Shown one piece after another: positions 1-64,000 of a stretch of DNA of 64,000 bases. A program made the translations under genes and the position numbers. The notes beneath the pieces were generated by a model that saw only the letters and a program-made list of their open reading frames with translations, was not told the origin of the DNA and searched no databases. Source of the DNA: Octopus vulgaris (lineage: Eukaryota); contig OX597815.1 in NCBI GenBank assembly GCA_951406725.2, positions 14,570,001 through 14,634,000 on the forward strand, in the 5' to 3' direction. How positions within the stretch are numbered: the first letter of the stretch is position 1; each line of letters opens with the position of its first letter.

Positions 1-220
1 AGAGAGTCGACAAGGCCGGCCCTTTGAAATACAGGTACAACAGAAACAGGAAGTAAGAGTGGGGAAAGTTGTGGTGAAAGAGTACAGCAGGGATCACCAC
101 CATCCCCTGCCGGAGCCTCGTGGAGCTTTAGGTGTTTTCGCTCAATAAACACTCATAACGCCCGGTCTGGGAATCGAAACCGCGAGTCCGCTGCCATAAC
201 CACTGGGCCATTGCGCCTCC
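1..220 (-). mobile_element. tRNA-derived SINE family A, partial (octopus OR-type)
   Basis: Minus strand begins GGAGGCGCAATGGCCCAGTGGTTA (A-box) with GGTTTCGATTCCC (B-box); near-identical to 530-913 and 33575-33957. Confidence 0.85.
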
Positions 221-529
221 TAGGTCTATAAAGTACCACCAATGAAGGGAGGTAGATTGGTGATATTGTTATGCGTCGGAAAGATGCTTTGCTGTATATG
301 TTCTGGTTGTATGCGTTCTATGTTCAAAACCTGATTCGGTCAGCCTCCAATGAAGTGACCTCTTCTAGCTAGACCGATAAAAACCCAAAAAAAAGCACCG
401 AATGTCTTTATTTAGAGCATTGGATTTAAATACATTGTGCAGACACTTATGATTACTTGACGCTTTGATATAGCAAAATTCTGCAGGTATTCAACTTCTA
501 TTATTTCGGTGGGGTCTTAAAAGTTTTTT

Positions 530-913
530 GGAAGCACTCCGTCGGTTACGACGACGAGGGTTCCGGTTGATCCGAATCAACGGAACAGCCTGCTCGTGAA
601 ATTAACGTGTAAGTGGCTGAGCACTCCACAGACACGTGTACCCTTAACGTAGTTCTCGGGGATATTCAGCGTGACACAGAGAGTGACAAGGCCGGCTCCT
701 TTGAAATACAGGTACAACAGAAACATGAAGTAAGAGTGAGGGAAAGTTGTAGTGAAAGAGTACAGCAGGGATCACCACCATCCCCTGCCGGAGCCTCGTG
801 GAGTTTTAGGTGTTTTCGCTCAATAAACACTCATAACGCCCGGTCTGGGAATCGAAACCGCGATCCCATGACCGCGAGTCGGCTGCCCTAACCACTGGGC
901 CATTGCGCCTCCA
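530..913 (-). mobile_element. tRNA-derived SINE family A, full length
   Basis: A/B-box head and same body as 33575-33957. Confidence 0.88.
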
Positions 914-1059
914 CGTAACGAAGTACATACTGTGTGACATAGTGCAAGATTTCCAGTGGGCACTGGTAACTCACTGCCTTCACTGGAACACGTAATATTC
1001 ATATCAGCAATTCTGAGAGAGTGCATAACTGCTACAACTAGTGGGTATTATCAACATTA

Positions 1060-1355
1060 GTGGAGGCACATGGCCTAGTGGTTAGAGCAGCGGACTCGCG
1101 GTCGAGGGATGGCGGGTTCGAATCTCAGACCGGGTGATGTGTGTGTTTATGAGCGAAGCACCTACGCGGCTCCGGCAGAAGGTAATGGCGAACCTCTGCT
1201 GACTCTTTCGCAACAACTTTCTCTCACTCTTTCCTCCTGCATCTTGCAGCTCACCTGCGACGGACCGACGTCCCGTCCAGGTGGGGAACCTATACGCCAA
1301 GGAAACCGGGAAACCGGCCCTTATGAGCCACGCATGGCTCGTGAAGGAACAAACT
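1060..1355 (+). mobile_element. tRNA-derived SINE family B
   Basis: Head GGAGGCACATGGCCTAGTGGTTAG...GGTTCGAATC is related to family A but the 3' half differs; TSD TATTATCAACATT on both sides; second copy at 5302. Confidence 0.88.
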
Positions 1356-2334
1356 TATTATCAACATTGATAGAATTTTAAGGAAGTCGGGAAAATATCT
1401 CGTGGTATTTTGATATTTGGTGGAGACTGAAACCATTATTTCAGAGTGTGACAACCCTGCCTGAAATGAGCCCCAGTCTTAGCTGGATCCGGCTAACAAG
1501 TACTTGGTATGGATCCCTATCTAGAGTTACTGATATCCAGAATTGGGTAAATAACATCAGTGCTTTTGTGATACAAAAGCTTGGGAGTAAAATTTGTGAG
1601 AAACCGTCTTTTGGCCATTCTTGCGGTCAAATAGGTCCAGTACTGCTCGTCACTCCTTTGGACCACAACAGTGCGACAAGGAAAGGATTCTGTCTTCTGT
1701 TTTAACCCAGGATCAAGATACACACAATCAAGGATTGCTCTCTAGAGCGGTCACTTCGATGACACTATAAAAAGCGTGACATTCCGTGTTGGGTTACAGC
1801 TCAAATCTCGATTGACCAGTGGTATAAAACACCGTTATTTCTCGTAACAGACCGAGTCAAAGAAGAAAAAAAGGATTAAGTACGATCCTTTACATTACGA
1901 GTTCAAATCCCATTGAGATCAGTTTTGACTCTCATTCTTCTTGGATCCATAAAACAAGCTTCCTGATAAGTTGATTATATTCCTTTAATGCATCCTAAAT
2001 GTGAATGGAAGAGACGTTTGGTACAAAAATGATACAACCAGTCGAAGGATCGTCGAGTCGAATCTTAACTCTGATACTTTTTGTCCGTAACCAAGAGATT
2101 GACTCCGGAGAGTTATTTTGTCTATATCAATCCTGATCGAAGAAACCTATAATCAACGGTAGTCCGACTGTACTCATATCTTTTTGCGAAGTATACAACT
2201 AAGTCTATATTATCTGATGTCTTTTTTTTCCAATATTGATGACAGTAGAATATGATTTATACAGATTTGGTTTCTATTTCTAATCAGATCGAGCAATCAC
2301 GTAGATGGTTAGCTCGATCGAAATAGGTACCATG

Positions 2335-2552
2335 CGATGGCATAACTCACCTCTGTAGTTAGCAGCAACATCTGAGCCTGGATGCGCATTCACCCATCCG
2401 TCGATGCTCTCGGTGTCGGGGATTGACCTGCTTTCTCCTCTGCGGGTCTTACGAATAGCAAAGGACCACGTTTCGGACTTCTCCCATCTTGCGAGCTCTG
2501 GGAACGAAGACCGCTTCGCTCAACAGCAACAGCAGCAACAGCAGCAACATCA
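2335..2552 (+). mobile_element. Probable 3' end of a non-LTR retroelement with (CAACAG)n tail
   Basis: GC-richer block ending in a caacagcaacagcagc tail; family not identified. Confidence 0.35.
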
Positions 2553-4122
2553 AGATTCCTTCGGTTGACCTACCGAGTTCAGTTCCTCGAGTGGGAAAAG
2601 CTATAAATTAATATCTAGCGGGCGCGGTGAGTTGTCGTCCAACTGCTACAGATCCAAGGAATACAATTCTATGGGTCCTCGTTATTTCGAAAAGTAAACT
2701 GTTTTGCACTTAATGTCTTCACCATCATCTTTTGGAGAAAATGTATTAAGTATTATAGATAGGCCAATAAAAAGAAATGGGAATGGTGATACTCGTAACT
2801 TTCTCAAGTACATTTGCAACATAATCTGAGTGACGGTTTGTTAGCCATTTAACTCTTTCTCGGAAATCAATACAATCGATAAAAAAAGCAATACTGACAA
2901 ACACAACTCTATTAAAATAAACAGATTTGAGATGACAGATGCTGCAATATTGATTTTAACAACCTGTTGCCACTTCATTGTTTTATACCGTATAAAATCT
3001 TTGTTCTAAAGCCTAGTTTCTTTCAATCACATTTTGTTCCTTTAACCTACAAAACATTGCACCACCACCTTCTTCTTGAACAGCGGCTCTCGAACTAACA
3101 AGTACAAGGTCCCTCTAAAAATGTTAGGGACAAATCTTGGCACCATAGAATTTATTAATAAGACAAAACAGACTTTGAGTGCATATCATTTTTCTTTCTT
3201 TATCTTGGTGCTTGACAAAGATGTAAAAAAAAATTTTCCTCGCTATTGTGTTGGATATGTTATTAAAACATTTAAAACCATCCGATCTTCACTCTCACAC
3301 ACCAACAGATGCAATGCTCTGGAGAGCCTCTGTTGTAATCAGTCCAGAGTACATAATTCCTGGGTAAAAAAAAAAGACGAAATTGTCACAACTTTGGTTA
3401 TAGGTTTGCTAAACCAAGGTGGGTTCTGTGTAAAACTACAACAAAACATATTTACAGTTGGCCAACATAGGAACCTTTATGAGACCACTCGTTCTGCTGG
3501 AAATAACCGCCAGATCTCCCTCATATCGTATAGTCTAGCATTTTTGAAAATAGGATAACAATACATTTACATGATGGTGGCGTAGGGAAGAGTAGCATCT
3601 AGCGGTAGAAAAACTGTGCAGACTCGTCCCTCTTTGTTCCAGGAATGGACAGTGATGCAACAATAGCAGCTCACTTAAACAGATGCCCTGCAAGAATGGA
3701 AGCTTGGGTAGACGAGCAATGGAAATAAGAAACCCGTCAAAGTTTATATTGCACTTTGGTAATTGAAGTTATCAATGAAAAATCATTTTTGATATTCAAG
3801 GTGTAATCTATAGACAGCAAGCCGGTATGAGCAGAATGTATCCTCACTCTTTCTAACAAAGCTGCACAGCGCTATGCAAACGTAGGATAAAGAAGAAAGA
3901 AAGAAAACATAGATGTTGAGCATCATGACATACACTTGACTATACTGGACGGCTTCTTCAACCAACTCACTGTAATCATAAAGAAAGTTGTTATGATTGT
4001 CACTAATGACGAGAAAGTGAAGTGACAGAACTGTTAGAGCATCGAACAAAATGTCTCGCATCATTGCTTCCGGCTCTTAACCGTCTTTGCCTTTCATCCT
4101 ATCAAGATTGATAACATTTTAT

Positions 4123-4726
4123 ACCTATTTCTTTATTGCCCACAAGGGGCTAAACACAGAGGGAACAAACAAGGACAGACAAACGGATTAAGTCGATTAC
4201 ATCGACCCCAGTGAGTAACTGGTAGTTATTTAATCGACCCCGAAAGGATGAAAGGCAAAGTCGACCTCGGCGGAATTTGAACTCAGAACGTAACGGCAGA
4301 CGAAATACCTATTTCTTTACTACCCACAAGGGGTTAAAAACAGAGGAGACAAACAAGAACAGACAAACGGATTAAGTCGATTACATCAACCCCAGTGCAT
4401 AACTGGTACTTATTTAATCGACCCCGAAAGGATGAAAGGCAAAGTCGACCTCGGCGGAATTTGAACTCAGAACGTAAAGACAGACGAAATACCTATTTCT
4501 TTACTACCCACAAGGGGACAAACACAGAGGAGACAAACAAGGACAGACAAACGGATTAAGTCGATTACATCAACCCCAGTGCATAACTGGTACTTAGTTA
4601 ATCGACCCCGAAAGGATGAAAGGCAAAGTCGACCTCGGCGGAATTTGAACTCAGAACGTAAAGACAGACGAAATACCGCTAAGCATTTCGTCCGGCGTGC
4701 TAACCATTCTGCCAGATCGCCGCCTT
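4123..4726 (-). mobile_element. SINE family C, head-to-tail trimer
   Basis: Three ~185-bp units with GCCTTTCATCCTTTCGGGGTCGAT; only the 5'-most unit has the AAGGCGGCGA head. Confidence 0.88.
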
Positions 4727-5301
4727 ATATTTTATCATATTTTATACCATCCAATTACTGAGATGGATGGTATCCCCTAGCCTCCTCTCCTCGAAAATGC
4801 TCACTTTGTACCTGCATTGGAAGCAAATAATTGCCACAGTCTCAGCTGATGCCACGACAAGATTTGCTATCAACAATTTAGAACACTAGAGTTAGGTCGC
4901 TACAACAATTGTACTCAACAAAATGCACACAAACTACATTCCATCAGAACTAAGAGCGATGCTATCCCCACAGCATGAGTGATGATGTTTTACAAACAGG
5001 ACAAATAGTTTTAACTGTTGCCGGCGTTTCAACTCTCGATGACACTATTCATAGTTTAGACAGGAGCTTACTGCGCTTGACTATCAGGATGTGAGACATT
5101 TTGGCGGATGAGATACAAATTTTCAATGGTCGAGTACACGAAGACTTCGTGTCACTCTCAATATAGTTAATATAAGGAAACTGATCAGTTTGCTGGAAGT
5201 CTGTAACCAACGATATCATTTGTCACATATGCATGGTACGTATTGCTCTCTGTTACTTTCTTAAGGCTAGACTGCACCACGAAGATCTAATTATCTTGGC
5301 T

Positions 5302-5604
5302 GTGGAGGCACATGGCCTAGTGGTTAGAGCAGCGGACTCGCGGTCGAGGGATCGCGGGTTCAAATCTCAGACCGGGCGATGTTTGTGTTTATGAGCGAAA
5401 CACCTAAGTTCCACGCGGCTCCGGCAGAAGGTAATGGCGAAACTACTGCTGACTCTTTCGCCACAACTTTCTCTCACTTTTTCCTCCTGCATCTTGCATT
5501 TCACCTGCGACGGACCGGCGTCCCGTCCAGGTGAAGAACCTATACGCCAAGGAAACCGGGAAACCGGCCCTTATGAGCCAGGTGTGGCACGAGAAGGAAC
5601 AAAC
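5302..5604 (+). mobile_element. tRNA-derived SINE family B
   Basis: Copy of 1060-1355; TSD AATTATCTTGGCT. Confidence 0.88.
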
Positions 5605-6474
5605 AATTATCTTGGCTATGACAAGATGAGAACCACTCGACTCTCAGTTGATAGAGCAAAGCCTCTACCTGCCTTCAGTCGATTCAGCAAATCATGGTCC
5701 ACATCAAAAGTCTTTATTAGAAGTTCAATAAACAAGGGACTCGTGGGGTTATTCACTGATTAACGGAATAAATAAACAATGTGGGCGGATGAATGAAATT
5801 TCATATCAAAGCTTACTTCCTACAGACTTCCATACTTCAATGTTGTCGGTTCAATTCCTATTGTGGACAACTTTCTGGAGGATATTTTTGATATCTTCAG
5901 CTTTTCCTTATGGACAGTGAAGAGGAAAGGGGGCGGGGGAGGTGTTTTCTTTTGATGTTTTCTTTAGTTTTACAATGACCTTTCAGATTGATGTTGAAGC
6001 GAGATTTTTGTTTTGCTGTTGGTTCTGATAATGTTATTATTGCAGTTACGATGAGAAGGTTGTGACGGTGAAGTTTTCAGTGGCGTCGGGAATGCTGATA
6101 TTAATGTTGCTTGATGGTATTGCTTATGGAGGGTGTGGTTGGTATGAAAGTGATGGTGGGCGACTGTTAAGTGTTGTTGGTAATCTTCGTTGTAGTGACA
6201 GTGGTAATGTTAGTAGCAACCGTAGTAGTGGTAGAGGTGGTGAGACAGTGATGGTGTGGTGTTGATGGCTGTTGTGACGGTGGTGATGGTGTGTGCAGTT
6301 AGTGACGGTGTGTGGTGTCTAGTTAGTATAATAAACAATGTATACTACAGTAGAATACTAAACACAAAATGGTTGACTTCCACGTTAAACTCCAGTAAAC
6401 AGTTTTGACATTTCTACAACACAGTTGTATTGAAACAGAAATTACAGACGTTACACTGGGAATTTGAGAAATTC

Positions 6475-6800
6475 TGTCTTCTTCTTCTTTTCTCTTTCTT
6501 CTCTTTCTTCTTCTTCTTCTCCTTCTTCTTCTACTTCTTCTTCTTCTTCTCTTTCTTTTTCTTCTTCTCCTTCTTCTTCTTCTCTTTCTTCTTCTTCTTC
6601 TCTTCTACATCTCTTTCTTCTTCTCTTCTTCTCTTTTTCTTCTTCTTCTTCTTCTTCTTCTTCTTCTTCTCCTTCTTCTTCTTCATCATCATCATCATCA
6701 TCATCATCATCTTCTTCTTCTTCTTCTTCTTCTTCATCATCATCATCATTATCATCTTCTTCATCATCATCATCATCATCATTATCATCTTCATCATCAC

Positions 6801-6894
<94 letters not shown>

Positions 6895-6990
6895 CCGCCA
6901 TTTTTCTTGTTTTTTATTGTTGCCGTTGTTGTCTTCGCTTTTTTCTTGTTGCTATTGTTTCTTATCGTCGTTGTTGTTGTTGTTGCTGTC
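6475..6990. repeat. Compound trinucleotide microsatellite (CTT)n-(CAT)n-(ATT)n-(GTT)n
   Basis: Directly visible; source of the poly-F/S/I/K pseudo-ORFs. Confidence 0.95.
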
Positions 6991-7134
6991 GATGTTGCAA
7001 TGGACTTTCGCTTTTATTGATGCTGTGCTTTTTGGTTTTGCAGTTGCTATTGTTGATGTCGAAGCTGCTGCCTTTGTTACTTTTAATACTCCATCTTCGC
7101 CATTGTTACTTATACTCCGACTTCTTTATACTCT

Positions 7135-8805
7135 CTGATACACCTGCTTTGTTGTTGTTCTGATACTCCTGTTTTATTATTACTTTTGATATTTCTACTG
7201 TTTTATTGCTCCTGCTTCCGCTTCGATGTTGTTTATGATACTCCGACTTTGTAGTTGCATCTGGTACTCCTGTTTGGTAGTTGCTTCTGATACTCCTGCT
7301 TTGTAGTTGTTTTTTTACTCCTGTTTTGTAGTTACTTCTGATACTCCTGTTTTGCAGTTGCTTCTGATACTCCTGTTATGTAGTTGCATCTGATACTCCT
7401 GCTTTGTAGTTGCTTCTGATACTCCTGTATTGTACTTGCTTCTGATACTTTTTTGTAGTTGCTTTTGATACTCCTGTTTTGTAGTTGCTTCTGATGCTCC
7501 TGTTTTGTAGTTGCTTCTGATACTCCTGTTTTGTACATGCTTCTGATACTCCGGTTTTGTAGTTGCTTCTGATACTCCTGTTTTGTAGTTGCTAATGATA
7601 CTCCGTCTTTTGTAGTTGCATCTTATACTCTTGTTTTGTGGTTGCATCTGATACTCCTGTTTGTAGTTGCTTCTGATACTCCGTCTTTTGTAGTTACTTC
7701 TGATACTCCTGTTTTGTAGTTGCTTCTGATACTCCTGTTTTGTAGTTGCTTCTGATATTCCTGTTTTGTAGTTGCTTCTGATACTCCTGTTTTGTAGTTG
7801 CTTCTGATACTCCTGTTTTGTAGTTGCTTCTGATATTCCTGTTTTGTAGTTGCTTATGATACTCCTGTTTTGTAGTTGCTTCTGATACTCCTGTTTTGTA
7901 GTTGCTTCTGATACTCCTGTTTTGTAGTTACTTCTGATACTCCTGTTTTGTAGTTGCTTCTGATACTCCTGTTTTGTAGTTGCTTCTGATACTCCTGTTT
8001 TGTAGTTGCTTCTGATAATCCTGTTTTGTAGTTGCTTCTGATACTCCTGTTTTGTAGTTGCTTCTGATACTCCGTCTTTTGTAGTTGCATCTTATACTCC
8101 TGTTTTGTAGTTGCTTCTGATACTCCTGTTTTGTAGTTGCTTCTGATACTCCTGTTTTGTAGTTGCCTCTGATACTTCTGTTTTGAGTTGCTTTTGATAC
8201 TCCTGTTTTGTAGTTGCATTTGATACTCCTGTTTTGTAGTTGTTTCTGATATTCCTGTTTTGTAGTTGCTTCTGATACTCCTGTTTTGTAGTTGCTTCTG
8301 ATACTCCGTCTTTTGTAGTTGCATCTGATACTCCTGTTTTGTAGTTGCTTCTGATACTCCGTCTTTTGTAGTTGCATCTTATACTCCTGTTTTGTAGTTG
8401 CTTCTGATACTCCTGTTTTGTAGTTGCTTCTGATACTCCTGTTTTGTAGTTGCTTCTGATACTCCTGTTTTGTAGTTGCTTCTGATACTCCTGTTTTGTA
8501 GTTGCTTCTGATACTACTGTTTTGTAGTTGCTTCTGATACTCCTGTTTTGTAGTTGCATATGATACTCCTGCTTTGTAGTTGCTTCTGATACTCCTGTTT
8601 TGTAGTTGCATCTGATACTCCTGTTTTGTAGTTGCTTCTGATACTCCTGCTTTGTAGTTGCTTCTGATACTCCTGTTTTGTAATTGCTTCTGATACTCCT
8701 GTTTTGTAGTCACTTCTGATACTTTTGTTTTGTACTTGCTTCTGATACTCCTATTTTGTACTTGTTTCTGATACTCCTGTTTTGTAGTTGCTTCCGATAC
8801 TCCTC
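7135..8805. repeat. 26-bp minisatellite, about 60 copies (CTGATACTCCTGTTTTGTAGTTGCTT)
   Basis: Unit directly visible; occasional 27-bp variants containing CCGTCTTTTG. Confidence 0.95.
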
Positions 8806-9279
8806 TGTTAGTTCTCTGAAATTCTACATGACTCTACCAATTTGCAGTTGCTGTTGATGCAGGTAAATCTCTAAAGTCAGAATGTTGCTTTCAGCCAAAA
8901 AGACTTGTATTCAGATACTGATTAATATGTCAGTATATGAGTATGTATTTTAATACATGTAACAACATATATTTTCACGAGAATTCGTCCATTACTGTGG
9001 ACTCGTGTGGAGGCTTCCAAGCCATTGCCATCCTTTTCTTTGTAAAAGTAAACTTGATTCTATACTTCAATGCTTTGAGTAACTTTCCAGTCAGTGTTTG
9101 ACTGTGTGTAGGCTTAAATGTTCATAAATACGTATAGTGAGTGAATGCATGTGTGTGTTTCTGTGCCCGATGAGTTTCATATCGTATCTGTCTCAGAAAT
9201 GTTATTCGCATGCTTTTATTCGATCCAAGGGTAACCTATGTGGCATTCGTCTCCAAAGTGCTGGACTGTGAGAACTGTG

Positions 9280-10187
9280 ACGAGGTACTCGAAAGTAAAC
9301 GGAAATATATTCTGTGGGACGAGTCCATTGTAGTTCAGGCTTCCACCGCTAGAAGTCACTTGATGCAACTATCAGGCATCAGTAACCGACCGGTGGTCTA
9401 AAGTCAGGTCGTATTGCAACATGGTGCGCCTTGATTTGCAGTAATTCTCCCCTGTTCATTAATTTTTGCAATGATTATAACGAAGGAACAGCGTGCTTCC
9501 GCGAAATTCTGTTTTCTGCTGGAGAAAACGGCGGCCGAAATAGTTGCCATGCTTCAAACAAGTTACAAGGACGCTGCAATGAGCAAAGCACGAGTTTACG
9601 AATGGTTTTTCACGCTTTAAGAATGATCACTTGTCGCTTGGAAACCATTTTGTTCATGGCGAACATCGGCTTCCCGAATGAATGAAAACATCATGAAAAT
9701 TTATGAACTGATGTCGGAGGACCGTCATCGAACAATTCTCCAACTTGTTGATATGACTGGTGTGTTCTGGAGCTTCTGACAAAGAATTAATTTTGAGCGA
9801 GGAATTACGAATGAAAAGAGTTACAAGCAAAATTTGTGCCTTGCTTGCTCACGGAAGATCAAAGCAGACACGACTGAATGCGTGTCCTGAACTGAAAGAA
9901 CAGTTGGAAGTTGATCCGGATCTTTTATTCGAAGGTCATCACTGGTGAAGAAGCTAGTGCTACGGAATTTGCAGATGTTGAAAAGGCGAAGAAAAAGAAA
10001 ACGGAGGCATTAAAAAGCATCACTTCACAAGAGCTCCAGCACTGCTTCGAACGGTGGAAAACGCATCTGGACAGATGCATTGCTTCAAATGGAAAATACT
10101 TTGAAGGCAATGAAAGTGTAAACATGAAAAACTAAGTGAATAAAATAATATTGCAAAATTCCGGTTTCTTTTGGGTATCTACTCGTA
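9280..10187 (+). mobile_element. Mariner transposon, internally deleted relic
   Basis: Imperfect TIRs (CGAGGTACTCGAAAGTAAACGGAA / TTCCGGTTTCTTTTGGGTATCTACTCG). Remnants EQRASAKFCFLLEK..VYEWFSRFK, KVITGEE and C-terminal RCIASNGKYFEG. Confidence 0.85.
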
Positions 10188-11015
10188 CGTGTATCGCCTC
10201 AAATATTTTTAACATGTTTATGTTGTTGAGAAAAAGACGGTTGTGGTAGTGATAGTCGTCGTTGACGACGTGATCATCATCATCCTCATCATCGTCATCA
10301 TCATCAGCAGCTGCTGCATTTTTTAGCATGGCGTACGACGATGTTACTGTTGTTGGATAACCACAGGCTAGCACCGACTTAGCAGACTTATGATTAAAGG
10401 CATTCCAGATATGACCATCCTGTCTTTTTGCTCTGAGCAAGGAACTCCGAACCATACAACCCGACCACCTCTGACGAGAACGGTTTCTTTCAAATTCATG
10501 TAATCTTTTCATTACTTTTCATGTGTCTGTGTGTGTGCGCGCGTGTGTGTGTGTGTGTGTGTGTGTGCATGTGTGTGTGTACGTGCATCTGAGTGTGTGT
10601 GCGTGTGTGTATGTACGTGCATCTGTGTATGTGTGTGTGTTTGTCTCCCACAACTGTAAAGTGCTGGGGTCGATAAGTTCGACTACAATTCTTCAAAGCG
10701 GTGCTCCAGCATGGCCGCCGTTTAATAACTGAAACAAATAGAAGATAAGAGACATTATAAATGAATGCTTAAGTGAAATTGACGGTCTTTGTGCGTTTCA
10801 GAATGGCTAACTTATGTTTTCCAAGCCACAATCGCTTTCGTTTCAGCACACGATTTCAGATCAAAACGCTTACTCTACAAATACGTCTCCGTAACATAGT
10901 AATTTCTGCATTTATAAAGATTATCTTCCTTTCGAGAAAAGAATAAACAATTACGATCAACTCCAAATGAGAAAGTGAGAACACCTCACGAACAGAAAAT
11001 TCTCCGAAACTGAGA

Positions 11016-11436
11016 TACCTATTTCTTCATTACGCACGAGGGGCTAAACATAGAGGGGACAAACAAGGACAGACATAGGTATTAAGTCGATTATATCGAC
11101 CCCAGTGCGTAACTGGTACTTACTTTATCCACCCCGAAAGGATGAAAGGCAAAGTCGACCTCGGTGGAATTTGAACTCAGAACGTAACGGCAGACGAAAT
11201 ACCTATTTCTTTACTACCCACAAGGGGCTAAACACAGAGGGGACAAACAAGGACAGACATAGGTATTAAGTCGATTACATCGACTCCAGTGCGTAACTGG
11301 TACTTAATTTATCGACCCCGAAAGGATGAAAGGCAAAGTCGACCTCGGTGGAATTTGAACTCACAACGTTACGGCAGACGAAATACCGCTAAGCATTTTG
11401 CCCGGCGTACTAACGATTCCGCCAGCTCGCCGCCTT
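11016..11436 (-). mobile_element. SINE family C dimer
   Basis: Two units; TSD CCGAAACTGAGA flanks the whole dimer. Confidence 0.88.
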
Positions 11437-11675
11437 CCCGAAACTGAGACACCGTTAAGTAAAAGATTATATATTTGTCTGGAGACAAAAGGGCGGCTGT
11501 GATTATAAGTTTCTCCATCAACAGGAATCGTCACCGCACCAGTTATTTAACGTTAAATCCAGCAGATGAGATACTTAGACATACATAGTGTGTGTATGTA
11601 TGTATGTATGTATGTATGTATGTATGTATGTATGTATGTATGTTGTATTTATTTATGTATGTATGTAAGTACGCA

Positions 11676-11761
<86 letters not shown>

Positions 11762-11970
11762 AAGTTAATCCAAACATGAAAACGCAAAGAGAAAACACAA
11801 CAACGCGAGGACGTGGAACAAGTATAGCGTTATTGGACGCTCAGGAAAGGAAATAAAGAAAGAGGATTTAACGTTTCGAACGGAGCTCTTCGTCAGAAAC
11901 ATAGGAAAAGGAAAGATCCAAGGAAGGGAAGACGGAGGAAAAAAAATCGCCAACGATACACACGCAGTCA
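11762..11970 (-). mobile_element. Penelope-like pLTR fragment inserted in (TA)n
   Basis: About 200-bp element with a second copy at 24851-25036; carries a minimal hammerhead motif as described for Penelope-like elements. Confidence 0.65.
11866..11900 (-). ncRNA. Minimal type I hammerhead ribozyme motif
   Basis: Minus: GUUU-CUGACGA-A-GAGC UCC GUUC-GAAAC-GUU-AAAU; core boxes, stem II and a 4-bp stem I. Confidence 0.7.
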
Positions 11971-11984
11971 AATATTGAATCAAT

Positions 11985-12075
<91 letters not shown>

Positions 12076-12321
12076 TAGATATATATATGTACGTATGTAT
12101 TTATGTATGCATGTATGTATGCATGTACACAGGAAGATAGATACATATATATATACTTAGTTGCACAGACAGGCACATATACATATATGCACACACACAC
12201 ATATACATACATACGCACACACACACATATACATACATACGCACACACACACTTAGACATTTATATATACATATTGATATGCGTGTATGTATTTATGTAC
12301 GTATGTATGTATGAATGTATG

Positions 12322-12364
<43 letters not shown>

Positions 12365-12389
12365 GTATGTATGTATGTATGTATGTGTG

Positions 12390-12423
<34 letters not shown>

Positions 12424-12632
12424 TGTATGTATGTATGCATTATGTATGTATGTGTGTGTATGTATGAATGAATGTATGTATGTATGTATGTATGTATGTG
12501 TGTATGTATGTACGTACGTCCGTATGTATGTATGTATGTATGTATGTACGCATTATGTGTGTATGTATGTATGTATGTATGTATGTATGTATGAATGTAT
12601 GTATGTATGCATTATGTATGTATGTATGTATG

Positions 12633-12666
<34 letters not shown>

Positions 12667-13364
12667 TGTATGTATGTATGTATGTACGTACGTACGTATG
12701 TATGTATGTATGCATTATGTATGTATGTATGTATGTATGTGTGTATGTATGTAATCAGCTCGAAATAATATTGCTTCTGGTTGTTTTATTAATGAAAATT
12801 TTATCAACTCAGAATTGAAAAGAAAGTCAGTTTAATGTTTATTTAATTATTTAGTGTCTGCGGCCCGTAAACCAGCGGCTTTAATAGCTTATATCGTTTA
12901 GATTAATTAAACAGTCTGTTATATAGGTGGAAGAATACTATATGCATATTTTATCTCTTGATTCTTAATTGTTGTTGCCTTCAGTCGCAGAGAAAATGAA
13001 AAATTATAGAAAATTCTTGGAGGAAATCGCCAAATAGATTAATGCCAGAATTAAAAGAAAGAAGGAGAGAGGACTGTGAACATTTCTTAATGATGAATAT
13101 TTGAATAAATAATTTTTAAATTTTCCTCACGTTTTCAACTAAATGAAATCTTGTTTCTCCGAGGTAGTTTCTCAGAGACTGAACTAAACATGGGTTCTAT
13201 GAAGAGACACAAATGTATGTATGCGTATGTGTGCATATGCGTATCTGTGTGTGTGTGTGTGTGTGTGTGCGTGTGTGTGTGTGTGTGTGCGTGCGCACTT
13301 ATGTGTGTGTGTGTGTATGTGTGTGCGTGCGCGCGCATTCGTGTGTGGTGAGAGAATGCATATG

Positions 13365-13424
<60 letters not shown>

Positions 13425-13489
13425 CCCTCTTCAATAATAGCGTAAAAAAGAGATGTATATCAGGAAATAACACATACAACACAACATTG

Positions 13490-13531
<42 letters not shown>

Positions 13532-13587
13532 TTATATATGTATGTATGTATATATGGATGTATGTATGTATACATGTATGTATGTAT

Positions 13588-13678
<91 letters not shown>

Positions 13679-13782
13679 TAGATATACGTGTGTGCGTGCG
13701 TGTGTATGTGTCTAAGACATACTTTGACTCGAAACTAAACGCGTGCATTTGTTAAGTAGCTTTACAACTAATACTTACGTAT

Positions 13783-13871
<89 letters not shown>

Positions 13872-14372
13872 TATACACCCATATAGATAGATAGAGACAG
13901 ACAGACAGACAGACAGACAAACAAAGATAGAGGAGACAGAGAGACAGAGAGACAGATATTTCGCCTACAATGCTAAACAAATATTCATAAAATTGAGATT
14001 TTAAGACTAGTCTTAAAACAACGGGTCGAAACAGCGAGCCTCTGATACTGTATATTCTGGTGATATACGTGACCTTACTTCAAAGTAAGTCTCCTGCAAC
14101 AAACTGTTCTCTTCTGAAAACTATGTCTCACATTAGGCAGTCGCATAAGCCCTCCTCAGAGAGCAGTATATACACAAGACTAATCACAGTGGGTAAATAT
14201 GACGAGGAAAATCTACCTTAAACTACTCCATGTAGAATTAACCTCCTGGGAACGAACATTCTCAGAAACAAGATACATTTGAACTCTCCAAGGTGCATCG
14301 TAACTTTATAAATATGGAACAGATTTTTTTTTCTAATATTTTGTTACTGATACGACCGTGTTCAAGTTTAAT

Positions 14373-14781
14373 GAGTGGCTGTGTGGTAGGTAGCTTGTTT
14401 ACCAACCACATAGTTCCGGGTTCAGTCCCACTGCGTGGTACATTGGGCAAGTGTCTTCTACTATAGCCTCGGGCCGACCAAAGCCTTGTGAGTGGATTTG
14501 GTAGACGGAAACTGAAAGAAGCCCGTCGTATATATGTATATATATATATATAAGTGTGTGTGTATATGTTTGTGTGTCTGTGTTTGTCTCCCTAGCATTG
14601 CTTGACAACAATGTTGGTGTGTTTACGTCCCCGTCACCTAGCGGTTCGGCAAAAATAACCGATAGAATAAGTACTGGGCTTACAAAGAATAAGTCCCGGG
14701 GTCGATTTGCTCGACTAAAGGCGGTGCTCCAGCATGGCCGCAGTCAAATGACTGAAACAAGTAAAAAGAGAAAGAGAGTAA
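14373..14781 (+). mobile_element. SINE family D (tRNA head, internal TA/TG tract, AAAAGAG tail)
   Basis: GAGTGGCTGTGTGGTA...GGTTCAGTCCC head; TSD GATACGACCGTGTTC; at least 6 full copies in the window. Confidence 0.88.
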
Positions 14782-15236
14782 GAGATACGACCGTGTTCCG
14801 GTTTAATTTTTATTATAAGGATTTTTTTTTATATTTGCTTATAATTCGTTTATGTTGAGCTCAGCACAATATTTCTTTTATTCACAATCTATTATTCTGT
14901 TAACATTTCAAAACCATCTCGGCTTCGTCGTTTATGAAAATGTTAACGACCTTCAGACATATAATGTGACAGCTGCTCAGCCATTTGATCTAATTTCATT
15001 TTTATTGCCCAGTATCACCGGGATTAATTCAGGCGCTAAAGTGTTATCTAAATTAAAGCTGACATTAAAGGAGTTTTGTTACGTCTGAATAACTATTGAT
15101 AGAAAATTTAAAACCTTTATTTTGAATATCACAATAAGGCCCTTCCTACATTTATCTAACGTAACTCCATTAGTGTTGTGATCACTGCTAATCCCTTATC
15201 TGAATCGATCGACGCTGGGGATCGGCTATTATATGA

Positions 15237-15455
15237 ACTGGCAGAAACGTTAGCACGCCGGGCGAAGTGTGTAGCCGTATTTCGTCTGTAGGTTCAGAGT
15301 TCAAATTCCGCCGAGGTCGACTTTGCCTTTCATCCTTTCGGGGTCGATAAATAAAGTACCAGTTACGCACTGGCGTCGATATAATCGACTTAATCCGTTC
15401 GTCTGTCCTTGTTTGTCCCCTCTATGTTTAGCCCCTTGTGGGCAATAAAGAAATA
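15237..15455 (+). mobile_element. SINE family C monomer
   Basis: Matches the family C unit. Confidence 0.85.
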
Positions 15456-16016
15456 TATTATATTTCGCTTTGAGAACGTCCAGTACAGACTGAGATGGCA
15501 ACATATATTTGTGCAATCATATGACTCACCACTCGCAAGGAAATTGCTTATTGCACCATATATGTCTTTTTTTTACCTCGACTGTATCCTTATCGAAGAG
15601 CAGAATCTTTGTAACATGTGCAATGATCTCCAAGTTTATTCTATTTAACCACACATCAATATTTCTCATCCAAGTCTGGTGTCTCACTAAGTAAAGAAGA
15701 CGTTATCGACAGATAAAAATCGATGGTATTGAATAGTGTGAAGCTAGAATTCTGTTTATTGCAATTTTCTTTAAACTATTTAACGACTCTGTTGCCATTC
15801 GCCCAGTTATTGCAATCGAGTTCCTCTCCTAAATTTCTTAGTAATTTTATTTAGAACTACTTTGCTAATTCGAAAAGTTTAAATAATGAAATTTTTGTCT
15901 TAACGTGGTTTATTAGCCGATATCTGGTATTAATGGCAAAAATCGGGGGTTTTTTTGTAATATATGTGTGTGCGTATCACAAGCAAAAATTAGCATAAAT
16001 ACATACGTATGTACGT

Positions 16017-16083
<67 letters not shown>

Positions 16084-16422
16084 TGTGATTATGTTTGTGT
16101 GTGTGTGTTTGTCCCCCAACATCGCTTGACAACCGATGCTGGTGTGTTTACGTCCCCGTAACTTAGCGGTTCTGCAAAAGAGACCAATAGAATAAGTACT
16201 GGGCTTACAAATAATAGGTCCTGGGGTCGATTTCTTCGAAATGAGGAGTAGATAGACACCCAACAACTGATGAAAGGCGTTCTCTATGTTATTTGTCCTG
16301 TTCTCCTTTTTTTCTCTCGTTGTTTGCGTATTTAACTCATTTGTTTTCATAATTCATGTTGTTTACATAGTTGGTAACTTCCTGTACTTATATATGCATA
16401 TATATATATGCATATATATATA

Positions 16423-16510
<88 letters not shown>

Positions 16511-16573
16511 CGTATCATAAAACCAAGCGTGGCATCCTATACGGGACAGTTCTACTACTTTTATAGCCTCAGG

Positions 16574-16669
<96 letters not shown>

Positions 16670-17036
16670 CACATACATATCGCTATAATGGTTAAGAAGT
16701 TCGCTTTACAACCACATGGCTTCGAGTCCACTCCTACGTCACCACATCTTAACGTCTTCTGCTCTAACTACGAATGCATCATTGCCTTGTGAGGGAATCC
16801 TGTAGACGGAAACTGCATGGAAGCCTGTCATGTGTATGTGTGTCTGTCTGTCTCTCTGTATATCTGTATGTTTGTGTGTCTGTTTGTGTACGTATGTGTT
16901 TGTCCCATAAGGCTTAATAAACGGTATTTTTTCCGTAGATTTCAAAGATTTAAAATACCCTTAAAAGACGTTATTGTTTACTGATAGCTGGAGTAATCTC
17001 AGTTGATTGTAGTCTCTCAACTCGCTATACTATATA

Positions 17037-17262
17037 GCGAGCTGGCAGAATCGTTAGCACGCTGGGCGAAACGCGTAGCCATATTTCGTCTGCCGTTACG
17101 TTCTGAGTTCAAATTCCGCCGAGGTCGACTTTGCCTTTCATCCTTTCGAGGTCGATAAATTAAGTACCAGTTACGCACTGGGGTCGATGTTATCGACTCA
17201 ATCCGTTTGTCTGTCCTTGTTTGTCCCTTCTGTGTTTAGCCCCTTGTGGATAGTAAAGAAAT
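17037..17262 (+). mobile_element. SINE family C monomer
   Basis: Matches the family C unit. Confidence 0.85.
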
Positions 17263-17678
17263 ATATACTGTATATGTAAAAGGTTACCGTACAATTGTCT
17301 ATGACTGTCACGCTGTATCAAGCTCGGCCACAAAGAGATTCTGCGTGGTCATTTGACTTGCTTGAAATAACAGTCAGATCTCTCACAAATCACACGTAAA
17401 CATGTTCAGAAATAAAGGACACATTGTAAGTAATAAAATCGAAACATCCTCTGCTTTCACTAGCTTTGTTTAATGATAAGATCCAGTTCTGCCTGATCGT
17501 CACTGTTTCTCCAAAATTCCAATTAGCTAATATTATTTGTGTTTTCTTCTTTGCTTGTTGTTTTCGACTTTAAACGCCCATATAGAGAATTTTTATCAGA
17601 ATGTGGTAATAATCTCTTTGGCGGGAGTTTTACAACTCACTAAATTGCTTATGGGAGACCCTACGTATGATGTACTGA

Positions 17679-18568
17679 GGAGTTAAGGTACTTTTGGTGC
17701 CAGCGATTTGGTGCCAGCGATTTGGTGCTAACGATTTGGTGGCCACTGATTCACGTAAAACCTTCTTCTCTCTCTCTTTCTCTCTCTCTCTCGATACATA
17801 TATATGTGTGTGTGTGCGCGTGTATGTGTGTGTGCGCGTAGATGTGTGTGTATGCATGTGTACTTGTCTTCCGCGCCAAATAGTCTTGAAACGTTTTGAT
17901 ACCGAGAACTGATTTTTACTAGTTCGCCATGAACACTACGGAAACTCAAAAATTGTTCCGATGCTTATAAATACCGACTGAAAAGCTAAATAAAGCTACA
18001 TTTATCGATATATCACGATAATAATCTCTTTAAAGGCGACGAGCTGACAGAATCGTTAGCATTTCGTCCGTCTTTACGTTCTGAGTTCAAATACCGCCGA
18101 GATCGTCTTTGCTTTTCATCCTTTCGGAGTCAATAAAATAAGTACCAGTTGAGTACTGGAGTCGATGTTACCGACTGACCCGTTTCCCGAAATTGCTGAC
18201 TTTGTGCCAAAATTTGAAACCTGTATAACAATCTCATCTTTCAGAAAAAGAATTTATATTTTGCTGTGCAATGTGTCATTTCAAGAGAAACTTTCACATC
18301 CTAACTATTGTACCTTATACTTGATATTACCAACACGTTGTTGCTATTTCAATTTCTTTGTCCTACAGTGAGGACAACAAATAAATGTTTGAGTGGTAGA
18401 CTTAATCTGTCACTCGGTTTGAAACTAGCTCATGGTACTTTGGGTGCGTTTCGCAAAGCCCAATCTATTGAAAGCATTTTTATCCAAGTGCCCGGTTTTA
18501 GAATAGCGTCTTCTCTCCTTCCAGTCTCGGAGAACCTCTAAATAGTTATGGGCACCGGCTTACCTCTC

Positions 18569-18636
<68 letters not shown>

Positions 18637-18771
18637 AATATATTTGTGTGTGCGCGCGCGTGTGTGTATATGTATGTGTACTTATCTTCCGCGCCAAATA
18701 ATCTAGAGTCAAAAATATTATTATCGCCAAAACAGTGGCGCCAAAACATCTCCGCCCAATCGTCCCACTCC
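17679..18771. mobile_element. Possible degraded Mutator/foldback-like non-autonomous element
   Basis: GGAGT...ACTCC ends; subterminal TTTGGTGCC / GGCGCCAAAA repeats; RTTN..RLN motif at ~18370 resembles a MULE C-terminus. No TSD seen. Confidence 0.3.
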
Positions 18772-18993
18772 GTATATTTAGTATATGTGATGCTTCCTGT
18801 CGTATTTTCCCACAGGTTCTTAATTGGATAAAACAGTCCTACGTACGTATACTTAAACAATAACCAAAATAAAAGATATATTTGATTACAAATCTACTCT
18901 TCCACGTCCGGTCCCGGGATGTGGAAACATCAACATCGTCGCTATCATCGCCGTCATCACCACCACCAACTTTCCAGACATTAAAGTTATTGT

Positions 18994-19410
18994 TTATTTC
19001 TTTACTACTCACAAGGGGCTAAACACAGAGGGGACAAACAAAGACAGACAAAGAGATTAAGTCGATTATATTGACCCCAGTGCGTAACTGGTACTTATTT
19101 AATCGACCCCGAAAGGATGAAAGGCAAAGTCGACCTCGGCGGAATTTGAACTCAGAACGTAGCGGCAGACGAAATACCTATTTCTTTACTACCCACAAGG
19201 GGCTAAACACAGGGGGGTGGGGACAAACAAGAACAGACAAAGAGATTAAGTCGATTATATTGACCCCAGTGCGTAACTGGTGCTTATTTAATCGACCCCC
19301 GAAAGGATGAAAGGCAAAGTCGACCTCGGCGGAATTTGAACTCGGAACGTAACGATAGACGGAATACGGCTACGCATTTCACCCGGCGTGCTAACGTTTC
19401 TGCCAGCTCG
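18994..19410 (-). mobile_element. SINE family C dimer
   Basis: Two units visible. Confidence 0.85.
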
Positions 19411-19467
19411 ATTTCAAATTGCATTGTACACTCTCCTGACACAAAGTAGTACATTATTAAAACCCAC

Positions 19468-19876
19468 TGATCTTCTCGGTTTGAACGGCAGTTTTTTTTA
19501 AATAATTTCCACGTAACTAAACACTTTTAAACTTCGTACACTGGTAGAATGTGTTTATAAAACATCTTTTTATCTTGGCTTTATTGAGAAAATTCTATAG
19601 TCTGTAAGATATTTGTGGGTTTTTTTCTTCAATTTCTGTAATTTCAACCAATCAATGACGTCTATTTGAGGTGAAAACATTCTGTGCTGTATGAATATGT
19701 CCCTCGTTTAAGAAACAGATTGGGTTTATTTACATTTCTGAAGAAAAAAAGATACCCTTCTCCCCATCCCTAACCCTAACCCTAACCTTAACTAACCCTA
19801 ACCCTAAAACAGATTGAAATGCAATAGATCGATACTAGGGACATAATTATGGGTGACAATTTCATATGACACCGCT
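19468..19876. mobile_element. Truncated MITE-like element with internal (CCCTAA)n
   Basis: Left end GATCTTCTCGGTTTGAACGGCAG and AAACTTCGTACACTGGTAGAATGTG are shared with the TIR at 55604; telomere-type hexamers at 19768-19807. Confidence 0.6.
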
Positions 19877-20429
19877 GTAAAGTGTTGCCCCAAAGTGACC
19901 ATAGTAAGAATGTTCTAGAGAAAGAAGACAACTATAAATGCACGTGCGTGATTGTATGTGTGTGTATGAAAGAGAGAGAGAGGGTGAGAGACGAGGAGTG
20001 AGGAAGCGGTGGAGACATATGCGTGACATGCAATTAATAAATCCGCCCCCAGAAAAAAAAATATTCCTCCTCCGCACATGTTTATGAGATCGAACTCAAA
20101 ACGCTAACCATTGCAGAGTTTATGACTCACTCCTTCCATTTGATATTTATTTATTTATATTTGCATTTTGTTTGCTTGTCGTTTTTATGGTTGTGACGCT
20201 TATAATTTTTATATTTACGTAAGAATGCGCTGTATTAGATGTTCTTATTGAACATCTTAAAATCACAGATCTCTTTCAAATACTTGCGCATATTCTCCCT
20301 CCCTTCCCTTCTTCATCTCCCTCGCTCTTTGTATGTATATATATATATATCTATATGAATACATGCAATGCACTCAGGTATGTGTATGATTATATATATA
20401 TATAATAATAATACTAATACTACTACTAC

Positions 20430-20542
<113 letters not shown>

Positions 20543-20609
20543 TGAGGGAATATTTTTCAAAACTTACAGGGAAAAATTCAATTTAGAAATACTAAATCAA
20601 ATTTCACAA

Positions 20610-20675
<66 letters not shown>

Positions 20676-21109
20676 TAGAAAAACCACCTTTTATCAATTC
20701 AATAATAAAAAAATAAATTATACTATTTAGAAAAATGTTTTAAATAGAAAGATTAAATATAAAGATGCGTAGTAAGAAGCTTGCTTCCCAACTACATGGT
20801 TCCGGGCTCAGTCCCACTTCGTGGCACCTTGTATGTATGTATGTATGTATGTATGTATGTATGTATGTATGTATGTATGTATGTATGTATGTATGTATGT
20901 ATGTATGTATGTATGTATGTATGTATGTATGTATGTATGTATGTATGTATCTATGTATGTATGTATGTATGTATGTATGCATGTATGTATGTATGCATGT
21001 ATGTATGTATTCATGTATGTAAGTATTCATGTATGTATGTATATATGTATGCATGCATGTATCTATGTATGCATGCATGTATGTATGTATGAATGTATGT
21101 ATGTATCAA

Positions 21110-21260
21110 ATAAAAAAAGAAATCAGTACAAATACTTGTTAAAAACCAGTCTTGAAGAGTTGAATATTCCATACCAAAATGTTGAATATTTAGCTCTTGA
21201 CAGAAATAAATGCCGAAAAAGGATCTGGTCAAGGCTAAAAGATCGCCTTTCAGTTACTCA
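21110..21260 (+). mobile_element. RTE-type LINE C-terminal fragment
   Basis: KKRNQYKYLLKTSLEELNI..EYLALDRNKCR matches the RTE end motif (K.R.KD.LK.SL...WE.LA.DR..WR). Confidence 0.55.
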
Positions 21261-21323
21261 ACGTATTAAAAGACTTGCATTTCTAGGACTGGCTTGTGAT
21301 GTAGAGAAGTGTTAAACATTATA

Positions 21324-21523
21324 GGAGCAGGAGTGGCTGTGTGGTAAGTAGCTTGCTAACCAACCACATGGTTCCGAGTTCAGTCCCACTGCGTGGCATC
21401 TTGGGCAAATGTCTTCTGCTATAGCCTCGGGCCGACCAATGCCTTGTGAGTGGATTTGGTAGACGGAAACTGAAAGAAGTCTGTCGTATATACGTATATA
21501 TATATATATAAACATAGACGCAC

Positions 21524-21556
<33 letters not shown>

Positions 21557-21840
21557 GCGGTCACAGGATGTGACGAAAGAACTTGGCCGAAATAAGTGTG
21601 TGTTTATAGTGTGTGTTTTTATTGGCTAAACTGTATGACCATTTGTCCCCCTAGCATTGCTTGACAACCGATGCTGGTGTGTTTACGTCCCCGTCACTTA
21701 GCGGTTCGGCAAAAGAAACCGATAGAATAAGTACTGGGCTTACAAAGAATAAGTCCCGGGGGTCGATTTGCTCGACAAAAGGCGGTGCTCCAGCATGGCC
21801 GCAGTCAAATAACTGTAACAAGTAAAAGAGTAAAAGAGTA
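21324..21840 (+). mobile_element. SINE family D
   Basis: Family D head and tail, with a short extra segment in the central microsatellite. Confidence 0.85.
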
Positions 21841-22226
21841 TTCAATGGAGTGTGAAGAAGATAAACAGCTGTTCGATGATGTGCTGAGGGGAGAATCTGA
21901 CTGTACAGTGCAGGGCAGAAGAAACAAAGGACTTTTCCGATCAATGCTTCTTTTTAAGTAGAATAAGAATAACTAGGTTTGTATTGACAGATAAATATTG
22001 GGTTTCTAGAATTGCTTGGTTTGATTAAATCTTATAGTTTTATACGCTTTCTCTGCTTTCTTCTTATTTCTGTTTTCTTAACCGCTGTCAATAATTGTTC
22101 ATGTGCGCGTGAATATGAGAACACTAAAACACATACACACACACATATACACACAAAATGTACACAGACGTGTGTGTGTATGTGTGTCTGTGTCTGTCTG
22201 TTTATTTATGTATTTATTTATCGGCA

Positions 22227-22233
22227 TATAAAA
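22227..22233 (+). promoter_or_regulatory. Candidate TATA box of the peptide gene
   Basis: TATAAAA 88 nt upstream of the ATG at 22315. Confidence 0.5.
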
Positions 22234-22314
22234 CAGATCGCCACCTGACTGTTTAAGCGAGAACCTCTTCTTTCCATCTTGCAAGACATTTGAAAACCAG
22301 CCTTCTCGATAATC

Positions 22315-22428
22315 ATGGCGTCAACTCTTAAATTCGTTGTGCTTCTCTCAGTTGCCATTGGCCTTCTTGTCACAACAACCAATGTGATGGCTGACCAAGA
22401 TAATCCTGAAAATCCGCCGACAGAAAAA
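22315..22428 (+). CDS. Exon 1 of a putative secreted peptide precursor (MASTLKFVVLLSVAIGLLVTTTNVMA-DQDNPENPPTEK)
   Basis: Good Kozak context ATCATGG; n/h/c signal-peptide pattern with V-x-A site; ends at donor AA|GTAAGC (phase 0); unique sequence. Confidence 0.72.
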
Positions 22429-24269
22429 GTAAGCATTTTATTTTTTATTTTTACATTTTCAGTCATTATTGCGTCATTGGACTTATTCATTTTACCCTAT
22501 AACATTAATTATCAATATGAAGAAAACAATATTCGTTATTATGATTTAGCTTATTCAAATTTGATGTAAAACCTCTCATTTTCATGAATACATATAGGAC
22601 AGTGTTGTTAAGAAGCTCGTTTTGCAACCATGGGGTTTCTGGTTCAGTCCCAAAGAGCGGCACTTAGGGCAAGTATCTTCTGTTACAGTGAATTTGGTAG
22701 ACGGAAACTAAGTGGAAGCTCGTCGTATGTGTGTGTGTATCTGTTTGTCCCCAGTAGTGCTTGACGACCGGTGTTGGTTTGTTTACGTCCCCGTCACTTA
22801 GTGGCTCGATGAAAGAGACCGACAGAATAAGCACCAGGCTTATTCTGAGAAGTCCTAGACAAATTAAGTACAAGGCGACGCCCCAGCAAGGCCGCAATCC
22901 AATGACTGACACAAGTAAAAGAAAATAAATAAAGGCATAGATACACGCTCATGGTGATTACTCTGATCGACCCCAGTACTCAACTGGTTCTTATTTTATC
23001 GACCCCGAAAGGATGAAAGACAAAGTTGACTCTGGCGATGATATTTGAACTCAGAACATAAAGACAGACGAAATGCTGCTAAACATTTCGCCCGACATTC
23101 TTACGATTCTGCCAGCTCACCGTCTTCAAAGACACCAGAATATTGGTCAGGTCGAATCGTTGAATAGTTTCTTAAGATGAGCATCTTATCTGTAATGTCT
23201 TGAAAGTGAGACACTGTACAACTTGTCAGAAATTGAAACCCTATCGCTGACACGATACACCAGGAACTTACCGCGACACACTGGCGTTCATAATCAATTG
23301 AATCCGTTCGGTGTATCGTTGGTATTTATTTCGAGTGAAAGGGCGGGGGTGGCAGGTAAAAGATGAAAATTATATGGGTCCCTGGACTACCGGTATTCAA
23401 CTAGTAAACATTGATCAACTTTAGTGGGTGAATAAAAGACGAAAATATAATGAATCTCCGAGCTGTAGGATGATGAACCAGCATCTGTTATCAACTCTAG
23501 TTTTCGATAAAAGAATACAGTGGATCACCGGACTATGCAGTACTGAACTAACCACCCATTAATCCAATCCAGCTTTCTACAATCTGTACTATCAAGATTA
23601 CAATTTCCTTTTTCCAGTCAGAAAAGATATCTCTGCGTTGTTGCCTGATCTCCAAGAAGTAGCAGCTAAATTTCTTTGAACTCTTACTTAGGCGTCTTGA
23701 AAACGATATCTGTTGTTGCATTGCATAATGTACGCTGGGGTTATTTTGATCATAGATCCACTCATCCACCTAATCAGGCATTAAACAACAACAGTGACCT
23801 CTTTCTTTAGGTTACATACAAAACCGTATATCTTTATGAAGGCTTACGGGATGTTGTGGTTTTCATCACTTCAAAGCGAGTGAATAACTTCGATAGATGT
23901 GAAATAACTTCGATGGAAAAAGTAAACGGAGAAGAGTACCAGGAATTTACGATTTAGATAGCATGTGCAGTGTGTTACGATGAGATATCACACTGCACAA
24001 CAGAATATATCCATAGATTTTTAATCAACATTGTATGAAATAGACAAAAGTAAACACTGTCTGTGTATACAATGAAAATCTGTATACGCAATGACTTCGT
24101 GGACACTCAACCCTGTATGAGATTTCATCAGTGAGACAGTGCTTGTAAGTCCACAATTCCTACGGGATAAAATAAACGGAATAGACCAAGTTATATGCCG
24201 CACCCCTGGTAGTTAGTTTGACAATCTGTTAAAGAGTAATATTTCAATGCTTTACTACACTGCAGGATA

Positions 24270-24605
24270 TACGTGGTGCGATGAATAAACTGTCGTCTAA
24301 ATTACGCAAAAATGAAAATAACACTGGCATCTCATTTTAACAGATATATTTACCAAAATTACATAAAAATATCTTGAAATACTAAAGAGTAAATTTATTC
24401 AATAAAATCGCCATTGGCTTCTACCACGACCTCCAGACGACTTCGGAATATCCTGCAACTCTTCTAGACAGTCTTCGTGTTTACGTTGGTGAATGGTGCC
24501 ATAATCCTTGCCTTCATTTCATATTTGGCGTTACAAGGAGTTCTGTTGGTCTCTCGCTCAGCTGCGTCCCACACATAATAATCAAAGGGGTTGCAGTCTA
24601 AGTCA
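24270..24605 (-). mobile_element. Tc1/mariner (maT/DD37D-like) 3' fragment
   Basis: Minus translation [18 protein letters not shown]...FRSRLEVVVEANGDF. Confidence 0.7.
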
Positions 24606-24655
24606 AACGATTGTGGGGAGACAAACACAGACACACAAATACACGCATACATACA

Positions 24656-24757
<102 letters not shown>

Positions 24758-24797
24758 ATATATATATGAATATATATATGAATATATATATATATGA

Positions 24798-24850
<53 letters not shown>

Positions 24851-24854
<4 letters not shown>

Positions 24855-25036
24855 TAATCCAAACATGAAAACACAACAACGTGGAACAAGTATAGTGTTA
24901 TTGGACGCTCAGGAAAGGAAAGAAAGAAGGGGGATTTAACTTTTCGAGTGGAGCTCTTCATCAGAAACATAGGAAAAGGAAAGATCCGAGGAATGGAAGA
25001 CGGAGGAAAAAATCGCCAACGATACACACGCGGTCA
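24851..25036 (-). mobile_element. Penelope-like pLTR fragment (copy of 11762-11970)
   Basis: High similarity to 11762-11970; embedded in (TA)n. Confidence 0.65.
24934..24968 (-). ncRNA. Minimal hammerhead motif, mutated
   Basis: Minus: GUUU-CUGAUGA-A-GAGCUCCACUC-GAAAAGUU-AAAU; GAAAC has become GAAAA. Confidence 0.55.
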
Positions 25037-25047
25037 TATATATATAA

Positions 25048-25225
25048 CGGGAAAGTTTACGAAAATAAACAAAAGACGAAGGCAGGTGGAGTACACACAA
25101 ACAAATGTATTAGTATAGCGCTCAGGAATAGAAAGTCTTTTACGTTTCGAGCCTACGCTCTTCGACAGAAAGATACACAGAAAAAAACAAGGAGAAAAAC
25201 AAGGAGAGAAAAAATGCGTGTAGGA
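25048..25225 (-). mobile_element. Second Penelope-like pLTR family fragment
   Basis: Flanked by (TA)n; shares CGCTCAGGAA with the neighbouring element; contains a hammerhead motif. Confidence 0.6.
25136..25173 (-). ncRNA. Minimal type I hammerhead motif (core variant CUGUCGA)
   Basis: Minus: UCUUU-CUGUCGA-A-GAGC GUAG GCUC-GAAAC-GUA-AAAGA; perfect 5-bp stem I and 4-bp stem II. Confidence 0.65.
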
Positions 25226-26226
25226 GATATATATATATATATATATACATATATATATACTACGGGCTTCTTTCAGCTTCCGTCTCCCAAATCCACTCAC
25301 GAGGCTTTGGTCGGCTCGAGGCTATAGTAGAAGTGTGACTGAACCCGGAACTATGTGGTTGGAAAGCTAGCCTCTTACCATTACAGCCACTCCTGCGCAA
25401 AAGTTTTGAGTAAACATTCTCGAAGACCTGTAATGTTTTGTATAAACACGATCAGAAATAGCAATTTATCACAAGTAGAACCAGAAACAGATCAATTATG
25501 TGTTTAACTATTGGCACTGTATTTTCGCGTTGTATTCATTCTTCACGTTTATCTGTTTATTTAGTTTTTCTTTTTTTTTCTGTGTTTTTTTTTTCTTTTT
25601 TCTGTGTTTGTGTTTTTGTTTTTCTTTCCCTTTTTTCATTCTTTATTCCCTATTGCCGTTGTCATCGTTGACGCTGTTATTGGGAGCTGGGGGTGGAGGA
25701 TAACGGCATCTTCTTCAATGAACAGTGTTACAAGAAAAACAGCTTCGTCTTTCTTATTGATTACAATACGTTGTTTCGATTAAATGAAGACATTATCCCT
25801 CTCTCTATCATACGTTTGTTTTGGCTTTTTTCTTTCTCTTTCTCTCTCTCTCTCTCTCTGCAAAGACCTTTCCTTCGAAATCCTAAACTATTTATGTTCT
25901 TGATAAACAAAATATTTTGTATGCAAATGGTTTTACTACTGAGATCGGTTGCAAACTGAATCGATAATGGTGCCCTTCTATAAACCAAACGAATGAAAGA
26001 TTCGTGTCTATCCTTTGTCTATCCTTTGTCGCTATTCTATCCTTTGTCGCTATTCTATCCTTTGTCGCTATTCTGTGCCTTTAATAGGGGAACTTAACTC
26101 ACAATGGTTAACATCAGCTGTATCAATCTTACCGTTTTGGAAAAGCCTGCGAAGATCATGAACACAGTTCATTCCTTTGCACTGAAACCATATAACAAGC
26201 AAAACATATACTTAGCTATAATAGAT

Positions 26227-26648
26227 AGGCGCGGGAGTGGCTGTGTGGTAAGTAGCTTGCTTACCAACCACATGGTTCCGGGTTCAGTCACTCTGCGTGG
26301 CACCTTGGGCAAGTGTCTTCTACTATAGCCTCGGGCCGACCAAAGCCTTGTGTGTGGATTTGGTAGACGGAAAACTGAAAGAAGCCCGTCGTATATATGT
26401 ATATATATATATATGTATTTGTGTGTGTTTGTGTGTCTGTGTTTGTCCCCCCTAGCATTGCTTGACAACCGATGCTGGTGTGTTTCTGTCCCCGTTACTT
26501 AGCGGTTCGGCAAAAGAGACCGATAGAATAAGTACTGGGCTTAGAAAAAGAATAAGTCCCGAGGTCGATTTGTTCGACTAAAGGCGGTGCTCCGGCATGG
26601 CCGCAGTCAAATGACTGAAACAAGTAAAAGAGTAAAAGAGTAAAGAGA
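26227..26648 (+). mobile_element. SINE family D
   Basis: Full head-to-tail match to family D. Confidence 0.88.
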
Positions 26649-27046
26649 TAGCAGAACCAGGAATAAAGTATGATAGAAGCAATACACATGTACACATGTA
26701 CTCCCGTGCAGGAGTATATGTGTACTACACGAGTATATGAGAGAGAGAAAGAGGGAGAGAGAACAACTCTCTCATGATAGAAAGAAGATTTTATCCGTGG
26801 TGTACTAAACGATGTGAACCTGTTCCAACATTTGCGGCTAAAATTATTCTTCTCAATCAATCAGGTGGCACGATTGTTTTTTTAGCGGTAGCCTATAATA
26901 CTTTAACAATAGAAGTGGATATACGTCGGTCACTTCTACATTAATCTGCGTCTATGGACAGATCTAGCAACAGTAACAACTGTAATACAGATAACGAAAT
27001 AAAACTATTTTACCCACTGTCACGCTCAACAGCTATGGCAGCCATA

Positions 27047-27646
27047 TATTTCTTTACTGCCCACAAGGGGCTAAACATAGAGGGGACAAACAAGGACAGA
27101 CAAAGGGATTGAGTCGATTACATCGACCCCAGTGCAAAACTGGTACTTAATTTATCGACCCCGAAAGGATGAAAGGCAAAGTCGACCTCGGCAGAACTTG
27201 AACTCAAAACTCAGCCGCGGACGAAATACCTGTTTCTTTATTACCCACAAGGGGCTGAACATAGAGGGGACAAACAAGAACAGACAAAGGGATTGAGTCG
27301 ATTACATCGACCCCAGTGCGAAACTGATACTTTTTTTATCAACCCCGAAAGGATGAAAGGCAAAGTCGACCTAGGCGGAATTTGAACTCAGAATGTAACG
27401 ACAGACGAAATACCTATTTCTTTACTACCCACAAGGGGCTAAACATAGAGGGGACAAACAAGGACAGACAAAGGTATTAAGTCGATTACATCGACCCCAG
27501 TGCGTAACTGGTACTTAATTTGTCGACCCCGAAAGGATGAAAGGCAAAGTCGACCTAGGCGGAATTTGAACTCACAACGTAACGGCAGACGAAATACAGC
27601 TACGCAATTCTCCCGGCATGCTAACGTTTCTGCCAGCTCGCCTCCT
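27047..27646 (-). mobile_element. SINE family C trimer
   Basis: Three units; TSD AGCTATG(G/A)CAGCCATA flanks the whole trimer. Confidence 0.88.
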
Positions 27647-28204
27647 TATAGCTATGACAGCCATAGCAGTAACAGTAGCAGTAGCAAATCATTGGGACAA
27701 TTCTAACAGTGATTTTCTAGAAGCTATTAGTTCAGTAATTATGCAACAATGCCTTGTGAAACGACCACAGAGTTACACGATATTTCGCAACCGGCAATTT
27801 TCATTTAGATCTGTTTAAAAAATGCATTGTATTATCGTACTATCCAGCTTAACTTTCATCAAAAGAACATATAGCTGGAAAGTAAATTCAAAGAGGCATG
27901 TTCGCTTTTAAGTGGAATAAGCAATGCAGATTCATTGGCATGTTTCATGTTTTATGTATACACACATTTATGTATTTTAAAGTGTAATATTGAAGACCCA
28001 CTTGTATATAAGGCAAAGTCGACCTCAGCGGAATTTGAACTCAGAACGTAACGGCAGACGAAATACTGCTACGCATTTCGCCCGGCGTGCCAACGTTTCT
28101 GCCAGCTCGATGTCACACTGCATTGTACACTCTCCTGACACAAAGTAGTACATTATTAAAACCCACAAATGTTCGGCTTCAGAATCTCTAACGATGAATC
28201 ATAA

Positions 28205-28926
28205 CAGGAGTTCTCGACCATTTTTTTTATGGACCTCTTTGGTTGCTTTTTTATTCTGCTGGACCCGCCTCTCGCCATAATCATTTGATGTTTAAAAAGC
28301 TAGTTTTTTTTTTTAGAAACTTCTTTCAAAATTCCTATTTTGCTTTTCACGTATTTAATTGTGTAGGTTGAACTATGTAAAATGTTAGAGAAAGAAACTG
28401 AAGAGTTTCTCGCAAACTGAAGAGTTTCTTGCAAAGCATTTAGAGAATGCGCGGGCTAAGACTACGCGCCTTCATTGGTCAGTAAAAGCTGAGACAGGGC
28501 TGCCTGCTGGAGCCTATGCGGCAGGTATTTAAAGGGAAAAATTTGACAAGTCAGTCAGTCACCGGCCGACACTCGCTGACGCTACATCGAAGAGGCCAGG
28601 GAACAGAAGAAAGAAGACATGCACCCAACACCAGAGCTGAAGACACCTCTGAAAGGGGGGCCCACCACGTCAAAACGGTAGAGGAGTAGGGGCCGAAACT
28701 GGACGTGGTTCCTCCTGATGATGTCTTGAGCTAACTGGATCCTATAAAGGAGCTGTTGTGGTAGCAGACCACGAAACACGGTTGTAATTCCTCAGATACA
28801 GACATCTAAAGCAAATTTTTTTCAGGAGCCCTTAAAACACTACAATTTACTATTTTGTTTTGTGGACCCCCAAAAAATCTTATATGGACTCTCGGGGACC
28901 ATATAGACCCCGATTGACAACCACTG
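28205..28926. mobile_element. hAT-type MITE
   Basis: TIRs CAGGAGTTCTCGACC / GATTGACAACCACTG; 8-bp TSD AATCATAA/AATTATAA. Confidence 0.75.
28430..28800 (+). mobile_element. Solo-LTR-like repeat nested in the hAT MITE
   Basis: Inverted homolog of 46729-47090; internal TATTTAAAGG; ends ...TACA. Confidence 0.55.
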
Positions 28927-29095
28927 AATTATAAATTCACGATATAAAATATTGCCGCATAAATAATTTATTTCATGGATACAACTATTTCCACATTTCA
29001 TTTCAATATTTCAATTTGTTTCTTAACTTTTTGAATCTTGTTGAGGCCTTTTTCTTACTATTTTTTTTTTTTTCTTTTTCTTTTCTTTACTGTAG

Positions 29096-29200
29096 AAAGA
29101 CTGTGAAGAGGGATCTGAGCTTTGTGTTGGCAACATCTTTATTTCTGGTGAGACAGAAATTGAAGAAAATGAGATCGCTGACGTATCTGAAAAAAAATAA
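29096..29200 (+). CDS. Terminal exon of the putative secreted peptide (KDCEEGSELCVGNIFISGETEIEENEIADVSEKK*)
   Basis: About 40-nt polypyrimidine tract plus TAG acceptor at 29093-29095; open in phase 0 matching exon 1; stop TAA followed by AATAAA. Confidence 0.62.
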   Translation, partial: KDCEEGSELCVGNIFISGETEIEENEIADVSEKK

Positions 29201-29214
29201 TTTACCAGGAGTTT

Positions 29215-29220
29215 AATAAA
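29215..29220 (+). promoter_or_regulatory. Candidate polyadenylation signal
   Basis: AATAAA 14 nt after the stop; alternative ATTAAA near 29319. Confidence 0.4.
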
Positions 29221-29439
29221 AAGCAGCAATGAACATAACAATGGAAAGAAATTCATTCTTAGAATAATATTGGTAAACAAGAATGGAACCAATGATGTAG
29301 TTACCAAACAGTCATTGCATTAAAAGTGAACATTTCATATATGTGTCTGTGAAAAAATATATATATATATACATATATATATATGTATACACACAAGCAC
29401 ACACCTATGTATGTATGGATGTGTATATATATACATATT

Positions 29440-29531
<92 letters not shown>

Positions 29532-29578
29532 AAAGTATACATATATATAAAAGTATACATATAAATATACATATATAT

Positions 29579-29639
<61 letters not shown>

Positions 29640-30171
29640 TGATAGCAGAAACAAAGAAGACATGTATTTAATAACAGAAGAATAGATTAAAAGTTCAAAC
29701 TACATTGGGGCTATAAGCTTTCTATCTTGGGTTAGTAATCTAAATGCAACTAAAATCCTGGAATCGAGAGAAACAGAGAAAGATGGGGAGGGATAGAGAG
29801 AAGTGGGTTGGAGTAAGAGATGGCGATTGTCAAAAAACATATTTTATGGGTTCAGTATTTGTTGTAAGGCTTATGCAATATTAAACTAGAAATTTATGCA
29901 CTGGTATATTCGTAGTTTTTCCTTTTTCTCCACGTATTCACAAGCGCGCATGCGTCTATACACACACTTAGGAATACTACGTCAGCCTTCCCGTTGAGTT
30001 CAAAATAAATAGTAGTCTTTTTAGGGAATACGACCGTGCGTAAGGAGTTGGTGACGGAAACGTCCTAACAAAATATATAGCCAAATACATGATATAAAGA
30101 ATATGTGCCAAGGGAATAAATGAAGACGACAACCGTTCTAATGTTTGAGAGAGAAAGACTTTAATTACAAA

Positions 30172-30568
30172 CTAACAGTATCGCCCGGCGTTGCTCGGGT
30201 TTGTAAGGGAAATAACTATATAAGCATTTTTAGAGAGTTATAGCCAAAAAATAGCAAAAAAATGCATTAAAAATGGGAAAAAAATGATGGTAATTTTTTT
30301 TTAAATCGTTGACTCATCGTAGACATTTTTAGAGAGTTACTTCCCTTATATAATAGCGAAAAAATGCATTAAAATGGGAAAAAATTATGGTAATTTTTTT
30401 TTTAAATCGTAGACTCATCGTAGTCGCGCGCTAATACCCAGAAGGGCTCGATATGAATCACGACTATAAGATACCCGCTTTTGGTTAAACTGCACCGCAA
30501 AATGTGGGAGTAGTTAGGAATCTAAATCGTAGGAGACAGACACACAACTTGACTTTTATATATAAAGA
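30172..30568 (-). mobile_element. Non-autonomous Helitron
   Basis: Minus: starts TCTTTATATATAAAAG; ends with hairpin CCCGAGCAACGCCGGG then TTAG (CTAG-like); inserted between A and T with no TSD. Confidence 0.8.
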
Positions 30569-31511
30569 TGTGTACAATGAGAGTGTGTGTGAGTGCTAGC
30601 AAAGTTGAGTGTCTGTGTGCATGCGACAAGTGTTTGCGTCTGTGTGTTCGTGTGTGCGACAGAAGTACAAACAAGGTGTATGCGTATGTGAGACAGAATA
30701 CAGAGCATAGGAAAGAGTCTTAGCATATTTTAGACAAGATGGAATGAGTTTACCAGTTCGTGAGGTACACAATAGTAACAGTTCTGTAACGGGATGTTGG
30801 GGTCACAAGGCAGAATGCCAGTTGAACACATGTCCTGTAGCGGTTGAGGGTGCAATGCTGAGCCGGGTCTCTTGATACAGGAAGTTCTTTCAGGTAGACT
30901 GGAGTTGTTTACCTCGGTGAAAATCACAACCGCGCGAAAGCTGAATCTGAGCGAGTGCTGTGTACGTATTGCTGAAGTCGACGGAGATGGAGACGACGTA
31001 GAGTTGAAGGACGACGATGATGATGGCGGCGGCAGAGAAAGACGTCGTCGAGATGAAGGCGACAGAGACGGAGAACGTCCTGCGTTGCCGGTGTATGTTA
31101 GCGTCGTCATGACTGGAGCGGGAGCATGGTTAGCTGGCTGGTCGTCTGTCGCTAGAACTGGAACATGGCTGAGTAGCTCTGTGGTCAGTGACTAGACCTT
31201 AAAAGATCTAGAGCCAAAGACGAATAATAGTCGATCTCGCCTTTTTAAAGGGTTTAGGTGGCTCAAATGAAGCACAAGAAAAACAGTGTCACGGGACCTT
31301 ATCCGAAGGCCGTGATTGGTTGGCTGACACACTGGCGCGAAATAAGTCGAGAGACAAACTGCGCCAATGCCAACCAATCAGAGCAGCGGACACAACAGGG
31401 TTAAAATAACCGAAGATGGTTGTTATCTAACACGAGATCATTTCTAATAGTGAGGATATCAGCTGCGCTACATCTTAATTTGAATATATTTTCATAAAAC
31501 TATGATTCATG

Positions 31512-31677
31512 TAGGAGTGGCTGTGTGGTAAGTAGCTTGCTAACCAACCACATGGTTGCAGGTTCAGTCCCACTGCGTAGCACCTTGGGCAAGTGTCTTC
31601 TGCTATAGCCCCGGGCCGACCAATGCCTTGTGAGTGGATTTGGTAGACGGAAACTGAAAGAAGTCTGTCGTATATAC

Positions 31678-31730
<53 letters not shown>

Positions 31731-31955
31731 TGTGTGTGTGTATATCTGTGTTTGTCCCCCTAGCATTGCTTGACAACCGATGCTGGTGCGTTTACGTCCC
31801 CGTCACTTAGCGCTTCGGCAAAAGAGACCGATAGAATAAGTACTGGGCTTACAAAGAATAAGTCCCGGGGTCGATTTGCTCGACTAAAGGCGGTGCTCCA
31901 GCATGGCCACAGTCAAATGACTGAAACAAGTAAAAGAGTAAAAGAGTAAAAGAGT
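31512..31955 (+). mobile_element. SINE family D
   Basis: Full match to family D. Confidence 0.88.
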
Positions 31956-32246
31956 AGTTTTTCAGCACTTTTTTTAAAGCTTAACATGGTCGTCATCCTT
32001 TTTCGTGTCAACTCGAACAATAACTATCATTCCTTGTAATTCTTACCTCTTGTCACTATCTGTACTCGTTAAACTATTCATCTCTTTATCACATTTGATC
32101 TTTAAAAACCACACACGTGAAACCTCAGTTTGAGTTCTCGAATTATCTTTTTTTTTTTGTTGCAGCTGATTTTATTTGCGTTGTTCTTCGTTATGTATTT
32201 TCGTGTTATAATTGTTCATGTATGGGTAGTTCTTGATGCATGAACT

Positions 32247-32334
<88 letters not shown>

Positions 32335-32687
32335 TTAATAATAATAATAATAATAATAACACATTTGAATCAGTAAACATTGGCAAAAGTAATTTTAAAG
32401 GTACATAATAGCAAACACCTTTTACTGACATCTTAACATCACACTATCATCGTCTAATCGAATCACTTTTAAAACAAATTTCTAATTTTCTTATATTTTG
32501 ACAAACATTCTCTAGAATAATAGTCTGTGCAGAACCAAAAATATGACACCCTAATCATAACAACAAGTTGAACTTCTAACTTGTTGTCTCTTGAGGTCTC
32601 TGGATGAGACTTGGAGTCAACTTGTACAAATTCAAAGCAAAAGCCAAACATATAATGATGATGATGATGATGATGATGATAATGATA

Positions 32688-32724
<37 letters not shown>

Positions 32725-32731
32725 GTAATAA

Positions 32732-32769
<38 letters not shown>

Positions 32770-33524
32770 TACTCTTCAAAGAACCTTACTTTCAGACTAA
32801 CATCTACACCCTGTAAAATATTCTGCAGCAAAACTGCGACAAATATAAAATAGCTTCAGCTGTGTTTGGGTTCCTCATGGAACGATTCAGTACGATTTCA
32901 GTAAACATAACACCGTATGTCAGTGTGGCGTATGTATATGTGTGTGTACGCGGGCGTAGGCGTGCGTGCGTGTGTATGTATGTATGTATGTATGTATGTA
33001 TGTATGTATGTAGGTATGTATGTATGTATGTAGGTATGTATGTATGTATGTATGTATGTATGTATGTATGCATGTATGTATGTATGTATGTATGTATGTA
33101 TGTATGTATGTATAAGCAAACTTTTAGATCAGTTCAGATATGTTTGGGACATAGCTGACTTCTAAAAACGCCATTTTCATGCGGTTTACCGAGGCGAAAA
33201 TTCTCACTTTAAACAACGGGTGTTAAAACATCAACATTTATCTCTCAAGGCACCGTCCTTGGAACGATGAATTCATTTAAACTACTTGGCTATCATCAGT
33301 ACAGGGTATCCTGAAATGATTTTGGAAGTCATAGCTTCCTTATAAGAAATCAACAGAAAATATTTTGTGACTAAGTGCGATACCACCAGGTTAGAACAAA
33401 ATAATTAATAAACACGCGAAAGCAGTGTTGTACACCAAACGAAGTTTTACATCACTTCAAATTCAGGTATATTTGACCTGTAAAAAGGCCATTTTTTCAC
33501 TGCAGTTTGCTGAGAAAAAATTAT

Positions 33525-34154
33525 CGCTTTAGGCAACAGTTGTTAAAACTCTAACAGTCATGTCAGGTTCTTATGGAAGCACTCCGTCGGTTACGACGAC
33601 GAGGGTTCCGGTTGATCCGGATCAACGGAACAGCCTGCTCGTGAAATTAACGTGTAAGTGGCTGAGTACTCCACAGACACGTGTACCCCTAACGTAGTTC
33701 TCGGGGATATTCAGCGTGACACAGCGAGTGACAAGGCCGGCCCCTTGAAATACAGGTACAACAGAAACAGGAAGTAAGAGTGAGAGAAAGTTGTGGTGAA
33801 AGAGTACAGCAGGGATCACCACCATCCCCTGCCGGAGCCTCGTGGAGCTTTAGGTGTTTTCGCTCAATAAACACTCACAACGCCCGGTCTGGGAATCGAA
33901 ACCGCGATCCTATGACCGCGAGTCCGCTGCCCTAACCACTGGGCCATTGCGCCTCCACTCATGTCAGGTTGCCCTAATGGTAGATAGTCCCTATTGATTT
34001 TCCATAAGGAAGCTATGACTTTCACAATCATTTCAGTTTTGTTTTTCTCAGCAACCGGCACTGATAATAGCTAATTAGCTTGAAATGCATTCATCGGTCC
34101 ACAGAAAGTACTTTGGCATGACTATTGGTGTTTTAACACCAGTTGCCTAAAGTA
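33525..34154. mobile_element. MITE with ~40-bp TIRs, interrupted by a SINE
   Basis: CTTTAGGCAACAGTTGTTAAAACTCTAACAGTCATG versus reverse complement CTTTAGGCAACTGGTGTTAAAACACCAATAGTCATG. Confidence 0.65.
33575..33957 (-). mobile_element. tRNA-derived SINE family A, full length
   Basis: TSD TCATGTCAGGTT; A/B boxes present. Confidence 0.9.
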
Positions 34155-34349
34155 AGAGTTCAAATCCTGCTAAGGCACGCTTTCCCTCTCGTCTTTCTGG
34201 GATCGATGAAGTAAAGTAGTTGTCAAGTGCTAGAATCGATACAATCGATTTTCCCCCTCCTTTCAAAATGTTAGGCTTTATAACTCTGTTTTAATTTTTG
34301 TGCCAGATTATGAAAAAAAAATTGAGACGCGAGAACAGTCTGGTAAACT

Positions 34350-36115
34350 AAACGGGCTCATCCGTCGTTGTCGACGATGACCAAGGACATCACGTGGGAG
34401 AAGAAGAGGAGGTCTTGTTTTTGCCTTTCTCACGTGTCTGGATTGATCTCAAAGCTTTACCGTGATGCTTTGAGTGTACCCTTGAAGCGCTTTCTCTGTC
34501 CACCATTTCGTGCGCTTACCTTCTGTCAGTTCACTGTCTTTTGGAAGCTGCGTGTCAAGCATCCGATAGCATGGCTGAGAATATCATGCTGAACAACGTA
34601 GGTGCGAGTGCACAGCGCTGCTTTACTCCGTCAATGACTGACAATGCATCGGAAGACTTCCTACTATCTCGTACATGTCGTATTGAATTTGTCCGAGCAG
34701 CCGAACTTGCCCATGAACTTCCAAAGCCCCTCATAACTAATGTTGTCAAAAGCCTTGGTTAAATCTACAAACGTCGTATTTAGGTCCCTGTTCTATTCCA
34801 GACATTTCTCTGAAGTTGGCGTGCGGCAAATATTAAGTCGACTGTCCCACAGCCCTCTCTGAAATCACACTGATTTTCTGGAAGATGCCCGTCTCCCCAT
34901 GTGTTGAGTCAGGCGGTTAAGGAAGATTTTTGCGAGCATCTTGCCAGTGATGACAAGGGGTGATATCCCTCGGTGGTTGTCACAAGACTGCCTTTTTCCC
35001 TTTCTCTTGTAGAGATGGACAATAGAAGCATCCTTGAGCTCCTGGGGAACAACTTCCTGTTGCTACATGGTCTGAAAGATACTGGTGAGCTACTGTGTCA
35101 AAACTGGTCCCACTGTCTTGTATATTTCAGCTTGGATTGCATCAGAGCCAGGTGCCTTACCATTTGAGAGAGATCTTAAGTGCTTTCTGGGCTTCTGCTG
35201 CTGTTAAAGGCTCTGCTAGAGGAGTGTTGATGTCAACTCGGGGCATTTGAGCAATGGCCTCGGCCTTGATAGAGGAAACCCTATCCAGGACGTTGCTGAA
35301 GTGCTCTGCCCACCTTTCCGGGATTGTGTCTTTGCCAGTGATGTGCGCGATCCTGTCAGCACTGGTCAATCGTGATGTTCTGGAGGACTGTATCCCGTAC
35401 AATGCTTTCAGGGAACTTCTAAACACTTGTTTAGAAGTGTTTAGATACTTCTAAACACTGATGTATTGTAGAAACACTTGGAGTCGTTGCTTTCAGCGTA
35501 ATTCTGAATCTCATCCGCCTTGTTGCTTAGCTAGGAATCTTTCATCTCTCTCAGCTTTACTTGTACCTTGCTTTTAGTGGCGTTGTAGGCTGCTCTCTTG
35601 GAAGCTGATGTGCTGCTTTGTTGAGATACTCTGTAGGTTTTACGCTTCTCATTGAGCAGCTTCTGAATTTTCTCATCGAAGTCATCGAAACAGTTTTGGT
35701 GTCTACGCATGTTCTGGCCCAGGTTAGTGAGTCTCTAAGCACCACCCAGTCCTCTTCTGCTCTCTTTGTATCAACGTTGAGTAAATTCAACTTGCTCTCC
35801 ATCCAGGTCTTTGCAGAAGTTCTGTTTCACACTGGGCCGTTCCACTTTATTGAAGTTTTGTCGCTTGTTTGCCGGCTTCCCTTGTAGTCGCTGCCTGAAC
35901 TGGAAACAAAGGGTTTGTCATGTGCTGTTCAGGTCATCAACACTAGATAACCGTTGCTGTTGCTCTTGCTAACTCCGTTTCTCCCAATGACCTCCTCCCA
36001 TGTCTGGTAGTTTACACCAACTCTGGCGTTTAAGTCATCGAGAACAACGAGCTTGTCACCCTAAGACACAACTGCTATGAGGGCTTCGAAATTTTCATAA
36101 CACTTGTCCTCAACC
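34350..36115 (-). mobile_element. RTE-clade LINE relic, internally deleted
   Basis: Minus motifs LVVLDDLNARVG (endonuclease), ERWAEHFSNVL, KAPGSDAI, FVDLTKAFD, GVKQRCALAPTLFS; many stops. Confidence 0.88.
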
Positions 36116-37144
36116 TAAACCAAAGTTAGCCGGATAAACTAACAACATCGTGATGTACTAGTCTACAAATTCTCAGAGTAGGTGTCTTTCCAACTGTCTG
36201 GAATTACATATTGGAAAGACTGATTGAAGCTACAACAGCCTTATACTACTATAATAATTTCTGATAACTTTTGCACAATGCATGTGTGCGCGCATCACGT
36301 GTGCATTTATTTGTGTTTGCGTGCGTGCGTGTGTGTATGCATGCATGTGCGTGCACGCGTGTGCACGGGAATATTAAAGAAATTTATCAGTAGGTGTGGG
36401 AATGTGTGTTATATCCATGTGTGTGTGCGTGCGTGCGTGTATGTGTGTGTGTGTGTTATGTACGCATGTATGTACGTATGTCCACACACACACACATATA
36501 CATACACACACATACACACATACACAAACATACACACACACATACACACACACATACATATATTTATGTATTCTCTTCCTCTTTTTAATTTAGAGTAAAT
36601 TTTGACTCGGTAGTAAGGTTATGAAAGAAAGTATTTGATTTAACCATCATCCTTTAAATCTTAAGAAGGTCTTACAAATATTTTTAGTCCCAGATATCGC
36701 GGTCATTTGTAGCGCGTAAATTAAGGATTTGCATTCTCTCCCGAAGATCCCAAGTTCAGCCATACTTTGCTCCAGGCGGGATGGTATATATCCTCTTGCT
36801 TCAAGAATAATTGGTATACAGCTGAAAGTGTATCTTGGGTTCTGGATTTGCAATTTCCTTATCAATGTTTCATAGATGTCCCCTTTCTCTTGTATTTTTC
36901 TAACCACATTCATGTCTCAGGGGCAGCTGATTTTCACAACAGGACATATTTTTTATTTGTGGTCCCATAGAACGACATTTGGCCGGTTGTATTTTAACTT
37001 GGTGACTCTTTTAATTTTCTAGTTCCATCAGTATTCTTTTGACCCATCGATCTCAATATGGTCAGTTCGTTTGAAGGTATTCTCTTTTTTGTTATCCTGT
37101 TCCATACCGTTCTGGCCACCGTATCATGCATCATGGGCACATAA

Positions 37145-37213
37145 AAGGCGGTGAGCTGGCAGAAACGTTAGCACGCTGGACGAAATAGCCCCATTGTGGG
37201 CAATAAAGAAATA
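37145..37213 (+). mobile_element. Head-plus-tail mini copy of SINE family C
   Basis: AAGGCGGTGAGCTGGCAG...GAAAT fused to AGCCCCATTGTGGGCAATAAAGAAATA; TSD GTATCATGCATCATGGG. Confidence 0.8.
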
Positions 37214-37667
37214 GTATCATGCATCATGGGAAGATAATAACTGGAAGACATTCTCTCACAGTTATCAATAATGTAGTTGATGGCTCCAGTCTTGGTCTTG
37301 CACAGCCTACATCTGTTATCCATCAACGTTTTCTGCCTTTTATGTTGCAGGGACATGGTGACAATCTCTTGTTCATGGGATGCATGGATACAACCTTCAA
37401 CGTGGGATGTCATAAACTGTCGGTGCTTCATGCCAAGCTGTTGACGTCATCAATCCTTTATCTGGTTTGTGTTTTACGTGCCAAGTATTCATGTACTATC
37501 TTCTCAGTGAACTGATGTATTTTTTTTTCTGATGAATACATTTTAGATATGCACCTTGGGAAGAAATCTGTATCAGTTTTCAGTTCTTATTTCATGTCAC
37601 TCATAAAGTTCATTAGCTATCCTAATTATGTTCTTGGTTTCATGGTCACAAACTTGGACAAGATATG

Positions 37668-38000
37668 TTTCTTTATTAGCCACACAGGGCTGCTCACAGA
37701 CGGGATAGAATACAAAGCAGAGCTTTTCTCTTTGGGTAAAAAAAGTGTGGGGTAGGTTTTTGATCAAAAGGGATCGTAAAACGGGGTGGGAGAAAAAAAG
37801 AAAAAGAAAAAAGCGATCAATAGGGATCGTGTATCACAGAAATTTGATGTAAAGTGTAAAGGGGGAAGCAGATAAGGTTTATCTGTGGAAAGAAAAGCCT
37901 ACGGAAAAGGCCACGGTAACCTCGGTCAATAATGTTACATGTTACCACATTTGTTTGCAAGTAGGTAACCTTCTGTTTTAAATTTTTCCGGGTTCATAGG
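37668..38000 (-). mobile_element. 3' UTR-like fragment of a non-LTR element nested in the RLE relic
   Basis: Pyrimidine-rich on minus, ending CCCTGTGTGGCTAATAAAGAAA; interrupts the RLE reading frame. Confidence 0.55.
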
Positions 38001-38159
38001 ATTATGCTCAAGATGGCTTCGTTATTCATACGTGCCATCTTTAGGATAGCTACTGCTCTCTTTCCTCTGCTGCAGATGTTGTGTCAGAGTTACAATCCAT
38101 GCTTCATATGACATCAATGCAGATTTGAGACCACAGCCACCTTCCTTGCTTGAGAAGTA

Positions 38160-40048
38160 TAGTCTGTCTGTCTGTCTGTCTGTCTGTCTGTATGTATGTA
38201 TGTATGTATGTATGTATGTATGTATGTATGTATGTATGTATGTATGTATGTATGTACGTTTGTATGTATGTATGTATGTATGTATGTATGTATGTATGTA
38301 TGTATGTATGTATGTATGTATGTATGTATGTATGTATGTATGTATGTATGTATGAATGTATGTTTGTATGTATGTATGTATGTTTGTATGTATGTATATA
38401 TACAGATATGTATGTATGTATGTATGCATGTATGTTTGTATGTATTATGTAAGTATGTATGTATGTATGTATGCATGTATGTATGTATGTATGTATGTGT
38501 GTGTGTATGTATGTATGTATTATGTAAGTATGTATGTATGCATGTATGTATGTATGTATGTATGTATGTATGTATGTATGTATGTATGTATGTATGTATA
38601 TATGTACGTTTGTATGTATGTATGTATGTATGTATGTATGAATGTATGTTTGTATGTATGTATGTTTGTACGTATGTATGTATATATACAGATATAAATG
38701 TATGTATGTATGCATGTATGTTTGTATGTATGTATTATGTAAGTATGCATGTATGTATGTATGCATGTATGTATGTATGCATGTATGCATGTATGTATGT
38801 ATGCATGTATGTCTGTATGTATGTATGTATGCATGTATGTCTGTATGCATGTATGTATGTATGTATGTATGTATGTTTGTATGTATGTATGTATGTATGT
38901 ATGTATGCATGTATGTCTGTATGCATGTATGTATGTATGTATGTATGTATGTTTGTATGTATGTATGTATGTATGTATGTATGCATGTATGTCTGTATGC
39001 ATGTATGTATGTATGTATGTATGTATGTATGTTTGTATGTATGTATGTATGTATGTATGTATGCATGTATGTCTGTATGCATGTATGTATGTATGTATGT
39101 ATGTTTGTATACATGTATGTATGTATGCATTATGTATGTATGCATGTATGCATGTATGTATATATGCATGTATGTCTGTATGTTTGTATGTATGTATGTA
39201 TGTATGTATGTATATATGTATGTATGTAAGTATTTATGTACGTAAGTGAGTATTTCTGTGGTTCACTCATTTTTCATATAAAGCATGAAAACATATGCAG
39301 AGAGATGTGTATGTATATGTCTGTAATGCTAGCTATCAAACTCTGCGTCGCGATGTATTTTCTCTAACAGACTTTATCATTTCATATAATTCATTCTGCT
39401 ATATGTCTTGTGTACTCTGCTTGTGACTGTGTAAACACACACACACACGCACACACACACACATACACACACATACAGATACATACACCCATACACACAC
39501 ACACAGACAAACACACACGTGTATTCATGCATGCATACATAAATATTTGTGTATGCAGTATAAATATATAGATATGAAATTACCGACAAATATAGACATG
39601 TGCATTAATGTTTGTATGAATGGGTTAAATATACATAGATACATACAACCAAGTATGCACTTATGCATGTATGTGTGTATGTATGTATATATGCATGTAT
39701 GCATATATGTATGCATGTATGTATGTATGTATGTATGTATGCATGTATGTATGTATGTATGTATGTATGTATGTATGTATGTATGCATGTATGTATGTAT
39801 GTATGCATGTATGTATGCATGTATGTATGTATGTATGTATGTATGTATGCATGTATGTATGTATGTGTGTGCGGGAATGTGAGTGTCTTCCCCAATCATG
39901 GACAGCAATATACGAGGAATTTTGCTGTCAACTTTAGCATTATTTTCAGGAAGATTAATTCTTAGAGATATCTATGCATATGTGTGTGTGTATATATGTA
40001 TATGCCTATGTGTGCCTTTATACGAGACTGGCAGTACATATGTCCGCG

Positions 40049-40144
<96 letters not shown>

Positions 40145-40430
40145 CATATATATACATATTTATATATATATACATATATATATACATATAAATATATGTA
40201 TGTATATATATGTATGTATGTATACATATATGCATGCATGTACATAAATACATATATATATATATATACATTTATATACATATACATATATGTATGTATA
40301 TATATATGTATGTATGTATATATATGTATGCATGTACATAAATACATATATATATATATAAGTGTGAGCGCCCGTGTGTGTGCGTGCACCTGCGTGTGTG
40401 TGTGTGTGTATGTGTGTGTGTGTGTGTTTG
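38160..40430. repeat. Large (TATG)n/(TG)n/(TA)n microsatellite block
   Basis: Directly visible. Confidence 0.95.
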
Positions 40431-40978
40431 ACCTGTTCATGTCCAGCAATATATTAAGATATTACCTGTCAACTTCTATATTATCCCAAGGGGGATGATG
40501 TGTGCATACATGTCTGCATAGGTAAGTCTTATGAGACTGCGCATATAAGTGCATGTTCATATGCATATATGTGTATGTGCATGCGCGCGCATGTAAGCAT
40601 GTGCGTGCGTTCGTGTGTTTATATATTCAATCTATTCAGCTGCCACAATATTCTGGTGTATTAACTGTCATCCATGATATTATCTCCAGGAAAATATTGA
40701 AACAAAAACATAAACACATAAACTAAAACATATATATACACATAAAGCTAAAATTCAATATATTGTTCTTAACCTGGGATTGAACCTTCAATACATGTAT
40801 TTACAAGCTTTTATTGTTTTTGTTTTTGTTGGGGTTTTTTCAGCAAAGTTATTATATGGGCTAATACAAATATTACTCTCATACGAGTTGAATAACAAAA
40901 ATATGAGAATCCACTTCGATACGAACCCACATCTTCCCACTAATACATACGTTATGTGATGATTATATTACGGGTACT

Positions 40979-41865
40979 AAAGGCGGCGAGCTGGCAGAAA
41001 CGTTAGCATGCTGGGTGAAATGCTCAGCGGTATTTCGCCTGTCGTTACGTTCTGAGTTTAAATTCCGCCGAGATCGACTTTGCCTTTCATCCTTTCGGGG
41101 GGCGATATAATCGACTTAATCTGTCTGTCTGTCCTTGTTTGTCCCCTCTGTGTTTAGCCCCTTGTGGGTAGTAAAGAAAAAGAAACGTTAGCACGCCGGG
41201 TGAAATGCGTAGCCGTATTTCGTCTGCCGTTACGTTCTGAGTTCAAGTTCCGCCGAGGTCGACTTTGCCTTTCATCCTTTCGGGGTCGATAAATTAAGTA
41301 CCAATTACGCTCTGGGGTCGATATATAATCGACTTAATCCGTTTGTCTGTCCTTGTTTGTCCCCTCTGTGTTTAGCCCCTTGTGGGTAGTAAAGAAAAAG
41401 AAACGTTAGCACGCCGGGTGAAATGCGTAGCCGTATTTCGTCTGCCGTTACGTTCTGAGTTCAAATTCCGCCGAGGTCGACTTTGCCTTTCATCCTTTCG
41501 GGGTCGATAAATTAAGTACCAGTTACGCACTGGGGTCGATATAATCGACTTAATCCGTTTGTCTGTCCTTGTTTGTCCCCTCTGTGGTTAGCCCCTTGTG
41601 GGTAGTAAAGAATTATATATTATGGGTACTAAAGGCGGCGAGCTGGCAGAAACGTTAGCACGCCGGGTGAAATGCGTAGCCGTATTTCGTCTGCCGTTAC
41701 GTTCTGAGTTCAAGTTCCGCCGAGGTCGACTTTGCCTTTCATCCTTTCGGGGTCGATAAATTAAGTACCAGTTACGCACTGGGGTCGATATATAATCGAC
41801 TTAATCCGTTTGTCTGTCCTTGTTTGTCCCCTCTGTGGTTAGCCCCTTGTGGGTAGTAAAGAAAT
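40979..41865 (+). mobile_element. SINE family C array (trimer plus monomer)
   Basis: Four units; target motif TATTA(C/T)GGGTACT occurs three times. Confidence 0.88.
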
Positions 41866-43027
41866 ATGTATTACGGGTACTTATTACATGCTTATCAGTA
41901 CATAACGGGTACTCAACAAAAGTTGTCTGCTAGCAGAGAAATTAAACTAAATACTCTTAAACGCTTAATATTGTTCCTTCACCCCACCCCCAACAAACCA
42001 CCCACCCACCACCACCACCACTTCCCCACTATCGCCATTCTGTGCTGCCATATTATTACCATTACCGATTATCATTTCAGAGGAAATTCTTAAGAGATGC
42101 GTAAGAAACCCTAAATATTTTTATCACCACTATACATGAAACCTTTATATTTACAGAATCCTGAAATAAAGCTCTGTTTTTGGATAATAGACACAGAATA
42201 TTAATACTCTGGGGGAGACCGCTTTTGCACGCGAGTTTAATTCCAAAGAATTCTTTAGAAATTCTGTATGACAGGACATTGCAATTACGGAGGGGATTTT
42301 GTTAAGTGATTAGATTATAGAAGCACAGCAAGACACGCGGATCCATTAAGACGACAGAATGGGTTTAGGAAACTTCAATTTTCTAGGCGATATGGAAGAA
42401 GAAAAGAGGCACAGCTTGTGAAGTTGGTGTATTACAAAACATTTGCTACAATGTCAAGTCATGCATGATGAAGATAATCATGTCAGGGAAGAAAATTTTG
42501 CGATAACATTGATTCTTAACATAGATACCATGTCTCAGGTTTAACAGGCGGCGTTAAATGAAATTATGTAAGCGTCATTCTTTATGCAAACGAATGGTTC
42601 TCAACTTCACACTCACTCGTTTGCCCATCAATCACAGCTAATATGTTGAAACGATTATTAATGACCACCTTTTATACAATTCAATGCAACTTCCAATCCC
42701 TTCCTTAGCTATAAAGAGTACAGTTTCAGCAAAACTTGTTCCACTACTGTCCCACGCCACATACCGGTCATCTATTTTATCTTCAAGCATGATTATTGTT
42801 CTTAACAAACAATAAGATACTTCATGCCAGTTGAGAGAATCGTCGAGCAAAACTGACATTCCGATGAGGCAATCTCATTAGTCCGTCACTTTATCATAGT
42901 GAATGTTAATAGATCTCTCGCAGTCCTACAACCTATCGAATGCTTTTATGTTCGAAACTCAGATGTTTCTCTCGCAAATCTTCTTTCTTGACATTAACTG
43001 TCTGTTTGATATGAAACCGAACAATGC

Positions 43028-43029
<2 letters not shown>

Positions 43030-43096
<67 letters not shown>

Positions 43097-43680
43097 AATT
43101 ATTGTATACAGTGCTCAGGTGCACCACAACTTGTCAAAAGTGCGTATAAAGCGTATGCAGTAATGTACAAATGTCTGAAAAGTGAACAGCGTACGAATCA
43201 GATACATGCTTGTGTGTGTATGGAGGGGAGAAAATCAGGTGTAGTGTTGGCGAATCTCAGGAAGCATGGAAGTTTTGAAGGATGCAGTGCTCCAACAACT
43301 AACAACTGATGCCGGCAGTTTGTTCCATGTTTCAGCAACTCTTAGCATGAAAAAATGTTTCCGAAAGTCATGGGAGCTGTGCTGTTTTCTGACTTTGTAA
43401 ACATGTCCACGGGTGTTAGACAGGTGGAGTTTGAAAAGGTGCTCAGAGTTATTGTTTGTTAGATGGTTAATAATTTTATGGGTGTCTGCCAAGTCAGCTG
43501 CCAGACGTCGGAGTTTCAATGTACCCATGCCCAGGGAAGTAAGGCGTTCAGAATATAGCAAATGCCTGATGGAGGGTATTCTCTTGGTTGCACGTCTCTG
43601 AACGGCTTCCAGACGATTAATATCCTGGGCAAGATAGGGGTTCCAGACCGGTGATACAAATTCCAGGTGAGGTCGCATGC
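43030..43680 (-). mobile_element. CR1-type LINE 3' fragment
   Basis: RPHLEF..VWNPY..LEAVQRRATK..TRGH; (TTA)n tail; same family as 60110-61218. Confidence 0.9.
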
Positions 43681-44430
43681 AATGGCGTGGTTTTGTAGGG
43701 AAAAATGACAAGGGAAAAGTGACCAGAAAAAAAATTGGAGCTTTTGACTGTAAGAAAAAGGGTGGGGTGGAATAATAGGGGCTCGTTTGAGTAAAAACAG
43801 ATTTATATTTTTACAAAATTTCAAGATGGAATAGCAGATGAAAGTGTTCAACCATCTCAATGATATCTCTCGTGGAAACAGATGTTAATAAACTCGATTA
43901 CAATTTAGAAGTGAAAAGCAAAAAAAAAGTGTTACTATAGCTTAAAACAACAGTAAACACCTCAAGTCAAAAATCCGAAATGAAATCTTAGTTATACACG
44001 TAAATAAATAAAAAATCTATAATGCTGTAACAATAGACAGTAAATTCTGTCTTGTGTCATCTTGATAACATCTCAGTCAGGGGCTGCAGATTTGGAAAGC
44101 TTATACAAAATCAAAAAGTAATTTGATACGTCAGTTATTTACAAACGCCATCTGCTCTATTATCTAGATAGAGAATTCTCGATGTTTATAACGCTGATAC
44201 AACACAAATCCAACATTCACCAGAATATCTACATATATTGGAAACTCTGAAAGTTTATCATACTAACTATACAGTTTGGCAGAAATAACTGTTTCATTAA
44301 TTAGTTCATTGATCAAATGTTGATAAGCTATGCATACAAACCAATGTATAGCAATGAGCTAGTTCCTCTGGTCGTCTGAAACGATTGTAACTTTGCATAA
44401 ACTTTTGTAACAACATTTTTCATTCTTAAT

Positions 44431-44487
<57 letters not shown>

Positions 44488-44490
<3 letters not shown>

Positions 44491-45190
44491 ACAATAAAGG
44501 AACGGCCATAATAGGCCATTCACCCACTAGAAATAACAGCCAAAGCTTCAACCGCAAATAAAAGTTAATTCAGTAAACCAGGAGAAAATTTAAAAAACAT
44601 TTACCCTGTAATTTCTTATACGATATACCGTTTCATCTGCTGATTAATGGTAAACTAACCTGATTAAATTAAATCAAGCCAATCTTCCACAGGCCCTCAG
44701 ATTCTTCAGTAAGAAATAGCCCAAGACGGAACAGATATTTTCACGAGGCATTTCCGACGTTGCCAAGTTAATATCTGACCTAAAATTTTCAAATCGTCGC
44801 ACTCGCGCCAAATTTATCGGCAGCAAATAAATATAAGCCGTCGATTCCATTACGGAATTAACCAGAAAATTCATAATTAATCAATATAGGGTGGCAAAAA
44901 AAATTTTGTAGAATTCTTTAGCCACCAGCGGTCTAGTAGGAAAAAATTAAAATAGTCATAGACCATTTTTAAGTTCAACATCAACAATAAAGAATTCTTT
45001 AGCCACCAGCGGTCTAGTAGGAAAAAATTAAAATAGTCATAGACCATTTTTAAGTTCAACATCAACAATAAAGGAACGGCCATATGTTGATGTTGAACTT
45101 AAAAATGGTCTATGACTATTTTAATTTTTTCCTACTAGACCGCTGGTGGCTAAAGAATTCTACAAAATTTTTTTGCCACCCTATATTGAT

Positions 45191-45193
<3 letters not shown>
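44488..45193 (-). mobile_element. Penelope/retrozyme-like non-coding unit with direct and inverted repeats
   Basis: 23-nt direct repeat at 44488 and 45062; ~80-bp tandem duplication; ~110-bp inverted copy; (TA)n on both sides; contains a hammerhead. Confidence 0.7.
44611..44717 (-). ncRNA. Complete type I hammerhead ribozyme
   Basis: Minus: stem I AUUUCUUA, CUGAAGA, stem II AUCUG...CAGAU, GAAA, stem III CGG-UAUA-UCG, cleavage triplet GUA, stem I' UAAGAAAU. Confidence 0.88.
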
Positions 45194-45229
<36 letters not shown>

Positions 45230-45659
45230 GAAAGCTATGGGCTCCGTGTGGGCAGTCATCTAAAAGTTTTTGTTCATCTTGATGCTGACATAAGTTCCTT
45301 GTTTTTCCTGATGAGAAGGCGGCATAATGCATAAGAGGGTTGGGTTAACGGTTCAGTAAACAACTGAAACAAAACTGTAAACAGTAGCAAAAACCACAAA
45401 GACCCATTTTCTGTAAAATGCCAGTCTCTTGTACCAGTATCCTACTACTGGTCCCTTCCTGGTGCCTTCCCCTAATGCAGTTTGCCTACAGCTATGGTGA
45501 AAATTTCCAGGTCATGTATGTATGTATGTGCGTATGCATGTATATATGCATGCATGTACCACCGACACACTCGTACCCTCGACACACACACATGAATACA
45601 CTTACATATATGCATTCTTACGTATATTTATGTCAGTGTACGTGAGTGTGCATGTATAT

Positions 45660-46060
45660 ACTCTTTTACTCTTTTACTTGTTTCAGTCATTTGACTGCGG
45701 CCATGCTGGAGCACCGCCTTTAGTCGAGCAAATCGACCCCGGGACTTATTCTTTGTAAGCCCAGTACTTATTCTATCGGTCTCTTTTGCCGAACCGCTAA
45801 GTGACGGGGACGTAAACACACCAGCATCGGTTGTCAAGCAATGCTAGGGGGACAAACACAGACACACAAACACACACACACATACATATATATATATACA
45901 TATATGCGACGGGCTTCTTTCAGTTTCCGTCTACCAAATCCACTCACAAGGCATTGGTCGGCCCGGGGCTATAGCAGAAGACACTTGCCCGAGGTGCCAC
46001 GCAGTGGGACTGAACCCGGAACCATGTGGTTGGTTAGCAAGCTACTTACCACACAGCCAC
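45660..46060 (-). mobile_element. SINE family D
   Basis: Reverse complement of family D. Confidence 0.88.
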
Positions 46061-46728
46061 TATGCACATACACACATATAAATACTTAGATATAGTTACA
46101 TTATGTTATTATATTCTTTCATACTATATTATATAATATATCATATATTATATTATATTATATTATATCATATTATATCATATTATATTATATAATATTT
46201 TATTATATTGCATTTCATTATAATATGTGATCGTCAGTGTAAATTTATATCATTAAGTTAATTAAGAACATGATAATTTTCAGATGATCATGGCCATATG
46301 AAATAATAAGATTAAAAGGAGTTTCATAACTACAAGAACGGAGAGAAATTAGTAAATAGTTGTGATAACTATGGGAATTGAAAGGCAATCAAAAGCAATG
46401 TTTATCTAATTCTATATAATATTAATTAACTAAATGGAATATTTAAAATAGTTTTATTAAATTGGTGTGAACAACAAATCAACAACTTGATACGTTAATT
46501 AATAAGTCCGAACTTGCAGCTCAGAATTTCTAATGCCACCATACAACATATATTGCAATTACTCCACTCTCTTTATAAATAATTTCTGTGCCTACAATCA
46601 ACCACGAAATGGAGCATTTAATATTTCTATTTTTAAGATTCCAATAAATTTTACAAATGGCGTTTTATGTAATTTGCGGTGTTACAAGAATGTATGTAAT
46701 TCTTGCATCTGAATCTGAATTTTGACGT

Positions 46729-47090
46729 TGTAGCACCGAGGAGGAATTTCAACCGTGTTTCGTGGTCTGCTACCACAACAGCTCCTTTATAGGATCCAGT
46801 TAGCTCAAGACATCATCTACTGTTTTGACGTGGCAGGGCCCCATCCTTTCGGAGGTGCCTTCTGCTCTGGTATTGAGTGCATGTCTTCTTTCTTCTGTTC
46901 ACTGGCCTCTTCAGTGTAGCGTCAACGAGTGTCAGCGGGCGACTGACTGACTTGTCAAATTTTTATCCTTTAAATACCTGCTGCTAGGCTCCAGCAGGCA
47001 GCCCCAGCAAGTTGTCACGTGACACTGTCTCAACTTTAACTGATCAATGAAGGCGCGTAGTCTCTACCCACACATTCCCTAAACGATACC
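46729..47090 (-). mobile_element. Solo-LTR-like repeat
   Basis: Inverted homolog of 28430-28800; TGTAGC terminus. Confidence 0.55.
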
Positions 47091-47564
47091 GTCATCTGTC
47101 AATCAGCGAAGCTAATTCAGTGTAAGCTTGTCTCACCTCGTGATTTTATCTTCCGCCGGCATGTTATGACTTTCAAGCCATTTTTGGTCTTCTCGCTTCA
47201 GCCATATATAGCTGATTATGTTCTTAATCAGGTGTTTGGACGGAACATTTATGTATCAAATTTGTTTTGGAATCACTGGTTACTTAAAGGACATTTATCA
47301 ATCCCTACTGTTACACGTTCCATTACGTTTGTTAGCCACTGAAATATCCTTAATTGTATCATTACTGAAGCTTTTGTCAGGTGGTGTCACAGCATCAGTA
47401 GTAATAGTTAGAGCAGATGAGTACCCTCTAAATAACTTGTTGTTGAACTCTGAAACTTAAGCTTCAAGTCGAATTGAAAATGGAAAAGTTGGCGGAGGGC
47501 GAAACAATGTTTAGCAAAACCATAAAACACATTACTGTTTCTGGAATATATACTAAAGAAAGTA

Positions 47565-48849
47565 TTAGGTTGTTCCGAAAATAATGGCCGCTCTAAGTGT
47601 TGTATTTTGAAACGCAATTTTATCACAGTATTTTAATAATATTTTAGGTGGATTTCAACATACGTAGTAATTGATGTATGCTCTTTAATAATTTTCTACT
47701 TATTTCAGACAGAAAACATTCTTGAATTATAGGTGTCCTTACTTATGAACATCACAAAAAAGGAGCTTCACTTACTTTTCTTGCATGAGTTCAAGCTTGG
47801 GCACAATTCCTCCCAAACTGCTTCCAATATCAACAGAGCATGGGGAGAGGGATCCACAAGTTATTGCACAGTACAAAGGTGGTTTCAGAAATTCCATAGT
47901 AGTGATGGGAGCCTTGAAGATGAAGAAGGTAGAGGACGGTTATGCAGTTTTGACAATGAACAATTGAAAGCAATTGTTGAACAAAACCCACGTCAAAATT
48001 TCAGAGAAACGTTTCAAGTACTTGGTGTCGGTATTGCAACGGTTTCACGCAACCTGCAGAAGATTGGTAAGGTGAAAAAGTTCGATAAATGGGTACCGCA
48101 TGAGCTCAATGAAAATCAAAATGTTCAGCGTTTTTAAGTGTCCTCAATGCTCTATCTGCGAAATACCAATGATCCTTTTCTTGACTGAATAGTCATCTGT
48201 GACGAAAAGTGGATCCTTTATGATAACCGTAAATGATAAGGTCAATAGCTTGATCGTGATGAGTCCCCCCAAACATTTCCCAAAGCCAAAGTTGCATCAG
48301 CAAAAGATTATGGTGACTGTCTGGTGGTCTGCAATTGGAGTTGTCCATTACAGCTTTCTGGAAGCCAATCAGAGCATTACAGCAGAGGTTTACTGCAATC
48401 AACTCGCTGAAATGCATGCTCACTTGCAAAAAATGAGACCTGCATTGGTGAATCGGATTGGGCCAATTCTGCTCCACGATAATGTAAAGCCACATTTTAC
48501 AAGAATGACGCTGCAGAAACTCACAGACTTGGAATACGAGACTTTACCATTTCCTCCATACTCTCCTGATCTTTCACCCACTAGCAACCATTTTTTTAAA
48601 GCATTTAAACACGTTTTTTAAGTGATAAAATTTTCAGGTCTAAACCAGAGATGGAATCAGCTTGCAAAGATTTCTTAGCATCAAAGCCAATAAGTTTTTA
48701 TCAACGGGGCACAAATAATCTCGTTGACCGATAGCAGAGAGGCATAGATGTTCACGGCTCATACTTTGATTAATCAAAACATTTCTATTGTTAATTTTTC
48801 CAGAATAAAATTGTTTCTGAAATCGGTCATTATTTTCGGAACGACCTAA
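47565..48849 (+). mobile_element. Full-length mariner (cecropia/Hsmar1-like) with pseudogenised transposase
   Basis: TIRs TTAGGTTGTTCCGAAAATAATGGCCG / CGGTCATTATTTTCGGAACGACCTAA; TA TSDs; WVPHEL, CDEKW, HDNVKPH, YSPDLSP; internal stops. Confidence 0.95.
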
Positions 48850-50205
48850 TAAATTCCAGGAATGTCGAATAACAATCGAAACATTATCGGTTGAATGCAT
48901 AGCGTTCAATGCTTTCGTGCGAATATCAAAGCTGTTTTGGTATCAAATAAATTATCTGAAATTAAACCAAGTAATGTAGGAAAATCATAATATAAATGAA
49001 CGATGAATAATTTGGGAGAAACTTCAGTCGCTAACGGCACCGATTAACATGCTTCTTGGTAACAATGGAACATTGGCTTACTTGAAAATACTTTATCTAA
49101 AAGCACCACCTAAACTCTGCTGTTGATTGCACCACAAGCCATGAATTTTCCTTCGATAGTACCAGAAAACATGAAAGTGAATAATGCTCATTCTGTCTCG
49201 AAAAGTATACCGTCTACAAAATATTGTATTCTTCAGCTAACATAGTATGCGTAGTATAAAAGATAGATTTTGCTATACGAAAACTCGTCATAATTTATCA
49301 CAAGTTGGTTATTTTATCTCACTTATCTGCTTGCATGCAGCGAATATTTTCACAACTAAATTGTGCAAAAAAAAGAATAATGAAATGAAGATGAAGTTCA
49401 CCAATAAGTTAAAAGTAAATTAATAGACTTTTTGCGAAAGAGGTAATTACAGAAAACAGTGGAAGGCATATCTCATCTAAGATATACAAATAAAATAATG
49501 GAATGTGGAAAAGGTGACAGGAAACTAATAACTGCCTTAAGAAGATGAAACTTAGGTAATTGGCTGTCTGAGCAGGCCTCTGTTGCTTGAGAAGTATTAA
49601 ATAAATTATTGTTTTTCTTCTTTTTTTCTTTTTTTTTTATATTTCTTTTCGACGCATCTTGATCGTTTAAATTATTTCCCGGCATATTCTTATTTTAGTT
49701 TCTCATAAATAAAACAATGTTATCAAAAATATTTTGCAAGAAAAGAATTAGAAATTAACTTTTGAGCAGAAAGAGAAAATGGAAGTTAATAACAGAATAT
49801 TTTGACCGTGTGAGCTTATTACTAACATTAAATGAATCTGATTTCAAAGAAAAAATTTTTCAGAATAATATCCTTGATTTAATATTATTATATACTTCAT
49901 TTCATACAATTTTCCTTAGAACTTCTAGAAAAAGAAACTTAATGGAAATGCTTAAAGATTGGTGATTAATTGGAGCTTTCATTACAAAAGAAATCACTCG
50001 GTAAATACAGCTGGCTGCACCGTAGTTGATATAAAGTCCAACGTTCAATGACGGAATATTCAGTTTTTGACGATTTAAAATTACTCATTGTGGGTACGTA
50101 GTAAAGACTTTATGGGTGATCTGAAAAGACTCTTCAGTATGATGTTTTACATGAAAACGGAAATAAATGAAAATACATCTATATTATAGATCTATTATAG
50201 ATTCT

Positions 50206-50525
50206 GTGAAGGCGCATATCTCAGTGGTTAGAGAGTCGAGCTTACGATCGTGAAGTTGTGAGTTCGAATCCTGGACCGGGCTGCGTGTTGTGTTCTTGAG
50301 CAAGACACTTTATTCCACGTTGCTCCAGTTCACTCAGCTGTAGAAATGAGTTGCGGCGTCACAGGTGCCAAGCTGTATCGGCCCTTGCCTTTCCCGTGGA
50401 GAGGGAGGGCCGGTATACATGGGCGACTGCTGGTCTTCCATAAACAACTTTGCCCAGACTTGTGCCTGGGAGGGTAACTTTCTAGGTGCAATCTCACGGT
50501 CAGTCATGACCGAAGGGGAATCTCA
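50206..50525 (+). mobile_element. tRNA-derived SINE family E (CORE-like central domain)
   Basis: A/B boxes; GTGTTCTTGAGCAAGACACTT; TSD ATTATAGATTCT. Confidence 0.85.
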
Positions 50526-50539
50526 ATTATAGATTCTAA

Positions 50540-50970
50540 AATGCTAAGGGATAAAGAAAATTGTGTCCCTCGAATTGTTGAAATAAATGAAACCAAATTT
50601 TTAACAGAAAATAAAACTGCTTTTAGTGGACAGACAGTAGATATTTAATGATAATGAACACAACACCAAAACCTGTATTCTGGTGCCGGTTGAAAGAAGA
50701 GAAGGATCAATATTAGAGAATCTTATCAATAGACGGCTCGAATAGAATTATAAGTGACCAATGGAAAATCTCATGTTTTAAATATGGATGAGAATATTTA
50801 TTCTGAAGAGGTCAATCATAGTTTGCATCTTATACCACACTCAGGAAATCGAAAATCTCTGGCATCATGTTATAAGGAAACTAAATACCATATGTTACAT
50901 CAAACCAACGCCTCAATGGATATCTTTTTGAATTTAGGTACAAAATGCAAATTTCTGATAAAAGAACATT
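50540..50970 (+). mobile_element. Merlin/ISXO2-like transposase relic
   Basis: Fragments IVEINETKF, LVPVERR, VNHSLH and HTQEIENLW across frameshifts. Confidence 0.55.
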
Positions 50971-51007
50971 GATTAATGATTAATTTTTATTAATAAGAAA
51001 TTTCTTG

Positions 51008-51465
51008 TTTCTTTACTGCCCACAAGGGGCTACACACAGAGGGGACAAACAAGGACAGACAAACGGATTAAGTCGATTATATTGTCCAGGAAGTGCTAAA
51101 GTGGTGCCATACAGGAGCTCAGCGGAGGGTAGCCTAAATCCTCTTTGACAGCTGAGTGGCAACCCAGCAGAACAATGGGGACAAACTCGGACCAACGATG
51201 AAGGTCAGGAGCCGTGCGAAAAGTGGCTTTGAGCTGGAGGTAGAATCGTTCCACCATACCGTTCGCGTCGGGATGGTAACTTGTGATGTGGATGTGCTGA
51301 ACTCCGAGCGTAACTCCGTGCGTAACTGATACTTATTTAATAGGCCCCAAAAGGATGAAAGGCAAAGTCGACCTCGGCGGAATTTGAACTCAGAACGTAA
51401 CGGCAGACGAAATACCGCTAAGCATTTCGCCCGGCGTGCTAACGCTTCTGCCAGCTCGCCACCTT
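51008..51465 (-). mobile_element. SINE family C carrying a ~230-bp Gypsy integrase insert
   Basis: SINE halves flank 51082-51310, which is homologous to 52180-52383; TSD ATTAATAAGAAATTTCT. Confidence 0.85.
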
Positions 51466-51739
51466 GAAATTAATAAGAAATTTCTATCAATAAAATTTCA
51501 TCGTCTTCCCTGATTGTCTACTTAAAAGCACTTTAAGCTGGAACATCTTCTTTATTTACAAGTAAATATTGTATTTATAAAAAAAATTTGTACTTACTGA
51601 TTCACGATTTCATACAAGCGAAATTTTAGTGATACACAGCTATTATGTTTTATTTGAGTTGCTTGACATATAATCTTGAAGCCATTTTGTTTCTACCCGG
51701 TCACCATGACCCCTCGTTCCTGAATGTCACGGCCGTGCT

Positions 51740-53331
51740 GTTTTTGAAGCACTGCATTCGCTGTCATACCCCGGTATTGCGGCCACAGTAAAGCTTACCT
51801 CGGCCCGCTTTTTCTGGCCGAATATGCGTCGGTCTATTACTGCTTGATCACGTGCTTGTCTACCATGTCAGCATTCCAAGGTGCATCGTCACGTGAGAGC
51901 ACCTCTTTGGCATTTCCAGTCACCAGACACCAGGTTCCGTCACATACACATCGACCTGGTTGGTCCTTGGCCGGTCAGTTGCGGATTTATTTATATATTG
52001 ACCTGCATCGACCGCTTCTCCAGTTGGCCTGAAGCCATCCCTCTCTTAGACATTTCCACAGAAACAGTCGCCAGAGCACTCATCTCCGGGTGGATATCTC
52101 GCTTCGGAGTACTCTCTAAAATTACTACTGATCGTGGACGCCAATTTGAAGCTTGACTGTTCCGTAAGCTTTGGAGATTGCTCGGAGTTCAGCACATCCA
52201 CACCACAAGTTACCATCCCGCCGCGAATGGTATGATGAAACGATTCCAAAGTCAGCTCAAAGCCGCTATTCGCACGGCTCCTGACCCTCGTCGTTGGTCC
52301 GAGTTTGTCCCCATTGTTCTGCTGGGTTGCCACTCAGCTGTCAAAGAGGATTTAGGCTACTCCTCCGCTGAGCTCCTGGACAAATGTTGGCGCCGGTTAC
52401 TTACCGAACACGGACCTCACATCTTACGTCACATGACTCAAGTCGTTCTTTGCTGACCTAACCACCGATTCTTCCTCGTAGCCAGTCCATTTCTTCTGCA
52501 GCTCCTCCGGATATTTCTACTTGGACTCACGTGTTTGTAAGAAATGATGCCGTCAAGGGACCGCTCACACCTCCCTACACTGGACCCTGTCCCGTTCTTA
52601 GAAGCACACCGAAACTGTTCAGTGTGGACGTTCACGGAAAAAAAGCGACTGTCTCTTTAGACAGAGTAAAAAAAAAGCCTTTTCCGAAACATTTATGCCA
52701 CTTGCGGACACACCCATCATTCCACAAAGACTTCCACCCTCACCTCCATAAACACCACCTCCATTCACCAAAACATCAACTACACAAACGCATTCTTCAC
52801 CTTACAGGACACCTTCTGAAAGATCGGTTCATTGGCCGAAGAAATTGTCTCAGACTATTTACATTTCTTAACTGCTTCGCCAGTGACTGTTCCGAAAAAT
52901 AGACTTCTGTTGTTATAGACACCGCATTCATATTTTCTCTTTTTCTGTATCATTGTACATATATGCTTTGTTCTATTTGATTATACACCTCTCTTTGCTG
53001 AACGTTTTTCCTTGTACATACTTGCATCGTACTTTTTTCAGTTGTTCATACAGCTGTTTTGCCATGGTTCATTCTTCTGTGCCCTCCTAGCGCATACCTA
53101 CTCCGCCTACAATAACACTACTCTTAATAGACCCTTCCGGTCTGAGGGCGAGGGCCTCTGTAGGCGCAGTTACCTCCTTTGACAGCGAGTTTAAATAAGC
53201 TCGCTAGATGGCGCTAGAGAGTGAGATTCTTACGACTTTCTCTTTTCTCGCGAAGACGTCAGACCGTAAAGACGTGATCTAGTCGGCTCTCTGACACCAC
53301 ACGCCAGCTAACAGACAGGGGGTAACGCACA
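51740..53331 (+). mobile_element. Gypsy 3' portion: integrase relic, PPT and 3' LTR
   Basis: [37 protein letters not shown]; purine tract GAGGGCGAGGG then LTR TGTAGGCG...GCACA (53159-53331). Confidence 0.9.
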
Positions 53332-53390
53332 GGAGAAGATCATGGCCTCCGCACATCAACCATTTCCATTTGTCATTCAGCTTGTATATA

Positions 53391-53561
53391 GGCGCAGGAG
53401 TGGCTGTGTGGTAAGTAGCTTGCTAACCAACCACATGGTTCCGGGTTCAGCCCCAATGCCTGGCATCTTGGGCAAGTGTCTTCTGCTATAGCCCCGGACC
53501 GACCAATGCCTTGTGAGTGGATTTGGTAGACGGAAACTGAAAGAAGCCTGTCGTATATATG

Positions 53562-53598
<37 letters not shown>

Positions 53599-53813
53599 TT
53601 GTGTGTCTGTGTTTGTCCCCCTAGCATTGCTTAACGACCGATGATGGTGTGTTTACGTCCCCGTCACTTAGCGGTTCGGCAAAAGAGACCGATAGAATAA
53701 GTACTGGGCTTACAAAGAATAAGTCCCGGGGTCGATTTGCTCGACTAAAGGCGGTGCTCCAGCATGGCCGCAGTCAAATGACTGAAACAAGTAAAAGAGA
53801 AAAGAGAGAAAGA
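53391..53813 (+). mobile_element. SINE family D
   Basis: Full match to family D. Confidence 0.88.
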
Positions 53814-55603
53814 GATATATACGTGTGGCCGGCATTAAAGACATTTAAAGTTACAGCCGTATTTCATATATATTCTTTATACCGTGTTCCTGTCAAATGA
53901 TATTACAGCCTTCTGTAGAGAGCCATATTTAAATGGCTCCACAACCATGACACAAACAACCCACTATTCCATCTAAAAATTTATTGTCGAACATAAGACA
54001 AACCGTGTTGGCCTTTTATGCTTAACAACAGCAATAACTACAGACTGAGATACTGTTGGTACGACAACACGCGATTGGCCCAACATATCTGGAGACAATT
54101 GTACTATTTTCGTAACGACAAAGGTCCCTGGTCATCTGTCTTAGCTGTCTTCCTGGATCGTCTGGCTGTAAGAATGTGCGCCGAACGGTTTTTACAGGGA
54201 ACTGGAAGCCACATTCTAGAGTGTTCCAGAAAAATCCTGACCACGCCATCGCTTCACGCTGATTGATCGGTAAATAGATAGATCTCGTGAAACTATAATA
54301 GCTTGCTCGTGATAACTGATCGAGTATCTAGGGATTCGGTTTCAAATCACCGCTGCATCGCCCACTTTTAGGGAGTGGGTGTTTTTCTCCTTGTTTTTGT
54401 AGATCTTTACTCTTCTAAACTACTGCAGCGCAACTGTGAATGAATCGCTTGGAGGACTTAAAGCAGGGAGTTTTTGTAATGCCGGGAACCTGGAGGAACA
54501 AGCCGAAGACGATGTTTCTGGGTCACCCGCTGAGATATTCCATTTTTCTGAATCTGCGATTTCAGTTTGCGTTGTTAAGAAACCCGACAACATACACTAC
54601 CGTCAGAAATTAATTAGCACCCTTGATTTGCTCTTCACTCAAGGTATGTGCTGTCACCTAGTGGCCATATCTCGAACTATTGCTTTGTTGCGAGTTCACT
54701 GTTGCGCAGAACGATGACGTAACTTTGTTTGCAGAGCAGTTTGAGAGTCTACAGCCTTATGATGTTGACATAGCAGTGCAACAAATTGGAGTGCGGATGC
54801 AGACAAATCTTCCTTTGTTTAATAGATATAGGTAGCTCCTCGCAAGGACCGAAATCACACCATACTAAGTTTTCTCATCGCGTAAGACGTTTTGAACAGC
54901 TCATAGGTTAATTGATTTAACCTATTTAATGTAGAAATTTGAGAAGTGCTAATTAATTTCTGACGCAAGTGTATATGTGTATGATAAAAGCATTGACTTG
55001 CTTCTTAATTAATGAAAGTATGGTATTTTAACTGGGTGAAAGCCTCCATCAGCCGGACTTCTATTTTTTCTGTGCTCAACTGGTCCTTCTCTTCCATTTC
55101 CAGGTATGGCGCCAACGTTGATCTATCAAGGTAAAACTCGCTAGATCATCTATAGCTTGGAGTCTTGCCACCAACTTAATTTTTGGCAGTCAAGTGGGCA
55201 CATCTCCCTCGCCACAAAATGGCCTAACCGTCTCATTCGAAACACGGACCATACCCATCATTTATTTTTCTCGTTTGAAGTCCCTGGTTCATTCCCGGGT
55301 TTCGGCACCTGTGTTCGGTGATGCAGGGGCGCTATGTGCTGTGAGTTCGCGACAGGAGAGTGCCGGTCCGCAAGCCATCAGCTGCCGGTACGCGACGAGT
55401 TTCCAGTAAAGAAACATTATAAAATGCTTATGTAATATTGTATTATTTGTTTACAAAATAAATATAAGATTTAAAAAGTTGTCAACTTTTATTATATTCA
55501 TTATATATTATTGTTTCCGGTATAAATTAATATTACTAAGAAATATTGCCGGTTCCTGATACATTGAAAAAAAAACTGCCAGTACACCACATCAATCCGA
55601 TAC

Positions 55604-56888
55604 GGATCTTTTCAGTTTGAAGGCCAGATTTTCCTAGTTAACTAAACAATTTGAAACTTCGTATACTGGTAGAATGTGTCAAAAGAAAACATAATTGTAA
55701 ACCAAAATGAAAACGGAATTGTAATTTCTAAGTTTAACGTTGTTTAATAATTCGAATTTTAACCAATGATATTCTTTCTTTCGACTTCATATCATTTACT
55801 GCCTCTCAAAATATTGTTACTGTGCCGTAAACAGTTATTTTGTGACGTAGTTAACGTAAACATGTAAATAGCTGAAATGTAAACATCCGCTTATCGTAAC
55901 TAAACACTTTCAAACTTCGTGGAGTATATATAAAATTTGTGTAGATCCTAAATAGCTAAATTCTTTTTGAAAGTCTTAGTATATATAAAATGAGTGTTTA
56001 AATTATTTTCCATTGTTTGCATTGCTTACACACACACACATACATACATACACACATACTAAAATTACATCGTTGGAGCAGTAATTTATTTATGTATTTT
56101 TTGTTATACAATTTATTTGGATCTTTTCATTTTGAAGAACCCCTTTCTTATAAAATAGTTGAAGAATCTGGGGTGTAGGAATTGGGCCAGTATTGGAACT
56201 TTTAACTTCTTGCTCTCTATCTTATGATCTCCGAAATTTAAGAATCTTGTGTTAACTGGGCTCTTATTATTTACTCTGACTCTGCCACCACCTTAATGTA
56301 AAGATATCAGAATCATCTTCACAACCACCACTGCAACCATTACTACAACACCCAATGCCACCACCACAACCATCTTCTGCAACCACAACCCCAAGATCAA
56401 TACCAGCATCATATTCAAAATCACCAATTTCACCACCACTACACTCTGCAATGTCTTCAACACTACCATCCATGAGACATCCTAACATAATCAATGCTAC
56501 TACTACTATCATCATCATTATCATCATCATCCACTGCCGCCACCACCACCTCCACCTCTACAAAAACACCAACACTATAATTGCTGCCACCATACACATC
56601 CTCTGTCACCACTTCACCACCACTGCCATGATAACCACATCTACCACAGCTGTTTGCTTACTGCTTACCTACGTCACAGTAACACTATGCAGCTAATAAT
56701 TTCAAATGAAAACAGACGATACGATTGGTTAAAATTCGCAGATTTAAACTACCTTTAAACTTATAAAATACATTTTTGTCAAAAAAACTAGTTGAAATTA
56801 ATGTTTTCTTTTGACACATTCTACCAGTATACGAAGTTTCAAATTATTTAGTTAACTAGAAAATCTGGCCTTCAAACTGAAAAGATCC
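55604..56888. mobile_element. Non-autonomous DNA transposon with ~88-bp TIRs
   Basis: GGATCTTTTCAGTTTGAAGGCCAG...GAAAACAT and its near-perfect reverse complement at 56801-56888. Confidence 0.85.
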
Positions 56889-59300
56889 ATCTTTGCAGTC
56901 TGGCTGGTGCTTTCATGAGGTTTTTTCTATGTATTTGTTCTAGCGGGCGATGGTCTGTTTCACTATTGAAATGTCTTCCATACAGGTATGTATGGAACAT
57001 TTCACATCCATATACTACTGCCAGGAGTTCCCTTTCAATATTTGCGTACCTTGTCTCTGTGGGTGAGAGAGCTTTCGAGGCATATGCAATGGGTTTACCT
57101 TCCTGTAACACTGCTGCACCAACTCCTCTCATAGAAGCATCGACTTGGAGTGTTACTGGTTTGCGTCTGTCATAGTATTGCAGAGTTGTCTCCTTACTGA
57201 TGAGCTTTTTGATTGCTTTGAAATCCTGTGTGTGTGAAGCACACCAATCAAACTCTACGTCATCTTTGTTTAGTTCTCGGAGATTTGCAGTGTGATCGGC
57301 CAGCTTGGGTATGAAGGCTCCCATGTAGTGAATGAGTCTCAGGAAGCTCCTGAGTTCCTTCTTGTCTTTAGGTTCTTTAATGTCTCTGATGGCTTCCACT
57401 TTAGCGGGGTCTGGTTTAACTCCCTCTGCAGAGTATATAATTCTAAAGAATTTGCACTCCTTTGCTTTTATCACAGACTTGTCTGCATTGAGTTTGATGC
57501 CTGCTTGTCGAGTTTTCTCCATAGCTTCATGTAAATTGAAGTCATGTGTGGTCTCATCCTTGCCATGCACTTGGATGTCATCTGCTATTCCAATTGCTCC
57601 CTTGCAGCCTTGGTAGGTCTCATCTATTTGGCGCTGGAAAACATCTTGGCTCACCTTCAATCCAAATGGGAGTCGGTTGAATCGATATCTGCCAAATGGT
57701 GTGTTGAAGGTAGTGAGCATGGATGACTCTTTGTCTATCTTTACATTCCAGTACCCATTGCTGGCATCCAGTTTGCTGAATAATTTGGACCCAGCCAATG
57801 ATGGTATGATTTCTTCAAGGGTTGCAATTGGATGGTACTCTCTTTTTAATGCTTTGTTCAGGTCCCTTGGGTCGAGGCATATCCGTAGGGTACCATTGGG
57901 TTTTTCCTTTATTACAATTGAATTCACCCAGTCTGTTGGTCGTGTCACTTCGGTGATTATTTCTTTTTTTTCCCATTCTGTCCAACTCTGTCTTCAGCTT
58001 CTCTTTTAGTTCTATAGGGACGCGGCGAGGTGGGTGAACAATTGGTTTGATATTGGGGTCGACTGTTATATGGCATCGACATTTCACAAAGCACCCGACT
58101 ATATCATCAAAGCATTCATGGTACATGCTTATCAGTTCCTCTTTGTTTGTGATTGGTGGTCGGTCTTTGATAGGCATATCTCTGTCAATCCTGCTCGGAG
58201 TTGCCTTCACTTCACCATTGAATGACACAATATTTAGCTTTTTGCAGGTATTGAGTCCAAGAATTGCTGGTCCTTCTGTTCTTGTGACATAAAAAGAACA
58301 CTTGATTGTTTTTCCTTTGTGTGTCCCTGTGATTGTTGTTTTGCCCAGTTGTGGAATCCTGGTACCTCCGTACGCAGTGAGGATTACATCACTTGGTATG
58401 AGGATTCCTTCTTTGACTATAAACCTCTTGTGTCATGTGTTCTGGGAACATCTTTTTGTAGAGGTTGACAGGCAAGATATCACTCTGGGCTCCGGTGTCA
58501 ATCTTCAGCCTTAAGTCAATGTTTATTCATTTCTTGCCAGACTTCTTTTGAATTCTTATTGTTGTGTATGCCTCATTTTTTTTCTGGTCGTCATTTCCCA
58601 TCTCATACTCATTTATTGTGTCGACTGCCAAGAATTCCTCCTCTGAGGTGTTTTGTTCCTGTGGTTGTGCATGTATATCTCTTTGAAAATTGGGGCTTGT
58701 ATTTCTGAGATTTTTTTAGTCTACACATTTTTTCCCAATGGTTAGGCTTTCCACATGCTTTTCACTGTGTACCGAATGCAGGACATTTCTTCCGGTTGTC
58801 GAACTCATGTCTGTACCACAGTACTGGCATGTTCTTTGTTTGCAGGTACGTTTCGTCCTGCACCTAGATACAATATCTACACTGCAGCCTAGTGAGCTTG
58901 TTTGTAAGGTAAGTGAGGCCATTTGTTTGGTAGTAGCTTCGAATGCTCTTGCAGTGTCTACTGCTTCTATCAACTGGAGAGCGTCCTTACCTATGAGGGA
59001 TTTCTGAACTTCTTTATGAGCACAACCCCATATTAATTGATCAACAATTCTTTTGTCCTTATCTTTGAATTTGCATTTTTCGGCAACATTCTTTAGTCTG
59101 GACAGGAAATTGTCAATCGTTTCTTGTTTCAGGCCCTGGAATTCGTATCTGTGAATTCTATGGTTCGATCTGGGCTCTAGGTGCCTTTCAAATTTCTCTA
59201 AAAGTGTGTCTGGGTTATTGCAATCCGATTCTGACATGCCCCAGCTATTGATTAGGTCTAGGCCCTTCTCTACTTGCTGGGACCAGTATTCCGTTTGGGA
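56889..59300 (-). mobile_element. Gypsy (Mag-like) gag-protease-RT-RNase H, truncated
   Basis: Gag knuckle remnant CQYCG, protease KIDTGA, RT LPFGL and IADDI, RNase H VDAS, IERELLA, TDHRPL; frameshifts in gag/pro. Confidence 0.92.
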
Positions 59301-59324
59301 CATGCTTTTGAAATGGAAAGAAAG

Positions 59325-59700
59325 CATGCCCTTTTTTGGAACGACTTCTGACTGGAGACGAAAAATGGATTGCACGCTTAATGTTGTGCAAAACTGATCC
59401 TGGAGTTTGCAGAAATATTCCCCAAGCAACCAAAGATGAATATCCATGGCAACAAACCCGTCCTTTGTGTTTGGTGGAAACATAAAGGCATTAATATGAC
59501 CTTCTCCCATAAAACCAGACCATTCATTCTGATGTGTTCTGTCGTCAACTGGCTAATTTGAACCAAAATATATCAAAGAACTGCGGTTGGAGATTACCAA
59601 CAGAAAAGCATTAGTCTTCCAACAAGACAATGCCCGACCACTGTCAAATAGAAAGGATTCACCCTAACTCCCTCATATTCCTTATAGTCTTCATTGTTAT
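59325..59700 (+). mobile_element. Mariner transposase catalytic-domain fragment
   Basis: PFLERLLTGDEKWI, LCVWW, VFQQDNARP. Confidence 0.8.
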
Positions 59701-60109
59701 CATTTTTATGTCGTATGTTTTTTAAACCAATATTCTTTCATCAGATGCATTCTTAATTGAATTCTTTTCTTTTTGCTTTGCATCTTGTACAGATTTAAGT
59801 CTTTAATTTTATAAATATATATTTATATAATCTTTTAGGTGTTTATCCATTATCCAAAAACAAAAGGTCCCGGTCACTATTCATGGCCTCGGTGTCTAGT
59901 GAGGCAATCATCATCATCATCATCATCATCATTTAACGTCCGCTTTCCATGCTAGCATGGGTTGGAAAACTGGATTGGGTTATTCCTGAAACCAAAACAC
60001 TCTAAAGTGGAGCCTGTATTGTGTCTGCATCAAAAGATAGTCGCTCATCTGCTACTCACTGAAAACTGAAGGAAATTGGAATACGGTAATTACTTAATAC
60101 ACATTTCAT

Positions 60110-61218
60110 GCACAATTTTATGAGGTTGTCACAGTTCTAGGACAGTACTCTTCGCCCTATGAGATGACATCTGGTGTACCACAGGGATCTGTTCTTGGCC
60201 CCCTTTTATTTGTTGCATATGTTACTGACATAGATGCCAACTTAAAGAATGCCACAGTGCTGAAATATGCAGATGACATCAAGCTGTACCTCGAAATAAA
60301 GAGGTCAAATCTATTGCAAGCAGACCTGGACACAATGCAGCAGTGGATCATGGACTGGCAACTCAAGCTGGCTGAGGACAAATGTACCACCATGCATTTT
60401 GGGAGGAGAAACCCAGCGTCCACCTACTCCCTCCACAACACTAGTCTCAAAAAGTCTTCATGTGAACGTGACCTGGGTGTTATTGTCGACAGTGATTTGC
60501 GTTGGACAAAACACATCGCTAAAATTGTCAAGAAGGCTGAGGGTGTCTTGGCATCACTCACCAAATCCTTTGTGAGCCGCACTCCGGTTATACATCTGCG
60601 GCTTTATATAGCTATGGTAAGACCTCACCTGGAATTTGCATCACCGGTCTGCAACCCCTATCTTGCCCAGGATATCAATCGTCTGGAAGCTGTTCAGCGA
60701 CATGCAACCAAAAGAATACCCTCCATCAGGCATTTGCCATATCCTGAACGCCTTACTTCCCTGGGCATGGACACATTGAAACTCCGACGTCTGGCAGTTG
60801 AAGTGGCAGACACCCATAAAATTATCAACCATCGTACAAACAATAACTCTGAGCACCTTTTCAAACTCCACCCATCTAACACCCGTGGACATATTTACAA
60901 AGTAAGAAAACAGCAGTTCCCATGACTTCAGGAAACATTTTTTCACACTAAGAGTTGCTGAAGCATGGAACAAACTGCCGGCATCAGTTGTTAGTTGTCG
61001 GAGCACTGCATCCTTCAAAACTTCCATGCTTCCTGAGATCCACCCACGCTACACTTGATTTTCTCCCCTCCATACACACACAAGCATGTATCTGACACAT
61101 ACATTGTTTGCTTTCCAGACATTTCTACATTACTGCATGTACTTTATATGCACTTTCTGACAAGTTGTGGTGCACCTGAGCACTGTATGCAATAATTTCA
61201 TTATTATTATATTATTAT
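60110..61218 (+). mobile_element. CR1-type LINE, 5'-truncated (RT ORF 60164-60925)
   Basis: GVPQGSVLGPLLF, YADD, ERDLGV, TRGH; (TTA)n tail. Confidence 0.93.
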
Positions 61219-62824
61219 AAAATAAATATTTGCTCATATTTTTCCAGTTTTCTCATAAACAGAAAAAGATTACATTTTAAAATTTACATGGGCACAATTT
61301 CTTATCTGAAACACGAGAAGTGTATACTAAAAAAATTACCTTATATGTAAAATATAGGGGTCAGAATTTAATGTAACATGGCTTACTCTGAAAACCACAT
61401 CAGTGGTAACTTGTAAGCCAAGGTGATGGGTCAGAGAGTCAATACACATTTCAATTTGTAGGATTTGTAAAAAAACTTAGTTCAAATAAAAAAAAAAAAA
61501 ACATTACTTTTCACTTTATATTCACCATCATCTGTCTCTCTCTACCTTTCTTTAACCTCTCCATCAGGACATTACCCACCTTCTAAAATTATATTCCTTA
61601 CTCTCCTCTATATCACAACCTTAACTAAATATGTCCCCCTCACGTCATACACACTTCTCACTCTTCCCGTCTCACTCATGGCCTTATCCTTTCTCTCCAA
61701 TCACATGAAAGTGTTACTGACGACCTAAGTAACGTAATGACAAGTAGAATTCTTATAAGACCACCTTCCTTTACTTTTCCCTCTCTCTCACCCCACTACT
61801 CTAACTAACATAAATACACCAGTTGAACAAACAAGCTTCTGATTACATATATACACGTACATTATTTTTGTGGGAGGTTTGGATAATATTTTTTGCAAGG
61901 TAATTACAAATCACATAAGGAGACCGGAGAAAAGTTTGATATTATTTATTCAGCATTACATGTGTTTCATTTCCTAATAGGAATCAAAAGCTTTTAGATG
62001 TGTAGAAAACATGTAAGATATTTCCTATAAGAAATTCTTCAGAGATACATATGTGTGTGTGTGTGTGTGTTCCCTTGTCCAGATATTATGTGATGTTCGT
62101 AAAGGGCCATCATGACCGTCATACTTGTGCAGTTGTTCATTTCCAGTCCTCTGCGTAAAATATGTCTCACCAGGGAAAATATTTCCTTGCTTGGAAACAG
62201 GTGAGGATTGGTCACAAGAAAGGTACCCAGATGTAGAAAATCTCCATCAATGAATTCCATCTGATACACAGAAGCATGAATAGGAGAATGTTAAATGATG
62301 AGGATCACCATCATCGTGGTTCGTCTTCTGTATGAATGCATTTACATTTCAATAATTGATCATTTTCATAGATTGAGTTATCAGAAAAAGCTTAGGCTAC
62401 AGTTATATCTTTCATATTGATAGGACTGTGTACAAACAATTCACCATTTTGGAAGAATGATTCAGGGTTAACATCACAGTGATATGTTTTCGTTCCTCAG
62501 TCAATGCTCTTTTGATTCAATAATGGATGATTTCATGTCAAAGATTTACCATAGATGTCACATTCATATAGTTTCTATATTCTGTGGATGTCTTTATGAG
62601 ATACGTCCTTTGTCCTTCTGAGGAAATGTTATACAACAAATATCACTGTGTTAGGGACCCACTTCAGAAGGAAAGACTTGTTTAAATCAGAAATGATTTT
62701 GTGTAAATGATTTGCCACAGATATCACTGTGAATTGATTTTTCTTGAATGTGAATGCATTTGTGTATAGGAAAGTGACTTTTTCCAGAGAATGTCTTACC
62801 ACAGCTATCACAGGTATATGGTTT

Positions 62825-64000
<1,176 letters not shown>

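Follow-up and report, generated by a model that had tools for sequence, protein, structure and literature searches.

How did a non-coding insert bearing a hammerhead motif come to lie between two (TA)n tracts at this Octopus vulgaris locus, and to which class of mobile element does it belong? A preliminary description of the 64-kb stretch analysed here (hereafter 'the window') had read the insert as a circularly permuted unit of ~490 nt, derived by reverse transcription from a circular or tandem RNA, and had offered two identities for it: the pseudo-LTR (pLTR) of a Penelope-like element, or a retrozyme-like family. According to published proposals, retrozymes travel as RNA circles with the help of Penelope-like enzymes; these proposals draw on co-occurrence and similarity to pLTRs, and the mechanism is described there as open (PMC7229834; 10.64898/2026.07.22.740005). 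The analysis below points, with a probability of roughly 70%, to a non-autonomous non-LTR retrozyme, mobilised by a Penelope-type enzyme into (TA)n and near-perfectly preserved as a recent copy; the recency of the copy is, taken by itself, likely.

Anatomy of the insert and its flanks

The arrangement of the insert was observed directly in the sequence, and comprises the following features (strands are those of the window; the ribozyme is read on the minus strand):

44434-44487, no strand: (TA)27 target microsatellite, at the 3' end of the element on the ribozyme strand (sequence; its role in priming a first cDNA is putative)
44488-44980, minus: 493-nt non-coding unit (joint from 44980 to 44488 present in three sequencing runs)
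44488-44510, minus: 3'-terminal 23-mer, an overlap comparable to the Penelope 'tail' (repeated at 45062-45084)
44492-44529, minus: predicted hairpin 1 at the RNA 3' end (folding, z = -3.45), with predicted inner stem 44500-44507 / 44514-44521 and loop 44508-44513
44890-44926, minus: predicted hairpin 2, with loop 44906-44911, within 44877-44926 (folding)
44910-45071, no strand: exact 81-nt tandem duplication with 2-nt microhomology (sequence)
44981-44992: 12 nt of a putative second round, before a slip (sequence)
45062-45084, minus: second copy of the 23-mer, end of the direct part of the insert (sequence)
45085-45193, plus: 109-nt inverted copy of 44877-44986, a head-to-head inversion at the 5' end (sequence)
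45195-45226, no strand: (TA)16 target microsatellite, at the 5' end of the element (sequence)

The two copies of the 23-mer are offset by 574 nt, and their exact match reaches 24 nt when the preceding A is included (44487-44510 and 45061-45084). The two copies of the duplication (44910-44990 and 44991-45071) are 100% identical over 81 nt, or exact over 83 nt if the AG microhomology is counted. Subtraction of 81 from 574 yields a unit of 493 nt, and the insert corresponds to one unit plus the 23-nt overlap. The inverted piece is the reverse complement of its source except for one homopolymer base fewer, and the sequence beyond the right (TA)n is unrelated to the left flank. In all of these respects the preliminary description proved accurate, including the 23-mer at both ends (44488 and 45062), an '~80-bp' duplication that it placed at 44910-45070, an '~110-bp' inverted copy at 45085-45193 and (TA)n on both sides; only its phrase 'inverted tail' must be revised, since, read on the ribozyme strand, the inverted piece stands at the 5' terminus.

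The absence of any protein motif, also claimed at that stage, was likewise borne out. The unit has a GC content of 35%, and when circularised its longest ATG frames span 66 codons on the ribozyme strand and 3 on the other; the 66-codon frame, being short, was not taken as coding. As a circle, the unit folds better than its shuffles (z = -5.0, 40 shuffles). The insert contains no reverse transcriptase (RT) or GIY-YIG frame, a Pfam scan of 47 of the 91 long frames in the window recovered no Penelope-type RT or GIY-YIG domain, and no second copy of the unit lies within the 64 kb. Judged by its reading frames, then, the element at this locus is not an autonomous Penelope-like element.

It is very improbable that the family is real and that the 81-nt duplication and the inverted copy are products of assembly or of long-read error at this one locus. 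Such an origin would accord with internal repeats that are identical or one homopolymer base apart, and with the absence of the duplication and inversion junctions from the joints listed for sequencing runs, the aligned stretch having excluded them; it is countered by the form of the inversion, which is short and gives way to (TA)n and to sequence unrelated to the left flank, unlike a fold-back read, and by the match between the whole arrangement and published Penelope structures (PMC8557442; PMC3846280).

A hammerhead motif with an extended helix II

A pattern scan for type I hammerheads found a full core and three helices on the minus strand at 44611-44717. This was the sole match in the window, with none in 60 dinucleotide-shuffled windows, and the ribozyme named in the title of the preliminary description is therefore a real motif. 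Its parts are as follows:

44717-44710 with 44618-44611, minus: stem I, 8 bp (motif scan)
44709-44703, minus: core CUGAAGA (motif scan)
44635-44702, minus: helix II, an unusually long extended hairpin of 68 nt (motif scan, folding)
44634-44631, minus: core GAAA (motif scan)
44620-44631, minus: helix III, 2 bp and a self-complementary 12-mer (motif scan, folding)
between 44619 and 44618, minus: predicted cut after GUA (motif scan)

The hammerhead region folds better than all 200 of its shuffles (z = -4.1). The closing pair of helix II is A-U, as against the canonical G10.1-C11.1, and the predicted active fold lies 3.3 kcal/mol above the minimum, which together point against efficient cutting. 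The 12-mer of helix III is predicted to reach only -0.2 kcal/mol as a hairpin and -13.6 kcal/mol as a duplex between two copies, a palindromic layout of the kind described for dimer-acting animal and Penelope hammerheads (PMC4209133). A canonical monomer-active type I motif combines the G10.1-C11.1 pair with a helix II of 4 bp that makes a loop contact and with a stable helix III. These traits are lacking here at 10.1-11.1, in the 68-nt helix II and in the 2-bp helix III, and the modelled structure fits the dimer type.

This hammerhead was missed by Rfam, a search of which with the whole window gave no match at gathering score. None of the 26 matches reported by E-value was a hammerhead, and all were rejected, as each fell under its family threshold and the best were microRNA-type hairpins formed by the inverted repeat. 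A relaxed short-helix hammerhead scan of the window also returned nothing, and no HDV-like, twister or pistol motif was found there by eye. Descriptors built on short helices would be likely to miss this 68-nt helix II as well, so that similar families may hide among unclassified cephalopod repeats. An extended helix II is not peculiar to this unit: two of the plant Penelope-like hammerheads tabulated elsewhere have helix II loops of ~30-35 nt (PMC8557442 supplement).

A diverged multi-copy family

Evidence for a family was drawn from public sequencing runs. The stretch was present, whole or in part, in 20 of the 24 runs listed, 19 of them with at least half of its words, under four organism labels. 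Two DNA runs (X1, which may be the source sample, and X7) and two runs guessed to be RNA (X2 and X4) were examined contig by contig, leaving aside X20 (share 0.06), X21-X24 (0.00) and X9, a run from organism D. Contigs aligning to the stretch numbered 4,433 in X1 and 13,321 in X7, in identity bands from 99+ to <90, with the proviso that contig depth in such runs does not equal copy number. The unit is a diverged multi-copy family, contrary to the possibility, raised at the outset, of a single-copy sequence. Scans of metagenome contigs (two patterns) and of viral contigs (one) yielded no loci.

A head-to-tail joint from 44980 to 44488 was observed directly in nine contigs of X1, four of X7 and one of X4, along with variant forms. 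The preliminary description had proposed a search for tandem copies, and the head-to-tail junction is present in both DNA runs examined. The best-supported loose ends at either end of the unit in X1 and X7 consist mostly of the unit's own opposite end, and none of the contigs listed for these runs covers a whole unit. In X4, a single contig of 523 nt equals 493 nt plus a 30-nt overlap and forms a closed cycle; in X2, three contigs overlap, by length arithmetic and with no joint row of their own, into a cycle of 492 nt. The RNA status of both runs is a guess, and a contig cycle would look the same whether it came from a circle, a tandem transcript or DNA. The joint and the closed cycle fit the derivation of a monomer with overlap from circular or tandem RNA, as originally suggested.

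The X2 run supplied a second terminus at which (TA)n adjoins the 44488 site. Both of the (TA)n-adjoining direct termini available therefore begin at one site, where permuted start points had been anticipated; random circular permutation is rejected for now, and the start site of the element, on the strength of two copies, looks fixed.

Several further observations concern the family at large. Members with internal deletions of 48-314 nt, some lacking part or all of the hammerhead, occur in X1 and X7 as single contigs each, and in X7 the sequence directly at the unit junction is highly variable.

These contigs also bear on whether the insert could instead be a 5'-truncated copy of a Penelope-like element that is autonomous, such as one from the Hydra or Neptune clade, in which case the unit would be a pseudo-LTR region, itself tandem, with no life of its own. 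All of the insertion hallmarks are those of autonomous Penelope-like elements (PMC8557442; PMC3846280), the hammerhead resembles that of the Hydra clade in its palindromic helix III, sense-strand orientation and position near the 3' end, a cut after A occurs in 12 of the 26 Hydra rows of File S2 (PMC8557442), and 31 Penelope-like families have been recently active in Octopus vulgaris (PMC13282606). This origin is nevertheless unlikely. In X1 as in X7, the share of contigs that continue into unlike sequence is 0 and the best-supported loose ends lead to the unit's other end; the probable RNA contigs close on themselves. No attached Penelope-like reading frame, which the preliminary description took as the mark of an ordinary pLTR, was seen in contigs whose listed pieces, at ~70-115 nt, are too short to reach a distant one. 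The 47 window frames scanned hold no Penelope-type RT or GIY-YIG domain, and by their motifs the RT at 60098 looks LINE-like and that at 56875 LTR-like.

The 493-nt family thus shares with metazoan non-LTR retrozymes a type I motif, a non-coding sequence, a GC content below 45%, multi-copy status and head-to-tail junctions, and it probably works as such a retrozyme, moved by a Penelope-like enzyme. The two identities first offered are largely one thing in the literature; as between a retrozyme-like family and the pLTR of an autonomous element, the former is the more probable. The family is likely to be a new one of a known kind: no cephalopod retrozyme was found in the literature searched, and repeat libraries such as Repbase and Dfam may already contain it under an unclassified or Penelope heading.

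Sequence variation and the subfamily of the window copy

Changes at 44625 and 44626, within helix III, account for 73% and 75% of depth in X7 and for 10% and 8% in X1; together they keep the palindrome, with a predicted duplex of -17.5 kcal/mol. A loose-end consensus from X1 carries both changes together in a further form that is self-complementary by eye. In helix II, a change at 44639 is matched by one at 44698 that appears in a loose-end consensus of X7, the two not occurring together on one contig, and a change at 44635 (21% of X7 depth) would break the closing pair unless it has a partner that was not listed. None of the 38 variable positions listed falls within the 33 positions of the core and stems I and III (P = 0.07), a conservation that, taken alone, is weak evidence.

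At 44920 and 44932, the letters of the window copy are nearly absent from the DNA runs, in which another letter makes up more than 99.6% of depth, and these rare letters are present in all three internal copies at the locus, which points to a single template for all three. The long contigs of X2 and X4 are two to three letters, plus homopolymer gaps, away from the window copy. They share its letters at 44643 and 44690, positions at which other letters make up 72-76% of depth in X1 and more than 99% in X7; the window copy accordingly belongs to the subfamily that dominates both X2 and X4.

Other repeats and frames in the window

The window holds several other mobile sequences. A tRNA-like, SINE-type repeat at 40980-41864 comprises several head-to-tail units of ~218 nt, with A- and B-box-like motifs by eye, and recurs at ~10 other places in the window, often as partial tandems. 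ARAGORN found no tRNA gene in the window and left this repeat uncalled, and hammerhead scans found none within it; its partial tandems could also reflect mobilisation of the Penelope type. A second SINE-like repeat (45660-46070), ~400 nt long with an internal (CA)/(TA) tract, is of a kind typical of octopus genomes; the window contains four further copies of it that are nearly full-length, at 89-95% identity, in addition to fragments.

Two 3' fragments of a LINE-like RT element, at 43100-43760 (minus) and 60098-61194 (plus), are 91% identical, and an (ATA)n tract lies close to the end of the former. At 47733-48618, 51848-52153 and 56875-59552 there are broken frames of mariner-type transposases, the core of an integrase and an RT/RNase H frame of LTR type, the last with a gag-like frame upstream of it. 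A C2H2 zinc-finger array frame with seven finger matches occupies 62828-63481 (minus). A homologue search with this frame, in which 8,000 candidates were scored, says very little about the host: among at least 120 matches the highest identity listed (63%) belongs to an Octopus sinensis protein, but the majority are vertebrate proteins at 36-61%.

A model for the insertion

Penelope-like elements leave partial tandems, an inverted 5' copy and a tail of 30-40 bp at (TA)n targets (PMC8557442; PMC3846280). Each of these is found at the locus: a partial tandem with a short terminal extension (one unit plus 23 nt, against published tails of 30-40 bp), an inverted 5' copy (45085-45193) that starts internally, 104 nt from the main 3' end, and a (TA)n target with no discernible target-site duplication. 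Studies of a purified Penelope protein from an anole further demonstrated that it cuts AT-rich DNA and extends both strands, that synthesis begins within its RNA, at two sites located downstream of the hammerhead, and that hammerhead cleavage is unnecessary for its insertion in vitro (PMC11167929).

We infer the participation of a Penelope enzyme, the order of events and cleavage in dimers. Head-to-tail transcripts would be cut once per unit by the predicted hammerheads, paired as dimers through the palindromic helix III, and the resulting monomers may close into circles; whether the template was circular, or a linear RNA of more than unit length, is about evenly balanced. The RT and endonuclease of a Penelope-like element would then have written the retrozyme RNA, corresponding to the ribozyme strand, into (TA)n, with the plus strand representing first-strand cDNA. 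That cDNA would have been primed by a nick in the left (TA)n, beginning at a fixed position that lies 131 nt downstream of where the ribozyme cuts, and synthesis would have covered one full unit, passing through an uncut hammerhead. The enzyme would have run 12 nt into a second round, jumped back 81 nt on the AG dinucleotide, and finally stopped 23 nt into the second round. One of the two second-round breakpoints sits at the foot of the inner stem of predicted hairpin 1 and the other in the middle of that hairpin's loop, and the 81-nt jump lands in the loop of predicted hairpin 2. The inverted piece would correspond to cDNA that set out from the right (TA)n at position 44877 and went 6 nt beyond the first start, either as a second cDNA from the other flank or as a fold-back on the nascent cDNA; as this piece follows the unduplicated sequence, it suggests a second primed cDNA, or else a fold-back that skipped the duplication.

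LINEs are known to generate 5' inversions through twin priming and to use microsatellite targets, and fragments of LINE RTs lie in the window, so that a retrozyme or satellite-like hammerhead repeat might instead have been moved by a LINE enzyme (of RTE, CR1 or R4 type), with the inversion as a product of twin priming. In L1 twin priming, the inverted piece derives from sequence upstream of the direct piece, whereas the inverted piece here duplicates part of the direct piece. The element also has no poly(A) or simple-repeat tail of its own, and its 3' end falls inside a unit that is circularly continuous and recurs at the same site in X2, in the manner of internal initiation by Penelope. Although Cervera and de la Pena allow for LINEs as possible partners of retrozymes (PMC7229834), a LINE origin seems quite improbable at this locus.

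Returning to the Penelope-type mechanism, a more specific version of it may be considered, in which the insertion is the footprint of an RT acting on one RNA circle, with two priming modules and with stalls at its own cDNA; this version is tentative and on balance doubtful. The two modules, 104 nt apart, are similar (a hairpin followed by CCU(U/A)UAUUG), and each would have been primed from one side of the target, while cDNA ends crossing the first start would have stalled within 6-23 nt as the enzyme met its own cDNA. A circular template of this sort predicts stops shortly past the start, and the three cDNA ends that extend beyond the start site lie at 6, 12 and 23 nt from it. Ends that were independent and uniform would give such stops about once in 10,000, a figure to be read with the fact that these three ends are not independent; the hairpin, or a linear RNA ending there, could equally be their cause. 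Both cDNA starts lie 4-5 nt from CAATA(A/T)AGG, of which the unit has only two occurrences, each beside a hairpin; the chance of this placement is ~1%, for a motif picked after the fact and a second site represented by one copy.

Implications

Retrozymes are already a known class, which limits the surprise of another. The interest of the present family lies in its being young and abundant, with the full anatomy of a single insertion, so that start sites, overlaps and inversion ends could be counted genome-wide as a direct test of circular against tandem templates. Were the circular version correct, a circular template with two start sites would be the source of both the Penelope 'tail' and the inverted 5' copy of such elements, and the family, abundant and carrying a putatively dimeric hammerhead with a long helix II, would constitute a natural data set of thousands of events with which to test it.

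Comparison with known systems

Non-LTR retrozymes of coral, mussel and axolotl are non-coding, low-GC hammerhead repeats that are expressed as circles (PMC7229834; PMC7761336), and Cervera and de la Pena (2020) proposed Penelope-like elements as their partners (PMC7229834). The octopus unit resembles these metazoan elements in its low-GC non-coding sequence, its one type I hammerhead and its head-to-tail junctions, and resembles the dimer-acting motifs of axolotl in its weak helix III. It differs from them in length (493 nt, as compared with ~170-400 nt) and in its 68-nt helix II, and also in that circles and cleavage have been demonstrated for metazoan retrozymes, whereas both are putative for the octopus unit (PMC7229834). 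The main text of that study contains no cephalopod retrozyme.

Endonuclease-bearing Penelope-like elements of the Hydra clade, described by Craig et al. (2021), share with the locus a (TA)n target, a partial tandem and an inverted 5' copy, as well as a sense-strand hammerhead near the 3' end with a palindromic helix III (PMC8557442). Unlike those elements, the 493-nt insert has no RT or GIY-YIG frame, its overlap is 23 nt rather than 30-40, and its helix II is far longer than those of the Hydra motifs listed (PMC8557442). The 3' ends of Hydra-1_Obim, Naiad_Obim and Naiad_Ovul show no match to the unit that is visible by eye (PMC8557442), and, again by eye, the hammerhead motif of the octopus element Hydra-1_Obim differs from that in the window (PMC8557442 supplement). 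Two short motifs, searched in the same supplement, gave no matches in one case and, in the other, a single match in an unrelated context. In the repeat annotation of Octopus vulgaris that reported the recently active Penelope-like families, the word ribozyme is absent from the main text (PMC13282606).

The Poseidon element of Anolis carolinensis (Frangieh et al. 2024, PMC11167929) offers a biochemical counterpart, in that its cDNA starts within the RNA, downstream of the hammerhead, at AT-rich DNA, and extension is possible on both target strands. The Poseidon tail is defined by a pair of start sites; Poseidon is autonomous and its sites are 30-40 bp apart, whereas the two candidate sites in the octopus unit are 104 nt apart, the second being drawn from one copy (PMC11167929).

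Most recently, Li, Clavereau and Pollet (2026) argued that animal retrozymes are non-autonomous Penelope-like sequences, on the basis of co-occurrence and similarity to pLTRs in a sample of 31 vertebrates, three insects and one coral (10.64898/2026.07.22.740005). These investigators reported unit lengths of 51-972 bp, common dispersed monomers, and cleavage in one of nine retrozyme dimers tested (10.64898/2026.07.22.740005). The identity proposed here is the same and the 493-nt unit falls inside their range of lengths; beyond that study, the octopus locus contributes the anatomy of a single insertion, comprising an inverted 5' copy, an overlap and a (TA)n target.
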